A DNA stretch of 57,492 nucleotides from an uncultured Planctomycetales bacterium (GTDB lineage Bacteria > Omnitrophota > Gorgyraeia > Gygaellales > Profunditerraquicolaceae): positions 1 to 57,492 of the forward strand of contig CAZJFL010000010.1 in the NCBI GenBank assembly GCA_964545575.1. Reading direction: 5' to 3'. Numbering within the stretch: the first letter of the stretch is position 1; each line of letters begins with the position of its first letter. Position numbers and translations under genes: made by a program. Positions 1 to 57,492 of the stretch are shown in pieces. A model generated the notes under the pieces. That model ran no database searches. It saw nothing but the letters and a program-made list of their open reading frames with translations, and was not told the origin of the DNA.

Positions 1-1085
1 AGATAATGCACGCTTAAATTATCAAAATCTCCCAAGATGCCCAAACGCTCCCTGATCGAACGCTCAACCCGGGACAAGCCTATTCTGACCTGATTCTGGA
101 TCAGCTCTCCTACGGTTTTTACCCGGCGGTTTCCCAGGTGGTCTATATCGTCGATTTTACCGGCGCCTTCCTGAAGGTTAATCAAATATTCTATTACCTT
201 TATTACCGTGCCGGAATCAAGGATGCGTTTATCCAGCGAAACATCCATCCCTAATTTTCTGTTCAGTATAAACCTTCCGGCTCTTTCCAAATCATACCGG
301 TTGGGGTCAAAAAATAATCTATAAAATAATGCCTCTGCCGACTCTTTAGTCACCGGCTCGGTAGGCCGCATCTTGCGGTAAAAATCCAGGAGCGCTTCTT
401 CTTTATTTTTGGTGTAATCTTTTTTTAGGGTATTGGCGATCTCTTTGTACTCTTTGCCGAAGGCAGCAATGATCTCTGAATCCGTAGAAAATCCGAGGAT
501 CCTTAAAATCTGGGTGGCGGGGAAATTCCTGCGCCTGTCCACATAGACCAGAATCGTCTCTGCAAGGTCATATTTAAACTCCAGCCACACTCCGCGGTAA
601 GGAATAATCCGGCCGTAAAAGATCTTCTTGCCGGTAGGGTGAAGCTCCTCCTCAAAAGAGGCGCCCGGTGAACGCTGTAACTGGCTGACTACCACGCGCT
701 CATCGCCGTTAATAACAAAGCTTCCGGTTTCGGTCATCAGGGGCAGCTCTCCGAAATAGGCATCCTGCTCTTTTGTCTCAGCAGGAGTAGTAAGCCTGAA
801 CTTAACCTTGAGAGGCGCGGCAAAGGTAAGTGCCCGTCTTTTGGACTCGGCAATATCGTATTTTGGTTTTCCCAGCGAATAACTTACAAACTCCAGTTTT
901 ACCGAACGGTCGTTATTCTCAATAGGGAACATATCGGAAAACACCTCCTGCAGCCCCTGATTTTTCCTATCCTTGACAGGGATATCCATCTGCAGGAACT
1001 CATGGTAACTTTCTGTCTGTACATCCAGAAAGTTCGGGAGCTCATAAGACTCTTTGATTCTGGCAAAGTTTTTGCGTTTGGCCAT
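1..1085 (-). CDS. rpoB: RNA polymerase beta subunit, 5' part (runs off window)
   Basis: Manual translation MAKRKNFARIKESYELPNFLDVQ...GSFVINGDERVVVSQLQRSPG...DDIDHLGNRRVK; follows rplL. Confidence 0.97.
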   Translation of the reverse strand, partial: MAKRKNFARIKESYELPNFLDVQTESYHEFLQMDIPVKDRKNQGLQEVFSDMFPIENNDRSVKLEFVSYSLGKPKYDIAESKRRALTFAAPLKVKFRLTTPAETKEQDAYFGELPLMTETGSFVINGDERVVVSQLQRSPGASFEEELHPTGKKIFYGRIIPYRGVWLEFKYDLAETILVYVDRRRNFPATQILRILGFSTDSEIIAAFGKEYKEIANTLKKDYTKNKEEALLDFYRKMRPTEPVTKESAEALFYRLFFDPNRYDLERAGRFILNRKLGMDVSLDKRILDSGTVIKVIEYLINLQEGAGKIDDIDHLGNRRVKTVGELIQNQVRIGLSRVERSIRERLGILGDFDNLSVHY

Positions 1086-1108
1086 GGCTTTTACGTTACT
1101 GGCAATGC

Positions 1109-1498
1109 TTATTTAAGTTCTACTGTTGCGCCGGCTGCCTCAAGTTTCTTCTTCATCTCTTCTGCTTCCTCTTTAGGCACGCCTTCTTTTACCGGCTTGG
1201 GAGCGGCATCTACCAAGTCCTTGGCTTCTTTAAGCCCTAGACTCGTCATAGTGCGCACTTCCTTGATCACTGCAATTTTGCTAGCTCCGGCACTGGCTAA
1301 GACTACCGTAAAAGTGCTCTTCTCTTCTGCAGCTGCTGCGCCGCCGGCAGCAGGAGCAGCAGCTACCGCAGCCGCCATCATCGGCATATTCGCCTGCACG
1401 TCGAACTTCTCCTCCAGCGCCTTAACCAAATCCGAAAGCTCCAGCACCGTCATCCCTTCGATAGACTTGATCAATTCGGTTACTTTTTCTTCTGCCAT
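1109..1498 (-). CDS. rplL: 50S ribosomal protein L7/L12
   Basis: [19 protein letters not shown], Ala-rich hinge. Confidence 0.98.
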
Positions 1499-1510
1499 TT
1501 TTATTCCTCC

Positions 1511-2050
1511 TTATTTTGCGCTTGCTTTTTTATTTTTTATCTGTTCTAAGCAATAAACAAATTTTCTTAAGGTCTGATTTAAAACCATCACCACCCCGGT
1601 GATCGGAGACTTAAGCATCATCACTACCTGTGCCCTTAATACAGCTTTGACGGGGAGCTTAGCCAGCATCTCGATATCTTTTTTATCCAGCATCTTGTCT
1701 TTATCTTTGAGCACCCCGCCCTGGAGCTTAAGTTGTTCGTGCGCCTTGAAGAAATCGTATAAAGCCTTTGAGGCAGCTACCGGCTCATCTTTGGCAAAGA
1801 CTATACCGCAGGGCCCTTCGATCAGAGCGACTAGAGGCGCGAGAACCGAGTCCTTAAAAGCCCGCCGGGCAACGCTGTTTTTTACCACCAGCATATCGGC
1901 ATGGGCGCTTTTTAAAGATAGCCTTAAAGACGTGATATCGGGGCTGCTGAGCCCGGAATAATTTACCACAAAGACGCTGTTAGAACCCTGAATGTTCGTT
2001 TTTATCTTTTTTTGCGAAGTCTCTTTAAAGATTAAGCCTAGTTTTTTCAT
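1511..2050 (-). CDS. rplJ: 50S ribosomal protein L10
   Basis: VVKNSVARRA motif; position between rplA and rplL. Confidence 0.95.
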   Translation of the reverse strand: MKKLGLIFKETSQKKIKTNIQGSNSVFVVNYSGLSSPDITSLRLSLKSAHADMLVVKNSVARRAFKDSVLAPLVALIEGPCGIVFAKDEPVAASKALYDFFKAHEQLKLQGGVLKDKDKMLDKKDIEMLAKLPVKAVLRAQVVMMLKSPITGVVMVLNQTLRKFVYCLEQIKNKKASAK

Positions 2051-2730
2051 TAGAAGTTAATCCTTGAGCCCGGATTCATGCTCGATGAAATAAAAAGACT
2101 CTTGATAAACTTACCCTTAACCGATGCCGGCTTTGCTTCATTTAAAGCCTCAATTACCCGGGAGGCATTTTCGTAGAGCTTGTTTTCGTCAAAAGAAATC
2201 TTTCCCACGGCCAGGTGTATGCCGCCCTGCTTATCCACCCTGAACTCAACCTTGCCTCTACGGACATCCTCAATGGCCTTGGCGATATCATTGGTGACTG
2301 TGCCGGTCTTGGGGCTAGGCATCAGTCCGCGCGGTCCTAAGACCTTGCCGAGCTTGCTTAAATCCTTCATCATCTCCGGGGTGGCAATAGCGCAATCAAA
2401 ATCCAGGAAGCCTGCGGCCACCTTATCGATTAAATCATTGGCGCCCACATAATCTGCGCCTGAATCGCGCGCCTGGCGCTCGTGTTCTCCTTTACAAAAA
2501 ACGGCAACGCGTACTTTTTTACCCGTCCCATGCGGAAGCACTACCGTGCCGCGCACCATCTGGTCTGATTTCTTGGAGTCGACGCCGAGGCTAAAATGTA
2601 AATCTACGGATCCGTCAAACTTTGGGGCAGCGAATTTCTTCAGGGTAGCAATGGCATCTTTTAAGCTGTAAGACCTTGCCCGGTCTATCTGCTTCTCTGA
2701 CTCTTTATATCTTTTACTGCGTTCCTTCAT
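2050..2730 (-). CDS. rplA: 50S ribosomal protein L1
   Basis: VRGTVVLPHGTGK, LGPRGLMPSPKTGTV. Confidence 0.98.
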   Translation of the reverse strand: MKERSKRYKESEKQIDRARSYSLKDAIATLKKFAAPKFDGSVDLHFSLGVDSKKSDQMVRGTVVLPHGTGKKVRVAVFCKGEHERQARDSGADYVGANDLIDKVAAGFLDFDCAIATPEMMKDLSKLGKVLGPRGLMPSPKTGTVTNDIAKAIEDVRRGKVEFRVDKQGGIHLAVGKISFDENKLYENASRVIEALNEAKPASVKGKFIKSLFISSSMNPGSRINF

Positions 2731-2733
2731 CGC

Positions 2734-3162
2734 TTATTTATCCTCAACGGTGATGCCCATGCTTCTGGCGGTACCGGTAATGATTTTGACAGCCGTGGCT
2801 AAATCCGAAGTATTGATATCCTTCATCTTCTGCTTGGCGATCTCTTCGACCTGCTTTTTGGTCACCGTCCCGATGACTTCCTTGCCCGCGGTTCCCGATG
2901 CCTTGGCTAAGTTTGCCGCCCTTTTTAGAAGCACCGACGACGGAGGGCTCTTGATAATAAAAGAAAAAGTCCGGTCTTCATAAACGCTGATCACCACCGG
3001 CAGTATCAGGCCGTCCCTGCCCTTGGTCTGGTCGTTAAACTGTTTGCAGAACTGCATGATATTTACGCCGTGCTGGCCTAAGGCCGGGCCGACCGGAGGC
3101 GCCGGATTTGCCTGCGCTGCCGGAACGTGTAATTTAATCTGTGCGGTTATCTTCTTTGCCAT
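2734..3162 (-). CDS. rplK: 50S ribosomal protein L11
   Basis: [26 protein letters not shown]. Confidence 0.98.
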
Positions 3163-3166
3163 AGGG

Positions 3167-3694
3167 CTATACTTTCTCTACCTGCCAGTATTCTAATTCT
3201 ACGGGTGTCGCCCTGCCGAAAATAGAAACGCTCACCTTTATCTTGCCTTTTTCCGGGTGGATCTCATCGATAGTGCCGTTAAAATTGACGAACGGCCCGT
3301 CGTTGACTCTAACCTGCTCCCCCTTCTCAAAGATAATCTTGGGGCTAGGCTTTACCTGCGTCTCTTCGGTCCTCTTTAAAATATTGTCTACTTCCGCCTG
3401 CGGCAGGGGCATGGGTTTCCTGCCCAAACCGATAAACCCGGTAACCCCGGGAGTGCTCTTAATAATTAAATAGGTATTTTCGTTTAACTCCATCTCCACA
3501 ATCAGGTAGCCCGGAAAAAATTTCCGCTGCGATATCCTTTTCTTTCCCGAACGCACCTCCGAGATCTGCTCCGTGGGTATGATCACCTTGCTGATGAGCT
3601 CCTGCAGATTGCCCAGAGCGATCTTCTTCTCCAAGGAAGTCTTGACCTTGTCTTCTAAACCTGTCTGGGTATGCACCACGTACCAGTTCTTCAT
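3167..3694 (-). CDS. nusG: Transcription termination/antitermination factor NusG
   Basis: WYVVHT, FPGY, KOW domain, [10 protein letters not shown]. Confidence 0.98.
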
Positions 3695-3882
3695 TTAAAG
3701 ATTAAACTTAAGCCCTTGGAAAGCGCGAGATCGACTACGCCGATAAATAACGCCATGATTAAGGTAATCACTATCACTACTACCGTTGCGCCCATTAATT
3801 CTTCGCGGCTGGACCATGATACTTTTTTAAGCTCCTCTATTACCTGGATAAAAAAAGTTTTAATTTTATTGATAATATTCAC
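3691..3882 (-). CDS. secE: Preprotein translocase SecE
   Basis: ELKKVSW motif plus one TM helix, upstream of nusG. Confidence 0.95.
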   Translation of the reverse strand: MNIINKIKTFFIQVIEELKKVSWSSREELMGATVVVIVITLIMALFIGVVDLALSKGLSLIFK

Positions 3883-3900
3883 TTGATACCTCTTACTATA

Positions 3901-3971
3901 CAGGAGCGGCAGGAGTCGAACCTGCAGTCACGGTTTTGGAGACCGTTGGTTTGCCATTAACCGACGCTCCT
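3901..3971 (-). tRNA. tRNA-Trp (CCA)
   Basis: Cloverleaf AGGAGCG...CGCTCCT, anticodon loop CT-CCA-AA, GTTCGA T-loop; 3' CCA not encoded. Confidence 0.95.
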
Positions 3972-4033
3972 ATTACCTCTTTCAATCTTTTTATCAATAC
4001 TGCCTTTGTCGCTTCTGTATAAAAAATACGCTG

Positions 4034-4183
4034 CTATTTTGTTTCTTTGTGCGGCGTATGTTTACGGCAAAATTTACAGAACTTATTAATTTGGAGCCGG
4101 TCCTGATGCAGCTTTTTATTTTTTGTGCCCGTGTAATTTCTGTTTTTACAGACCGTGCACTCTAAAGTGATTATTTCGCGCAT
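4034..4183 (-). CDS. rpmG: 50S ribosomal protein L33 (Zn-binding type), absent from ORF track
   Basis: Manual translation [49 protein letters not shown]. Confidence 0.96.
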
Positions 4184-4189
4184 AGGATA

Positions 4190-4333
4190 ATGAGTCCCCG
4201 CTTATCTTCGGGACGAATTGTGCATCTCGTTTCCTGCGATTATGCTATGGAAACTCGATGTAAGTTCGCACAAATAAGTTATGTCGGTTAGCTATAGTTA
4301 AATAGCCGCCTCCATAACTTATGTGCTCACTTA
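4190..4333. repeat. Cluster of three REP-like hairpins
   Basis: e.g. AAGTTCGCACAAATAAGTTAT...ATAACTTATGTGCTCACTT; related copy at 32334-32394. Confidence 0.65.
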
Positions 4334-4334
4334 A

Positions 4335-4407
4335 AGCTGGAGACGGGAATCGAACCCGTGACCCCGTCCTTACCAAGGACGTGCTCTACCAACTGAGCTA
4401 CTCCAGC
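4335..4407 (-). tRNA. tRNA-Thr (GGT)
   Basis: GCTGGAG acceptor stem, TAGCTCAGTTGGTAGAGC D arm, CT-T-GGT-AA loop, GGTTCGATTCC. Confidence 0.96.
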
Positions 4408-4571
4408 AACGGACAGTCACAGATTCAGCGCTCTTTTCTCCAGGGCCTTGAAAATGTATCTTAAAAAGATAAAAAAAAATCCACCCCAGAGAATTTATAT
4501 ACAAATTCTCTGTCTTTTTTTTATAAACTAATGGTTCGGTGGGTGAATCCTACGATTTATGTAGAAAGGAG

Positions 4572-4600
4572 AGTATATATTAAAAAACGCGGTTTGTCAA
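4572..4600 (-). promoter_or_regulatory. Sigma70 promoter of tRNA-Thr/ribosomal operon
   Basis: TTGACA-17 bp-TATACT. Confidence 0.75.
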
Positions 4601-4630
4601 TATTTTTTTTACTTTTTTATTGCCATAGGG

Positions 4631-5050
4631 TTACGTCTCTGCTGGGCTCACCCTGGCACGCAACCGTTTTTTAAGAGAGTGCCTCCGTTTTACCTCCAGC
4701 ATCTTTAATTTTGCCCGCCTTGACCTTTTGCGCTTTTGCCGGCGTATCTTTTCGATGCGTTTACGCTCTTCTAGGGAATTACCTAAAATACGGGTTTCGA
4801 TTTTCTTAAGCAGGATTATCCTGGCGCGGTAACGGTTCAGCGCCTGCGAGCGCTCCTCTTGGCACTTTACCTCAATGCCGCTGGGGATATGCTTTAAATA
4901 TACGCAGCTGGAGGTCTTATTTACCTTCTGCCCGCCGGGGCCCTGGGAGCGGATAAATTTCTCCACCAGATCATCACTTCTTATACCCAGGCGCGCCATG
5001 CGCTCTAGTAACAACTTTTCTTTATCCAACCTCAAGCTAAAATCAGCCAT
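4631..5050 (-). CDS. RF-1 domain peptidyl-tRNA hydrolase (ArfB/YaeJ-like ribosome rescue factor)
   Basis: GPGGQKVNK motif, ERSQALNR, basic C-terminal tail. Confidence 0.88.
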   Translation of the reverse strand: MADFSLRLDKEKLLLERMARLGIRSDDLVEKFIRSQGPGGQKVNKTSSCVYLKHIPSGIEVKCQEERSQALNRYRARIILLKKIETRILGNSLEERKRIEKIRRQKRKRSRRAKLKMLEVKRRHSLKKRLRARVSPAET

Positions 5051-5068
5051 AGCTTATGCTCTTTGTGG

Positions 5069-5725
5069 TTAAGATATTTCCGCCTCTAACTTCCTGATTA
5101 AACTTACCGCTTCCTTAAGCAGAGGCAGAGGCAGAAGTTTTAAGGTTTCTATTTCCCGCTCCAACGACTTCAGAGTACCGATAAACCTCTTCACCGTGGC
5201 TATCTTTTTCTTCTGCCGCGCCTCCTCCGGTTCAAATTCCTGCCGCTCTCTGATCAGGGCGCTTAAATCTTTGCGCGCATCCCTGGCATCCCTGCCTTTT
5301 TCGAAAATAGATTCTTTAAGGCTCTGGTAATCTTTTTCATCGAGAGTTTTTTTGTTTTTCGCCATGCGCAATACGTCGACGGACTCGTAGGTCGGCAGAG
5401 AACCTGCCTCTGCCGATGCGGTATAATCTTCTCTTAAGTAACCGGGCTCTTCTTTTTCCAAAAAATAATAAGACCTTAAAAGTTTCATTGCAGTCTGTTT
5501 TTTGATGCCGATCTCGCGCGCCGTATACGATTCAATACTATTGTAGCCCCATTCTTTATACAATTTGTCCTTCCATACCGAATAAAGCGCCTGGCCCAAA
5601 CTGATCCAGGAAGTCTTAAAAAGCCTGGCGCTTTCTAAGATCCGGTACCTTAAAGAGCCGCTGTCTATATTCTCCATTTTCTCTTCGATATTTCTTAGCG
5701 ATTTAGTCTTTCTAAGGTTATCCAT
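5069..5725 (-). CDS. Hypothetical helical protein, possible DNA-binding
   Basis: 218 aa; LYKEWGYNSIESY...EIGIKKQTAMKL segment. Confidence 0.7.
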   Translation of the reverse strand: MDNLRKTKSLRNIEEKMENIDSGSLRYRILESARLFKTSWISLGQALYSVWKDKLYKEWGYNSIESYTAREIGIKKQTAMKLLRSYYFLEKEEPGYLREDYTASAEAGSLPTYESVDVLRMAKNKKTLDEKDYQSLKESIFEKGRDARDARKDLSALIRERQEFEPEEARQKKKIATVKRFIGTLKSLEREIETLKLLPLPLLKEAVSLIRKLEAEIS

Positions 5726-5759
5726 ATTCCTGCCTTTCTAAGTAAAACCCCCCGGATTC

Positions 5760-6146
5760 TTAAGCGATAAGCTGGGCCAGTTTTTTAGGATCCCAGCGGT
5801 AAAATTTTAAGTTTTCTTCCCTGATTACTGCGGGTAAGGTCGCACTCTCTACCTTCTTCAAGGCCATGGCGATTATTTTATTGCCTTTATTACGCGTCTT
5901 TTGCAGTGCGCAATCAACCCGCCTGCTTTTATGGGTATTTTCTCCTATCAGGCAGACGGTAATATCAGAGCGGACTATTTTTTCTCCGATTGCGCGCCTG
6001 GCGGGCTCGGTTAATTCGCCACCGCATTCATCTGTGGCTGAGCCGTCATAAAAATCCAGGCTATATTGCGGATTTTCCAAGAGAGGCATCAGGTCTTTGG
6101 CCTGTTTTGCATCCTCTTCGGCAAAGCTTAAAAAAACAGCCTTCAT
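5760..6146 (-). CDS. Stand-alone TIR domain protein (MTH538/ThsB-like), catalytic motif degenerate
   Basis: VFLSF, SDITVCLIGENTHKS..VD, Y.WD pattern. Confidence 0.75.
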   Translation of the reverse strand: MKAVFLSFAEEDAKQAKDLMPLLENPQYSLDFYDGSATDECGGELTEPARRAIGEKIVRSDITVCLIGENTHKSRRVDCALQKTRNKGNKIIAMALKKVESATLPAVIREENLKFYRWDPKKLAQLIA

Positions 6147-6686
6147 CTATTCTTTGATAAACTTATCCCCTGACCAGACCCAGACATCCCAGTCGGTCAT
6201 GTTACTGGAAGAACAATCCGCGTATCCGCGTTTAGGCTTGCCTACTTTTACCCTGCCTAAAACCGAACTGAAATCCGTCTCGATAGCGCATGTGCTTGCT
6301 ACCTCAAAGACTTTGCTTAATTTTTCGTTTTTGAAACTATAGATAACCAGGTTAGAGTTATTGCCTTTATCGTCGTAATGAATAGCCATCTGTTTGTAGC
6401 CGTCTCCTTTTAAATCAATGAGCTCTATTTTCCTGAAACGCCCGGGGACGCAGAGGCTCGCCACCTCCTGCTTGGCGGGCTTGGGCCTGGTAATCGTAAT
6501 CAAAACATCCGAACCCGTGCCTTGCCTATCTTCTACCAGAATAATTTCCTGCGCGCCGTCATTATCTAAATCCAGCTTGCTGATGCTGACTATTTTTTTT
6601 CCTTTTATAAACTGGGTATCGGTGGCGCAGCCGCTCGCTGCTAAAGCCACAAGAATAATTACCGTAATCAGATATTTTATTTTCAT
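6147..6686 (-). CDS. Putative lipoprotein with Ca-binding FG-GAP-like motifs
   Basis: Lipobox ASGC; DLDNDGAQE, DLKGDGYKQ. Confidence 0.7.
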   Translation of the reverse strand: MKIKYLITVIILVALAASGCATDTQFIKGKKIVSISKLDLDNDGAQEIILVEDRQGTGSDVLITITRPKPAKQEVASLCVPGRFRKIELIDLKGDGYKQMAIHYDDKGNNSNLVIYSFKNEKLSKVFEVASTCAIETDFSSVLGRVKVGKPKRGYADCSSSNMTDWDVWVWSGDKFIKE

Positions 6687-6699
6687 ACACTCCTCTTTT

Positions 6700-7383
6700 T
6701 TATTTGTATTTATTCAAAACCCCAAGCACCCCCCCTGCTGTTTTGGGCATCGGGGCTAAATTACCGGTGAGTATTTCTTTGGCCGAAAGCTTTTTCCCGT
6801 AAAGCTCTTCGTTGCCGGACCAGTGCTGTGCCAAGACATCGCCTGTAAGCTTCACTCCGGCAAATAACCCGCGGCTTCTGGAATAAGATAAAATACCCCC
6901 CTTCAGTTGAATGTCCGCCGCTGCTTCGGCATTGCGGCCGACGGGCCCCGCAGAAACCGCTGCATCCGCCCCCAGTTTAAACTTACCCTGCAGCAGGCCG
7001 TCTACGCTTCTTCTATTCATCACCAGCAAAACAAAATCCGTAGCCTGGCCCCCGATCTGAAAACCTATGCTTCCGCCGGCGATGGTAAAAATAGCCGGGC
7101 TTGACCAAGCTTTGGTCTTTGCGTCGCGCACCATAATTATACCCTGCCCGTATTTACCGCCTATCCCTAATCCGGCGGAAATAGTGGAAGGGAATATCGC
7201 AATCGCCGAGCAATTCTTAAGCAGGTCTTCCGGGATGCTCTGATCAGGCATCATCTGTACCTCGCTTAATACCTTACCCGCCTCCTCTACCAGGGCTTCC
7301 CATTTATTCTCTGCGCGCGCTGCGGTAGAAAACACAAAAGACGCCAAAGCCGCCAGGGTAATCAAAAGCATAACTTTTTTCAT
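6700..7383 (-). CDS. Lipid-binding SYLF/Ysc84 domain protein (secreted)
   Basis: Start reassigned to MKKVMLL; GGSIGFQIGGQATDFV, YSRSRGLFAG. Confidence 0.9.
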   Translation of the reverse strand: MKKVMLLITLAALASFVFSTAARAENKWEALVEEAGKVLSEVQMMPDQSIPEDLLKNCSAIAIFPSTISAGLGIGGKYGQGIIMVRDAKTKAWSSPAIFTIAGGSIGFQIGGQATDFVLLVMNRRSVDGLLQGKFKLGADAAVSAGPVGRNAEAAADIQLKGGILSYSRSRGLFAGVKLTGDVLAQHWSGNEELYGKKLSAKEILTGNLAPMPKTAGGVLGVLNKYK

Positions 7384-7402
7384 CTTTATCTCGTCCTTTC
7401 TT

Positions 7403-7876
7403 TTAGCGATATTCCCAGTGCCCGGGTATCCAGCGGCCGTGCGGGCCGTGACGACCGGAAATCCAAACCTTATTTGTCGGCGAAAAGGTATTCTTTTCCC
7501 AGCGGCCGGGAACCCATTTGCCAAAGTTATTCCAGTGACCGGGAATCCAGTGTTTTCCGGCGGTAGCCTCCTCTATTTTCCAGTGGCCCGCTATCCAGGC
7601 ACCCTGAGTATTCCAATGGCCCGCTATCCAGACCGCTGCCTCTCCTTGAGGCGGTTCCACTTTGCTCCAGTATCCGGCTACCCAGTTGCCCCGATTATCC
7701 CAGTGCCCGGGAACCCATTCCCAGGGAGAAGAATTATCCGGAAGGTTAGCCTTCACCCATCTTCCGGAAACATGATTCCACGGCCCCGCCGGTATCGCTA
7801 TCTCGGCGTTGGCGCAAACACGAAAGAGAAAAAAGATAGCGCATAGCAATAAAGCTAGCCTGCTAATCTTTTTCAT
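7403..7876 (-). CDS. Secreted WXXGXW (YXWGXW) repeat protein
   Basis: Signal peptide plus about 8 W(V/I)xG(H/Y/R)W repeats. Confidence 0.85.
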   Translation of the reverse strand: MKKISRLALLLCAIFFLFRVCANAEIAIPAGPWNHVSGRWVKANLPDNSSPWEWVPGHWDNRGNWVAGYWSKVEPPQGEAAVWIAGHWNTQGAWIAGHWKIEEATAGKHWIPGHWNNFGKWVPGRWEKNTFSPTNKVWISGRHGPHGRWIPGHWEYR

Positions 7877-7904
7877 TACCCTTGCCTCCTTCCTGAATCT
7901 TTAC

Positions 7905-8963
7905 CTACTTTTTATTTTTCTTAAAAAATTGCCTGAACTGGTCTACAGTATCGGCGATATTTCCGATGACTTTTGCCGGAGGCTGATTCGCCAGATTCTG
8001 CACCGCGGCCTTGGCAATGGTGCCTTTTAATTTGGAGATAATCAGGCGCGGATTATCAAGTTTGGTCTTGACGGTAAAATCTAAGCTGATCTTGCCCTGC
8101 GAGTTTGTAAAAAGGTCCAGGGCGCTGGTAAAAAAATCCGGGATCTTGGACTCCTCTTTGTTGGGTTCTTCTTTTAGGTATACTAAATCCGAAATCTCCA
8201 GGTGGCACTGCGCAACCAAATCATTGCGTTTGGCACTCATCTCGGAAACGAAGTCTAAGTTTGCGGCGAGGAGTTTCTTTTCGGAAATAAAATTGCCGTA
8301 ATAAGGCTCGAAGTAAGTGACATCCAGTCCAGAGATGCGTAAATCTCCGTCCATATCTTTAGGGCCAAAATCGACCCAGCCTGACCCTCTGACATTTCCT
8401 AACTTTCTATCTTTCGGGTCGACGAAAATAGCGGATACTTTATACCCGAAGCGCAGCGATAACGGCAGGAGGCCTGCTTTATAGATCTTCAGGTCCAGGG
8501 ATTTCAGGATAGTTTTATAACCCTCCGGGCTTATTTTCTTATCGCTAAAAATCAGCGTTCCGTCTTCGATAATCAATGCCGTTGCCAATAGGGGCGGAAC
8601 TTTCCCCTTTAATTCTGACTTCGGCAGGTTTAACTTACCATCTGCTAAGTATTCTAAGGTTATGACCGGCTTGACGAATCTTAAGTTATCCAATATCACC
8701 CTGCCTGCCAGAAGACCCAATAGATTAGGCGAGAAAGAAACTTCTTGCGCGGTAAGCAAGTTCTCTACGGATAATCCGGTTAGGGTCACTGAAAGCGGCG
8801 GGCTGAAAGCCACCTTTTCTATCTTTACTTTTCTTTTCAGGTTTTTTTCGATTTGGCTGGTCAAGACCTGCCTGCCGTAGAAAGAAATGAAGATGCCCAA
8901 AATTAGAATAAAAATAGTCAGTACCGCCAGGACTACGATCAGGATCTTAACTATTATTTTCAT
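7905..8963 (-). CDS. AsmA/DUF748-like protein
   Basis: N-terminal TM anchor, beta-rich, AsmA_N-like pattern. Confidence 0.7.
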   Translation of the reverse strand: MKIIVKILIVVLAVLTIFILILGIFISFYGRQVLTSQIEKNLKRKVKIEKVAFSPPLSVTLTGLSVENLLTAQEVSFSPNLLGLLAGRVILDNLRFVKPVITLEYLADGKLNLPKSELKGKVPPLLATALIIEDGTLIFSDKKISPEGYKTILKSLDLKIYKAGLLPLSLRFGYKVSAIFVDPKDRKLGNVRGSGWVDFGPKDMDGDLRISGLDVTYFEPYYGNFISEKKLLAANLDFVSEMSAKRNDLVAQCHLEISDLVYLKEEPNKEESKIPDFFTSALDLFTNSQGKISLDFTVKTKLDNPRLIISKLKGTIAKAAVQNLANQPPAKVIGNIADTVDQFRQFFKKNKK

Positions 8964-10009
8964 TTGGCCCCTTTCAATTCCAGCTGTTTCTGCAATTCCT
9001 TCTTTGCCAGCTCATGTTGAGGGTCTATTGCCAGGGCCGTCCTGAATGCCTGTTCTGATTTATCCAACATTGCCCTGTCTTTGAGCCTGGCAGAAATAAA
9101 ACGATAGCATACCCCTAAACCGTAATACGTGTTGGCGTAATAAGCATTATGCTCTAAAGACGACAAAAATGCCTTTTCTGCTTCTTCGTATTTAGCCTTA
9201 TCCCAGCAAAGCTCGGCTCCTTTTTTATAATAGGCCATCGCCAGGACATAATGCCCCATGCCTAAGTCCATATCCCGCAAAGCCGCCTGCGACACTTCAA
9301 TCGCTAAATCGTAATTTTGCCTTCTGATCAAAAAAGCGCTGTAGTTTATTTTCGCCCAGGCCGAATCAGGATCAAGCTTTATTTGTTCCAGATACGTCTT
9401 CTCAGCTAAGGCGTATTCTTGCCTGATGTTATAAACCGGCCCCAGGATACCCCAAGCCTCGATCTTTAATTTTTTATTATCGCTTGCTAAAAGCACCTCT
9501 TTTGCTTTTTTAACCGCTTCGTCGTATTTTTTTTCTTTATAGGCGATTCCCGCCAGAAGCAGATTTACCTCCGGGGCAGACGGCCTTAACTTCGCCGCGC
9601 CTTCCGCCATGTTTCTGGCATCCGCCAGGTCTTTCTGGAAAAGATAGACGTAGCCGCGCGTAATATAGGCCTCGAATAATTCCGGGGCGATTAAAAGCGC
9701 TTTACTTAAATACTGATGCGCCTGTTGTAAATTTTCCTTTTTATAATTATCGTAATTAATGTATCCGAGCTTGTACTCTACGCGCGCCAGGCCCACATAA
9801 GCGGGGGCGTAATCGGGATTTACCTCTAGAATCTTCTCCAGGTAACCCCTCGCCTCATAAAGCGAGCTCTCTGTTCCATTATAGTTATCTAGTATGGCGG
9901 ATGCTTTTTTATAAAGTTCGTCCTGATTAAAAGCCGCCGCATCTTGCGAAGCAAGGACATTGAGGTTTATAGAAAGCGCTATGGAAACCCAAATTAAGAA
10001 TAAGCGCAA
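8960..10009 (-). CDS. Secreted tetratricopeptide repeat protein
   Basis: Signal peptide, repeated TPR helices (NPDYAPAYVGLA). Confidence 0.85.
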   Translation of the reverse strand: MRLFLIWVSIALSINLNVLASQDAAAFNQDELYKKASAILDNYNGTESSLYEARGYLEKILEVNPDYAPAYVGLARVEYKLGYINYDNYKKENLQQAHQYLSKALLIAPELFEAYITRGYVYLFQKDLADARNMAEGAAKLRPSAPEVNLLLAGIAYKEKKYDEAVKKAKEVLLASDNKKLKIEAWGILGPVYNIRQEYALAEKTYLEQIKLDPDSAWAKINYSAFLIRRQNYDLAIEVSQAALRDMDLGMGHYVLAMAYYKKGAELCWDKAKYEEAEKAFLSSLEHNAYYANTYYGLGVCYRFISARLKDRAMLDKSEQAFRTALAIDPQHELAKKELQKQLELKGAK

Positions 10010-10011
10010 GT

Positions 10012-10977
10012 TTAAATCGCCTCCATAGTTGAGGGTGGCTTAGCGGTGATATTATAAGTTACGCTTACTACTCCGGGGACCTCTCTGACTAACCGTTGCG
10101 CTAATTTATTCAGCGTCTCGTAGGATAATCTTGTAGGTAAAGCTCCTCTGGCGTCAACGCTATCCCAACATCTGACTTCGATCTGTAAACCAAAATCCCT
10201 CTTACCGTCGCGTATGCCGGTGACCCTGTCCTGATGCAGGATTGCCATATACTGAAAAGCCCCGCAGGAGGCCAGCTCTTCCTCGACGATGGAAGTGGCT
10301 AGCCTCACCGTATCTATCTTTTCCCGGGTTACCTCGCCGATGACCCTGGCTGATAAAGCCGGCCCCGGAAAAGGCATACGCTTAAAAGAAGACTCTGGCA
10401 GCCCTAAGCCTTCGGCCACCTTTCTTACCCCGTCCTTACGCAGCTGCACCAGCGGTTCGATTATTTTATAACCGAATGCCTCCTCCGGATCAATTCCTAA
10501 CTGCTCAAAGACATTATGCTGTCGCTTAATGCCGGCTACGGTTTCATCCACGTCGGTAAGGATCGTTCCCTGCAAAAGGTATTTTGCGCCGCTAGCTTTG
10601 ACTAATTTGGCAAAGACATCTTTATAAAAAGTCTGGGTAATCGCCTCCCTTTTCTCCTCAGGGTCAGTGATGCCTTTCAGGGCGTCAAAAAACTTATCCT
10701 GGGCGTCCACTATCTCTACCTTGACACCCAGCCCTGCGAACAACGAGACTATCTGCAGAGGCTCGTTCTTTCTCATTAAACCGTTATTGATAAAATAAGT
10801 CTTGAGGTTATCCCCTAAGGCCTTATGCCCCAGCATCGTGACGGTGGAAGAATCCACTCCTCCGGATAAGGCGTTGATGGCTATGCCGCCTTTTACCATC
10901 GAGGATATTTCTCTAGCTTTCTCTTCTATAAACTCCCGGGTATTTAAACTTTTAAGCGTGATTTCTTCGATCTTCAT
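10012..10977 (-). CDS. GMP synthase ATP-pyrophosphatase subunit (no glutaminase domain)
   Basis: ALSGGVDS PP-loop, DPEEKR, LQGT, PFPGPAL, KPPSTME. Confidence 0.85.
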   Translation of the reverse strand: MKIEEITLKSLNTREFIEEKAREISSMVKGGIAINALSGGVDSSTVTMLGHKALGDNLKTYFINNGLMRKNEPLQIVSLFAGLGVKVEIVDAQDKFFDALKGITDPEEKREAITQTFYKDVFAKLVKASGAKYLLQGTILTDVDETVAGIKRQHNVFEQLGIDPEEAFGYKIIEPLVQLRKDGVRKVAEGLGLPESSFKRMPFPGPALSARVIGEVTREKIDTVRLATSIVEEELASCGAFQYMAILHQDRVTGIRDGKRDFGLQIEVRCWDSVDARGALPTRLSYETLNKLAQRLVREVPGVVSVTYNITAKPPSTMEAI

Positions 10978-11023
10978 CCTTCTTCCTCCTCTTGGTTATT
11001 TCATCTGCGATAGTTTTTCTCGA

Positions 11024-12019
11024 TTATACCTTAATCTCCCGCAAAAACTGAGCCCCTACCTCCGGTAAGGCCGCATTAATAAACATACCCGAGCCCAACT
11101 CAAACCCCGCCGGCTGGCTCAGGCGCGGAATAATGCTGATATACCAATGATAATAAAGCTTCCCGTTTTCGTTGACCGGCATGGAACGTATGGAATAATT
11201 GAAATCCGGGTCATCCAGCCCGTAATATAACCTGCCCAGTGTCTGCTTAAGGTTTATTGCCAGGTCCGAGATCTCTTCTTCGTTTATCTCGGAAAAAGAA
11301 GGCGTATGCCTACGGGGGAATATCCAGATATGAAAAGGAGATAGAGCAGCATAAGGAATAAAGGAAACGAAATTAGCCGTCTCGACTATAACCCTCTGTT
11401 TATCCTTCAGCTCATCTTCCAGGGTCTTGCAGAATATACAGTTACCGGTAAGGTCAAAAAACCCGGCTGCCCTTTCTACGCGCTGCCTTATCTGCGGCGG
11501 GACTATGGGTGTGGCGACCAGCTGCGAATGCGGATGCTCTAGAGACGTGCCGGCTGAAGGGCCGTGATTTTTAAATATCACTATATCCTCGATGCCTTCT
11601 TCGGCACAGATTGAAACATAGCGGCTCTTATAGGCCCGGATAATATTCTCTGCATCTGTGTCGTTCATCAGAGCGATAAAAGCGTTGTGCAGGGGGTGCT
11701 CTATGATCACTTCATGCCTTCCGAAGCCATTCATCTCTGTGCGCATCCCCAGAACCGTTCTGCCTCTTTTCTGCTCCGGTGAAAGGGCCCCGAACTTATT
11801 AGGCACCACGCGCACCTTCCAGGCTTTATCATCGCCTATGCGCAAGGTTTCTGTGGGAGACTGCGCTTCGTTACCGGGGCAGAAAGGGCAGTCGTCTTTA
11901 TACTCCGGTAAAGGCTTTTGGTCTTTCTTTTCCTTTATAAAATCCTTCGGCCGTTTAGCCCTTTCGGTGGCAATAATCACCCACTGCAGCGAAATAATGT
12001 TATAACGCAATTCGGACAC
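11024..12019 (-). CDS. galT: Galactose-1-phosphate uridylyltransferase
   Basis: RAKRP, CPFCPGNE, SLEHPHSQ active site. Confidence 0.93.
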   Translation of the reverse strand: MSELRYNIISLQWVIIATERAKRPKDFIKEKKDQKPLPEYKDDCPFCPGNEAQSPTETLRIGDDKAWKVRVVPNKFGALSPEQKRGRTVLGMRTEMNGFGRHEVIIEHPLHNAFIALMNDTDAENIIRAYKSRYVSICAEEGIEDIVIFKNHGPSAGTSLEHPHSQLVATPIVPPQIRQRVERAAGFFDLTGNCIFCKTLEDELKDKQRVIVETANFVSFIPYAALSPFHIWIFPRRHTPSFSEINEEEISDLAINLKQTLGRLYYGLDDPDFNYSIRSMPVNENGKLYYHWYISIIPRLSQPAGFELGSGMFINAALPEVGAQFLREIKV

Positions 12020-12032
12020 GCGCCCCCTCCTG

Positions 12033-13619
12033 TTAAATGGCTTTGATGATCATGATGGTGATATCGTCATACTGCGGCTGGCCTCCTGCAAACAGAGATA
12101 TTTCCTGCTCGACCCTATTGATGATCTGTTCCGCAGAAAGGTTACGGTTTTCTGAGAACGCCCTCTCCAGCCTCCCTATCTCAAACTGCTCTCCTTTTTC
12201 ATTGGCAGCCTCGGTCACTCCGTCGGTATAGAGCATAATGCTATCGCCTTTTTTAAGGATTAACTCCTCGGTCTTAGCTTTAATATCCGGCATGATGCCC
12301 AAAGGCGCAGAATGCGCCTTAAGTGTAGCGATATCGCCTGCCGCAGCACTGATGAAAAGCGGCGGATTGTGGCCGGCGTTGGAGTACTTAAGGCTCCGAG
12401 TATCGGCATCAAAGATAGCGTAAAAAAGCGTCACAAACATACTGGCCTTGGAATCCTGTATGATCAGGGTATTGACGTGGTTTAGCGCCTCGGCAGCGGA
12501 AACGGCGACGGTGGCGCTGGCCCGCATCAGGGTCCGGGAGAGTGCCATAAATAATGCCGCCGGAACGCCTTTTCCGGAAACATCGGCGATGACTAAACCC
12601 CATTTGTTTTTTTCTAGAGGGATATAATCGTAAAAATCCCCTCCTACTATTCTGGCTGGTACGGTTACGGCAGCTATATCAATACCCTCTATGAGAGGAG
12701 CATGATCCGGCAGGAAACTCTGTTGTATGTCGCGCGCAATTTCAATCTCTCTGATCAGGCGCTCTTTCTCGGCGGTAGTGCGCTTTAATTCTTCGACGTG
12801 TAACTTCAGGTCAACAGACATCTGGTTAAAAAACTGGGCCAGCCGCGCTATTTCATCGGCTCCCTTTACCAGGACCTTGTAATCCAGGTCGCCCTTGGCC
12901 ACCCGCTGCGCCCCTTTTGCCAGCTCTGCGATCTGGCGCGATACGCCCGTAGACAAAATGATACCCAGCATCACGGCCAAAGCCATACTTAAAAACAGAA
13001 CAAAAACCGCGCGCCGGTTGACTTCTTTCTGGACATCGTAGACATCCTGCGCGCCCATATCCACCCCCAGGATTGCCATGACCCGCCCTGCTTTATCGCG
13101 AATCGGCGCGTACCCAGAGAGAAAAACTCCCCATTCATCCGTGGTGAGCTTTCTATCTGCGGCCGTCCCGGAAAAACCCCGTAGCATTTCAGGAAAACGC
13201 CTCGCGTCGTATTCGTCTCCGGGATAGCTTAAGGTTGCTAAATCGCTGGCCTTGCTAGTCTGGACATCCACCACGAACTTAAGAATTCCGGGCTTGGCAG
13301 TGGGAGCGAGGATATACATATATTTAATTGTAGGGGATACATCTTTTATCCTGGCGAGCTCTTCGGTGATAACCCTATATTGTTTGCTGGCGAAACCTTC
13401 TTTCTCTAACGGTATTTCCGCAAGCTTCTCTACATCGACGTTTACGGCTGCGATCTGGGCGATGATCATCAAGCGGTTACGTAACTGCTCAAACTGCGAA
13501 CGCAGGGCATAGCGGTGTATCAGAAAATCGGAAATCCCCGCTAACAAAACCATGGCCAGGATAAAGAAAAACATCATCTTTGCCCGGAAACTCTTGAATA
13601 AAAAAAGAGTTCTGCTCAA
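12033..13619 (-). CDS. Membrane sensor, HAMP and SpoIIE/RsbU PP2C phosphatase
   Basis: Two TM helices, HAMP, VGGDFYD, ADVSGKG, NAGHNPP, YTDGVTEA, DDIT. Confidence 0.92.
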   Translation of the reverse strand: MSRTLFLFKSFRAKMMFFFILAMVLLAGISDFLIHRYALRSQFEQLRNRLMIIAQIAAVNVDVEKLAEIPLEKEGFASKQYRVITEELARIKDVSPTIKYMYILAPTAKPGILKFVVDVQTSKASDLATLSYPGDEYDARRFPEMLRGFSGTAADRKLTTDEWGVFLSGYAPIRDKAGRVMAILGVDMGAQDVYDVQKEVNRRAVFVLFLSMALAVMLGIILSTGVSRQIAELAKGAQRVAKGDLDYKVLVKGADEIARLAQFFNQMSVDLKLHVEELKRTTAEKERLIREIEIARDIQQSFLPDHAPLIEGIDIAAVTVPARIVGGDFYDYIPLEKNKWGLVIADVSGKGVPAALFMALSRTLMRASATVAVSAAEALNHVNTLIIQDSKASMFVTLFYAIFDADTRSLKYSNAGHNPPLFISAAAGDIATLKAHSAPLGIMPDIKAKTEELILKKGDSIMLYTDGVTEAANEKGEQFEIGRLERAFSENRNLSAEQIINRVEQEISLFAGGQPQYDDITIMIIKAI

Positions 13620-13646
13620 ACTACAGCTCCTTTAAAAAATTAAACC

Positions 13647-13985
13647 TCATTTATAAGTCTGGAACCCGGGAAGCTTTTCGTTTTTTATCTTCTGGAAACG
13701 CTCATCATCCACGCTCATCAGCATCTTGATCTGGCGCCAGGAAATAAAGATGTTAGTTTTGACTTTTTCTTTTACCTGTTTATGCTGCGGTATCAAATCG
13801 CCTTTGTCGTTCCACCATACCCCTAACTCATATGCGGGGTTCTCTATCCAGATCCCCAGATCGTCCACTCCCGTCACCAGCGCCCATAATTCATCCTTGT
13901 AAATCTGAAACAGCGAAAGATCCCCCCTGATATCATCGGAAAACTTAAACAGCACTAACTTACCCTTGAGCTCTTCTACCTGCAT
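13647..13985 (-). CDS. Hypothetical protein, paralog of 53807..54160
   Basis: RBS GAGGAGG before MQVEE; end-to-end similarity to the second copy. Confidence 0.75.
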   Translation of the reverse strand: MQVEELKGKLVLFKFSDDIRGDLSLFQIYKDELWALVTGVDDLGIWIENPAYELGVWWNDKGDLIPQHKQVKEKVKTNIFISWRQIKMLMSVDDERFQKIKNEKLPGFQTYK

Positions 13986-14001
13986 CTTAAGCCTCCTCAA
14001 T

Positions 14002-14505
14002 CTAATTCTTTTTATACAATCCGACTAATTCCGCCTTATCCAGTATGTGGCCCTGCATGGCTTTCTCCAGGGCGCCCTTACTTATGCCCTCTCTTAAATT
14101 AAGCATGGTATCCAGGGCATATATTTTGAAAAAATAGCGGTGCGTACCGGAGGGAGGGCATGGGCCGTGGTAGCCATTGCTGCCGGAATTATTGCTGCCC
14201 TGCTTTCCGGGAATACTATTTTCTTTAATGCCAGAGGCTACCGGTATATCAAAAACTACCCAGTGCACCCAGGTACCCATCGGCGCATCCGGGTCATCCA
14301 CGATTAAAGCCAAACTCTTGGTTACAGCGGGTATCTCTTCGATGGTCAACGCCGGATTAACGTCTTCTCCCTGACAACTGAATTTTGCGGGCAGATACTG
14401 ATTATTTTCGAATTCCGGACTAGATAAACGCATATTTTCACCTCCTGCTTCAGCCCCGCCTATAAGGCCCAGAGCAACCGCTAAAATAATAATTATCCCC
14501 TTCAT
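14002..14505 (-). CDS. YbhB/YbcL (PEBP) family protein
   Basis: DDPDAP.GTWVHW, YHGPCPPSGTHRYFF. Confidence 0.93.
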   Translation of the reverse strand: MKGIIIILAVALGLIGGAEAGGENMRLSSPEFENNQYLPAKFSCQGEDVNPALTIEEIPAVTKSLALIVDDPDAPMGTWVHWVVFDIPVASGIKENSIPGKQGSNNSGSNGYHGPCPPSGTHRYFFKIYALDTMLNLREGISKGALEKAMQGHILDKAELVGLYKKN

Positions 14506-14874
14506 TTACTTTTGACTCAGGGCCCTTTCTACCTGTCTTAATAAAAAGGTGGCATCGCAGGGTTTGGATATATATTCGTGGGCTCCCAGTTCCAAACCGT
14601 AATCCCTTTCAAACTGCTCTCCTCTGGCGGTTACGAAGATGATCGGTATATCTTTTGTGCCGGCGTCCTTCTTAAGTTCGACCAGCACGTCTCTGCCGTC
14701 CATATCCGGCATGAGAATATCCAATAATATTAGGTCGGGCCGCTTTTCCTTGGCCAGCGCCACGGCTTGCTTACCCTCCAAAGCAGTGATAACGCCATAC
14801 TGATTTTTCACTAATATCTTTTTGGTAGCCTCGAGTATTTCTTTTTCGTCGTCAACCACCAGGATATTTTTCAT
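14506..14874 (-). CDS. Stand-alone response regulator receiver
   Basis: ILVVDD, DILMPDMDG, TA, YISKP. Confidence 0.92.
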   Translation of the reverse strand: MKNILVVDDEKEILEATKKILVKNQYGVITALEGKQAVALAKEKRPDLILLDILMPDMDGRDVLVELKKDAGTKDIPIIFVTARGEQFERDYGLELGAHEYISKPCDATFLLRQVERALSQK

Positions 14875-14895
14875 CTCATATTTTTACCATAAAGC

Positions 14896-14929
14896 AAGCG
14901 CCCAGCTGGAAAATTCGGCTGGGCGCTTG
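14896..14929 (-). terminator. Stem-loop, likely terminator
   Basis: AAGCGCCCAGC...GCTGGGCGCTT. Confidence 0.5.
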
Positions 14930-14954
14930 GCGCGATATAAAGAGTTAAATTATT

Positions 14955-15551
14955 TTATCTTCCGTACCTGGCCCTTAATTGCTCGCCCGTAGGAAGAGTA
15001 GGATAAAACTCGCCTTGCGGCCCGACAAACCCATTGGTATATCTAGCCAAGGTAATAGCCACATAGCCGCCGTTATCTCTGGGGACATTTATGATCACTG
15101 TTTCCCTGCTTCCTGTTTGGGCTTCCGGCGGTACTGGAGTGCTGGCAGCAGGCACATACACGACCTCAGGAGGAGATTCTACTAGCACTGGTCGTTCTAC
15201 CACAACATATCTTGTGCCGTAAGGCCGATAGTAAATATTATTGTATTCGTAATAGGGAACCCCTCCGACGTAGATAGTCCTGTAACCGTAAGGCAGATAA
15301 GAAACAGCTACCCCCAACGGAGGCGCCACTACACTAAAGCTAAATCCGAAGAGGCCTGAGGTGTAAAACAATCCGTTATAATAATCGTACCTATGGTTCC
15401 CGTGCCAGACCGGCTCGTGCCAACCCCCATGTCCGCCGCCACGCCCACCATGCCCACGCTGGGCAAATGCGCAGCTAAAAACTCCTCCATAAATCAAACT
15501 GATTACTGCAACCAAAAACAGTAACTTTTTCAAGAAACTTTTGCTAATCAT
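14955..15551 (-). CDS. Secreted Gly/Tyr-rich protein (DUF6515-like)
   Basis: Signal peptide; PPLGVAVSYLPYGY.TIYVGGVPYY. Confidence 0.7.
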   Translation of the reverse strand: MISKSFLKKLLFLVAVISLIYGGVFSCAFAQRGHGGRGGGHGGWHEPVWHGNHRYDYYNGLFYTSGLFGFSFSVVAPPLGVAVSYLPYGYRTIYVGGVPYYEYNNIYYRPYGTRYVVVERPVLVESPPEVVYVPAASTPVPPEAQTGSRETVIINVPRDNGGYVAITLARYTNGFVGPQGEFYPTLPTGEQLRARYGR

Positions 15552-15597
15552 TTTGCCTTACCTCCTTGTTTTTTGATTATACCACTTTTTTCTCAAA

Positions 15598-16794
15598 TTA
15601 AAATATAATTACGAGGCGGGCACCGGCAACCAGGTAAGTGCCGGAATGCTTTTCGGCTTGGGGATGCGTGACCACCTCCATATTGGGGATAAACTTGACA
15701 AAAGGATGCAGGCTAATGTTGTAGTAAACCTCATATAGGGTTTCGGCTGATCCTGACTCATTGGCAATACGGTAATCCTTTCCCGCAATAGACTGCGCTA
15801 CGCCTATCCCGAAGACGTCATCCTTTCTTCCCGGGATGGGCTCGCTCAGCTGGCCGCCCACTGACCAGAAATGTTCAATCTCGCGTACAACTTTATCGGC
15901 GAAACCGTAACGCAGGAATAGCGTAATGCGCCCTGTTACCTGCTGGTCAAAACTTATGCCGAAACCGCGGCTGTTAATTTTTCGTCCCGCTTCATCAATA
16001 CGCTCCAGGCCCTCATGGGCCAAGTGAAAGAGAAAACGGTAATTTCCCTTTAGTTTCCCGATCTGAGGAGAAAAACCTATTTCGCTGATAAATAAAGTCC
16101 CCTGAAAGCAGTTGGTCAGGCCCACGCGGGTAGAAGCTGCCTCCGCGTCAGAGGCGCCAACCTGAAAATAAAACCAGTCTAGCGGCTTGATCCCAGCCAT
16201 AGCCCCCAGGCCTTTTGAGGGAAAAGGAACGGTCAAGTTGTTGACCAGGGCGCCGGCCTGAAACTGGGTATCGTTGAGAGCCGCGACTTCATTATAATCA
16301 AACCAGTTAGAGAGGTCTAATCTTCCGGCTGCCAGATACAGTTTATCCGCAAAGAAATTCTGCTGGAGATAAAGTTCAGAAACATATAAATAAGATATCT
16401 CCCAGGCATTATAATTCAGGATAGAAAAATTAGGCAGCCGCTTATCTATCCCCAAATTATGGCCTCCTTCGATTTCAAAGGCCGCTAAGCCTCCCTTCCA
16501 GAGCTTCTGCTCCAGGCCAATATTGTAATACCAGGCCGGGCTCCATTTGCCCTGATGTATTTTGGAATGCGTTGCAACCTGACTCTGAGAGTTAATTATT
16601 ACCGCAAAAGTGGTGCCGTATTTATCCTCCCACTCCTTCCTGAAGTTTTGTAATTTTCCCGGCCAGCCTTTTAGCTCTAGCTCTGTTTCTGCTTCTTTCT
16701 CGGACTCGACAGATAATTGAAAGGGGATCTCCGCGGCAAAAGCAAGATGAAAAGATAAACATGCGGCTGTAGCAAGAATAAATATTTTCTTCAT
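15598..16794 (-). CDS. Carbohydrate-selective porin, OprB family
   Basis: Signal peptide, ELYLQQ, E.LYEVYYNI, C-terminal Phe. Confidence 0.8.
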   Translation of the reverse strand: MKKIFILATAACLSFHLAFAAEIPFQLSVESEKEAETELELKGWPGKLQNFRKEWEDKYGTTFAVIINSQSQVATHSKIHQGKWSPAWYYNIGLEQKLWKGGLAAFEIEGGHNLGIDKRLPNFSILNYNAWEISYLYVSELYLQQNFFADKLYLAAGRLDLSNWFDYNEVAALNDTQFQAGALVNNLTVPFPSKGLGAMAGIKPLDWFYFQVGASDAEAASTRVGLTNCFQGTLFISEIGFSPQIGKLKGNYRFLFHLAHEGLERIDEAGRKINSRGFGISFDQQVTGRITLFLRYGFADKVVREIEHFWSVGGQLSEPIPGRKDDVFGIGVAQSIAGKDYRIANESGSAETLYEVYYNISLHPFVKFIPNMEVVTHPQAEKHSGTYLVAGARLVIIF

Positions 16795-17922
16795 TTATTC
16801 TAAGCTCCTGCGAAAGCGCAGAGCGCTAAAAGTGATCACCAGCGCCCCCATGGCTAACAGCGGCACCAGCTGCACCCAGAGGATATCAATCCCCACCCCT
16901 TTTAAAAATATCCCCCTAACTACCACTAGAAAATAACGCATGGGGTTAATCAGGGTGAACCACTGAATAACCTCGGGCATATTGGCGATGGGGTAAGCAA
17001 ACCCGGAAAGCAAGAATGTCGGCATATAGAAGAGAAAAACCGACATCATTGCCTCCTGTTGAGTAGCCGCAATCGTAGAAATAAAAAGGCCCACCCCTAA
17101 GGTGGTGAATAAATATATTACGGTGCCCAAAAGCAACAAAAGCAGGTTTCCTCTTAAGGGTATATGAAACCATAAAACTCCTACGGTAGTAATCATCGCC
17201 GTCTGGAAAAGGGCGATTACGCCGAAAGGAATAAGTTTGCCGATAATTAGCTCTATCGGCTTTAAGGGGCTGACAATCAACTGTTCCATGGTGCCGATCT
17301 CCTTTTCTCTTACAATAGCCATCGCCGTCAATAAAAGCGACATGATCGTCACGATGGAAGCGATGACTCCGGGCAGATAATAGTTACGGGAAATCAAATT
17401 CTCATTGAACCAGGCGCGGTCCCTTAAATCTACCGTCGGCCCGGAAAGCAGGAAACCCTTATCCGCGGCGTCTTCCTTAATCAACTCCTGTTGATAGGTA
17501 TTCATAATCGTATTGGCATAACCCAGGATGATCTGGGCGGTATTTGAATCCGAGCCGTCAAGTGTTAACTGAATGTACGTAGATTTTCCGGCATTAAGGT
17601 TGCGGGCGAAGCCGCGGTCAATGCGGATCACACCGCTGACCCAGCCTTTATCGATGACACGATTCTGTTCCTCGGCACTATAGATATAATACTTAGGGAC
17701 GAAATATCCGGAATAAGTAAACCCGTGTATGAGGTTACGACTCTCCTTGGTATTATCCTGGTCGTAAATCGCAGTGGGAATATAGTTGATATCTTTATTG
17801 GCGGCATAACCGAAAAGGATGATCTGGATAAGCGGAGAAACCAGGATCACCGTCTTCATCCGCGGGTCGCGTAAGACCTGCTTGAATTCTTTGACGAGAA
17901 GCGCTCTTGCTCTTTCAAACAT
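16795..17922 (-). CDS. ABC-2 permease (YbhR-like)
   Basis: KEFKQVLRD, REKEIGTMEQL. Confidence 0.92.
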   Translation of the reverse strand: MFERARALLVKEFKQVLRDPRMKTVILVSPLIQIILFGYAANKDINYIPTAIYDQDNTKESRNLIHGFTYSGYFVPKYYIYSAEEQNRVIDKGWVSGVIRIDRGFARNLNAGKSTYIQLTLDGSDSNTAQIILGYANTIMNTYQQELIKEDAADKGFLLSGPTVDLRDRAWFNENLISRNYYLPGVIASIVTIMSLLLTAMAIVREKEIGTMEQLIVSPLKPIELIIGKLIPFGVIALFQTAMITTVGVLWFHIPLRGNLLLLLLGTVIYLFTTLGVGLFISTIAATQQEAMMSVFLFYMPTFLLSGFAYPIANMPEVIQWFTLINPMRYFLVVVRGIFLKGVGIDILWVQLVPLLAMGALVITFSALRFRRSLE

Positions 17923-19055
17923 CAGAACACCTTTTTCTTAAATCTTCTTATCGCGATACTAAACATCAGAAACCCGAACAACACCAGAAACAACGCCTCA
18001 TCCCACATCACGTCCATACCGTTTCCTTTCAAGAACAACTCCCTTAAGATTACGATGTAATAACGCGCCGGAATCAGATAGGTAATTGCCTGCACTGCCT
18101 GCGGCATATTAAAAATCGGGTAAATAAATCCGGACAAAAGCATTGTCGGTATGAATGTGGTCAGGGTCGCCAATTGCGACGCCAATAACTGCGTCTTGGA
18201 AGAGGCAGAAATTAATATCCCCTGCGACAATGCCCCGGTCAAGAAGAATACGCTTAATAAAATCAACAGGAGATAACTTCCCTGGAAAGGTACGCCAAAT
18301 ACGGTCCTGGCCATCACCACCGCGACGAAAAGATCAAAGAAACCGATGGCAAAATAGGGAAGGAATTTCCCGATGATTAGCTCTTGCGGCTTAACCGGAG
18401 TAGAAATCAACTGCTCCATTGTACCTCTCTCCCATTCCCGTGATATGCAAATAGAAGTAAGCAGGGCGGCGATAATCATAATGATCATCGCGATTACTCC
18501 GGGGATAATATACCATCTGCTGTTTAACCCGGGGTTAAACCAGATCCGGGAGCGCATATCTACCGGCTTGGGTGGAGTATATCCGTGTGCGGCGAATGCC
18601 TGGGCCAACAACTCTACATTGTACTTAGCGACTACCGCGCGCACATAGCCTGCGGCAATGGTGGCGGTGTTGGAATCGCTGCCATCTACCAGAAGCTGTA
18701 AAGGCGCTTTTTTCCCGGATTCCAAATAATGAGAAAAATCTTTGGGGATGATCAATGCCATCATCACTTCGCCGCTGTCAATCATATGTTCGATATCCCG
18801 GTAGTTATCGGTGTATCTGGTGATTTTAAAATATTTGGAATATTTAAAATTAAGCAGGAAGTTACGGGTGAGTTCCGAAGAAGCATCCTGGTTCCAGACT
18901 ACGGTGCGCACCCGGTCGATATCCAAAGATAATCCGTAGCCGAAGATTATCAACAGGAGCACCGGGATGACTATAGCCAGCGCAAGCGAGCGCGGGTCGC
19001 GCTTGATCTGAATAAATTCTTTACTCGATATCGCCCAGATCCTTTTAAAATTCAC
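17922..19055 (-). CDS. ABC-2 permease (YbhS-like)
   Basis: KEFIQIKRD, REWERGTMEQL. Confidence 0.92.
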   Translation of the reverse strand: MNFKRIWAISSKEFIQIKRDPRSLALAIVIPVLLLIIFGYGLSLDIDRVRTVVWNQDASSELTRNFLLNFKYSKYFKITRYTDNYRDIEHMIDSGEVMMALIIPKDFSHYLESGKKAPLQLLVDGSDSNTATIAAGYVRAVVAKYNVELLAQAFAAHGYTPPKPVDMRSRIWFNPGLNSRWYIIPGVIAMIIMIIAALLTSICISREWERGTMEQLISTPVKPQELIIGKFLPYFAIGFFDLFVAVVMARTVFGVPFQGSYLLLILLSVFFLTGALSQGILISASSKTQLLASQLATLTTFIPTMLLSGFIYPIFNMPQAVQAITYLIPARYYIVILRELFLKGNGMDVMWDEALFLVLFGFLMFSIAIRRFKKKVF

Positions 19056-20008
19056 TTTTCTTTATGCTCCTCGTCGTAGGTCTCGATCAAGGAAACAAAG
19101 ACATCTTCCAAAGAAGCCTTGATCTTGGATATAGAATAATTTTTTATCCCTTCTGCTTCGAAAAGATTTTTTATATAGAGGCCCGCCTTTCCTGCGTCAT
19201 GGGTTACGACATGGAGGTTTACTCCGAAGAGCGCCGTCTCCTTGACCGAGTCGAGCTTCGCAATTTTATCCAGCCAATTTTGGGCAGCGGGCATGATAAT
19301 CTCTAAGATTTCATTCTTCATGATCTTAGTTTTCATCTCCTCGGGAGTGCCCATAGCAATCATCGCGCCATGATAGATCATCACCATGCGGTTACAATTC
19401 TCTGCCTCATCCATATAATGGGTGGTGACAAAAACAGTAACGCCTTTGTCAGATAGTTCCTTTATAATCTTCCAAAAATTTGCGCGGGTGATCGGGTCAA
19501 CCCCTGAAGTCGGCTCATCGAGAAAGATGATTTTCGGATGGTGCAGTAAAGCGCACCCCAAGGCCAGGCGTTGTTTCCAACCCCCGGAGATGGTGCGCGT
19601 CAGACGATTACGAAAACCCTCGATATCAGCCAGGCGGATTACCTCTTCAGCGCGTTCTTTACGTTTTTCCCGCGGAATCTTATAGATACCGCTGTAGAAA
19701 TCGATATTTTCTTCGACGGTCAGGTCATCATAGAGGGAAAATTTCTGGGACATATACCCGATATGTTCTTTGATCTTATGCTGCTCTTTGACAATATCGT
19801 ATCCGCCGACTGTCCCGGTCCCGGAAGTCGGGCTGATGATCCCGCAAAGCATCCTGATGGTAGTGGATTTTCCGGCGCCATTTGGCCCTAGGAATCCAAA
19901 GACTTCTCCTTGTTTTACCTCGAAATTGACATTGTTAACCGCGGTAAAATCACCGAATTTTTTTACCAGGTTTTCTACTTTTACGGCAATATTATTTCCG
20001 TTTGTCAT
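19052..20008 (-). CDS. ABC ATP-binding protein (YbhF second-half-like)
   Basis: GPNGAGKS, SGGWKQRL, DEPTSGVDP. Confidence 0.93.
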   Translation of the reverse strand: MTNGNNIAVKVENLVKKFGDFTAVNNVNFEVKQGEVFGFLGPNGAGKSTTIRMLCGIISPTSGTGTVGGYDIVKEQHKIKEHIGYMSQKFSLYDDLTVEENIDFYSGIYKIPREKRKERAEEVIRLADIEGFRNRLTRTISGGWKQRLALGCALLHHPKIIFLDEPTSGVDPITRANFWKIIKELSDKGVTVFVTTHYMDEAENCNRMVMIYHGAMIAMGTPEEMKTKIMKNEILEIIMPAAQNWLDKIAKLDSVKETALFGVNLHVVTHDAGKAGLYIKNLFEAEGIKNYSISKIKASLEDVFVSLIETYDEEHKEK

Positions 20009-20010
20009 AT

Positions 20011-20757
20011 TTATTGAGACGCTTTTGATTTACTCTCGTAATCATTGACTATTCTGATAAACGCCTGCTCCAATGTCTTTACTTTAAATTCTTCTTTAAT
20101 TTTATCCGGCGTCTCACAGCGCAAAAGGTTACCTTTATGGATCAGCCCGACCCTGCGGCAGCGCTCTGCCTCATCAAGATAAGAAGTCGAATAGAGTATG
20201 GTCACTTTTTCCTTTAGCAGGTCATAAAGTATCTTCCAGAAATCGCGCCGGGATACCGGATCAACGCCGTTTGTCGGCTCATCCAGGAATAAAACCTTAG
20301 GAGTGTGTATCAAAGCACAAGCTAATCCTAATTTCTGCTTCATCCCTCCGGAGAGCTTTCCGGCGAATCTCTTTTTAAAAGGAGTGAGCCCGCTAAAACC
20401 CAACAGTTTATCAAATTTTGCCGCCCTTTCTTTCTCGGGCACGCAATAGACATCGGCATAAAATTTTATATTCTCTTCTACGGTAAGGTCTTCATAAAGG
20501 CCGAAGCGCTGCGACATATAAGCGATGTTCTCTTTTAAGGGTTCGGCTTCCTTGACAATGTGCTTGCCATAGACCCAAGCCTCACCGGAGGTAGGATCAA
20601 GTATCCCGGTCAAAAGGCGCATGGTGGTAGTTTTTCCCGCCCCATCAGGCCCGACCAGTCCGAATATCTCCCCTTCTTCGATTTCCAGATTGAGATTATT
20701 TACTGCGGTAAGATTATTGAATTTACAGGTGAGGCCAACTGCTTTGATAGTCGACAT
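20011..20757 (-). CDS. ABC ATP-binding protein (YbhF first-half-like)
   Basis: GPDGAGKT, LSGGMKQKL, DEPTNGVDP. Confidence 0.93.
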   Translation of the reverse strand: MSTIKAVGLTCKFNNLTAVNNLNLEIEEGEIFGLVGPDGAGKTTTMRLLTGILDPTSGEAWVYGKHIVKEAEPLKENIAYMSQRFGLYEDLTVEENIKFYADVYCVPEKERAAKFDKLLGFSGLTPFKKRFAGKLSGGMKQKLGLACALIHTPKVLFLDEPTNGVDPVSRRDFWKILYDLLKEKVTILYSTSYLDEAERCRRVGLIHKGNLLRCETPDKIKEEFKVKTLEQAFIRIVNDYESKSKASQ

Positions 20758-20760
20758 TTA

Positions 20761-21594
20761 CTATTCGCTTATGTAGGCGTCTGCGGGCATGCCGGGCTTT
20801 AAGTCCAGGCTCTGGTTATCGACTTTTACCTTGATACGATAAACCAGTTTTACGCGCTCTTCAGTTGTCTGTATCTGCTTAGGAGTAAACTCTGACTGGC
20901 TAGAGATAAAAGAAATCCTGCCCTGATAGACTTTATTGGGATAGGTGTCTGTCTTGACATCTGCTTTCTGGTTAAGCTTTACCCGCGCAAGATCAGTCTC
21001 ATTGATGTAGGCGGTGACCCAGATATTATGCAGGTCTATTACCGTAAAGACCGGCGTGCCGATCTGAACTACCTCTCCCGGCAGAGAACTCTTCACTAAT
21101 ACATAGCCGTCAAGTGTCGCAGTTAGGTCCGCAAATCCTAAGCGCGTGTTTGCCAGGTCAAGCTGGGCTTTTAACGCTCCTACGTTAGCCTTATCCGACT
21201 CAAACTGCGTCTTGGCTGCATCGCGCTGCTGCTGAGAATAAGAACCGGCCTTGAAAAGATTTTCCGCACGCTCATAATCTATCTTATCCAGTTCGTATTG
21301 ATATTCTACCGCTTTAAGCTCACCTAGCGCCTTATCCCTGATACTGGTCAACTCGTCTGTTTTTAATCTGGCTACGGCGTCTCCGACTCTTATCACCATA
21401 CCTTCATCAGTCAGAAGCTCTAAAATCTGACCCTGCACACGGAAAGAAAGCCGCACGTCATCTCCCTCAATGTTTCCGGAGACCTTGATTACTCCATCCT
21501 TGCGTCTCTCCTTCTGCAGGATATATTTTGTCGCAGCCCCCGCGATCAGAACGACTAAAATAATAACCGCTATCAATTTAATCTTTTTTTTCAT
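20761..21594 (-). CDS. HlyD-family periplasmic adaptor (YbhG-like)
   Basis: SEFTPKQIQT.EER..LVYR, LKPGMPAD. Confidence 0.92.
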   Translation of the reverse strand: MKKKIKLIAVIILVVLIAGAATKYILQKERRKDGVIKVSGNIEGDDVRLSFRVQGQILELLTDEGMVIRVGDAVARLKTDELTSIRDKALGELKAVEYQYELDKIDYERAENLFKAGSYSQQQRDAAKTQFESDKANVGALKAQLDLANTRLGFADLTATLDGYVLVKSSLPGEVVQIGTPVFTVIDLHNIWVTAYINETDLARVKLNQKADVKTDTYPNKVYQGRISFISSQSEFTPKQIQTTEERVKLVYRIKVKVDNQSLDLKPGMPADAYISE

Positions 21595-23158
21595 TCTTTG
21601 CCTCCCTGCCTGCCGGCAAGGCAGGCTTAAAATACATTTCTCCCATGGTCCGGTCTAAGTAAGCCTTGGCCATCAAATAATCATAAATCCCCTGGACAAA
21701 ATTTTCCTCTGCCTGGCTTAAGGCCAGCTGCGCGTCCAGTACGTCGAGGTTAGTGTTTTCGCCGTTATCATAGCTAGTGTTGGCGATCTTTAAAGCTTCC
21801 CTTGCTTCTTCGATATTATCCTTCTGCGAATCAATGATCGCCTGCGCCTGTTTTAAGTCAAGGCAACCCTGCCGGATATCCACCGCTATCTGGTCGCTGA
21901 TATTCTCTTTGGATAAATTCGCCTGCGCGTAGCGGGCTTTGGCCGCATCCACTTTTGCCTTAGTAGAAAACCCGTCAAAGATAGACATACCTACGGAAAG
22001 CCCGGCGTACCAGTTACTGTGCTTAGAATTATACATATTACTCCAGCTGTCAGAATTAAAGTTATAGCCTAAATTGGCATTTAGCTGCGGCCGCCAGCCG
22101 GCTTTAGCCATCTCAATTGACCACTTGCTCATGTCTATGCCTAAGCTTTTTAAGTTCATCTCCGGGGAATTCAGGTATGCAGATTTTAAAAATTCGCCTT
22201 CCCTGATTTCTATCAGCGAATAATCAAGGCGGTTATCTTTCAGGGCGATCTCATCCCTCATCTTAAAACTGAGCAGTTTCTTTAAATCCGCCATCAGCAG
22301 ATCTATCGCGTTCTTTGCTCTTACCAACTCGGGGATATACAACGATACCTGCACCTTTGACTGTAGCAGGTCAAACTTAGAAGATGCCCCCTGCTCAAAC
22401 CTGTTTTTTACGTCCTGATAATGCTCATTCGCATTATCCACCAGTTCCTGGGTGATACGCAGCGTTTCGTAACCCAAGAGCAGCCCGTAATAAAGCCTTT
22501 TCGCCTCAAATTCAATATCAAGTTTTTTGGCGCGCAAGGTCTCCTCCTGCGCGGTAAAGTCTATTTTTGCCTGCTTGAAATTGGCGATATTTGCGCCGCC
22601 GTTATAAATTGATTCAGTCAAGGTGATGCCGGCCTGATTATCGTTCTTATAACCGGTGAAGATGCCGATATCCTTCTTGGCATTAGGAACGGGTGTCCTG
22701 TTCAATACCGCTCCGTTTCGGGTATAGCCGGCTTCGGCGTTGACCTGGGGAAGGAATGCGCTTCTTGCCCCCATGATGTTGGCTTTGGCGACTGCAATCT
22801 CCTTTTCCTGAATCTGGATGTCTTTATTGTTTTTGAAAGCTACGGCTATTGTATCTTCCAGCGATAAGGTAAGGGGGCTATCCGGATTGTTCTCCTGGCA
22901 ATAACCGCAAGAAGGAAATCCGAATAGTAAAAAGATAAGCAGGACGGCGATCAGGTCGTCGACTCGCACATGGAAAGATTTTGCGATTTTTAACAAGGTT
23001 TTTATGGTGGGGTTGGGATTTTTACCGGACTCTACCTTAACTACCGTATTCAGTGATAAATCCGCGAGTTTCGAGAGACGGTCCTGCGAAATCCCCCGCT
23101 TCTCTCTTAAGTTCCTGATATTATTACCTATTATATTATAGCCGGCGCTCTTGTCCAT
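21578..23158 (-). CDS. TolC-family outer membrane protein with N-terminal XRE HTH fused to the signal peptide
   Basis: Residues about 10-70 XRE-like, then hydrophobic stretch, then LSLEDTI, ARSAFLP, LDVLDAQ. Confidence 0.88.
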   Translation of the reverse strand: MDKSAGYNIIGNNIRNLREKRGISQDRLSKLADLSLNTVVKVESGKNPNPTIKTLLKIAKSFHVRVDDLIAVLLIFLLFGFPSCGYCQENNPDSPLTLSLEDTIAVAFKNNKDIQIQEKEIAVAKANIMGARSAFLPQVNAEAGYTRNGAVLNRTPVPNAKKDIGIFTGYKNDNQAGITLTESIYNGGANIANFKQAKIDFTAQEETLRAKKLDIEFEAKRLYYGLLLGYETLRITQELVDNANEHYQDVKNRFEQGASSKFDLLQSKVQVSLYIPELVRAKNAIDLLMADLKKLLSFKMRDEIALKDNRLDYSLIEIREGEFLKSAYLNSPEMNLKSLGIDMSKWSIEMAKAGWRPQLNANLGYNFNSDSWSNMYNSKHSNWYAGLSVGMSIFDGFSTKAKVDAAKARYAQANLSKENISDQIAVDIRQGCLDLKQAQAIIDSQKDNIEEAREALKIANTSYDNGENTNLDVLDAQLALSQAEENFVQGIYDYLMAKAYLDRTMGEMYFKPALPAGREAKNEKKD

Positions 23159-23221
23159 ATATATTATAATGTATATATTATAATGCTCCTACTATAATAT
23201 AATGGATGCGGAAAATGTCAA
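23129..23221 (-). promoter_or_regulatory. Promoter with operator-like repeats
   Basis: TTGACA (23221-23216) with TATTAT 16 bp downstream; TATATATTATAATG x2 at 23158-23185. Confidence 0.6.
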
Positions 23222-23246
23222 GTAAAATTATCAGCCGCTAACTTTT

Positions 23247-24095
23247 TTAAAAAACCATCCCGGCGTATCCTACGGCCCGATAAAACTCAGGTTCAGGCGA
23301 AACATTAAAACTCGTGGTATATTCTAACAACACCCCTTTTTTAGCACCCAACGCCCCGGCCGCAGCAATAGTAGCTGCCAGAGCACCCGAACCGCAGGAG
23401 TTATAATGGCTCCTGGCCTCTTCTACTATGGCCTCGGATTCTAAATTAAGGGCTAACTTAATCATACGGCTGTCATTATCTTCCATCCATTCCAACGCCT
23501 TCCTGCCACGGCCGGCAGGGGCGAAGCCATAATCATCCCCATAGTGGGTCAGGTCAGTGGAGCCGATAACGACTATCTTTTTTTTGCTTCTAGCTATTAC
23601 CTCCCCGATTCTATGGCCCAACCGGCCTGCTTTATTATCGGGACTGATGCGTATCGGGACTATTTTAGCCGCAGGGAAAAAATATCTCAAGAAAGGCATC
23701 TGTACTTCCAAAGAATGCTCCCGGGCATGCGCCTCTGGGTCATCGGCCAAATCCTCCCCCGCCGCTTCCAGCAAAATAGACGCAGCCTCTGCATCAACTT
23801 CAATCGATCCGAAAGGAGTAACCCAGGAGCCGCGGCTAAAAAGTGAGTTTCTCTCCGGCAAACTATGGATTGCCCCTAAAAGTATAAAAGTATCGACCTG
23901 GTTTTTTTCTTTTATGCACTTAAATACCTTGGCTGCCACCCGCCCGGAGAAAAACCAGCCTGCGTGAGGCACCACCCCGGCCACGATATGACGAGGGGCC
24001 TCCGGTACCCGGAAATCCCGGACATACTCTTCTATCCTCTCTTTGCTGCATTCATCAGCGTAAAAATGTTGGGCTACGGGTTGCCTTACGGTCAT
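23247..24095 (-). CDS. AmmeMemoRadiSam system protein B (MEMO1 family)
   Basis: PHAGWFFSG, EHSLEVQMPFL, STDLTHYG, CG, VGYAG. Confidence 0.92.
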   Translation of the reverse strand: MTVRQPVAQHFYADECSKERIEEYVRDFRVPEAPRHIVAGVVPHAGWFFSGRVAAKVFKCIKEKNQVDTFILLGAIHSLPERNSLFSRGSWVTPFGSIEVDAEAASILLEAAGEDLADDPEAHAREHSLEVQMPFLRYFFPAAKIVPIRISPDNKAGRLGHRIGEVIARSKKKIVVIGSTDLTHYGDDYGFAPAGRGRKALEWMEDNDSRMIKLALNLESEAIVEEARSHYNSCGSGALAATIAAAGALGAKKGVLLEYTTSFNVSPEPEFYRAVGYAGMVF

Positions 24096-24118
24096 ATTAG
24101 AAGGCCTCTCTTTAAAAG

Positions 24119-24155
24119 AAAAAAGCGGCTCCCTCTTGTTTTAGAGAGCCGCTTT
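24119..24155 (-). terminator. Rho-independent terminator after csp genes
   Basis: AAAGCGGCTC...GAGCCGCTTT with T-run on minus strand. Confidence 0.7.
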
Positions 24156-24235
24156 AAACTCTAAAGTTATTTTCTAAACACATAGCTACCTTTTATTTTA
24201 CTGTTAAAAGGCAAGCTACGCAACAAATCTTTCTT

Positions 24236-24439
24236 TTAGGCAACAACCTTAACGCTGATTGCACGCGGGCCTTTTTCGGATTTTTCCACTTCAAATTCAA
24301 CTGCCTGCTCTTCGTTCAGGGCGTCAAACTTGACATCGACCAAACCGCTCTGGTGGAAAAATAACTCCCGGCCGTCCTCATCGCTGATAAAGCCGAAGCC
24401 TCTTTCGCGCACTAGCTTCTTTATTTTCCCTTTATGCAT
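24236..24439 (-). CDS. Cold-shock protein
   Basis: RGFGFI, LFFH, KGPRA. Confidence 0.93.
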   Translation of the reverse strand: MHKGKIKKLVRERGFGFISDEDGRELFFHQSGLVDVKFDALNEEQAVEFEVEKSEKGPRAISVKVVA

Positions 24440-24456
24440 TTGTATCCTCCTTCTAG

Positions 24457-24657
24457 TTATACCTTGGCTACCTTTGTAGCTTGTTCGCCCTTAGGGCCTT
24501 TTTCGATTTCAAACTCTACTTCCTGACCCTCGTCCAGAGTTTTATATCCCTCACCTAAAATCGCCGTATGGTGCACGAATACATCGCTTCCTGATTCGGG
24601 AGTGATGAAACCGTAACCCTTTTGGTTTGAGAACCACTTTACTTTGCCTCTTGCCAT
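24457..24657 (-). CDS. Cold-shock protein
   Basis: GKVKWF..KGYGFI, DVFVH. Confidence 0.96.
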
Positions 24658-24780
24658 TATTTACTTCCTCCTCTCTTTCCAAATTATAGTAAATAATGAC
24701 AGCACATAAAAAAAGCCAAAAAGTTAGACATCCCAACCTTCCGGCCTGTGATTTCTAATCTCTTATTTACTACGGGTTTA

Positions 24781-24808
24781 AGTATAGCATATTTTGGGGA
24801 TTTGTCAA
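24781..24808 (-). promoter_or_regulatory. Promoter of csp operon with about 115-nt leader
   Basis: TTGACA-16-TATACT with extended TG. Confidence 0.65.
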
Positions 24809-24817
24809 CCTAATTTT

Positions 24818-27727
24818 CTACCGGAGTTCCGCCGAAGGGCAAATCTGGTTATAGGCGCAGTATTTGCAGGCGTTATAACCCGGCTTAGCGGCAAAGCTTC
24901 TTTTACGGATACCTGCCGAAGCCTGGCGGATATCCTCTTTTACCTTCTCCATATCCGACTCGTCCTTGGTATCAGATCCGATCAGTCCCGATTCCAGGAA
25001 ATATAACTGGACGCTCCGGGGCAGTTCCCCGAAAATATTCTGATAGGCCAGAGAATACAAAGCAAGCTGGGTGCTTTCTCTGGTGCGCTTATCAGCCTCC
25101 TCCTGCTTCTTAAGCTGCGAAGTCTTAAAATCTATGATCACTATGCCATCTTTTTCCTGATCCACGCGGTCAAAACGGCCGCGGATTTTATTGTTTTCAA
25201 AAATAAAGAAAAAGTCTTTTTCAATGTAGAGCGGTTTGGCATTACGCTTCTCTTCTGCGTTATAAAATCTAACCAGCGCCTCCTGCCCCACCCGAAAACG
25301 CTCCTCCTGATGCAGCGGGTTAATGAAGCCCTGCGGGTCAAAGCTTTCTTTAAAAACACCCAATAAATCCGCCAGCTCCATTTTCCTACCGCTGGCCTTA
25401 AACTGGAAATATTTAGTCACCGCCGTATGCATTGCCCGGCCGTAAATAATCGTATGGTGCTCCATAATCGGCACGCGCAAGACATGCACGTATTTATATT
25501 TTAAAGGGCAGGTAAGATAGTCATCTATCTGATAGAAGCTTAAGGGAAGCAGTTCCCCCGGAGGTATTTCTTGGCGTGCGGCTTTGCTCGAGTCTTTGTG
25601 CGGGGCAAAACGCTTAATCGTCTCCAGGGCGCTTATCTTAAGCTTCTCTTTTTCTTTAATCCCCTCTCCCAGGGCCTCGATAATAAAAGGGCTGACCCGG
25701 CGCATGCGCGCTCCGCCGTAATCTACCGCCGAAGTCAGATAAAGCTGGCACTTGGCGCGGGTCATGCCTACATAAAATAAGCGGCGCTCTTCCTGGGTAT
25801 GAAAATCTCCCTGCGGAAGGATCTCTTTGATCAAGGCATCCGGCAGCTCTACGGATTGCCTGCGATGCGGCACAGGAAAACGCCCGTTGACCAAACTCAC
25901 CATAAAAACCAGGCTAAACTCCAGACCCTTTGCTTTATGGATGGTCAGCACATTCACCGCATCGCTATCAAGGTCAGCCATTGCGGTTTCCGGGTCGTCT
26001 CCGGCTTCGATTAAAAGGTCCAGATAATTCACAAAACTGATCACCCGGTCCTCTCTGGCAATCAACTCGAAATCACGCACGATATTGAAAAATTTGGCGA
26101 TATTCTGGATTTGTGTTTCTTTTTCAAGGTTCAAATCCCGGGTGAGTTTTTTCAGGTAGCCGGTTTCGGTCAGAAAGGCATATAAGAGCCTTCCGGTAGC
26201 CTCCCGGCGCGAAATTTGCAAAAACTTATCCAAATCAGCTAGGATCTGGCTGATTTTTTCGCGGGATTTTTCGCTCACTTCGGCTAACTCCGGGATTGCG
26301 GCTGTACCCTTTAAAACTGAATGCAAGGTTTTATTTCTACGCTTGGCATAATACATACACAAGGTTAAATCCGAAAGATCTAGGCCGTAAATTTGGCTGC
26401 TGGCCAGATAATAGAGGCCTAGCGAATCCGAAGGATTAGCCACTACGCGCAAAAAATTAATACATAACTTTACCTCTTCCCTGCTGTAGAGGCCCTGGTT
26501 ACCGCTGAATTGCCAGGGAATCCCCAGCATATTCAACGCCTGCAGATAAGGTTGGGCATCTGAATTAGAACGCACCAGTATCGCAAAATCCTTATACTGA
26601 AATTTTTTGGCTTTCACTTTTTCTTTAATAGTTTCGGCAATCCAGTCCGATTCTCCGGAATTATTATCAAAATGTTCGTGTTTAGGGGGTTCGCCTTTTT
26701 CGCTTAAGCCGATCAGCTTTTTATTAATCCCCGCCTTGACTTCAAAGCGTTCGGGATTATTGTTCTGAATAAGTTTATAGGCGCTGTCTAAGAGTGGCTG
26801 GTGCGAGCGGTAATTCCGGATCAGGCTTACCTTTTTTGCCTCGGGAAAACTATCCATGAAATTTAAGACGTTGCTGTAGGCGGCTCCGCGCCAGCGGTAA
26901 ATGCACTGGTCGTCATCTGCTACCACCGCAATATTCTTGTTTTCCCCTGCCAGGAACTTTACCATTTGAAACTGGGCAAAATTAGTATCCTGAAACTCAT
27001 CGACCAGAATATATTTAAATTGCTTCTGGTAATTCTTTAAGATTAAGGGATGAGCGCGTAAAAGATTGAGGCTCAAATAAAACTGGTTGCCGAAATCTAC
27101 CGCGCCGTATTTCATTAACAGTTCCTGATATTTGGCGTAGGCCTCTGCCAATTCCATCTGCTGCCGGGCTTCTTCCTGCAGCGCTTCGTCTTTGGGGTCA
27201 GCTTTGGCTTTCAGGACTAAGCCTTGGGTGTAATTAAAGTATTCCTTAGGAGATATATCTTCGTCTTTGGCGCGGCTAAATAAAGATATCAACGCCTCAA
27301 CAAACTTAGTCGGATCTGAAAGCGGACGGTAATACTCTAAGTCAAACTCAAAGATACGCTCGCGCAAAAATACCGCGGATTCCGGGCGGGTTAAAACCTT
27401 AAAATCCGGCTCCATGCCGGCGATCAGGGCGTTTTCCCGCAAAAGCCGGTCGCCAAAGGCGTGAAAGGTAGAAATCCAGATATCGGTGTATCCGTAAGGC
27501 ACCAGTACATCCACCCGCTCCAACATCTGCAATGCCGCCTTATCGGTAAATGTGAGCGCTAAAATTTCGTTGGTTTTCGCGAGGTTTTCGGATAAAAGCC
27601 AGGCAATGCGGCGGGTGATAACCGTAGTCTTTCCGGTCCCCGCGCCGGCAATAATCAGCAGCGGACCATCTTTGTGTGTGACCGCCTCGAGTTGCTCTTT
27701 GTTCAAACCTTCTAATATTTTATTCAT
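24818..27727 (-). CDS. UvrD/PcrA-family helicase fused to a PD-(D/E)XK nuclease with four Cys (Fe-S)
   Basis: AGAGTGKT, DEFQD, TIHKAKGLEF, EERRLFYV; TCP...GRFDR...IDFKT...QLALY...CKYCAYNQIC. Confidence 0.92.
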   Translation of the reverse strand: MNKILEGLNKEQLEAVTHKDGPLLIIAGAGTGKTTVITRRIAWLLSENLAKTNEILALTFTDKAALQMLERVDVLVPYGYTDIWISTFHAFGDRLLRENALIAGMEPDFKVLTRPESAVFLRERIFEFDLEYYRPLSDPTKFVEALISLFSRAKDEDISPKEYFNYTQGLVLKAKADPKDEALQEEARQQMELAEAYAKYQELLMKYGAVDFGNQFYLSLNLLRAHPLILKNYQKQFKYILVDEFQDTNFAQFQMVKFLAGENKNIAVVADDDQCIYRWRGAAYSNVLNFMDSFPEAKKVSLIRNYRSHQPLLDSAYKLIQNNNPERFEVKAGINKKLIGLSEKGEPPKHEHFDNNSGESDWIAETIKEKVKAKKFQYKDFAILVRSNSDAQPYLQALNMLGIPWQFSGNQGLYSREEVKLCINFLRVVANPSDSLGLYYLASSQIYGLDLSDLTLCMYYAKRRNKTLHSVLKGTAAIPELAEVSEKSREKISQILADLDKFLQISRREATGRLLYAFLTETGYLKKLTRDLNLEKETQIQNIAKFFNIVRDFELIAREDRVISFVNYLDLLIEAGDDPETAMADLDSDAVNVLTIHKAKGLEFSLVFMVSLVNGRFPVPHRRQSVELPDALIKEILPQGDFHTQEERRLFYVGMTRAKCQLYLTSAVDYGGARMRRVSPFIIEALGEGIKEKEKLKISALETIKRFAPHKDSSKAARQEIPPGELLPLSFYQIDDYLTCPLKYKYVHVLRVPIMEHHTIIYGRAMHTAVTKYFQFKASGRKMELADLLGVFKESFDPQGFINPLHQEERFRVGQEALVRFYNAEEKRNAKPLYIEKDFFFIFENNKIRGRFDRVDQEKDGIVIIDFKTSQLKKQEEADKRTRESTQLALYSLAYQNIFGELPRSVQLYFLESGLIGSDTKDESDMEKVKEDIRQASAGIRKRSFAAKPGYNACKYCAYNQICPSAELR

Positions 27728-27735
27728 ATTCTAGG

Positions 27736-27852
27736 TTTAGCGGGTCCTGCCGCAGAAGGCGGCACACCGGCCCATCCGATAGGGCCGGGTGTTGTCTTAA
27801 CCAGTTTCTCTCGGGAGCGCCCTCCTCGAAACATTCCGCGCCACCCGCTAAA
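27736..27852. repeat. Palindromic element (TAGCGGGT...ACCCGCTA family) containing one 45-nt unit
   Basis: Terminal inverted repeat TTTAGCGGGT/ACCCGCTAAA; relative at 56841-56906. Confidence 0.75.
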
Positions 27853-27871
27853 GATAAATTAAACTATCAAG

Positions 27872-28111
27872 ATGAATCTGGCGGATTTTCGAGCGAATGG
27901 AGGTTTTAGCCAGAGGAGCTTGAGCATTTTCGGGAATCCCAAGGCCGCCCGAGAGGGCGGCAATCTTGGGATGGCGATGCTGTTCGAGCGATTTTTGCTA
28001 GAGGCAAAAAGCGCGAGTTCAGCAGCCACCGAAAATGCGAAAGATCTCTGGCGTCCCCCGCTCATAAGTCGGGGGAAAACCGACCCTGAGCGAGAAAACC
28101 GACAGATTCAT
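27872..28111. repeat. 240-nt nested multibranch palindromic element
   Basis: ATGAATCTG/CAGATTCAT ends, several nested stems. Confidence 0.65.
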
Positions 28112-28125
28112 TATTATATTTTGCC

Positions 28126-28153
28126 TTGACAACCCCTTATTTTCCAGTATACT
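28126..28153 (+). promoter_or_regulatory. rpmB promoter
   Basis: TTGACA-16-TATACT. Confidence 0.65.
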
Positions 28154-28176
28154 TAAATTCCTACAAGGAGCAAATG

Positions 28177-28404
28177 ATGTTAAAAATCTGCGCATTATGC
28201 GGCAAGGGGCCGCAAACCGGTAGAAAAGTAGTACGTAAAGGTGCGCCTAAGTCCAAAGGCGGAACCGGAAGCAAGATCGTGCGTTCCTCTAAACGTAAGT
28301 TCCTCCCTAACCTTCAGAAGACGCGGATCATCATAGAAGGTAAGGCTAAACGCGTCTTTATCTGCACCAAGTGCATCAAAAAAGGCAATATCGTCAAGGC
28401 CTAA
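28177..28404 (+). CDS. rpmB: 50S ribosomal protein L28
   Basis: CALCGK...KRKFLPNLQ...CTKCIK; RBS AAGGAG; start reassigned. Confidence 0.93.
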   Translation: MLKICALCGKGPQTGRKVVRKGAPKSKGGTGSKIVRSSKRKFLPNLQKTRIIIEGKAKRVFICTKCIKKGNIVKA

Positions 28405-28405
28405 A

Positions 28406-30094
28406 TCACTTAAAGAAAATATCGGTTATTTCCAGGATCGCGCTCGCCTCACCATTCCAATCGTCCATCCGCGGGGTATAAATCAAGTCAAAAGAATCAG
28501 CGCCGGTTAAGCTGTCTTTTAGATTACTCATCCCAAAACCGATGGCCTGATAAGTCGCTTTGCCGTCCGTCACCCAGAACTTTAAAGTGCCTCTGCCTAA
28601 AATTTGCGGCTCGCCGCGCAGTTTTAGTGCCCGGCTGTAAAATAACGGCTCGGGGTTGCCTTCACCGAAAGGCTCTAATCTCTCCAGCTCCGCAATCATT
28701 TTTTCATCCAGATCCGATAAAGGCAATTCTATGTCTATCTGCAAGCTGGGAAGTAAATCTTCCAACATCAGCCTCTCCTCTGCCAGGCGGTTAATGGTCT
28801 TTTTAAACTCTGCTATATTATCCCTGGCAATCACCAGCCCCGCGGCATGCTGGTGCCCGCCGAAATTCTCCAGGTAATCCTTGCAATCTGAAAGCGCCTG
28901 AAAAAGGTGAAAGTTTTTGATCGAGCGGCCCGAACCCTTGCATAGATCTTCGGTCAGAGAAATCAAAATCGTCGGCCGGTAAAATCTATCCGCCAGCTTT
29001 GAAGCTACGATGCCGATTACTCCCTGATGCCAGTCCTCTTTGGCGATCACGATGACTTTATGTTCCTTAAAATTTACTTCGCTATTAATTAGATTTTCCG
29101 CCTCATTCATAATCCGCTCTTCTATCTTCTGGCGTTGACGGTTATGCGCCTCGATCTCTTTGGCTATTGACCTCGCCTCCGCTTCATCTTCGGTCAGTAA
29201 CAGCCTCAGGGATAAATCCGCATCGCTCATCCGGCCGCTGGCGTTCAGGCGCGGCCCGAGTATGAAACTCACAAAAGTCGGCGTGATTTTCTTATCTTTT
29301 ATGCCGCTTGATTCTATCAATGCCGCCAGCCCTACCCGCTTGGTACGAGTGATGCGCGGCAGCCCCTCTTTGGCAATAATGCGGTTTTCTCTCCTTAGGG
29401 GGACAACATCGGCAATCGTGCCCAAAGAAACCAGGTCCAGCTCATCGAATAATTTTTCTCCTGTAATCGCCTGGACAAACTTAAAAGCTACCCCCACACC
29501 CGCTAAATCCCGGTACTTATAGCCGCAACCTTCTACTTTCGGATTGATCAGAGCGGACGCCGATGTTTTATTATCTCTTGAAGGCTCATGATGATCAGTA
29601 ATGATGACTTCGATATTACGTTTACGCAGCTCTTTTATCTCTTCGTGGCTATTGGTGCCGCAGTCAACCGTAATCAGCAGCTTAATATTTTTGTTTCTGG
29701 CGATCTGCAGGATATCTTTATTTAAGCCGTAGCCCTCTTTAATGCGGTGCGGGATATGGTGGGCTGCTTTTATCCCGAGTTTTAGAAGCGCGGTTTTAAG
29801 GAGCGCTACGGAAGTAACCCCGTCTACATCGTAATCGCCGAAGATCATCACCGGCTCGCTTGCCTTAGCCGCTTTTTTCACTAACTCTACGGCTCTGGAC
29901 ATATCGGCAAAGGAATAGGGGTCTAAAAGATCTTTTAGCCCGGCATTTAAAAACTTTTCAGCTTCTTCCGGGCCAGATATGCCGCGGTTGGCTAGAATCT
30001 GGGAGAGGATTATAGAAATACCGAGTTCTTGACTTAAAGTATGCTGGAGGCGGAAATCAGAGGAAGCAATATTAAGAATTTTGTTGGCATGCAT
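28406..30094 (-). CDS. recJ: ssDNA-specific exonuclease RecJ
   Basis: GDYDVDG, TDHH, GTIADVVPL, GGHQHAAG. Confidence 0.96.
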   Translation of the reverse strand: MHANKILNIASSDFRLQHTLSQELGISIILSQILANRGISGPEEAEKFLNAGLKDLLDPYSFADMSRAVELVKKAAKASEPVMIFGDYDVDGVTSVALLKTALLKLGIKAAHHIPHRIKEGYGLNKDILQIARNKNIKLLITVDCGTNSHEEIKELRKRNIEVIITDHHEPSRDNKTSASALINPKVEGCGYKYRDLAGVGVAFKFVQAITGEKLFDELDLVSLGTIADVVPLRRENRIIAKEGLPRITRTKRVGLAALIESSGIKDKKITPTFVSFILGPRLNASGRMSDADLSLRLLLTEDEAEARSIAKEIEAHNRQRQKIEERIMNEAENLINSEVNFKEHKVIVIAKEDWHQGVIGIVASKLADRFYRPTILISLTEDLCKGSGRSIKNFHLFQALSDCKDYLENFGGHQHAAGLVIARDNIAEFKKTINRLAEERLMLEDLLPSLQIDIELPLSDLDEKMIAELERLEPFGEGNPEPLFYSRALKLRGEPQILGRGTLKFWVTDGKATYQAIGFGMSNLKDSLTGADSFDLIYTPRMDDWNGEASAILEITDIFFK

Positions 30095-31734
30095 TACATT
30101 TTCTCTGGAAGAGATATAGCCAGCAATCCCATTGCAGTAGCGATTACGGTTTTAGTAGCCAGCAAGAGCGCCAGGCGCGCCTGAGTCAGAGCTAAATCGT
30201 CTCCTAAGACGCGGTGCAGGTCATAAAATTTATGAAACCCTTGAGCTAATTCCTGCAAATACACGGTCAGCATATAAGGGTCTTCGGTTTCCAGGCAAAC
30301 CTCCAGAATATAGCTAAATTGCCAGATTTTGCGGATAAGTTCCGCCTCTTCTTTTTCTTTAAGCAGATAAAGAGGCGCATCTTTGATTTTAAATTTTACC
30401 GGGCTGTTGTTAATAATGCTCGTAATACGCGCGTGCGCATACTGCACGTAATAAACCGGATTTTCCGCAGTCTGTTTTTTAGCCGTATCCAGATCAAAAT
30501 CTAAGTGGCTGGAGGTACGCCGCATCAGGAAGAAAAACCTTGAGGCGTCCACGCCGACCTCGTCTAAGACTTCGCGCAGGGTGATGTATTGGCCGCGCCG
30601 GGTGGACATCTGCACGGGCTTACCTTCTCTGAATATGGAAGCCAGCTGCACGATAATAATCGATAAACTTTTAGGGTCGTGGCCCAGAGCCGCTACCGCA
30701 GCCTTCAGGCGATTAATGTAACCGTGATGATCAGGGCCCCACATATTAATCAACCATTGAAAGCCGCGTTTAAACTTATCCGCGTGATATGCAATATCAG
30801 GGGCTAGGTAGGTATAGCTTCCATCGCTTTTAATCACCACCCTGTCCTTATCATCGCCGAATAGTGTCGACTTAAACCAGAGCGCTCCCTCTTGCTCATA
30901 GAGGAAGCCTTTTTTCTTTAAGGCATCAAGGGTTTTGGTAATCTTTCCGCTCTCCCTTAATTTTTTCTGGCTGTACCAGTAATCGAATCTTACCCCGAAG
31001 TCAGCGAGCTCACCTTTTATGATATTCATGATATACTCTACGCCATATGCGCAAAAATCCGTTACTTTGATATTCTTTGCTTTGATTTCGCCGGCAATAT
31101 CAATAATGTAATCTCCCTGATAATGGTCTTCGGGAAACTCTACTCTTTCACCGTTAAGCTCTTTCAGCCTCAATTCTATGGAGCGGCCGAGAATATTAAT
31201 CTGGTTGCCTTCGTCATTCAAATAATATTCTTTCTTTACCTTAAACCTTAAAAAAGACAAAATATTGGCTAAAACATCCCCTACCGCTGCCTGACGCGCG
31301 TGAGCAACCGATAAGGGCCCGGTAGGATTGGCGCTGACAAACTCAAGCAGCACGGGTTTGCCTTTGCCAAGATTCACCTTTAAAGCAACAGAGCCTTGCC
31401 GCAGGATGTCTACAAGTCCGTCGCAGAAATAACTGTCACTTAAGTAAAAATTAATGAAACCGGCTCCTTCTACCTTGACTTCTTTGATGTAAGCCCTAAA
31501 CAACGCCTTCTCTAAGTGTTTCTTAATATTCGTAACGAGATTATCGGCGATCTGAAGGGGGGGGTTCTTTAAGGCGCTGGCTAACTTCATGGCGATGTTA
31601 ACGGATAGGTCTCCGAACCGGCTATCGGCGGGAATATCCAGGAATAAATCTCCGTAATCTTTCTCCTGCGCTCCAGAATCTCTGAGGGCGTTTTTAATAA
31701 CCGCAATGAGTAAACCCTGGATATTTTTTCTCAT
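30094..31734 (-). CDS. argS: Arginine--tRNA ligase
   Basis: EFVSANPTGPL, GPDHHGY, MSTRRG, YVQYAHAR. Confidence 0.96.
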   Translation of the reverse strand: MRKNIQGLLIAVIKNALRDSGAQEKDYGDLFLDIPADSRFGDLSVNIAMKLASALKNPPLQIADNLVTNIKKHLEKALFRAYIKEVKVEGAGFINFYLSDSYFCDGLVDILRQGSVALKVNLGKGKPVLLEFVSANPTGPLSVAHARQAAVGDVLANILSFLRFKVKKEYYLNDEGNQINILGRSIELRLKELNGERVEFPEDHYQGDYIIDIAGEIKAKNIKVTDFCAYGVEYIMNIIKGELADFGVRFDYWYSQKKLRESGKITKTLDALKKKGFLYEQEGALWFKSTLFGDDKDRVVIKSDGSYTYLAPDIAYHADKFKRGFQWLINMWGPDHHGYINRLKAAVAALGHDPKSLSIIIVQLASIFREGKPVQMSTRRGQYITLREVLDEVGVDASRFFFLMRRTSSHLDFDLDTAKKQTAENPVYYVQYAHARITSIINNSPVKFKIKDAPLYLLKEKEEAELIRKIWQFSYILEVCLETEDPYMLTVYLQELAQGFHKFYDLHRVLGDDLALTQARLALLLATKTVIATAMGLLAISLPEKM

Positions 31735-31780
31735 TTTAAGCAAAAGACAGGCTTTCTTTAAGAATTGCAGGCAGGAAAAA

Positions 31781-32143
31781 TTACTTTGTTGCTTTCTTTT
31801 TCGGTATCCGTACGCACTTGGCGTCAGACCAGAGGCGCTCTAAAGAATAAAACTCCCGCACCGGCTTATAAAAAAGGTGGGTGATGACACTGGAATAATC
31901 CAGCACCACCCACCCTGATTCATCGTTGGGATTGGCTCCAGATAAAGGTTTGATCCTATCTTTGACTAAATCTTCTTCTATTGCCTCTGCGACGGAGTTT
32001 ACCTGACGCATGGAGGTGCCGCTGGCGATAACAAAATAATCGCAGAAATCCGCGACCTTGCGGATGTCGAGGATTATCAAATCTTCTGCTTTTTTAGATT
32101 TAGCAACCGCTGCAACGCGTAGCGCTATTTGTTTCGGATCTAT
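31781..32143 (-). CDS. rsfS: Ribosome silencing factor, probable ATA start
   Basis: DYFVIASG, WVVLDY, REFYSLERLW; frame open upstream to ATA after AGGAGG. Confidence 0.9.
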   Translation of the reverse strand: MDPKQIALRVAAVAKSKKAEDLIILDIRKVADFCDYFVIASGTSMRQVNSVAEAIEEDLVKDRIKPLSGANPNDESGWVVLDYSSVITHLFYKPVREFYSLERLWSDAKCVRIPKKKATK

Positions 32144-32169
32144 TGGGACCTCGCCTCCTAAAAATACGA

Positions 32170-32319
32170 TTATTTCTTACCTAAAATCCTATACATGCCG
32201 GTTCCGCAGTCAGGGCATTTGCCTTTTACTGCCAACCTTCCATTCTTCATCGTAACCTTCTGCTCATCCTTGATGGTTTTTTTCGCTTTGCATTTGACGC
32301 AATATCCGGTTTCTGCCAT
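32170..32319 (-). CDS. Small Zn-ribbon protein (DUF5679-like), absent from ORF track
   Basis: MAETGYCVKCKAKKTIKDEQKVTMKNGRLAVKGKCPDCGTGMYRILGKK; RBS GAGGAG. Confidence 0.85.
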   Translation of the reverse strand: MAETGYCVKCKAKKTIKDEQKVTMKNGRLAVKGKCPDCGTGMYRILGKK

Positions 32320-32333
32320 TTCTACTCCTCCTC

Positions 32334-32446
32334 AAATGAGCGCATAACTTACGAATCCGCCGTAGGCGGATGAGTAAGTTATCTGCGCGAATTTACTCAA
32401 CCCTAATTTTCTGTTAAACGCTTTAGCTTGAAAAATTAGGGTTGAG
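32334..32446. repeat. Two REP-like hairpins
   Basis: AAATGAGCGCATAACTTAC..ATCCGCCGTAGGCGGAT..GTAAGTTATCTGCGCGAATTT; CTCAACCCTAATTTT/AAAATTAGGGTTGAG. Confidence 0.7.
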
Positions 32447-32526
32447 CTAACTTCAATTATATAAATTTTGATTTCGTTTATACTAACACAAATTAATTTA
32501 TCTGTCAAAGAATTTTCTGATTTTAT

Positions 32527-33264
32527 TTAATATTTTACTTTTAATAAAGTCAAACCGCGCGCGGGAACGTTCGGGCCGGAGAGTTCTCTGCTTTTAGAAC
32601 ATATAATCTTTGCCATGCTTCCTGCGGAGAACCTCCCCCGCCCTATCTCGATTAAAGTTCCAACGATATTTCTGACCATATTGTAGAGAAAGCCGTCGGC
32701 TTCTATATCTATAGCGATTAAACCGCTCTTTTTCTTAATCGCTATTTTCTTAATGGTGCGCATCGTATCTTTAGCGCTGCTTGCGCTGGCACAAAAAGCC
32801 TTAAAATCATGTTTACCCAAAAGCGCCCTGGCTTCTTTACGCATCAACCCTAAATCCAAAGGATAGGGGTAAAAAAAAGCGCTGTTCTTTAAAAAAGCTG
32901 ACCTGTATGGCCGATTTAAAATCGTATAGCGATAGATTTTTGACTTTGCAGTAAATCTGCTGTGAAAATCTGACCCTGCCTCTTCTATTTTAATCACTGA
33001 TAAGTCTTCGGGTAACAGGCCGTTTAGTGCCCGCTGCAATTTCTCTCTAGAAATCTGGGAATCGGTTTTGAAATTGGCTATCTGCGCTGCGGCATGCACC
33101 CCGGCATCAGTGCGGCCCGAAGCGATAAGCTTAATATCTTCCCGGATAATCTTACGCAGAACTTTTTCTATGGTTTCCTGTATGGTGGGAAATTTTGATT
33201 TTTGGGCTTGCCAGCCGGCATAACGCGTACCGTCGTATTCGAGGGTTATTTTAAAATTACGCAT
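32527..33264 (-). CDS. truA: tRNA pseudouridine(38-40) synthase
   Basis: YDGT, GRTDAGVHA, FLYNMVR. Confidence 0.96.
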   Translation of the reverse strand: MRNFKITLEYDGTRYAGWQAQKSKFPTIQETIEKVLRKIIREDIKLIASGRTDAGVHAAAQIANFKTDSQISREKLQRALNGLLPEDLSVIKIEEAGSDFHSRFTAKSKIYRYTILNRPYRSAFLKNSAFFYPYPLDLGLMRKEARALLGKHDFKAFCASASSAKDTMRTIKKIAIKKKSGLIAIDIEADGFLYNMVRNIVGTLIEIGRGRFSAGSMAKIICSKSRELSGPNVPARGLTLLKVKY

Positions 33265-34265
33265 TCGGCGATCTGCACAGCATTGGTAGCAGCACCTTTG
33301 CGCAGATTGTCTGCTACTACCCAAAACCATAAGCCGTTTTTAACGAAAGGATCCTTGCGGATACGCCCCACAAAAGTCTCATCTTTGCCCTCTACGTCTT
33401 TGGGCATAGGATAAAGATTTTTCCTGGGGTCGTCAATAACGATAATCCCCGGCGCTTTAGAGAGTATTTCTTTTGCTTTTTCTGGAGTAATTAGTTTTAC
33501 AGTCTCAATATATACTGATTCAGAGTGGCCGGTCCTCACCGGGACCCTGACCGTAGTGGCAGAAATCTTAATTTTGTTATCGTGCATGATTTTGTGGATC
33601 TCTTTTACCAGCTTCCACTCTTCATTAGTATAATCATAATCGGTGAAACTGCCGATGTGCGGGAATACATTATAAGCAAGTTGTTGCGGTAAATATCTAT
33701 TTTCCAAATCTACATGAAGATTATTATATCCGGCCGAAGCGATACGGGCATTCTCTTCTCTTAATTGCTCAACTGCTGCTCTTCCGGCACCTGAAGATGC
33801 CTGTAAAGTAGTGACAATAATTCTTTTGATGCCGGCTTTTTTATAAATCGGCCAGAGCGCCACTACCATCTGGATGGTCGAGCAATTCGGATTAGCGATA
33901 ATCCCTTTATGAATTTTGACATCGCTGGCGTTTACTTCCGGAACTACTAAAGGCACTTTGAGGTCCATGCGGAAATCCGCGCCATTATCAATCACTACCG
34001 CGCCTCTTTTTACCGCTTCAGCAGCATAAGTAACTGCGGCACCCTTCTCCCCTTCAGTCCCGGCAAATAAGGCAATATCGATGCCATTAAATCCATCCGG
34101 AGTAATTGCCTCTACAGCATAATTCCGGCCGTCTACTTCTATATTCCGAGCGGAACGGGCGAATACGCGCAATCCTCCCACCGGAAAATTCCGCTGCTTT
34201 AACACTCGCAGCATCTCAATTCCTACCGCCCCTACGCCTATCACTGCCACATTATATTTTTTCAT
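33246..34265 (-). CDS. asd: Aspartate-semialdehyde dehydrogenase
   Basis: IANPNCST, DNLRKGAATNAVQI. Confidence 0.96.
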   Translation of the reverse strand: MKKYNVAVIGVGAVGIEMLRVLKQRNFPVGGLRVFARSARNIEVDGRNYAVEAITPDGFNGIDIALFAGTEGEKGAAVTYAAEAVKRGAVVIDNGADFRMDLKVPLVVPEVNASDVKIHKGIIANPNCSTIQMVVALWPIYKKAGIKRIIVTTLQASSGAGRAAVEQLREENARIASAGYNNLHVDLENRYLPQQLAYNVFPHIGSFTDYDYTNEEWKLVKEIHKIMHDNKIKISATTVRVPVRTGHSESVYIETVKLITPEKAKEILSKAPGIIVIDDPRKNLYPMPKDVEGKDETFVGRIRKDPFVKNGLWFWVVADNLRKGAATNAVQIAECVILK

Positions 34266-35311
34266 AGATTCTCCACCACTAAATCTCCAACCTCGGTTGT
34301 AGAATATCCCATCTTTCCCGCTGCCAGAGACTTTAATTTTGTGCTGACTACTTTTATCACCGCATCCTCAATGGCTTTGCCTGCTTTTTCCTCGCCTAAA
34401 GTTTCCAGCATCATCCCTACGGCGCAAATCGCAGCCAGAGGATTGATTACATTTTTGCCGGTATATTTAGGAGCGCTTCCGCCGATAGGCTCAAACATAG
34501 AGACACCTTGCGGATTAATATTGCCGCCGGCAGCAATGCCCATGCCGCCCTGAATCATTGCACCCAAGTCGGTAATGATATCGCCGAACATATTATCGGT
34601 GACGATCACATCAAACCACTCCGGATTCTTTACAAACCACATCGTGGTAGCATCCACATGCGCATAGTCAGTTTTAATATCCGGGTATTCTTTGGCCACT
34701 TCGTTAAACGTCCTCTGCCAGAGATCCCAGGCATAAGTTAAAACATTGGTCTTGCCGCAAAGGGTCAACTTTTTACCTTTATTGCGCTTGCGGCAGTATT
34801 CAAAGGCATAACGAATGCAGCGTTCTACACCTTTGCGCGTATTATAGGAAATCTGAATCGCGACCTCATCCTGAGTGCCTTTATTTTGGAATTCGCCCAT
34901 GCCTTTATATAGTCCTTCGGAATTCTCACGCACTACTACGAAATCTATATCTTGCGCCTTTTTATCCTTCAAAGGACAGAATTCCGGATTATAAAGTTTT
35001 ACCGGACGAAGATTTATATACTGATCCAAGGCAAACCTTAATTTTAAAAGCACGCCTGTTTCCATGATCCCGGGTTTAACATCAGGATGGCCGACAGCCC
35101 CCAGGTATATCGCAGAATATTCTTTTAGCTCTTCGACATCTTTCTCTTCTACAAGCTTACCAGTTTTTAAGTACCTCTCTCCGCTGAAATCAAAAATCTT
35201 CGTCTCATAGGCAAACTTATATTTTTTTCCGGCTGCTTCCAGAACTTTTAAGCCCTCAACCACCACTTCCGGGCCTGTGCCGTCTCCGGGAATAACTGCT
35301 ATTTTGTACAT
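34262..35311 (-). CDS. leuB: 3-isopropylmalate dehydrogenase
   Basis: [29 protein letters not shown]; next to leuCD. Confidence 0.9.
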
Positions 35312-35787
35312 TTCTTCACCCAATTGATTAATCCTCCCTCTGTAACAATCTCCTGTAAAAACTTAGGGAAGGGCTCTGTTTTATAATTTTCTTTTTTAGT
35401 CAGGTTTTTAATTATACCGCTGGCTAAATCTATTTCAAGCTCATCTGCCGCATTTATTTTATTGACCTCGCCAAGCTCGAGGAATGGCAGCCCGATATTG
35501 ATGGCGTTACGGAAGAATATTCCGGAAAAACTTTTCGCCAGAACCGCCGAAACCCCGCAACCCTTGATTGCGAGAGGCGCATGCTCACGCGATGAACCGC
35601 AGCCGAAGTTCTTGCCACCTACGATAATGTCGCCTTTGTTGACCTTCTCTAAAAAATCGGGAGCGATATTCTCCATGCAGTGCTTACCTAACTCAAAGGC
35701 ATCCGTGCCTACCAGGTATTTTGCCGCGATAATATCATCGGTGTTGACATCGTTTCCGAATTTATGGACCTTGCCTTTGATGATCAT
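35299..35787 (-). CDS. leuD: 3-isopropylmalate dehydratase small subunit
   Basis: NTDDII, NFGCGSSREHA. Confidence 0.93.
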   Translation of the reverse strand: MIIKGKVHKFGNDVNTDDIIAAKYLVGTDAFELGKHCMENIAPDFLEKVNKGDIIVGGKNFGCGSSREHAPLAIKGCGVSAVLAKSFSGIFFRNAINIGLPFLELGEVNKINAADELEIDLASGIIKNLTKKENYKTEPFPKFLQEIVTEGGLINWVKKCTK

Positions 35788-37040
35788 ATTTTTCCTGGGT
35801 GCGTTATCCTTCCCGTAATCGCCGATGCCGCTGCTACTGCCGGGCTAGACAGATAAACAAATGACTTGGGGCTGCCCATCCTACCGATAAAATTCCTGTT
35901 TGTCGTTGCCAGACAGACTTCCTCTTCGGCAAGTATCCCCATATGCCCGCCCAGGCACGGCCCGCAGGTAGGCGTAGAAAATACCCCGCCTGCCTTGACG
36001 AAAATCTCCGCTAATCCTTCCTTTACCGCTTCCAGATAAATCTTCTGAGTTGCCGGAATCACGATCAGTCGTAGGCCTGCTTTTATTTTTTTACCTTTCA
36101 ATATCTTTGCCGCGATGCGCAAATCCGAAATCCTGCCGTTAGTGCAGGAACCTATAACTACCTGGTCGACCTTGATACCCTTTAATTTCCCTACTGGTTT
36201 TACGTTACTAGGCAGATGAGGACAAGCCACCTGCGGCTCTAACTTCGAAATATCCCATTGGTAAACCTTTTCATAATGCGCATCCGGGTCAGATTGATAA
36301 AATTTAGCCTTGCGCTTAAATTGCGCGATATATTTTTTAGTAATTACGTCTGCAGCAATTAACCCGGCGCGCGCGCCGGCTTCAATCGCCATATTACTCA
36401 TCGCAAATCTATCGTCCATACCTAATTTTTTGATCGCCGGGCCGGTAAACTCCATCGCCTTGTATAACGCCCCGTCTACCCCGATTTGGCCAATAGTAAA
36501 CAGAATCAGATCTTTCCCGCCGACCCATTTTTTTAATTTACCTTTGTATATAAATTTGACGCTTGCCGGTACCTTAAACCAGCATTTTCCGTCAATAAAA
36601 GAACGCGCCAGGTCCGTGGAGCCCACTCCGGTAGCATAAGCACCCATTGCCCCGTAGGTACAGGTGTGCGAATCGGCCCCGATCACTAAATCTCCCGGAA
36701 GAACCAGCCCTTTTTCCGGCAATAGCACATGTTCTATACCCATGCATCCGACTTCAAAATAATTTTTTATCTTAAATTCTTTTGAGAAATCAGCTAAGCC
36801 CTTACACTGATTGGCACTTTTTAAATCCTTTGCCGGAGCAAAATGGTCAGGAACCAGTACTATTCTCTTTTTGTCAAAAACACGCCTGTATCCTGCCTTT
36901 TTAAATTCCTGTATGGCAATGGGGGCGGTAATATCATTACCCAGAGCTAAATCTACCCGCGCCTCGATAAATTCACCAGTATGGATATCCTTCCTGGCGC
37001 AATGGGACATCAATATTTTTTCAGCGATTGTGTAAGGCAT
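35784..37040 (-). CDS. leuC: 3-isopropylmalate dehydratase large subunit
   Basis: GADSHT, GSCTNGR, CGPCLG, TTNRNF. Confidence 0.93.
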   Translation of the reverse strand: MPYTIAEKILMSHCARKDIHTGEFIEARVDLALGNDITAPIAIQEFKKAGYRRVFDKKRIVLVPDHFAPAKDLKSANQCKGLADFSKEFKIKNYFEVGCMGIEHVLLPEKGLVLPGDLVIGADSHTCTYGAMGAYATGVGSTDLARSFIDGKCWFKVPASVKFIYKGKLKKWVGGKDLILFTIGQIGVDGALYKAMEFTGPAIKKLGMDDRFAMSNMAIEAGARAGLIAADVITKKYIAQFKRKAKFYQSDPDAHYEKVYQWDISKLEPQVACPHLPSNVKPVGKLKGIKVDQVVIGSCTNGRISDLRIAAKILKGKKIKAGLRLIVIPATQKIYLEAVKEGLAEIFVKAGGVFSTPTCGPCLGGHMGILAEEEVCLATTNRNFIGRMGSPKSFVYLSSPAVAAASAITGRITHPGKI

Positions 37041-37044
37041 GTGT

Positions 37045-38289
37045 TTACTTGAATTTCTTAACTGCGAGGGTGGCGTTGTGGCCACCAAACCCTAAGGAAT
37101 TGGAAAGGCAAATATCGACTTTGGCGTTGCGGGCATTATTCGGCACGTAATCCAAGTCGCAGTCAGGATCCGGATATTCGTAATTTATGGTGGGCGGTAT
37201 CACCTGGTCTTTTATCGCCAGAACACAAGCCACAAATTCTACTCCCCCGGCTGCTCCCAGGAGATGGCCGGTCATGGACTTAGTGGATGAAACCATCACC
37301 TTTTTGGCATGATTTCCTAAAGCCAGCTTTATCGCCAATGTCTCCACCTTATCATTGAGTTTAGTGGAGGTGCCGTGGGCATTGATATAATCCACCTCTT
37401 CGGGATTAATCCCGGCATCACGCATCGCCTCCCGCATCGCCCTGGCAGCGCCTTCCCCGTCGGGATCGGGGGCTGTAATATGGTAAGCATCGCAGGACAT
37501 GCCGTAACCCGAAAATTCAGCATAAATACGGGCGTTTCTTTTCCGGGCGTGCTCCAAAGATTCCAAGACCACCAGCCCGCATCCTTCCCCCATAATAAAG
37601 CCGTCGCGCTCTGCGTCAAAGGGGCGGCTGGCCTTTTCCGGCTCATGGTTTCTGGTAGAGAGCGCCTTCATCGCGCAGAATCCGCCGAAGCCCGTAGGAA
37701 CAATGCAGCTTTCTGCCCCGCCGCAAACCATCACCTCGGCATTCCCGTGCTGGATAATCCGGGCAGCATCCCCGATGGCGTGCGTTCCGGAAGCGCAGGC
37801 CGTAGCCACGCAGGAATTAGGCCCTTTTAGCCTGAAGTTTATCGCCACGTGCCCGGCTGCTTCGTTTACGATCAACATCGGGATTAAGAATGGAGACAGG
37901 CGAGACGGGCCCTTGCTCAAATAAATCTTAGTCTGTTCCTGTATAGTATATAATCCGCCGATGCCGGAACCGATCAATACTCCGATCCGCGTCTTATCTT
38001 CTTTATCCAGAATTAATCCGGCGTCGCTGATCGCCTGAGTCGAGGCGGCAATGGAATACTGCACAAACTTCTCCAGCCGTCTGATCTCCTTGGCGGGTAT
38101 TTTATACAGATGCGGGTCAAAACCCTTGACCTCGGCAGCAATCTGCGAATCAAAGTTCGCCGGGTCAAATGAAGTAAGCGGACCGACCCCGCCTTTGCCG
38201 GCTTTTAAAGCCCCCCAGAAAGAAAGCACATCATTGCCAACCGGCGAAATTATACCTAATCCTGTAACTACTACTCTCTGCTCTATCAT
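37045..38289 (-). CDS. fabF: Beta-ketoacyl-ACP synthase II
   Basis: TACASG, NAHGTST, GHLLGAAG, FGFGG-like end. Confidence 0.96.
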   Translation of the reverse strand: MIEQRVVVTGLGIISPVGNDVLSFWGALKAGKGGVGPLTSFDPANFDSQIAAEVKGFDPHLYKIPAKEIRRLEKFVQYSIAASTQAISDAGLILDKEDKTRIGVLIGSGIGGLYTIQEQTKIYLSKGPSRLSPFLIPMLIVNEAAGHVAINFRLKGPNSCVATACASGTHAIGDAARIIQHGNAEVMVCGGAESCIVPTGFGGFCAMKALSTRNHEPEKASRPFDAERDGFIMGEGCGLVVLESLEHARKRNARIYAEFSGYGMSCDAYHITAPDPDGEGAARAMREAMRDAGINPEEVDYINAHGTSTKLNDKVETLAIKLALGNHAKKVMVSSTKSMTGHLLGAAGGVEFVACVLAIKDQVIPPTINYEYPDPDCDLDYVPNNARNAKVDICLSNSLGFGGHNATLAVKKFK

Positions 38290-38304
38290 AAGTTATGCAT
38301 TAAC

Positions 38305-38336
38305 AAATACCCCGCCTGGTATTTTGGCGGGGTATC
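38305..38336 (-). terminator. Stem-loop after acpP
   Basis: ATACCCCGCC...GGCGGGGTAT. Confidence 0.5.
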
Positions 38337-38363
38337 TTAATTGCATCTTTCTATATTAAAAAG

Positions 38364-38603
38364 TTACTTATTACCAGATTTTTCCTCGATATATTTAATC
38401 GCATCGCCTACCGTGGCGATTTTTTCCGCATCCTCATCGGGTATCTCGATGCCGAACTCTTCCTCCAAAGCCATCACCAGCTCTACGGTATCCAGGGAAT
38501 CCGCACCCAAGTCATCAACAAATGATGCCTCAGGAGTGACCTCTTCCGGCTTTACCCCCAGCTGCTCCGCTATTATAGACTTAACCTTCTCCTGTACTGC
38601 CAT
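38364..38603 (-). CDS. acpP: Acyl carrier protein
   Basis: [14 protein letters not shown]. Confidence 0.98.
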
Positions 38604-38696
38604 GCTGTTTCCTCCTTAATTTGCCCGCCTATCGCGGGTCAGCAAATTACTCCCGAACATTACTCTATTACTTGCAAATCCAAGGGAGTTTACTTA

Positions 38697-39440
38697 TCAC
38701 GCCATCACCATCCCGCCGTCGACTATAATCGTCTGGCCGGTGATATAATTTGAATCTTCTGACGCTAAAAACAGGCAAACACCCGCCACGTCTTCCGGGC
38801 TGCCAAGTTTACCGAGGGGTATGGCTCCAAGCATCTTTTCTTTGACCTCCTCGGGTAACTTTGCCGTCATCTCAGTCTGGATGAATCCCGGGGCTACGGC
38901 ATTGACCGTAATATTACGGCTGGCTAATTCCTTAGCCATGGTCTTGGTCAGCGCAATTATCCCCGCTTTAGAAGCGGAATAATTACTCTGGCCCGGATTT
39001 CCGATAATGCCAATGATCGAGGCGATATTGATGATCTTGCCGGAACGCTGCTTTATCATCAGACGAGACACGGCTTTGCTACAATTGAATGCGCCTTTTA
39101 GGTTTACATTCAAAACCGCATCCCAATCAGCTTCGCTCATCCGCAGGATGAGAGCATCTTTAGTAATCCCTGCGTTGTTAACTAATATATCAACCTTTCC
39201 TAATTTGTCAAGAATTTTGTTTACCGCCTCCTCTGCATTTTGGAAGCTGGTAACGTCTAGTTTTAGCGCCAGGGACTTCCCGCCCAAAGACTCTATCTCC
39301 CGGGAGGTTTTTTCGGCTTCCTCTGCGTTTATATCCAGGACAGCTATGCTAGCGCCCTCTTTGGCAAACAAAATGGCTATCGCGCGACCGATGCCTCTTG
39401 CCCCTCCGGTCACTAAAGCCACCTTGTCTTTAAGCAACAT
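38697..39440 (-). CDS. fabG: 3-oxoacyl-ACP reductase
   Basis: TGGARGIG, NNAGIT, YSASK. Confidence 0.95.
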   Translation of the reverse strand: MLLKDKVALVTGGARGIGRAIAILFAKEGASIAVLDINAEEAEKTSREIESLGGKSLALKLDVTSFQNAEEAVNKILDKLGKVDILVNNAGITKDALILRMSEADWDAVLNVNLKGAFNCSKAVSRLMIKQRSGKIINIASIIGIIGNPGQSNYSASKAGIIALTKTMAKELASRNITVNAVAPGFIQTEMTAKLPEEVKEKMLGAIPLGKLGSPEDVAGVCLFLASEDSNYITGQTIIVDGGMVMA

Positions 39441-39487
39441 ACGGCTTCCTTTCTGGCGTATCTCCCAATCAACCCTATTCTTGTCGC

Positions 39488-39514
39488 GGGACAGTCCCCT
39501 TCGGGGACAGTCCC
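39488..39514. repeat. Pair of GGGACAGTCCC palindromes
   Basis: Two copies here, two more at 56921 and 56959. Confidence 0.7.
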
Positions 39515-39528
39515 TGCTGGCCTAGCCC

Positions 39529-40443
39529 CTACTGCAAAGCTAATACATCTTCTTTCTTCTCTATACTTATTACTTCAGTGCTGGGTTCGATTTTACGCAT
39601 CAGCCCTTTGAGAACCTTTCCCGGCCCGAACTCGATGAAATTCCTTACGCCTTCGGATAGCATGAATCTCATCGAATCCTCCCACTTTACCGCGGAATAC
39701 ATCTGATAAATCAGGTTTTCCCTTATATCTAGAGCGCGGTATGCCGGACGGGCGGTATAATTACTGACCACTGGTATTGTCGGCGCGCTGATGGAGACGT
39801 TATTCAGGAACAACTTCAGGTCTCCGGAAGCATCAAACATCAAAGAAGAATGAAAGGCGCCGCTGACCTCCAGGGGAATCACCCGTTTTGCGCCTGCTTC
39901 TATACAGAGGGCGCCGGCCTTTTCCACCGCCTCTGCCCTGCCGGAAATAACCGTCTGGCCCGGGCAGTTCAGATTTGCTATCTCAGCTGCGCTCTTTAAA
40001 CAGATATCCCTGATGGTCTCCACCGGCAAATCTATGATTGCCGCCATTTTACCGGGATGGCGCAAGGCCGCTTCGTTCATAATCTCGGCCCTTTTTCTCA
40101 CCAGCTTAAGGCCATCTTCAAAACTAAGGCTACCTGCCGCGATTAAAGCGCTGTATTCTCCTAAACTTAATCCTGCAACAAAACTAACCTTTAACCCTTG
40201 GTCCTTAACCCTTGATTTAAATGCCTCAAAGGCGGCAATACTGACCGTCAAAATCGCAGGTTGCGAAATATTGGTCAGCTTAAGCATCTGCTCGGGGCCG
40301 TTAAAGCACTTGGCCTTAAGGTCAAACTTCAATACCTCGCCTGCCCTGTCAAAGACCGCCTTGCTTTCCGGAAAGGTTTCATAGAGGTCCTTTCCCATGC
40401 CCAGGTACTGGCTGCCCTGCCCGGCAAAAAGATAACCTACCAT
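39529..40443 (-). CDS. fabD: Malonyl-CoA:ACP transacylase
   Basis: GQGSQ, GLSLGEY, SGAFHS. Confidence 0.95.
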   Translation of the reverse strand: MVGYLFAGQGSQYLGMGKDLYETFPESKAVFDRAGEVLKFDLKAKCFNGPEQMLKLTNISQPAILTVSIAAFEAFKSRVKDQGLKVSFVAGLSLGEYSALIAAGSLSFEDGLKLVRKRAEIMNEAALRHPGKMAAIIDLPVETIRDICLKSAAEIANLNCPGQTVISGRAEAVEKAGALCIEAGAKRVIPLEVSGAFHSSLMFDASGDLKLFLNNVSISAPTIPVVSNYTARPAYRALDIRENLIYQMYSAVKWEDSMRFMLSEGVRNFIEFGPGKVLKGLMRKIEPSTEVISIEKKEDVLALQ

Positions 40444-41414
40444 TCGATTATACAGGCCCCCCAGGTTAAGCCAGCGCCAAAAGCATCTAAAAGAACAATA
40501 TCGCCTTTTTTAATCCTGCCCTCTTTTACCGCTTCGCATAATGCCGTGGCAGTAGAAGCCGAAGACATATTCCCGCATCTTTCTATATTCAGATAGATCT
40601 TCTCTTCAGGCAACCCTAAGCGTTTCGCCGCGGCCATAATAATGCGGATATTCGCCTGATGCGGAATAACTAAATCGATATCTTCTCGTGTCAGGTCTGC
40701 CTGTTTTAAGGCCTCCTGGGCGGCTTCAATCATCTTTAACACAGCGATCTTGAATAACTCATTGCCTTCCATCTTGATATAGTGCATGCGCTCTTCCAAA
40801 GTCTTTGCGCTTGCCGGATTTCTTGAACCGCCTCCCGGAGCCTTGAGTAATCCGCTCATCGAACCATCGCTGCCTAAATAAGTAGCCAGGATCCCTCCGG
40901 ACTTTACTTCACCCAAGACCGCAGCTGCGGCGCCGTCGCCGAAAAGAACGCAGGTATTCCTGTCTTTCCAATCGGTGATCGAAGATAAAACCTCGGAACC
41001 GATAACCAGGGCATTTTTGTAGGTTCCGGAGGTAATGAACTGCTGGGCGATTGAGATGGCATAGACAAACCCGGAACAGGCCGCAGAAATATCAAAACAA
41101 ACCGCATTCTTTGCGCCCAGAGCCGCCTGAACAAAACAGGCAGTGGAAGGAAACTGCATGTCAGGAGTGATGGTTGCCACGATGATTAATTCCAGGCCTT
41201 GTGCATTTAATCCGGCATTAAAAAGCGCTTCTTTTGCGGCATGCGTTGCCAGGTCCGAAGCGGCCTCCCCCTTTGCTGCCAGGTGCCTCTCTTTTATTCC
41301 GGTACGCGTGGTGATCCACTCATCAGAGGTATCGACCATCTTCTCCAGGTCAGCATTGGTCAGGACCCTCTTGGGCAGGTATTCTCCGACTCCAATTATG
41401 CCTACTTTTTTCAT
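40437..41414 (-). CDS. fabH: Beta-ketoacyl-ACP synthase III
   Basis: AACSGF, PHQAN, GNMSSAS. Confidence 0.96.
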   Translation of the reverse strand: MKKVGIIGVGEYLPKRVLTNADLEKMVDTSDEWITTRTGIKERHLAAKGEAASDLATHAAKEALFNAGLNAQGLELIIVATITPDMQFPSTACFVQAALGAKNAVCFDISAACSGFVYAISIAQQFITSGTYKNALVIGSEVLSSITDWKDRNTCVLFGDGAAAAVLGEVKSGGILATYLGSDGSMSGLLKAPGGGSRNPASAKTLEERMHYIKMEGNELFKIAVLKMIEAAQEALKQADLTREDIDLVIPHQANIRIIMAAAKRLGLPEEKIYLNIERCGNMSSASTATALCEAVKEGRIKKGDIVLLDAFGAGLTWGACIIEW

Positions 41415-41415
41415 C

Positions 41416-42405
41416 TTAAACCTTTAAGGCCTCGATTATTTTTTCGTTGAATTTACGCTCTACCTCTTCGTTAGCTACGCGGATGGCATTTTTGATCGCC
41501 CTGGCATTGGAACGGCCGTGGCCGATGATTACTACACCGTTGACGCCGAGCAACGGCGCTCCGCCGTATTCCGAATAATCCATTTCCTTTTTAAAACGCG
41601 CAAAACTTGGCCTCAGGAAAAAGATACCCAGTTTTCCTAAAAGGCTGCTGGCTAAAAGCTGCCGCTTTAAAAATACCTGCATCGTTGCCACCACCGATTC
41701 CGTGACTTTCAGGGCGACGTTGCCTACGAATCCGTCGCAGACTATAATATCGCTCTTTCCGGAAAATAAATCCTTGCCTTCGACATTTCCGATGAAATTC
41801 AGGCGGCTCTTTTCAAAGAGTTCGCGTGTCTCTTTGATGAAATCCGTACCCTTGCTCTCTTCTTCGCCTATATTCAAGATACCCACCTTGGGATCCGGTT
41901 TATTTAAAATATGACGGTAATAAACGTCTGCCATGATGCCGTATTGCAGAAGGTGCATCGGCTTGGCATCGATATTTGCTCCTACGTCAATGACCATAGA
42001 AGGGCCTTTTAATGTGGGGACGATGATAGAGATGCCCGGCCGCTCGATACCGGGAAGAAGCCCGAGGATCAATGTCCCGGCGCAGACTACCGCTCCGGTA
42101 TTACCGGCGGAAAAAAATGCCTGGCCGTATCCTTCCTTGACCAGATTTACTCCCACGACGATCGAGGATTTACGCTTGCGGCGGACGCTGGTTGCCGCAG
42201 ACTCATGCATCTCGATCACTTCTTCGGTGTGATATGTAGAAATCCTGTTGCCGGAATAATTGAATTTTTTCAGGAGGTCTTTAATCTTGGGCTCATCGCC
42301 GACTAAGACTACTTCGGCGTCGTACTCTTTGACCGCAGCAATCGCTCCTTCGACCACCACCCGCGGGCCGTAATCCCCGCCCATAGCATCGACTATTATC
42401 TTCAT
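41416..42405 (-). CDS. plsX: Phosphate acyltransferase
   Basis: DAMGGD, SAGNTGA, GHGRS. Confidence 0.96.
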   Translation of the reverse strand: MKIIVDAMGGDYGPRVVVEGAIAAVKEYDAEVVLVGDEPKIKDLLKKFNYSGNRISTYHTEEVIEMHESAATSVRRKRKSSIVVGVNLVKEGYGQAFFSAGNTGAVVCAGTLILGLLPGIERPGISIIVPTLKGPSMVIDVGANIDAKPMHLLQYGIMADVYYRHILNKPDPKVGILNIGEEESKGTDFIKETRELFEKSRLNFIGNVEGKDLFSGKSDIIVCDGFVGNVALKVTESVVATMQVFLKRQLLASSLLGKLGIFFLRPSFARFKKEMDYSEYGGAPLLGVNGVVIIGHGRSNARAIKNAIRVANEEVERKFNEKIIEALKV

Positions 42406-42605
42406 GCCTTTTTCTTCTTTTTCTCTTTTACCTTTATCTCTACGACTTGTTTACCATCATAATAACCGCACACCTTGCAAACATTATGCAGCACTTTCGG
42501 TTGTTTGCATTGCGGGCAGGGTGCCAGGTTGATGCCGGATAATTTCCAGTGTGTGCGGCGCCTCCTGCCGCGGGCTTTAGAATGTCTTCTTTTCGGTAGT
42601 GGCAC
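42402..42605 (-). CDS. rpmF: 50S ribosomal protein L32
   Basis: PKRRHSKAR, CPQC...CKVCGYY. Confidence 0.96.
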   Translation of the reverse strand: MPLPKRRHSKARGRRRRTHWKLSGINLAPCPQCKQPKVLHNVCKVCGYYDGKQVVEIKVKEKKKKKA

Positions 42606-42620
42606 GTGTTGCTCCTTTCA

Positions 42621-43031
42621 TCATTGCTTACAATTGCACTTGCCTTCGTTCAAATTCTTACCGCACCTGGGGCATAACCCCTGGCAATCATCCTTGCATA
42701 ACGGCTTAAAGGGGTAATCAATAATTATCTCCTCGCGGATCTGGGGCCCCATATCTATGATCGGATTGGCTGCGTCAACCGGATACACCAACCTTAGCTT
42801 CTTTTGGAAATCTACCTCAAACTCTCCCAGGCAGCGGCTGCAGGTCATCTCTATCCTGGAGCTTAAACTTAAAACTACAGTAACAGTATTGGTGATCCTG
42901 GAAATATCCGCGCTGATCCAGAGCGGCTGTTTAAATCTGACTAGCTCGCTCTCCAGGTCCAGCTCTCCGGGGCTAACCTCCTCCCTGAAAGATAACCCCT
43001 CGGCAGAAACCTGATTTGCATTTATCTTCAT
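42621..43031 (-). CDS. YceD/DUF177 family protein
   Basis: CSRCL, PLCKDDCQGLCPRCG; upstream of rpmF. Confidence 0.92.
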   Translation of the reverse strand: MKINANQVSAEGLSFREEVSPGELDLESELVRFKQPLWISADISRITNTVTVVLSLSSRIEMTCSRCLGEFEVDFQKKLRLVYPVDAANPIIDMGPQIREEIIIDYPFKPLCKDDCQGLCPRCGKNLNEGKCNCKQ

Positions 43032-43043
43032 CCGGAGAAGAGC

Positions 43044-43532
43044 CTAACCCCTAGCCTTTATTTTGTTTTTCAGCGCCTTTTCTATGAAACCGGGCACAAA
43101 ACTGGACAGATCCGCGCCAAGCAACGCCGCCTCTTTCAATAGTTTCGCAGAAAGGTAGCTGTAGGATTCATGCGGCATGAGAAATATCGTTTCTATATCG
43201 CCGGCGAGCTTACGGTTAGTCAGGGCCATCTGGAACTCGTATTCAAAATCAGAGATCATCCTTAGGCCCCGGATCAATACCTTAGCCTTCTGTTTTCGCG
43301 CATAATCCACCACCAGGCCGTTAAAATCGGTTACGCTCACCCCTTGCATTCCGGCGGTGGCTTTTTCTAGCATCGCCACCCTTTCCTTGACGCTAAAAAG
43401 GGGCTTTTTCTGGGGGTTATGCGCTACCGCTACGATGACCTCCGAGAATATCTCCTGCGCCCGCTTGATCAGGTCGATATGTCCGTAGGTAACCGGGTCA
43501 AAAGTTCCGGGATAAATCGCTTTCTGGCACAT
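43044..43532 (-). CDS. coaD: Pantetheine-phosphate adenylyltransferase
   Basis: YPGTFDPVTYGH, RGLR..SDFEYE. Confidence 0.97.
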   Translation of the reverse strand: MCQKAIYPGTFDPVTYGHIDLIKRAQEIFSEVIVAVAHNPQKKPLFSVKERVAMLEKATAGMQGVSVTDFNGLVVDYARKQKAKVLIRGLRMISDFEYEFQMALTNRKLAGDIETIFLMPHESYSYLSAKLLKEAALLGADLSSFVPGFIEKALKNKIKARG

Positions 43533-43534
43533 AA

Positions 43535-44212
43535 TTATTGAGCCTTCCTATAAAATGATAACGCGGTGTCGCCGTATCTGTTTTGCTTGAATAAACTTAA
43601 AACTCCCAGAGTGTCTGGGAGGTTTTCTTTCTTAAAGTGCTGCACTACTACCAAGCCGTAAGGCGCTAATATATCATAAGCGGCCAGGGTTTGCAAGGTT
43701 TTTTTTGCTGCAGAAGGCAGCATACCAATCCATCCTTTAGGATTGGGTGTTGTCGCAGAAAGCGACACACCAAACGATCCTATACGTTTGGGTGCTACCG
43801 CAGAAAGCGGTACACCGAACCATCCGATAGGTTCGGGTGTTGCCAGACTACTATGATACGGAGGGTCTAAAAAGATCAGATCAAAGGTCCTGCCGTTCAT
43901 TTCAAGCGCCTTTATTGCCTCTGGCGCATCTTTCTGGTATAAACGGCAGTTTTGAAGCTTCAGTGAGGCGATATTTTTCTGAATTGCCAGCACGCAATCA
44001 CGGTCAGACTCCACAAAAGTAAGGTCCCTGGCCCCCCGCGAAAGGGCCTCCAGGCCCACCGCGCCTGAGCCGGCGTATAGTTCTAAGAAAGACAATCCTT
44101 CTATATCTCCCAGGATATCGAATATGGCCTTCCTGACCAAATTCTGCGTTGGCCTTATTCCTTTGGGCATGCTAATATTACGCCCTTTATATTTACCGGT
44201 AAGTATACGCAT
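43535..44212 (-). CDS. rsmD: 16S rRNA m2G966 methyltransferase with 45-aa repeat insertion
   Basis: IRPT, ELYAGSGAVGLEALSRGA, DPPY; recG-rsmD-coaD context. Confidence 0.9.
   Translation of the reverse strand: MRILTGKYKGRNISMPKGIRPTQNLVRKAIFDILGDIEGLSFLELYAGSGAVGLEALSRGARDLTFVESDRDCVLAIQKNIASLKLQNCRLYQKDAPEAIKALEMNGRTFDLIFLDPPYHSSLATPEPIGWFGVPLSAVAPKRIGSFGVSLSATTPNPKGWIGMLPSAAKKTLQTLAAYDILAPYGLVVVQHFKKENLPDTLGVLSLFKQNRYGDTALSFYRKAQ
43706..43840. repeat. 3 x 45-nt tandem double-hairpin repeat, in frame in rsmD
   Basis: Units start at 43706, 43751 and 43796; homolog at 27748-27792. Confidence 0.9.
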
Positions 44213-44213
44213 C

Positions 44214-46307
44214 TTACCCCACCACCATTAGCTTTTCGTATTCCGGAAACCTCTGCAATAGTTTTTCTTTCAACAGGATATTCTGCCTGTCAGCCAAACC
44301 GGGGTCGCTGTTTGCCAGTTTCAACGCCTCTTCCCTGGCGTGTTTTAAAAGCTGCATCTGGGTGAGGGGATTGGCGATTTTGAGCTCGCTTAAACCGTGC
44401 TGCCTTTGGCCGAAGAACTCACCCGGCCCGCGGATGCGTAAGTCTTCCTCGGCAATATGAAAGCCGTCCTGATAGGCGAGCATCGCCTCTACGCGCGCCT
44501 TTGCTTCCTGCGTCTTGATGTCGGTTATTAGTATACAAAGCGAATCCTTAGTGCCCCTACCTACGCGCCCGCGCAGCTGATGCAATTGCGCCAAGCCGAA
44601 ACGCTCTGCATGCTCTATAATCATGCAGCTGGCGTCCTGAATATCAATACCCACTTCCAGGACAGTGGTGGAAACCAGCATATCCAACTTCTTATTCTTA
44701 AAGCCCGACATTATCTCATCCTGTTCCTTTTGTTTCATCCTGCCGTGAATCAGGCCGAGGCGAAAGCTCCTGAACTCTGTCTTCCTTAACTTTTCGTACA
44801 TCTTCTTTGCGCCGGCAATATCCAAAGCGTAAGATTCCTCAATCACCGGGTAAACAATATAGACCTGCGCCCCGGACTCTAGATGCTGCCGGGCAAGGCC
44901 ATAGGCCAGCCCGCTATCCGCCTCGCTAAAACGCACGGTCTTAATCGGCAGGCGGCCGGCCGGTAACTCGTTTATCACCGAGATGTCTAAATCTCCGTAT
45001 AAAGTAATGGCTAAAGTGCGGGGGATGGGGGTGGCGGTCATAATCAGCACGTCCGGATTAATGCCTTTTTTAGGCAGGAGTGCGCGCTGTCCCACGCCGA
45101 ACTTGTGCTGCTCGTCAATCACTACCAACCCTAAGTGCTTAAACTTTACATTCTCTTCCAACAAAGCGTGCGTGCCAATGATTAAATCAACCTTACCCGT
45201 TTCTATGGCCCGGTAAATTTTTTCTTTTTCTTTGCTGCTCATACCGCTAACCAGCAAACCAAGCCTTACTTCTTTACCTTGACACCTGACACCTGACACC
45301 TGACACATTATTTTTTCATAATGCTGCCTGGCCAGTATTTCCGTCGGGACCATCAGAGCAGCCTGGTAGCCTCCCTGGATTGCGATTAAGGCTGCGATGG
45401 TAGCGACTACTGTTTTGCCGCAGCCTACGTCTCCCTGAAGCAACCTCTGCATCGCGTTGGCACTGGCCATATCAGACTCGATCTCCCGCAGCACTTTCTC
45501 CTGTGATTTAGTCAGCTTAAACGGAAGGCGGGCAATAAAACTTTTTACCAGCTCTCCCTCTACTTTATGGGCAATGCCCGGCTTTTCTTTCTTGGCCAGT
45601 TTGCGTAAAACCAGCGGCAACTGAAACAGGAAAAACTCGTCAAAGCAAAGGCGCCTAAACGCCTGCCGCTTGAACTCTTCGCTCTCGGGAAAGTGGATAT
45701 TGTGTAATCCCTTGGCAAGGTTAAAAAGATTATTCCGGGAGCGGATATCGTAGGGCAGGAAATCGCCAAGATGCGGCAGGTATTCATCCAAGGCGCGCTG
45801 AATAATTTTGCGCAAATGCCTCTGAGTCATGCCTTCCGGCAGCGAATAGACAGAAACTATCCTGCCGATACTTAGCGTCTCGTCGGGGTCCGGGGAAATA
45901 ATTTCAAACTCCGGGGAGTTCATCTGCAGCCTGCCGGCATAGCGTTCTACCCTGCCGTATAAAATCAGGGTTTGCCCGGGTTTAAAATAAATTTTTAAAT
46001 AGGGTTGGTTGAACCAGACGCAAAAGATCTTTCCTGTCTCATCGCCTACCGCGACTTCCAGAATCTTAAACCCCCTCCTTTTCCAGGATTTCCTTTCGGC
46101 GGTGGCAATAACCGCTGCTTTTATGGTCTGATTTTCCCCCTCCCCTAAGCGGGAAATAGGCAGAAAATTCCTGCGGTCTTCCCAACGCCGCGGAAAATAA
46201 TAAAGAATGTCCTCTATGGTATTTAAGCCGAGCTTACTGAAAGCGGCAGCTCTTTTAGGGCCGATACCTTTTAGATATCGTAAAGGGGTATGGGGCGACT
46301 TTTCCAT
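44214..46307 (-). CDS. recG: ATP-dependent DNA helicase RecG
   Basis: GDVGCGKT, DEQH, TATPIPRT, QLRGRVGRG. Confidence 0.97.
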   Translation of the reverse strand: MEKSPHTPLRYLKGIGPKRAAAFSKLGLNTIEDILYYFPRRWEDRRNFLPISRLGEGENQTIKAAVIATAERKSWKRRGFKILEVAVGDETGKIFCVWFNQPYLKIYFKPGQTLILYGRVERYAGRLQMNSPEFEIISPDPDETLSIGRIVSVYSLPEGMTQRHLRKIIQRALDEYLPHLGDFLPYDIRSRNNLFNLAKGLHNIHFPESEEFKRQAFRRLCFDEFFLFQLPLVLRKLAKKEKPGIAHKVEGELVKSFIARLPFKLTKSQEKVLREIESDMASANAMQRLLQGDVGCGKTVVATIAALIAIQGGYQAALMVPTEILARQHYEKIMCQVSGVRCQGKEVRLGLLVSGMSSKEKEKIYRAIETGKVDLIIGTHALLEENVKFKHLGLVVIDEQHKFGVGQRALLPKKGINPDVLIMTATPIPRTLAITLYGDLDISVINELPAGRLPIKTVRFSEADSGLAYGLARQHLESGAQVYIVYPVIEESYALDIAGAKKMYEKLRKTEFRSFRLGLIHGRMKQKEQDEIMSGFKNKKLDMLVSTTVLEVGIDIQDASCMIIEHAERFGLAQLHQLRGRVGRGTKDSLCILITDIKTQEAKARVEAMLAYQDGFHIAEEDLRIRGPGEFFGQRQHGLSELKIANPLTQMQLLKHAREEALKLANSDPGLADRQNILLKEKLLQRFPEYEKLMVVG
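45280..45306. repeat. (TGACACC)x~4 heptamer tract in recG
   Basis: Encodes CQVSGVRCQ. Confidence 0.85.
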
Positions 46308-46319
46308 TTTGCTTTATGC

Positions 46320-46778
46320 CTAAAGAGTAACCTGCGGCATTTCTGATTCCGGACGGGATTGTCCGGGCACTTGGCCTGTTTTGGGCTGGGGCCTGGCCTT
46401 TCCTTGCTTAACCTCTATTTCAAAAGCTTCGCCGGATAGGGTGCTGTTTTTCAACTTAAGGGTAGCCGGCTCGATGGTAATTTTACCGGTCTTCTCGGGG
46501 GCTAAAACATAGGCATAAACCAGGATAGTTTTTACCTTACTCTGCATAAAAGAAGCGGTGGAAGAATGCGCCTGCGACAATACCTTAAACCCCTTGAATT
46601 CCGGTAATCGCACGGCGGGGATGTTTTGCTGGGTAGAGGTAATCACCAGTTTATAGGTCACCGTTTCGTCGGTGGTGATATTTTTTTTATCCACCGCGGT
46701 TTTTAAGGTGATTTCGGCAAAGGCGCGGATACTAAAAACAAGCAGGAAAAACGCCAGAAGAGCTGTTATCTTTCTCAT
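46320..46778 (-). CDS. Short BatD-like secreted protein
   Basis: Signal peptide, single Ig-like BatD-type domain (P.KTGKITIEPA). Confidence 0.7.
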   Translation of the reverse strand: MRKITALLAFFLLVFSIRAFAEITLKTAVDKKNITTDETVTYKLVITSTQQNIPAVRLPEFKGFKVLSQAHSSTASFMQSKVKTILVYAYVLAPEKTGKITIEPATLKLKNSTLSGEAFEIEVKQGKARPQPKTGQVPGQSRPESEMPQVTL

Positions 46779-46805
46779 AGTTTAATTTTTAACACACAAA
46801 AAATA

Positions 46806-47780
46806 TTATGTCAATTGATTTCGGCAGGCGCATTCCCGGATGATCGCCGCCATCTCAGCTCTTGATTTCAGGCGAGAGGATTTCTCCCTGAAGGGGCGGA
46901 TCTTACGAAAACCCCTGGTATACCAGCTGAAGAACTTACGGAATATCACCACGCCGTTTTTTTCGCCGTAGAAATCAACGTAAGAGTCCAAATGCCCGAT
47001 TGCGGTTTTGGCGATCTCTGGCTTATCCGGCTTTTTAAGAATAACGCCGTCTTTTAAGAAGGCTTCGATCTCTCTAAAAATCCAGGGATTCCCCAATACC
47101 CCCCGGGCAATCAGGATACCGTCGCAGCCGGTCTGGTTAAACATCTTCCTGGCTAATTCTCCCGAAAGAATATCGCCGCTGGCAATGACCGGGATATTTA
47201 AGGCTTGCTTTACTTTTCTGATCGCAGCGTAATCTACTTCTCCTGCGTAAAACTGCTCCCGCGTCCGGCCGTGGATAAAAACCGCTTTTACCCCGGCATC
47301 CTGCGCATAACGCGCTGCTTCAACCGGATTTACTGAATTTCTATCCCAGCCAATGCGGATTTTTACCGTCACCGGGACCTTAAAGTTACTGACCAGCAAT
47401 TTTAAAATATTGCCTAATTCCTTAGGGTTTCTCAAGAGGCTGGCGCCCTCGCCCCGGCGCACCACTTTTTTTGCCGGACAGGCAGCATTAAAATCCACCA
47501 GGTCAAACTTATAGTCTCCAAGAATATCTACCGCCCGCAGTATAAACTTAGGCTCCTTGCCTAATAACTGTACGCCTAAAGGCCTGTCTTTTCTTCCGCT
47601 ATAAAGCATGGCTCTGGTCTTTTGGCTGTTGTAACCTAAAGCGCGCACATTAATCATCTCCACAAAGGCGAGCTCCGCCCCGAATTTCCGGTTCAGCATG
47701 CGGAAGGGATAATCGGTTATCCCGGCCATCGGAGCAAGGATCAGGTTAGATTTAAGCTTCAGGTCTCCGATTTTAAACAT
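46806..47780 (-). CDS. dusB: tRNA-dihydrouridine synthase
   Basis: LAPMAGITD, CP.KKV, VTVKIR, HGRT. Confidence 0.9.
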   Translation of the reverse strand: MFKIGDLKLKSNLILAPMAGITDYPFRMLNRKFGAELAFVEMINVRALGYNSQKTRAMLYSGRKDRPLGVQLLGKEPKFILRAVDILGDYKFDLVDFNAACPAKKVVRRGEGASLLRNPKELGNILKLLVSNFKVPVTVKIRIGWDRNSVNPVEAARYAQDAGVKAVFIHGRTREQFYAGEVDYAAIRKVKQALNIPVIASGDILSGELARKMFNQTGCDGILIARGVLGNPWIFREIEAFLKDGVILKKPDKPEIAKTAIGHLDSYVDFYGEKNGVVIFRKFFSWYTRGFRKIRPFREKSSRLKSRAEMAAIIRECACRNQLT

Positions 47781-47908
47781 AAATTAATTTTATCTACGGG
47801 CTGACTTGATTTTCATTTCAAAATATGCCATACTTTAGATAAGAAGATAAAGATGATAGGTGAAAAAGGAGGGCGCTGGATAGCGAAAGCTAGAGAGGCC
47901 TATCACCT

Positions 47909-47942
47909 ACAAAAAAACCCCTGCAATTTAGGGGCTTTTTTG
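47909..47942. terminator. Bidirectional terminator
   Basis: AAAAAAACCCCT...AGGGGCTTTTTT. Confidence 0.6.
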
Positions 47943-47963
47943 TTGCTATTTTGCATAACCGCC

Positions 47964-48755
47964 TTATTTTTTATCCGTAGCAGCCGGTGCCTGCCGCAAC
48001 TCTGCTTTAGACATCTTCTTAAAACAGATAAACCAATCCAGATAATTCAGGTCCCTACTGCTTTTGGCCATTCTTTCTTTTACGTCCCCGTAAGAACCGG
48101 CGGTAGGCACAATCACATCGTCTCCGGCCTCCCAATCGGCGGGGGTGGCGATTTGATGCGTATCAGCTGCCTGTATCGCCACCAATAGCCTCTTTATCTC
48201 CTGAATATTGCGGCCGGCGGAATTCGGATAATAGAAAAACGCCCTGATCTTTGCCTCGGGGTCGATAAAAAATACTCCCCTGGCAAGGCGTATTTCGCTG
48301 GCACCGGGCTGGATTAAGCCGTACTTTTTTGCCACTTCCATCTTGGTGTCGGCAATCACCGGAAAGCCGACCTCTATCTTTTCCATATCGTTGTATTCGA
48401 TCTTTTCCTTGATCGTGCGTAGCCAGGCAATATGGCTGTTATTGCTGTCAATGGATAAAGCCAGTAATTTAGCGTTAAGCGCTGCAAAATCCGGCGCCAT
48501 CTTAGCCAGGGCCATAAGTTCGGTAGTTGAGACCGGGTCAAAGTCAGCGGCATAGCCAAAAAGGATAACCCATTTTCCTTTATAGTCTTCGGGGAAGTTG
48601 ATCGGGCCGCGGGTGGTCTCGGCTTTAAAGGCCGGGGCATTTTCGCCAATAGCCGGAGCACCTGATGAACCTTGTTCTGCCGACGCCGAAAAATAAACCC
48701 CTAAAATTAGGACTAAAACCGCAAGGGAAATCTTAAATCCCCGCCTTGCCGCCAT
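47964..48755 (-). CDS. Exported Prx6-family peroxiredoxin homolog lacking the peroxidatic Cys
   Basis: GKWVILF, DFDPVSTTE, HIAW, YYP...GRN, TPADW. Confidence 0.85.
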   Translation of the reverse strand: MAARRGFKISLAVLVLILGVYFSASAEQGSSGAPAIGENAPAFKAETTRGPINFPEDYKGKWVILFGYAADFDPVSTTELMALAKMAPDFAALNAKLLALSIDSNNSHIAWLRTIKEKIEYNDMEKIEVGFPVIADTKMEVAKKYGLIQPGASEIRLARGVFFIDPEAKIRAFFYYPNSAGRNIQEIKRLLVAIQAADTHQIATPADWEAGDDVIVPTAGSYGDVKERMAKSSRDLNYLDWFICFKKMSKAELRQAPAATDKK

Positions 48756-48791
48756 GCATACCTCCCCACCTTAAATTATTTACTATTTTAC

Positions 48792-48848
48792 TTACTTCTT
48801 CTTTTTCTTCTTTGCTTTCTTTTTATGCGCCGCACAGGTACCGCACAT
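48792..48848 (-). CDS. Putative 18-aa micro-protein MCGTCAAHKKKAKKKKKK
   Basis: AAGGAGG RBS 6 nt before ATG; fills the gap between ACT and Prx genes. Confidence 0.55.
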   Translation of the reverse strand: MCGTCAAHKKKAKKKKKK

Positions 48849-48862
48849 ATCCAGCCTCCTTT

Positions 48863-49276
48863 TTACTTGGCTTTAAAGGCAATAAGCGCTTTTTCATTAT
48901 CGGATGTGGAAAACACAATCGTTGCCGGGCCGCCGCAGGTGCAGGTCGTGCCGTAGAGGTATTTAATATCGATTCCTTCGCTAGCCAATTTTGCGGTCAA
49001 ATTCTCCAGGGCCCCGGGCTTATTTTCCAGTTCTACAATCACGACTTCGCTTTCTTTAAGAGACTTGTAGTTTTTCTTTCCCAAGGCATCGCTTGCACGC
49101 AGATTGTCTTCGGTAACCAGCGCTATCTTTGCTTCATTATTACCGGCTGCGTACCCCAGCACCGCAGCAATGTTTATCCCGTGGTCGGCTAATATTTTAG
49201 AGATATCCGCCAAAACTCCTATTTTATTCACTACCGTCACTACTATTTCCTTGCCTAATCTTGCCCCTTTTACCAT
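48863..49276 (-). CDS. Tandem ACT domain protein
   Basis: NKIGVLADI...GINI; ENKPGAL...GIDIKYLY. Confidence 0.88.
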   Translation of the reverse strand: MVKGARLGKEIVVTVVNKIGVLADISKILADHGINIAAVLGYAAGNNEAKIALVTEDNLRASDALGKKNYKSLKESEVVIVELENKPGALENLTAKLASEGIDIKYLYGTTCTCGGPATIVFSTSDNEKALIAFKAK

Positions 49277-49351
49277 TCCGCACCTCTCTTTCTTAAAATA
49301 AAAAGCAACCCCGTGTTTTTTTTCAGGAAGTTGCTTGTGGCAACGAAAGTT

Positions 49352-49380
49352 ATTCTACCGCTAAATCCGGCACTTGGCAA
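49352..49380 (-). promoter_or_regulatory. Promoter of ACT/Prx unit
   Basis: TTGCCA-17-TAGAAT. Confidence 0.6.
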
Positions 49381-49386
49381 TAATTT

Positions 49387-49773
49387 TTATCTCCTTGCCC
49401 TTTTCTTTCTCTTTTTTATATTAGCCTTGTGCACCGTGCAGAGGACATCCGCAAAATAGGAGACCCTGTTATTCTCGTAAGGGAACTCTTTGCAGGTGAC
49501 CGGTTTAAGTTTATAGTCGAGTTTATGGACAGCACAGAGTCCGTCTGCCCTGAGAAATGTGCATTGCTCATCCTCGTAACTGGTGCCGACCTTGAATCCG
49601 GAAGGAAAATCCTTATCTTTCTCCAGATGGAAAAAATCCCCTTTTATCCTGCGGGATACTATTTTCTTGGCTTCTTCCAGGTCGATCCAGGCTCCCAGCC
49701 GGCAGCAATCCGCCTGAGTTTTGCACTTAAGGCAGTCAATACTTTTTCTGGTCTTTCTTTTTTTACTCTTCAT
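49387..49773 (-). CDS. YkgJ-family cysteine cluster protein
   Basis: CLKC....CC, CTFL...LCAVH, KP.TCKEFP. Confidence 0.88.
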   Translation of the reverse strand: MKSKKRKTRKSIDCLKCKTQADCCRLGAWIDLEEAKKIVSRRIKGDFFHLEKDKDFPSGFKVGTSYEDEQCTFLRADGLCAVHKLDYKLKPVTCKEFPYENNRVSYFADVLCTVHKANIKKRKKRARR

Positions 49774-49776
49774 GTG

Positions 49777-50409
49777 TTATAGGCCCCCCCGGGTGAGGCA
49801 CTGTAGGTATGCTTTTATCGCGCCCGTAATGCTCTGATAATCTTTATTTTCCAGCCACTCTTTTTTAAAAACGCTTGCGCCAAAGGCAACCGCGCTTGCG
49901 CCGTTGGCAAAATATTCTCCCAAATTATCCGGGGTTACGCCGGCGCAGGCTAAAAGTTCGATCTCCGCAAAAGGAGCCTTGATCTCGGCCAAATACTGCG
50001 GCCCGAAGAACTTCGCAGGGAAAACCTTTACCATCGTAGCGCCCTCTTTCCAGGCAGTATAAATCTCAAGCGGCGTGAGCGCTCCGGGAAAGGCGGGTAT
50101 CTTATTTTTGCGGCAATATCCTAAAACATCTTTAATTAAAACCGGCATCACCATAAAAGTCGCTCCGGAATCCAGGGCCAGCTTTAAGCTGTCTAAATCC
50201 AGTACTGTTCCGGCGCCCAACATCAGGCGTTTCTCTGCCACCCTTCCGGCCTTTTGGATTAATCCGGCAGCACCTTTAGTATTCATGGTTATCTCTAAAG
50301 TCTCAAGGCCGCTAGAAATAACTGCTTCAATGAGCGGCTCAATCTGCTCTAATCGGGCGCCGCGCAAAATCCCCATTACCGGCTTCTTTTTAAACCTGGC
50401 TAGGTCCAC
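49777..50409 (-). CDS. eda: KDPG/KHG aldolase
   Basis: ILRG, LEIT, GAGTV, PGALTP.E, VKVFP. Confidence 0.9.
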   Translation of the reverse strand: MDLARFKKKPVMGILRGARLEQIEPLIEAVISSGLETLEITMNTKGAAGLIQKAGRVAEKRLMLGAGTVLDLDSLKLALDSGATFMVMPVLIKDVLGYCRKNKIPAFPGALTPLEIYTAWKEGATMVKVFPAKFFGPQYLAEIKAPFAEIELLACAGVTPDNLGEYFANGASAVAFGASVFKKEWLENKDYQSITGAIKAYLQCLTRGGL

Positions 50410-50412
50410 TCT

Positions 50413-51363
50413 TTACTCCTCATCCTCTCCGACTAAACTCTCGTAAAACTCGCGGTAATTTTCTTTTTTATCGCTATTGCGCAAGGCCATTGCCGCGCGC
50501 GGGTGTTCATCCAGAATCCCGGTAATAGCGTAAGGAATAATATATCCCCATTCGATTTTATCCCTGAGAGGAATAAATTCTTTAGAGATCAGGTCCAAAA
50601 CCGGACGGATATCAAACTTAGGGTTCTTCAAGAAACCCAGGATCAACTCCAGGGGGCAGTTCCCCGCTGCCCTGCCTAAGCCGTAAACCGTGCCGTCCAC
50701 GAAATTAGCGTTATGAATGATCGCTTCAATGGTATTGCCGAAAGCAAGCTGCTGGTTATTGTGCGCGTGGATCCCTATTTCCTTGGTCTTGACGATGCTT
50801 TTGGCCTTTTTAATCAGGAACTCCGTCGTCTCCTGATATAAAGAACCGAAACTGTCCACGATATAGATTACGTTTGCCTTACTTTCTTTTTCCAGCTGCT
50901 CTAAGGCCTCGGTCAACTCGTTATCCAGCGCGCGCGAGATAGCCATGATGTTGACCGTAGTCTCATAGCCTTTATCCGCGAAGTGGTTAACCAGGAATAT
51001 CGCCTTATCGATATCCTTGACGTAAGAAGCAACTCTCACCATCGCCACCGGGCTATCCTTACGCGGCAAAACATCTTCGACATCTACCCTATCCACATCC
51101 ACCATAACAGATATCTTAGTATTCGATTCAATGCCTTCGGTTGCCCGCCTGATATCATCGTCATCGCAAAACTTCCATTTGCCGAACTCTTTTTCTGAAA
51201 ACAGGCGTTTGGAGTTTTTATAACCTATCTCCATATAATCTATTCCGGATTCGGATAGTGCCTTATACACTGCGCGCACAAAACTTAAAGAAAAATCGTG
51301 GTTATTAACCAAACCGCCGTCCCTGATCGTGCAATCCAATACCTTAATTTTTTCCCTGAACAT
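50413..51363 (-). CDS. DRE-TIM (HMGL-like) aldolase, 4-hydroxy-2-oxovalerate aldolase-like
   Basis: LDCTIRDGG, VDSFG, HAHNN, GLGRAAGN. Confidence 0.85.
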   Translation of the reverse strand: MFREKIKVLDCTIRDGGLVNNHDFSLSFVRAVYKALSESGIDYMEIGYKNSKRLFSEKEFGKWKFCDDDDIRRATEGIESNTKISVMVDVDRVDVEDVLPRKDSPVAMVRVASYVKDIDKAIFLVNHFADKGYETTVNIMAISRALDNELTEALEQLEKESKANVIYIVDSFGSLYQETTEFLIKKAKSIVKTKEIGIHAHNNQQLAFGNTIEAIIHNANFVDGTVYGLGRAAGNCPLELILGFLKNPKFDIRPVLDLISKEFIPLRDKIEWGYIIPYAITGILDEHPRAAMALRNSDKKENYREFYESLVGEDEE

Positions 51364-51413
51364 ACTCGCTCCTGTTTAAGTAAATAATGGGGTCGGAATT
51401 ATTTTTTAACACC

Positions 51414-51836
51414 TTAAGCCGACTTAGATTTAAAGCGGCTTCTAGAATTAACCACAAGCTGCCAGCTGAATAAAAGAATCATCAACGCAATTGCTGCGCT
51501 GCGCAAATTCCTGACCAGATTGACCTTTTGCTTACCTTGCTGGACTTTAGCGCTTAAAAACTCCGCCGGGTCTTTCAATCCCCTGATTTTGCTTTCGAAA
51601 TCTCCTGCCAGCGCCGACTCGCGGGGCATTTTATCAGAGGAGCGTATTTGCTGAAGCTCCCTTTGCATCCCTTTTTCACCACCGATATTATAGGCCACCA
51701 GCAGCTTATCATAAAAATATACCTCTACCCCATAGCGCATGATCTTTCTCACCGCGTAAAAGTTGGCAAAGAGCATACAGGCCAAAAATACCGTCATTAC
51801 CGCAAATTTAATGATCCGGCTCTTGATAAACCTCAT
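51414..51836 (-). CDS. Hypothetical 2-TM membrane protein
   Basis: Terminal hydrophobic helices, RBS. Confidence 0.7.
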   Translation of the reverse strand: MRFIKSRIIKFAVMTVFLACMLFANFYAVRKIMRYGVEVYFYDKLLVAYNIGGEKGMQRELQQIRSSDKMPRESALAGDFESKIRGLKDPAEFLSAKVQQGKQKVNLVRNLRSAAIALMILLFSWQLVVNSRSRFKSKSA

Positions 51837-51945
51837 CCCTCTCTCCTTATAGCGTATATTATACCGCCTAAAGCCAGAAAGCCAACAAAAAAGGCGCCCG
51901 CGGCAGATGCCTTCAGGCGCCCAAATAGATCAGCCTTACTGGAAG

Positions 51946-52629
51946 TTATTTATTTTTGTTCTCTAATCTATATTTTTCGCGCAGGAATAAAAACAGGATA
52001 GCCGGCCCGAAAGCCCAAACCATTACTGTGACGCCGCCGATAATCCCGATACTCGTAAAGATCCCGGCAAGGCACTCCCCGCGCCTGCGCACGATATAAT
52101 GCGCAACCAGCGACACTAACAGCTGCAGGATATTGGAAGCGGCCACCAGTGATAGTAAAGAAGCCGTTGCTTTATAGCGCTGGGCATTTCTTAATTTAAT
52201 AAAGAAATATACCCCCCACACCAGCCAGCTTATCCCTAAAATGGTGTAGCAGATCAGGGTGTCTGTTTCGCCAGTCCACCAATTGCTGATATCAATACGA
52301 AACAGCTCGACCAAGGGAAAGATAAAAGTTATACCCAAGAGAGAAAGCATAAAACCGGCAATCGCAATCGGAATAATCAACCTCTGTTTTTTCACAGGCT
52401 TACAGAGGTTAATCGTACCAGAGCCGAAAATAAAAAGAAATTGCGAGAGAAATGTCGCCAGGAGCACGGCAAGCGTAGCCCAAAGCCGGCCCTGTAATCC
52501 CGAAAACGTGGGTATCCAGAAAGGCAGCTCAAATTTATGCTTAAAAAATGACAAAGAGAGCAAGCCGACGACTATCGCGGCGTACAGGCTTAAGAATATC
52601 CACTTAAAATTTTTCGCTTCAATCTTCAT
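51946..52629 (-). CDS. Hypothetical multi-TM membrane protein
   Basis: About 6 TM segments. Confidence 0.7.
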   Translation of the reverse strand: MKIEAKNFKWIFLSLYAAIVVGLLSLSFFKHKFELPFWIPTFSGLQGRLWATLAVLLATFLSQFLFIFGSGTINLCKPVKKQRLIIPIAIAGFMLSLLGITFIFPLVELFRIDISNWWTGETDTLICYTILGISWLVWGVYFFIKLRNAQRYKATASLLSLVAASNILQLLVSLVAHYIVRRRGECLAGIFTSIGIIGGVTVMVWAFGPAILFLFLREKYRLENKNK

Positions 52630-52795
52630 GCGTCTTCCCTCTACTCATCATCCGTCTTATTATACTCCGCATTGCAAAAGATTCCAAACAAAAAAAGGCG
52701 CCTGCGGCAAACACATCTCGCAAGCGCCCAAGGGACAGCTCTATAAAGAGCTATTAGATCAAATAAGATTATTTAGAAACGGTCTGGATAATTTT

Positions 52796-53044
52796 TTATT
52801 TCTGAAGTTTATTATAGAGCCATGCTACGACGACACCGCCAATACCGGCATCAAAAAATCCCCAGATCCCTCCGATAATACTTCCCAGCCACGTCGCTTT
52901 ATAGCCGATGTAGATTGACGCCATTAAATCTACCCATGCTCCGCCCCAGTTAAAAAACATCACCGTTAACCCCAGAAGAAATATTAGCCCACCCCACAAA
53001 ATACCAAGCGCCAAGCCCATGGCCTTCACGTTTAATTTCCCCAT
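52796..53044 (-). CDS. Small 2-TM membrane protein (family often annotated as holin-like)
   Basis: LNVKAMGLALGILWG...Y.GY..T..G..IG..WGF.D...G...AWLYN. Confidence 0.7.
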   Translation of the reverse strand: MGKLNVKAMGLALGILWGGLIFLLGLTVMFFNWGGAWVDLMASIYIGYKATWLGSIIGGIWGFFDAGIGGVVVAWLYNKLQK

Positions 53045-53107
53045 CTATCTATCCTCCTTTCCTTGAGTGCCAAAAATATCGTATCTGGTTATATTGAAGG
53101 CTAAGAG

Positions 53108-53305
53108 CTATTTCTTAAACCAGAACTTATACAAAGGTTTTGCCCCGCAAATAAGCATTAATGCTACCAAAACCACATAATCAATCTTCAATAGCTGCGG
53201 GAATATTTTTACGATGATGATCGTGGCAAAAAGTACCGACCATTTTACCAATCCTATATCTACGACCGTAAGATTCTTAACTCGCTGATTCATCTTCCCA
53301 AACAT
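53108..53305 (-). CDS. Small membrane protein
   Basis: Start reassigned to MFGK after AAGGAGG; two hydrophobic segments. Confidence 0.7.
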   Translation of the reverse strand: MFGKMNQRVKNLTVVDIGLVKWSVLFATIIIVKIFPQLLKIDYVVLVALMLICGAKPLYKFWFKK

Positions 53306-53428
53306 TTCCCCCTCCTTGTTATCGTTCATTATACCGCCCAAAGCGAGAAAGCCCAAACAAAAAAGGCGCCGTAAAAACAGCGCCTTTCCTCGTAGCACAA
53401 ATGTTCCTCTCCAACTAAGGACAACTAA

Positions 53429-53457
53429 AGTATAGCCGACATAAAGCCCGCTGTCAA
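53429..53457 (-). promoter_or_regulatory. Near-consensus sigma70 promoter
   Basis: TTGACA-17-TATACT. Confidence 0.7.
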
Positions 53458-53498
53458 GAAAAAACGGGGTACGACCGAAGGCCTTGCCTTCCTACCCT

Positions 53499-53542
53499 AC
53501 ACCCAGCCCTCGGATGGGCCAGTGCCCCGCCCTCCTGCGGGG
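53499..53542 (-). repeat. Diverged copy of the 45-nt double-hairpin unit
   Basis: CCCCGC-AGGAGG-GCGGGG CACT GGCCC ATCCGA GGGCT GGGTGT. Confidence 0.65.
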
Positions 53543-53580
53543 ATAGACGTAGCGAGTGACGAAATCTAACACAAAAATAA

Positions 53581-53705
53581 AAAGGGTATCACAATTTGTG
53601 ATACCCTTTAAGTTTGCAATTTACGACCTTGAACTAGTGCCAATTTGGCACCAGTTCAGTCCTAGCTTATCAGCAACTTGAGGTCACAATTTGTGACCTC
53701 AAGTT
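53581..53705. repeat. Four palindromes centred on CAATTT
   Basis: GGTATCACAATTTGTGATACC; ACTAGTGCCAATTTGGCACCAGT; AACTTGAGGTCACAATTTGTGACCTCAAGTT; one degenerate. Confidence 0.75.
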
Positions 53706-53806
53706 TGTAACCTAGTCGCCTGCATCCCTCCCCATCGCCCAAGTGGCCAGTTCTATCAGAAGTTATTAGCTTAAATAGGATTATTTAAAGACGGGATGGA
53801 AGGTTT

Positions 53807-54160
53807 TTAAATTTCTTTATCTTTTTTGTACACATTAAACCCCACTAATCTTTCTGGATTCTTTTCGCGCTTCAACCTGTCGTCTCTTATATGAAAAATT
53901 CCTTTTATGTATCGCCAAGGTATAAACAAATCGGCTTCAATTTCTTCCTGCTTTCTTTTATCTGCTGGTATCGAATTGCCACTTTTATCTATTTTAAATA
54001 TAACTTTATAATTGGGATGCCTTACCCAAATACCTAGATTTTCTTGAACGCCTGAAACAACAATTAAGATACATTCTGCTTTTATATCCCATCTACTAAA
54101 ATCAGCATTCTTTTCTAATTGAATATAAACTTTTTTATCAATTATCTCATTTATTTGCAT
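53807..54160 (-). CDS. Hypothetical protein, paralog of 13647..13985
   Basis: RBS AAGGAGG; LGIW, G..IP, IPWRYIK, GF motifs shared. Confidence 0.75.
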   Translation of the reverse strand: MQINEIIDKKVYIQLEKNADFSRWDIKAECILIVVSGVQENLGIWVRHPNYKVIFKIDKSGNSIPADKRKQEEIEADLFIPWRYIKGIFHIRDDRLKREKNPERLVGFNVYKKDKEI

Positions 54161-54294
54161 TTTTCTACCTCCTTTTTAATTTTGACTTTATTCTACCGCC
54201 CTAACATCAAACTCAAGGATTTTATTGTTTCACAACGAACTTAAGACATGGACATTCAAGGATCGCAGCTGAACTATTAATCTCGAAAAAATAG

Positions 54295-54332
54295 GGTCAG
54301 ATTTATTTTCTCAATTTATAAATTAATCCCGA
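54295..54332. repeat. Direct repeat copy 1 flanking the HNH gene
   Basis: 31-nt identity to 54696-54726. Confidence 0.85.
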
Positions 54333-54355
54333 CCTCATATCTTCCAAACAATAAA

Positions 54356-54658
54356 TTATTTTTTGGAAACATTTTTATTACCTTCGGAAGTAATGTTACA
54401 TTTCAAACGACCATCGCTTTTATCAACATTATTTTCCCACTGCAAAGGACGTAAATTAGGCGGATCATCCGAGCCTCCAGGGGAAATGTGATCAATCTCC
54501 CATCCATAACTCGAATCTCTATTCCCATATTTGTCCCGCAGTATCCAGGCGTCACAATCATCTTTCCTGTATTTATTTTTATCGTATCCATTTACTTCTT
54601 TCCCCTTTTCCCATACTTTCTGAATTATCTCTTCTGCCCAAGCCTTTTCCATATTCAC
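54356..54658 (-). CDS. HNH endonuclease
   Basis: GWEIDHISPGGSDDPPNLRPLQWENN. Confidence 0.88.
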   Translation of the reverse strand: MNMEKAWAEEIIQKVWEKGKEVNGYDKNKYRKDDCDAWILRDKYGNRDSSYGWEIDHISPGGSDDPPNLRPLQWENNVDKSDGRLKCNITSEGNKNVSKK

Positions 54659-54695
54659 CTCCTCTATCTGCCTGCCGAAAAGCTTAAGAAAATGA

Positions 54696-54733
54696 GGTCA
54701 GATTTATTTTCTCAATTTATAAATTACTCCCGA
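54696..54733. repeat. Direct repeat copy 2 flanking the HNH gene
   Basis: GGTCAGATTTATTTTCTCAATTTATAAATTA. Confidence 0.85.
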
Positions 54734-54741
54734 ACCCTTTT

Positions 54742-55248
54742 TCACTTTAAATTGTATTGGTCCTTTATATTATTTCTTACCTGTTCTGCATCATAAACTA
54801 TTCCTGATATATTTTCTGGCTTTTCTTTAAAACATTTAATAATATTAGTGGTCGATGGTTTATGAAGAATGTATGTTTGCCCACCTGAATAATAAGTTGT
54901 CCCGGAATAACTACCCTGAGCATAACCAGAACCGCCATAAGCGGTTGCGGTCCCATGAGTCTGCGCTGTTACAGGAGTAGTATAAGCACTTGTCCTAGTT
55001 CTAGACTTCTCATCAATGATTACAAAATATTTATATCCATTCTCAAGGGCAACTTCTGCACTTCTTAATAAAACAAAATCTTCTGCCTTACCTTGACCGC
55101 AGTAAGCATTACCTCTAAACGACACCTTAAAAATATCATCTTGAATTTTCATATTGGTATAGCCGCCTGTCCAACCCTGCCTTTGGTATCCTGTAGCACA
55201 TCCACTTACTAGTAGCGCTATAGCAAACAGACAAATTAGTTTTTTCAT
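54742..55248 (-). CDS. Lipoprotein (CC0125/CC1285-like)
   Basis: Lipobox VSGC; VSFRGN, LLRSAEVALENGYKYF. Confidence 0.8.
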   Translation of the reverse strand: MKKLICLFAIALLVSGCATGYQRQGWTGGYTNMKIQDDIFKVSFRGNAYCGQGKAEDFVLLRSAEVALENGYKYFVIIDEKSRTRTSAYTTPVTAQTHGTATAYGGSGYAQGSYSGTTYYSGGQTYILHKPSTTNIIKCFKEKPENISGIVYDAEQVRNNIKDQYNLK

Positions 55249-55322
55249 CTATTACTCCTTTGAAACTACGACCGCTTCTATTTTCTAAAAATCAGAGCCG
55301 TCCCCTTTATTGCTTAAATAAA

Positions 55323-55691
55323 TTAGGCAGGAACTTCGAACTCCCTGTCTTCTAATCGAAGCCTCAATGATGGTGCAAACTTATAGGTTGGGTCGTGACG
55401 GCCAAAGGTAAGAAAAATTACGGAATTATCAGAGATTGCTCCGCACTGCAAGCAATTATTTGTCTCTTGATGTCGTAATTGCCTACATTCTTCACAAACA
55501 ACATAAATAATAATGAAGTTATCTGCAAATGGAAAACTTCTCAAGCCATTAAGATTACCTTGTAGCGGTTCGCCCAATTCAATAGGATTCTTAATAATAT
55601 AATCTTTCTTTTTCTTGAATCTTTCTTTCAGATGTGGATAAGTCTCGAGGCAGGTTTTAATGTGTGGGTGATACCATGCGATATAAACCAC
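55323..55691 (-). CDS. RelE/ParE-superfamily toxin with Cys4 insertion
   Basis: NPIELGEPLQGNLNGLRS, IIIY, FGRHDPTY; CEEC...CLQC. Confidence 0.8.
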   Translation of the reverse strand: MVYIAWYHPHIKTCLETYPHLKERFKKKKDYIIKNPIELGEPLQGNLNGLRSFPFADNFIIIYVVCEECRQLRHQETNNCLQCGAISDNSVIFLTFGRHDPTYKFAPSLRLRLEDREFEVPA

Positions 55692-55693
55692 AA

Positions 55694-55903
55694 TTACTCT
55701 CCAAAAACATCCTTATCATCCAATAATTTTACGTCATTCAAAGTTGTTCTTGCAAATATAATGCCTTTTAATAACTCTGGCGATAAGTTTATTGCTTCTG
55801 TAAGGTCTACTTGATATTCATTAAAATTATATTTTCCGAACTGATCGTCACATTTCGCCCACGTGCTAAATCCTATTTTTTTTGCTTCCAATATCATCGC
55901 CAT
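55694..55903 (-). CDS. Putative antitoxin (69 aa, acidic)
   Basis: C-terminus LSPELLKGI..AR....VKLL...DVFGE resembles toxin-binding tails; 2 nt from toxin start. Confidence 0.6.
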   Translation of the reverse strand: MAMILEAKKIGFSTWAKCDDQFGKYNFNEYQVDLTEAINLSPELLKGIIFARTTLNDVKLLDDKDVFGE

Positions 55904-55921
55904 AATTTGCCTCCCCTATCA

Positions 55922-56602
55922 TTAAGAATTATATTGCTCTAAAAATGCACTTATGTTTTCTCTTAAAAACTTATAAGTTTTATCTATTTCTTCTTTAATT
56001 TTGTTCACATAGTCGCCTTGCAGTTGCAAAGGAACGAGAAAACGAGCCTGATTCTCTAAAAATATTTTACCCGCATCTTGCAACAAAGATTCCACACGTA
56101 TATTATATTCATTCTGCTCTGTTTGTGTTGCAGGGATAAAAAATCTCATACCAACACCAAGAATAGGTCTACCAAATGGCTTCAGTTTTTTCTCATCTAA
56201 CGCACAAACTTTATTTCCCAAGAAAATCCTTGAATCTTTTTCGTTTAACGGAGAGGCTGTAAAACGTATTGTATATTGTCGATAGAAAAAAAGTGGTATA
56301 TTTAGGATAGTAACGGCTTTTTTTATATCATCACTTGCAATTTTCCAGAAACTGTCCAAAGTAGCTGATGTAGGCTCATTAAATATGATGATTTTGTTAC
56401 TTAGAATGGTCAACTTCTTGATTTCTTGGCTATTTCTGTCTATATGCGACAGCTCTGTAATGTTATCGGCTGGTCTAGTATAGTTAGCGTAAGTATCTTT
56501 AAGTTCCGTAAATAGTTTTTGCGTGCTATCTACAGGATGCTTCATAGGTGGATTCAATAATTCAATGATGAATGACAGGGGCGTAATCGATGACGTATTC
56601 AT
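55922..56602 (-). CDS. Hypothetical protein, TIGR04255-like
   Basis: 226 aa, alternating beta-strand/helix pattern recognised by eye. Confidence 0.5.
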   Translation of the reverse strand: MNTSSITPLSFIIELLNPPMKHPVDSTQKLFTELKDTYANYTRPADNITELSHIDRNSQEIKKLTILSNKIIIFNEPTSATLDSFWKIASDDIKKAVTILNIPLFFYRQYTIRFTASPLNEKDSRIFLGNKVCALDEKKLKPFGRPILGVGMRFFIPATQTEQNEYNIRVESLLQDAGKIFLENQARFLVPLQLQGDYVNKIKEEIDKTYKFLRENISAFLEQYNS

Positions 56603-56840
56603 TTTTGGCCTCGCTTTTTATTAAAGCTATTATACCAACGATGTACCTAATGTGAAGTTAAATCTTTACCCCTGTCAAATAAATAATTGGGGTATTCTAT
56701 TTTCAAAAACCGTCCTTTAAATTACGACTCTAGTACGTAACCGCACCCTCTTTATTACTCTTATTCTACCCCTCTCAATATGCTTGTCAACCAAAAACAC
56801 CCCCAGGAATGCCCCTGGCAAGTTTCGAGCGAATGGGCGG

Positions 56841-56906
56841 TAGCGGGTGGCACGGGGATGCCTCGAGCCAAATTTGACGAGAGGCGCCCCGTGACAGGAC
56901 CCGCTA
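56841..56906. repeat. TAGCGGGT...ACCCGCTA palindromic element
   Basis: Arms match the reverse complement of 27736-27852. Confidence 0.75.
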
Positions 56907-56993
56907 AGCAGTTCAAATCAGGGACAGTCCCCTGGGTTTGGAGTAAACAATAACTGCGGGGACAGTCCCTACTTAAGCGAGTAAATCGGCAGG

Positions 56994-57344
56994 TTATTTT
57001 TCTTTCTCAATATCCAAATGAAATCTATGCAGCAGCCGGTGCAAGAGCGGAGTAAAAATGATGGCGAGGACAGCAAAGAAAATGAGGGTGCCAATGACTG
57101 AATAAATACCGGTAAAAATCTTTCCTGCGGGAGTATTGACAATTCCGACTGTCCCTACCCCAGTCATTATTAATACGCAGTTTAATGCCGCATCCAGCCA
57201 GCTGAATTTTTCTATTATATGGAATGCTACTGCGCCGATACAGACTGTCAATAAAATCAGCACAAGGGAAATGGCGAGGCTGCGCAGCATGCGCAGGTAA
57301 AATGCTTTTTTAGGAAGTAACGGCTGGCGATAATGTTCAAACAT
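56994..57344 (-). CDS. Small two-TM K-channel-like (Ion_trans_2) protein, probably leaderless
   Basis: SWLDAALN..LIMTGVG..T.AGKIF; TATAAT 6 nt before MFEH start. Confidence 0.75.
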   Translation of the reverse strand: MFEHYRQPLLPKKAFYLRMLRSLAISLVLILLTVCIGAVAFHIIEKFSWLDAALNCVLIMTGVGTVGIVNTPAGKIFTGIYSVIGTLIFFAVLAIIFTPLLHRLLHRFHLDIEKEK

Positions 57345-57388
57345 AAGATTATTATACCGCCGGATTAGAAAGTGGGCAAGGGACAAAT

Positions 57389-57423
57389 TAAAAAGCCCTG
57401 CTAATTTAATAACAGGGCTTTTT
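57389..57423 (-). terminator. rRNA operon terminator
   Basis: AAAAGCCCTG...CAGGGCTTTT. Confidence 0.75.
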
Positions 57424-57430
57424 AATTTAG

Positions 57431-57492
57431 AGGAGTACCGACCTACTCTCACATAGCCTTACGACTACACTACCATCGGCCCTGAGGGGCTT
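57431..57492 (-). rRNA. rrf: 5S rRNA, 3' portion
   Basis: AAGCCCCTCAGGGCCGATGGTAGTG...TGTGAGAGTAGGTCG matches the 5S 3' half. Confidence 0.9.

Follow-up and report, generated by a model that had tools for sequence, protein, structure and literature searches.

An XRE-type DNA-binding domain in front of the export signal of a TolC in a lake-water Omnitrophota bacterium: a putative autorepressor encoded in one frame with its channel

In Escherichia coli, the ybhGFSR operon encodes an HlyD-type adaptor, an ABC ATPase and two ABC-2 permeases, and is controlled by a local TetR repressor, CecR (ybiH). The operon described here likewise has these three kinds of component next to a putative local repressor, but this regulator is an XRE-type helix-turn-helix (HTH) domain without a ligand domain rather than a TetR protein, it is fused to the TolC encoded in the operon, and the ATPase comes from two genes instead of one fused gene. 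The controller (C) proteins of restriction-modification systems are XRE autoregulators of about 70 aa, which have palindromic operators over their own promoter and are coupled to the next gene. The HTH of the studied locus is of the same size and fold class, has candidate palindromic operators and is tightly coupled to the next gene, although here this gene encodes TolC and the intervening stop codon is gone. Lower-identity members of the same HTH family in Omnitrophota directly precede genes that, judging by recognised motifs, we take to be DNA-methylase-like. ToxR, CadC, TcpP and BcrR are stable bitopic one-component sensors that bind DNA through their cytoplasmic N-terminus and carry a sensor domain in the periplasm. 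The protein studied here resembles them in its N-terminal DNA-binding domain, predicted to be cytoplasmic, and in its single hydrophobic segment. Unlike that of ToxR and CadC, this segment has 13 rather than about 20 residues and looks cleavable, and what follows it towards the C-terminus is a channel that has to depart for the outer membrane.

The window, i.e. the whole stretch of DNA analysed (57,492 nt), belongs to a lake-water Omnitrophota bacterium, and the features considered are given in Table 1. The reading that we favour, with a probability of roughly 60%, is that the small XRE autorepressor gene of the operon was fused with the following TolC gene, that this fusion is maintained by selection, and that the remnant of the precursor may act as autorepressor.

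Table 1. Features of the fused gene, its promoter region and the downstream genes (positions in the window)
Feature	Position	Strand	Remarks
Sigma-70-like promoter (TTGACA, 16 nt, TATTAT)	23194..23221	-	11/12 matches, consensus scan only
Third operator-like copy, 87% to the repeat	23193..23207	.	Overlaps the -10 hexamer
Two tandem 14-nt copies with palindromic core ATTATAAT, candidate operators	23158..23185	.	Directly upstream of the start codon
Fourth operator-like half-site	23130..23140	.	Within ORF codons 7-10
Fused ORF, 526 aa	21578..23158	-	ATG start, no interruption; XRE HTH, h-region, c-region, TolC (outer membrane factor)
XRE-type HTH domain, aa 14-69	22952..23119	-	Pfam HTH_3
Hydrophobic core L69-F81, 13 residues	22916..22954	-	Counterpart of the signal-peptide h-region in unfused orthologs
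c-region P82-C87, Gly at -3, Cys at -1	22898..22915	-	From the (-3,-1) rule and from unfused orthologs
Predicted mature TolC, aa 88-526, two OEP repeats	21581..22897	-	Pfam OEP
HlyD-family periplasmic adaptor (HlyD_D23)	20761..21594	-	Shares its first 17 nt with the end of the TolC gene
ABC ATPase (ABC_tran), 248 aa	20011-20757	-	Pfam
ABC ATPase (ABC_tran), 318 aa	19052-20008	-	Pfam
ABC-2 permease (ABC2_membrane_3), 377 aa	17922-19055	-	Pfam
ABC-2 permease (ABC2_membrane_3), 375 aa	16795-17922	-	Pfam

The initial annotation had described a single reading frame carrying an XRE HTH, an h-region, a GYC/QE cleavage site and TolC. The sequence agrees with this description and Pfam recognised both domains: HTH_3 (PF01381) with an E-value of 4.3e-11 and 43.1 bits against a cut-off of 23, and OEP (PF02321), in two stretches, with an E-value of 2.9e-70. 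The NCBIfam model TIGR01844 (type_I_sec_TolC) matched aa 98-508 with 178.3 bits, which is below its curated cut-off of 225.15. An AlphaFold2 model built from 19 sequences was confident for the TolC part over residues 96-512 and placed a helix at the hydrophobic core (66-79); further helices were predicted at 9-21, 25-43 and 52-61, with pLDDT below 50 over residues 1-56, so the HTH domain call rests on Pfam and homology. This HTH shares about 70% of its residues with the HTHs of fusions in other TolC subfamilies and, in the best segment, 57-79% with standalone XRE proteins of about 65-75 aa from many phyla. Unlike these small genes, which have a stop codon after the last HTH helix in 66 standalone loci, the fused gene has none there. 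A search of the rest of the genome gave no second copy of this HTH. Probably, the channel and the regulator that controls it both come from one precursor.

As had been proposed, the fused gene heads a YbhGFSR-like ABC efflux operon, with the HlyD, ATPase and permease genes following it and overlapping or abutting one another. The gene upstream encodes a Memo-like protein, and no separate TetR repressor gene is present there. The initial annotation's expectation that such operons have a separate regulator holds for the relatives, which do have one; a TetR gene lies upstream of the ortholog only in two loci (L006 and L007).

The same HTH is encoded by a separate gene of about 65 aa in 11 related TolC loci. 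Distances read off the locus sequences place the TolC start of these split loci between -17 and +7 nt from the HTH stop; the HTH gene ends in ..DDLIK-type residues, and TolC begins with an ordinary n-region such as MKKR or MRKR. It had been supposed that two separate genes in relatives would speak against the fusion. Such genes do exist, but they are read here as the ancestral state and not as a sign of error; the fused form recurs in at least four separate transitions and also with a second, unrelated DNA-binding domain. Since the split loci contain a stop codon, a spacer and an n-region, all three were lost in the fusion. The ancestor would have carried two translationally coupled genes, for a small XRE autorepressor and then for TolC, and a small deletion would have taken the stop codon of the repressor, the few-base spacer and, from the TolC signal peptide, the n-region with its Met and Lys/Arg, leaving the folded HTH to stand in for the n-region. 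As stop-start coupling is already found in the split relatives, near-1:1 synthesis of the two parts may predate the fusion.

On a TolC tree of 34 rows the fused/split label changed four times, at least two of these changes being forced by starred branches, and a clade of seven fused rows was retained. On a 19-row tree spanning three TolC subfamilies there were five changes, at least four of them forced; between the subfamilies TolC identity drops to about 21%, while HTH identity holds near 70%. The XRE fusion was detected in 2 of 401 sampled Omnitrophota genomes and confirmed split pairs in 5, a rarity as compatible with transient fusions that are tolerated as with fusions under selection.

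An unrelated winged-helix domain, with weak matches to MarR_2 and HTH_24 (E-values 0.006-0.02, below the cut-offs), is fused at the same position in 6 of 11 orthologous loci of relatives and is a separate gene in one. Among the 401 sampled genomes it was found in open frames of 518-578 aa at 25 places, and all 20 of these that were fetched comprise the winged-helix domain, an h-region and TolC in one ORF; short frames (94-95 aa) number two, so that long ones dominate. Both kinds of fusion put a DNA-binding domain right before the h-region of an efflux-operon TolC and have candidate operators in the promoter. The domain of the window is, in contrast, of the XRE/Cro type and of an unrelated fold, its putative operators are ATTATAAT palindromes instead of TATGCA-type repeats, and for the XRE form intermediates with separate genes are frequent. 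The XRE form extends the picture given by the winged-helix fusions in three ways: another, unrelated DNA-binding fold occupies exactly the same place, the route to fusion can be followed in extant split loci with stop-start coupling, and the candidate operators change with the domain.

The candidate palindromic operators lie over the fused gene's own promoter, as in small XRE autoregulators. The first base of the 14-nt repeat is the A of the ATG codon, and no Shine-Dalgarno-like motif precedes the ATG of the fused ORF. All 15 XRE loci examined, the fused among them, have the ATTATAAT motif upstream and none of the seven winged-helix loci does, whereas TATGCA/TGCATA was found in six of the seven winged-helix loci and in one of the 15 XRE loci. 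The putative operator palindromes, as judged from these motif counts, track the type of DNA-binding domain and persist in fused loci. Clusters of the ATTATAAT-type motif in the 1.48-Mb genome are confined to the promoter in the window and one coding region. A second repressor target considered at C3:29131-29186 was rejected, since the operator-like 10-mers there are inside a 540-aa ORF and represent merely AT-rich coding DNA.

According to the favoured reading, a promoter with operator palindromes typical of this type of HTH would govern the synthesis of a 526-aa precursor. The hydrophobic core would insert into the inner membrane in the N-in/C-out orientation via Sec, leaving the HTH in the cytoplasm; signal peptidase I would cut after C87, and mature TolC would be delivered to the outer membrane via BAM. 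The 87-aa remnant, consisting of the HTH and a hydrophobic tail, might repress the promoter from the membrane or might be freed by the site-2 protease RseP, and either route would provide one repressor per exported channel. A stronger version is put forward only tentatively, as a possibility that we would not bet on: the cleaved signal peptide of TolC may itself be the transcription factor of the operon, each export leaving one tail-anchored XRE repressor whose release (e.g. by RseP) would set repression, so that transcription would be tied both to the channels exported and to the state of envelope proteolysis. Such a design would have been favoured and would have arisen repeatedly, in at least four XRE transitions and, independently, with the winged-helix domain.

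The genome, which is 94.5% complete, encodes signal peptidase I, BamA and an RseP-type (S2P) protease, the last recognised by TIGR00054 in a single frame of 367 aa (summed score 290 bits); no Peptidase_S49 (SppA) was detected. We know of no RseP substrate that is a signal peptide with a folded DNA-binding domain. RseP of E. coli is described as clearing signal peptides from the membrane and, together with the cleavage of FecR and RseA, this offers a known release route for a signal-peptide-like remnant or a tethered regulator (PMC8144685). The account of iRhom2, which is cut by the eukaryotic signal peptidase complex and whose freed N-terminal fragment acts in the nucleus, also has signal peptidase as the enzyme freeing a cytoplasmic N-terminal domain with a gene-regulatory role, a role that is only a candidate one in the window; iRhom2, however, resides in the eukaryotic ER, the proteins are unrelated and its fragment is not the signal peptide of a secreted partner (PMC7618786).

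The export signal of the fused protein continues directly after the hydrophobic core with the motif P-S-C-G-Y-C87|Q88-E89, and a signal peptidase I site is predicted between C87 and Q88; unfused orthologs end their signal peptide in ..Y-G-I-C|E/D. Under a permissive -3/-1 rule, all 21 fused forms resemble all 10 split forms in their hydrophobic cores and small -3/-1 residues. The h- and c-regions align with those of unfused orthologs, whose signal peptides are of the ordinary cleavable kind, and a 68-aa domain stands in place of the n-region. Between the HTH of the window and the core there is no Met and no Lys/Arg n-region. Acidic residues (V-D-D-L) without adjacent Lys or Arg stand just before the core in this protein and nine other fused forms; the predicted N-in topology rests on the C-flank being more acidic. 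A lipoprotein reading with F-P-S-C84 as the lipobox was rejected, since P0001, the nearest relative, lacks this Cys; conservation there is confined to the position before Q/E, occupied variously by C, S, G or A.

Translation may also start within the frame. The fusion would then be near-neutral and tolerated, with TolC made mainly from an in-frame GTG or TTG near the junction (the GTG of V64 in the window) and the full-length protein a by-product without a regulatory role. In-frame GTG codons do occur near the junction in four loci (L001, L013, L014 and L024), the stop-start coupling of the split ancestors means that ribosomes were already present at this site, and the XRE fusion is rare, as noted above. 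But a start at V64, which the initial annotation had feared, would give M-R-V-D-D-L-I, a net-acidic n-region, compared with MKKR or MRKR in every split form, and no Shine-Dalgarno-like motif lies upstream of it. Neither does an ATG occur between the HTH and the core in any of the 21 fused XRE proteins, and the fusion protein would be made anyway, as there is no stop codon. Tolerance is also at odds with the winged-helix version, which is mostly fused. Taken together, this explanation is unlikely.

The order of parts, with DNA binding at the N-terminus, one hydrophobic helix and then a periplasmic portion, would equally be expected of an uncleaved signal anchor, that is, a bitopic ToxR/CadC-like regulator of the inner membrane whose TolC part stays in the periplasm and never reaches the outer membrane. 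The core, however, is short, and after it come Pro/Gly and small -3/-1 residues, as in the cleaved signal peptides of unfused orthologs. The TolC domain begins about 10 residues past the predicted site, and by the geometry of the TolC structure a tether of about 10 residues is too short for an outer-membrane channel. The TolC part moreover appears to evolve under purifying selection and opens an operon that encodes a complete pump, and we consider the signal anchor quite improbable.

Selection was assessed on the fused proteins and genes. In an alignment of 19 fused proteins, 21 of the 33 invariant columns fall in aa 10-59. Three fused genes compared by the NG86 method gave dN values of 0.14-0.27 in the HTH and TolC parts alike, with saturated synonymous sites, because of which the method yields no dN/dS ratio; the pattern indicates purifying selection on the TolC part. 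Together with the retained operator motifs and the lack of another copy in the genome, these values suggest an HTH that is still functional. A decaying gene, in which the fusion disables TolC export, the repressor or both and which is heading for loss, might be suggested by the fused locus L024, where the ORF is cut at 168 aa, by the HlyD gene beside the fused L013, which is broken into 133 and 153 aa, and by the two other TolC paralogs of the genome. Yet full-length fused ORFs persist across lineages at this level of divergence, the seven-row fused clade is kept on the tree and the candidate operators are retained, so that decay is very hard to credit.

The fusion is genuine and conserved. 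Aa 1-130 have 22 relatives in the database; HTH_3 and OEP occur together in 19 of them, and a twentieth, P0016, is a fused fragment starting within the HTH, bringing the fused total to 20 of 22. A lost stop codon or frameshift produced by assembly or sequencing is practically excluded, as the junction is identical in separately assembled Logan contigs of all four lake-water runs (no other letters and no gaps over 22600-23300), of which three may be the source sample and X5 is not flagged as such, and as the junction recurs in P0001, which is 87% identical and comes from a different data set. Among the sequencing runs listed for the locus, none was an RNA run.

In the titles and abstract openings of the papers retrieved by literature search, no description was found of a DNA-binding domain fused before TolC or another bacterial signal peptide. 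If the remnant works as proposed, it would represent a bacterial signal peptide that is a folded transcription factor, and a simple, stoichiometric report of completed protein export back to the promoter. If the fusion is merely tolerated, Sec and signal peptidase would still accept a folded domain of 68 aa before the h-region, and the locus offers a compact natural test case for the length and degree of folding that a Sec signal peptide tolerates in its n-region. Behind the permease genes of the operon lie genes for an OprB-like porin and a DUF6515 protein.

The ORF joins an XRE-type helix-turn-helix (HTH) domain and a TolC channel in one reading frame. Pfam places HTH_3 at aa 14-69 (E 4.3e-11), followed by two OEP stretches (E 2.9e-70), and the NCBIfam TolC models align over aa 98 to 508, with TIGR01844 scoring 178 bits, below its 225-bit cut-off. 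The linker between the domains consists of D67-D68, a 13-residue hydrophobic core (L69-F81) and P-S-C-G-Y-C87, after which the sequence continues with Q-E-N-N-P-D.

Coordinates of the features discussed (window positions unless another source is named)
Feature	Position	Strand	Description
XRE HTH-TolC ORF	21578-23158	minus	ATG start, 526 aa
Sigma-type promoter match			TTGACA, 16 nt, TATTAT; 11/12 matches; upstream of the fused ORF
Second promoter-like match	23130-23157	minus	TGGACA, 16 nt, TATAAT (11/12); within the opening ORF codons, overlapping the fourth operator-like site
OprB-family porin and DUF6515 protein	14955-16794	minus	398 aa and 198 aa
Two adjoining small ORFs	24236-24657	minus	66-67 aa; resemble cold-shock-domain proteins by sequence appearance only
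Relative of the winged-helix domain	G000:C4:108342-108572		In the window's own genome, outside the window; 60% identical, within a 206-aa open frame
Fused XRE-TolC junction, locus L024	CAYSCK010000084.1, 2507-3013		ORF ends after 168 aa
HlyD-like gene, locus L013	4026-4864		3' of the fused TolC; broken into ORFs of 133 and 153 aa

The fusion is not an artefact, and the probability of an assembly or sequencing error is negligible. The initial annotation had raised a lost stop or frameshift at the junction; the region is present in five lake-water metagenome runs, and Logan contigs from four runs, three of which may be the source sample, match the window over 22733-23300 with zero differing letters and zero gaps. 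The fused junctions of relatives provide stronger, independent evidence. A database search with aa 1-130 returned 22 proteins, 19 of them with both Pfam domains; when P0016, a contig-end fragment starting within the HTH, is counted in, the fused relatives are 20 of 22. The closest relative, P0001 (87% identical), has the same junction as the window, and three of the relatives found are TolCs with ordinary signal peptides.

Located 3' of the ORF are, in order, genes for a HlyD-family adaptor, two ABC ATPases, two ABC-2 permeases, an OprB-like porin and a DUF6515 protein. These genes abut or overlap one another, and thus the fused gene is the first of a YbhGFSR-like pump operon, in agreement with the initial annotation. 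The porin and DUF6515 genes may share the transcription unit of the pump, since the gaps after the permease genes are only 0 and 46 nt. The gene upstream of the fused ORF, which has the same orientation, encodes a Memo-like protein.

A scan for this HTH type, with one genome per species, gave 456 places, of which the best 80 were kept. Among these best 80, 66 were standalone HTH genes of about 65-90 aa, mostly from Patescibacteria, 57-79% identical to the window's HTH over the best segment and nearly all terminating in V-D-D-L-I-K-type residues. The other 14 were TolC-linked, three with a fused junction (L013, L014 and L024) and 11 split, L015 having the same sequence as L002. As read from the junction DNA, the split loci carry an HTH gene with its stop, a TolC start -17 to +7 nt from that stop, and ordinary TolC signal peptides (M-K-K-R, M-R-K-R, M-I-R-K and similar), which shows that the fusion is a loss of stop, spacer and n-region. 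The HTH's final Lys/Arg is kept immediately before the core in 11 of 21 fused XRE proteins, and D-D-L-(I/L) runs directly into the core in the other 10, including that of the window. Relatives with two separate genes, taken beforehand as evidence against a fusion, therefore do exist, but the split form is the ancestral state and the fusion in the window is still real. In L024 the similarity to TolC seen by tblastn extends as far as residue 329, and the short ORF may be due to a frameshift, a stop codon or misassembly of that MAG. The loci neighbouring the broken HlyD-like gene of L013 have one 278-aa gene.

The HTH was found at E <= 1e-8 in 81 of 401 Omnitrophota genomes, but in a long open frame in only two, the window's own and G158 (the source of P0017); the six next-best matches were five split HTH-TolC pairs and one HTH standing alone. 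Fusion has recurred. A 34-row tree built on mature TolC domains requires four changes of the fused XRE label, at least two of them forced by starred branches, and a 19-row tree of three TolC subfamilies requires five, at least four forced; both trees were quick searches with SH-aLRT support only, omitting L015 (duplicate), L024 (truncated) and L031 (contig end). Within and between subfamilies alike, the HTHs share about 70% identity; for the TolCs the figure is 64-66% inside a subfamily and about 21% from one subfamily to another. One subfamily heads a pump of MacB type, not ABC-2 type. At the type B TolC loci L023 and L025, the XRE gene and this second subfamily precede a HlyD-like adaptor and ABC_tran plus MacB_PCD; thus, the same small regulator fronts two different pump classes. 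Weaker HTH matches in Omnitrophota precede, by sequence motifs, methylase-like and other genes, a placement resembling that of restriction-modification controller proteins. Two lower-identity relatives (L099 and L101, in G233 and G226) are separated by only a few bases from following genes that bear DNA-methyltransferase-like motifs, which points to a possible further role of the family in this phylum, as restriction-modification controllers.

An unrelated domain occupies the same position elsewhere. Among 11 orthologous loci from related genomes, six carry an approximately 75-aa winged-helix-like domain (weak Pfam matches, MarR_2 E 0.006) fused in frame before the h-region, one has it as a separate upstream gene, one has the XRE split form, and three have ordinary TolC signal peptides, two of these with a TetR gene upstream. 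Across the 401 genomes, 25 places have this domain in open frames 518-578 aa long and two have it in frames of 94-95 aa; each of the 20 long frames retrieved combines the domain, the h-region and TolC. The relative in the window's own genome corresponds to the domain that other genera have fused to TolC, but its 206-aa frame belongs to a form of about 185-215 aa that is present in many Omnitrophota of the sample.

The stretch from the -10 hexamer to the ATG contains two tandem 14-nt repeats with the palindrome ATTATAAT; a third copy overlaps the hexamer itself and a fourth falls in codons 7-10, and these are candidate operators. The palindrome co-varies with the regulator: ATTATAAT occurs within 170 nt upstream in 15/15 XRE loci having upstream sequence (fused loci and the L002/L015 duplicate included) versus 0/7 winged-helix loci, and TATGCA/TGCATA in 6/7 winged-helix versus 1/15 XRE loci, against a background of 0-0.25 per 170 nt elsewhere in the compared loci. 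The 8-mer by itself is no rarity genome-wide (57 occurrences versus 42 expected); near-matches to the 10-mer cluster, with at least three in 80 nt, only at this promoter and in one stretch of coding sequence. This HTH has no further copy in the window's genome, so the fused protein or its remnant would be the binder of these sites, if they are used. The second promoter-like match may merely reflect AT-rich operator sequence.

The most likely account, with a probability of roughly 0.6, is a maintained fusion of an autorepressor to the channel that it regulates, whose precursor would be cut by signal peptidase to yield TolC plus an 87-aa remnant, the HTH with its tail, which would still repress the operon promoter. 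A merely tolerated fusion is also in play, because the XRE fusion is rare compared with the split form and one fused ORF is truncated. Internal initiation, in which TolC would be translated separately from within the ORF, is unlikely; the junction in the window lacks any Met, stop codon or Lys/Arg-rich n-region. Somewhat less probable again is an uncleaved anchor, the core holding the whole protein in the membrane. Fused and split forms resemble each other in their hydrophobic cores and uncharged stretches (median 20 residues in 21 fused versus 16.5 in 10 split), and under a permissive rule small -3/-1 residues precede Q/E/D in all fused and all split forms. The unfused orthologs P0020 and P0022 end in Y-G-I-C|E/D, compared with C-G-Y-C|Q-E in the window, where C87|Q88 is the predicted cleavage site; the structure model has a helix at aa 66-79, a disordered stretch at aa 80-92 and a TolC part that is confident from aa 96 onwards. 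The window's genome (94.5% complete) encodes signal peptidase I, an RseP-type protease and BamA; Peptidase_S49 was not found in it. Decay of the fused gene is very improbable: purifying selection is evident in 33 invariant columns of a 19-protein alignment, 21 of them within aa 10-59, and in dN among three fused genes of 0.14-0.24 in the HTH and 0.15-0.27 in TolC, synonymous sites being saturated.

Literature searches, covering titles and abstract openings, gave no paper in which a DNA-binding domain precedes a bacterial signal peptide. The closest concepts among the papers listed are that RseP removes signal peptides and cleaves FecR (PMC8144685), and that signal-peptidase cleavage of iRhom2 frees a fragment acting in the nucleus (PMC7618786).

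Follow-up and report, generated by a model that had tools for sequence, protein, structure and literature searches.

Why does an intact gene for a universally conserved enzyme carry, beside its catalytic motif, three tandem copies of a 45-nt double hairpin, and what kind of element are these copies? The question is posed by a 57,492-nt stretch of DNA from an uncultured Omnitrophota bacterium, referred to below as the window. Its rsmD gene encodes the 16S rRNA m2G966 methyltransferase, and the array inside that gene was originally predicted, from the sequence alone, to be an element able to build arrays in coding DNA. The features concerned are listed here, with scores against the covariance model R1 described below.

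43535..44212, minus strand: rsmD, 16S rRNA m2G966 methyltransferase gene, an intact ORF of 225 aa that contains the array
43706..43750, plus strand (model orientation; rsmD reads it antisense): array unit 1, R1 64.1 bits, E 4.7e-15, peptide TPNPKGWIGMLPSAA
43751..43795, plus strand: array unit 2, R1 66.6 bits, peptide APKRIGSFGVSLSAT
43796..43840, plus strand: array unit 3, R1 68.1 bits, peptide TPEPIGWFGVPLSAV

The array within rsmD

The rsmD product matches Pfam family PF03602 (E 1.5e-47) as two segments, one on each side of the insert, and scores 144.2 bits against the RsmD equivalog model TIGR00095, for which the cut-off is 117.5. Tandem Repeats Finder (TRF) places a single array at 43705-43844, with a period of 45, 3.1 copies, 75% matches, 0% indels and a score of 161. 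Its 135 nt correspond to RsmD residues 125-169, and thus the predicted three tandem units of exact 45-nt period, adding about 45 residues just past the DPPY motif, are all found. That motif, D116-P-P-Y119, is invariant in 28 RsmD sequences; the array begins five residues beyond it, in the passage from strand beta-4, where DPPY lies, to the following helix. An AlphaFold2 model sets the insert between strand 110-115 and helix 168-178, with a pLDDT above 94 for the core and about 50 for insert residues 121-160, which show no secondary structure. No Pfam family matches the insert.

Six hairpins form when the array is folded; the z-score is -6.4 for the sense RNA and -7.8 for DNA, and 0 of 200 shuffled sequences folded equally well. 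Compared with the commonest stems, each of the three units has a single compensated pair change per stem, in A and in B alike, and the pair that has changed differs by unit. Each unit has 33-35 of 45 positions in common with its neighbours in the array, versus 34-39 of 45 with copies dispersed elsewhere. Because the three units are not one another's nearest relatives, recent slippage is rejected as the origin of the array, which upholds the original view that it did not arise by simple slippage.

The three-unit array recurs unchanged in contigs assembled from two other lake-water runs (X3 record 12 and X4 record 20). A diverged contig of X3 lacks 43706-43856, with 14 other letters in place of that segment; it probably comes from another organism. 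Contigs of further samples, in which rare variants are dropped, showed no array-length variant of this strain.

Unit architecture and covariation

The unit is 45 nt long in 28 of 57 examples and 43-46 nt long in 52 of the 57. Hairpin A consists of a 6-bp stem and an AGAAG-type loop. Hairpin B has a CACC/GGGTG base with a bulged G, then a variable stem of 5 bp, then a ATCCGATA-type loop. The stem pairs quoted in the prediction for the three rsmD units and for the copy at 27748 are all present as written. The accompanying claim that structure rather than sequence is conserved holds for the covarying stems but must be qualified, since both loops, as well as the CACC/GGGTG base with its bulged G, are conserved as sequence also.

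Model R1 was built from 20 ungapped 45-nt units. In that alignment 97.4% of cells are paired and double changes occur at 11 of 15 pairs, whereas only 34-47% of cells are paired in a control in which the partners were slid by one to three columns. When copies from relatives are included, 55 distinct units are 98.2% paired and show double changes at 12 of 15 pairs. The paired cells comprise 768 Watson-Crick pairs versus 14 G.T and 7 A.C; the last two counts are too few to decide, from wobble asymmetry, which strand is under selection.

Searches against Rfam, at gathering thresholds or at E<=10, returned no family matching the units. The GT(A/G)G or CGTC head is absent from the consensus of 40 units and from that of 20. 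The unit has no terminal inverted repeats, and neither a target duplication nor a clear target motif could be defined, the flanks of about 45 copies having no consensus. Each of the six reading frames is free of stop codons in 35-48 of 57 units; the frame in which rsmD reads the array is stop-free in 42 of them.

Copies in the genome and among relatives

A search with a profile of the four window copies added about 40 more, spread over 13 of the 18 contigs. The scan with R1 gave 45 matches at E<=0.001 in this 1.48-Mb genome (designated G000), several of them identical in sequence, so that the further genome-wide copies expected of a dispersed element do exist. Two units in the window lie between genes.

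27748..27792, plus strand: intergenic unit, R1 71.2 bits, within a composite of about 125 nt
53499..53542, minus strand: diverged intergenic unit, R1 39.9 bits, E 3.8e-8

The second of these had been proposed as a fifth, diverged copy, and its score bears this out.

Among 41 related genomes, 28 have R1 matches, with 0-87 copies per genome. The positive genomes include 21 of 24 from other genera of the same family and 6 of 16 from other families in the order. When 121 genomes sampled evenly across the phylum were scanned, 8 were positive at E<=1e-5; these were five of the seven genomes from the same family together with members of two other families of the class, one genome having 28 copies. 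Because of this distribution across relatives and phylum, the repeat family must be viewed as old and patchy, and as amplified in some lineages. Named database homologs of the RsmD protein all come from Candidatus Omnitrophica/Omnitrophota. A literature search on palindromic repeats and REPINs of Omnitrophota found no description of the unit family.

A recurrently invaded loop in RsmD

Of 28 aligned orthologs, 23 have no insert at the rsmD site: DPPYYx-GLA-KKTLQ runs uninterrupted in them, and there is accordingly no conserved protein loop at this position. The junction in the DNA of G000 falls exactly between a run of eight T (the antisense of two Lys codons) and an Ala codon, with an ambiguous overlap of 3-4 nt and without clear duplication. 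One relative, G010, has a single R1 unit at this same junction. The insert in G015 is a hairpin with a similar loop, and G012, G028 and G018 have unrelated inserts at the same position.

The best 120 database homologs of RsmD were taken, and 116 of these could be parsed. No insert is found in 57 of the 116. Unit-encoded peptides occupy the same loop in 27 (13 with one, nine with two and five with three), some of which have an extra segment inside a unit, and other types of insert occur in about 30. Unit number therefore varies among RsmD homologs from 0 to 3, as the prediction had anticipated. Since unit peptides, hairpins and unrelated inserts all occur there, the loop past DPPY has been invaded recurrently by several types of element. 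A scan of metagenomes for RsmD yielded 80 mostly distant genes (29-51% identity), which were left out of these counts.

In other lineages, three or more further types of insert recur in this loop (P0016, P0023, P0026-P0029, P0088, P0115 and others). One of these types is a tandem 14-residue unit, present once in P0088 and twice in P0115.

In-frame insertions in other genes

Ten of 47 units lie inside coding regions. In ValRS, residues 645-673 are an in-frame insert made of one unit nested in another, and this insert is absent from all eight of eight orthologs. MalQ (4-alpha-glucanotransferase) has an in-frame composite of 78 nt; an ORF of 4070 aa (C7:77387-89599) has a unit in frame; a ThiI-like protein has one in frame in its C-terminal tail; and an ORF of 68,605 aa has two in-frame repeat insertions. 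An RRM-type RNA-binding protein of 230 aa (L093, G000:C8:10147-13362) gives a weak R1 match in its low-complexity tail. The unit is translated as xPxPIGWxGVPxSAx in reverse orientation and as APAEGxAPxxPIxxGA in forward orientation. With other head-to-tail arrays, nested copies and in-frame coding insertions all present, the idea that the element can build arrays in coding DNA is supported.

The largest of these frames lies outside the window on the minus strand (G000:C1:129218-335035) and runs uninterrupted for 68,605 codons, free of any N.

Nesting, composites and a second palindrome

In four places one unit lies within the hairpin-B loop of another, and in three of the four the nested unit is placed exactly behind the first two bases of the loop. 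Arrays are direct, head-to-tail repeats; one inverted pair of units was found (C3:97194/97251). A longer arrangement, which has an R1 unit as its core and also contains a third covarying hairpin, occurs three times.

window, about 27735-27860: composite of about 125 nt with inverted ends TTTAGCGGGT / ACCCGCTAAA
contig C9, about 16275-16400: the same composite
contig C6, about 95950-96070: the same composite

A start codon follows each of the three composites at a distance of 8-12 nt. The genes in question are unrelated, being a helicase-nuclease gene, a decarboxylase gene and mreB; the first of these, which the window composite directly precedes, is UvrD/AddA-like (24818..27727, minus strand). 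A riboswitch reading of the composite is unlikely, because its three copies precede unrelated genes.

A different palindrome, GGGAC(A/T)GTCCC, has 38 matches genome-wide, including those in the window at 39488-39514 and 56921-56969. It is mostly paired, the two boxes being separated by 4-5 nt, by some 27 nt of variable sequence or by an R1 unit with a spacer; several near-identical R1 copies are bracketed in this way. Some pairs of boxes are in frame within genes, as in ValRS at C2:97207-97233, and TAG precedes some of the palindromes. GGGAC(A/T)GTCCC looks like a second small element, or else a duplicated target.

A mobile repeat and its candidate enzymes

The unit family is dispersed, varies in copy number and is present or absent at orthologous sites; its members form head-to-tail arrays, nest within one another and keep Watson-Crick pairing through compensated changes. 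On these grounds we firmly read it as a mobile, REP-like element. The rsmD array is probably three units of such a repeat, small, non-autonomous and belonging to the Omnitrophota, carried in frame in a permissive surface loop of RsmD. A whole unit of 45 nt adds 15 codons and so leaves the reading frame intact; with the frame kept, and with most units stop-free in the frame used by rsmD, units that land where a loop tolerates them persist as additional peptide (xPxPIGWxGVPxSAx). Arrays might grow by insertion of one unit beside another or by unequal exchange.

In this mobile-repeat reading, a RAYT-type Y1 HUH enzyme would recognise the hairpins in single-stranded DNA, as happens with REP and REPIN sequences. 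By analogy with those systems, it is quite possible, if short of probable, that such an enzyme recognises or moves the units. G000 encodes two RAYT-type proteins of 173 and 160 aa, at L001 (G000:C8:45730-49071) and L002 (G000:C13:4195-7527), whose best NCBIfam match is NF047646 (REP-associated tyrosine transposase) with 86 and 79 bits against a cut-off of 80. Both genes are flanked by inverted GGGAC-box palindromes, and at L002 the palindrome occurs twice, identically, on one side. R1 units flank neither gene, the best match being 12.5 bits (E 0.011). A RAYT gene with flanking units, which the prediction had proposed to look for, is thus not found in G000 but does occur in one relative: on either side of the RAYT gene of G005:C8 lie the arms of a 74-nt inverted repeat (91% complementary), in which GGGAC boxes are combined with hairpin A of the unit, and two full units lie on one side of that locus. 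Overall, with about 1-3 kb of flank scanned, a strong R1 match was found at 2 of 23 RAYT loci. The flanks in this bacterial family carry other palindromes, and one of the two R1-matching loci, L101 (G018:C5:118400-120800), is surrounded by at least ten copies of the palindrome AAGACC(C/G)GGTCTT, AAGACCGGGTCTT; the RAYTs of the family therefore have diverse cognate repeats.

Co-occurrence over the 41 genomes showed no useful association, a Y1 gene being found in 21 of 28 R1-positive versus 8 of 13 R1-negative genomes. In G023, which is 94% complete and has 12 R1 copies, no Y1 match was found.

The 21 RAYT loci without a strong unit nearby, and the other palindromes at RAYT flanks, would suit a different account, in which the units are mobile through another enzyme, such as a small GIY-YIG nuclease or an unrecognised protein, or through replication template switching at hairpins, with the RAYTs serving only other palindromes, GGGAC-box included. 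A gene for an 82-aa GIY-YIG protein (C8:11647-11862) does lie some 210 nt downstream of an R1 match (E 2.6e-7). However, this is only one of three small GIY-YIG genes: no unit was found within the loci, of about 3.2 kb, of the other two or of a fourth hit in a 431-aa frame. No protein consistently adjoins the units, and the G005 inverted repeat does include the unit. We consider this account possible but doubtful.

RNA, self-docking and peptide alternatives

Outside genes, the units sit in short spacers, mostly between co-directional genes. Five unit loci are flush against GGAGG-type ribosome-binding sites, and 29 of 41 assignable units (about 70%, by a crude ORF model) share one orientation relative to transcription. 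These placements, together with loop sequences kept across genera, are what would be expected if the unit were primarily an RNA module, a hairpin pair that serves as mRNA leader or "punctuation" and to which an RNase or RNA-binding protein attaches, with the rsmD copies as collateral insertions. Near absence of wobble pairs is unusual in selected RNA helices, however, and wobble is almost absent from the units in either orientation. The near-pure Watson-Crick pairing points instead to constraint on DNA hairpins, and under the mobile-repeat reading it is the DNA, not the mRNA, on which the pairing constraint would act. Furthermore, both orientations are present in mRNAs, coding regions included; no Rfam family matches; and an RNA role alone does not explain the spread, the nesting or the arrays. 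We therefore judge a primary RNA function unlikely.

The units could also be a new kind of mobile DNA that works without a RAYT, as a loop-seeking, self-docking hairpin module. Units would then insert beside or into copies of themselves, which would account for the exact-period arrays and for the nesting. A hairpin-templated process would turn single stem changes into compensated pairs, which would explain both the one compensated pair per stem in each rsmD unit and the scarcity of wobble pairs. The rsmD loop past DPPY would be a true insertion hot spot for several unrelated element families. Taken jointly, these three propositions have, in our estimate, a small chance of being right.

It is very improbable that the 15-residue repeat is a selected feature of RsmD, such as an extended loop contacting the 30S subunit, made by slippage and with the hairpins as a by-product: although 27 of the 116 parsed homologs keep one to three of the peptides at this loop, about half have some insert there and the frame is always preserved, the same DNA unit occurs between genes, in the other orientation and in other proteins, the conserved residues are those encoded by conserved DNA motifs while stem-encoded residues vary freely with compensated DNA changes, 57 homologs have no insert and other lineages have unrelated ones at the site, and the insert has neither a Pfam family nor predicted secondary structure (pLDDT about 50).

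Significance

An extragenic location belongs to the definition of REP-type repeats, and Rickettsia is the main source of known palindromic inserts that keep the reading frame; the unit described here combines both. Its setting is an uncultured phylum with compact genomes, in which a universally conserved enzyme displays a countable ladder of zero, one, two or three units. The present work adds the in-frame arrays, the empty sites, the RsmD unit ladder, the nesting, the scarcity of wobble pairs and the mixed result for RAYT genes. The ladder can serve as a simple marker of element activity in metagenomes. The RsmD inserts constitute a natural experiment on how far a methyltransferase loop beside the catalytic motif tolerates foreign peptide, and the unit itself offers a short structured substrate for probing RAYT-type or other enzymes of Omnitrophota. 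Should the self-docking reading be true, the rsmD loop would offer an otherwise rigid enzyme a natural place for evolutionary change in protein length.

Comparison with known systems

REP, BIME and REPIN sequences offer the closest parallels in mode of operation. Like them, the unit is a short, high-copy palindromic repeat with compensatory changes and clustered copies, located mostly in short intra-operon spacers. In published accounts of REP sequences, a RAYT gene is flanked by two inverted repeat copies, the palindromes show compensatory changes, and a conserved GT(A/G)G or CGTC head stands beside the palindrome (Nunvar 2010, PMC2817692; Bertels & Rainey 2011, PMC3116915; Di Nocera 2013, PMC3733652). 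Correspondingly, the genome studied here has RAYT-type genes with inverted palindrome flanks, and in one relative the unit itself flanks a RAYT gene. The differences are several. The unit has two different hairpins and lacks the GT(A/G)G or CGTC head; at 43-46 nt in 52 of 57 examples, it is longer than a single REP of 20-40 bp; its arrays run head to tail at an exact period, one inverted pair aside, where BIMEs alternate in orientation and REPINs are inverted doublets; it occurs in frame inside genes rather than being extragenic; one unit is common to many genera; and the G000 RAYT genes are flanked by other palindromes, not by the unit.

Rickettsia palindromic elements (RPEs), according to a review of MITEs, are palindromic repeats lying in frame in unrelated housekeeping genes, where they encode fold-compatible peptide and insert-free orthologs exist; they are given there as single elements of about 100-150 bp, confined to Rickettsia (PMC10969869). 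The resemblance in coding DNA is close, with units in frame in RsmD, ValRS, MalQ and giant proteins, and with orthologs that have no insert. The unit is set apart from RPEs by description, as a 45-nt repeat of an Omnitrophota host that forms arrays of up to three as well as nested forms, about 80% of its copies being intergenic.

The small dispersed repeats (SDR) of heterocystous cyanobacteria, reportedly described by Elhai et al. in 2008, are said to be very small hairpin repeats that are nested and occasionally lie in genes; we know of no enzyme for them. The unit resembles SDR in its small nested hairpins, some of them in genes, and differs in sequence, size and phylum.

In IS200/IS605 elements, the sub-terminal hairpins are imperfect, have an extra-helical base and are recognised as single-stranded DNA by Y1 transposases (PMC3333891, PMC6006769). 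A unit hairpin is likewise imperfect with an extra-helical base, and seamless excision as in IS200/IS605 would fit the clean empty sites. Unlike those elements, the unit has no transposase between its hairpins and no distinct left and right ends, and no cleavage-site motif was found. Unlike a MITE, it lacks terminal inverted repeats, shows at most the ambiguous 3-4-nt overlap at rsmD, and has no common flank across copies.

By analogy, then, the unit appears to work as REP and REPIN sequences do, and as RPEs do once in coding DNA. It is kept apart as a member of neither because it has no GTAG head, forms direct arrays, is frequently intragenic and is one-third the size of an RPE.
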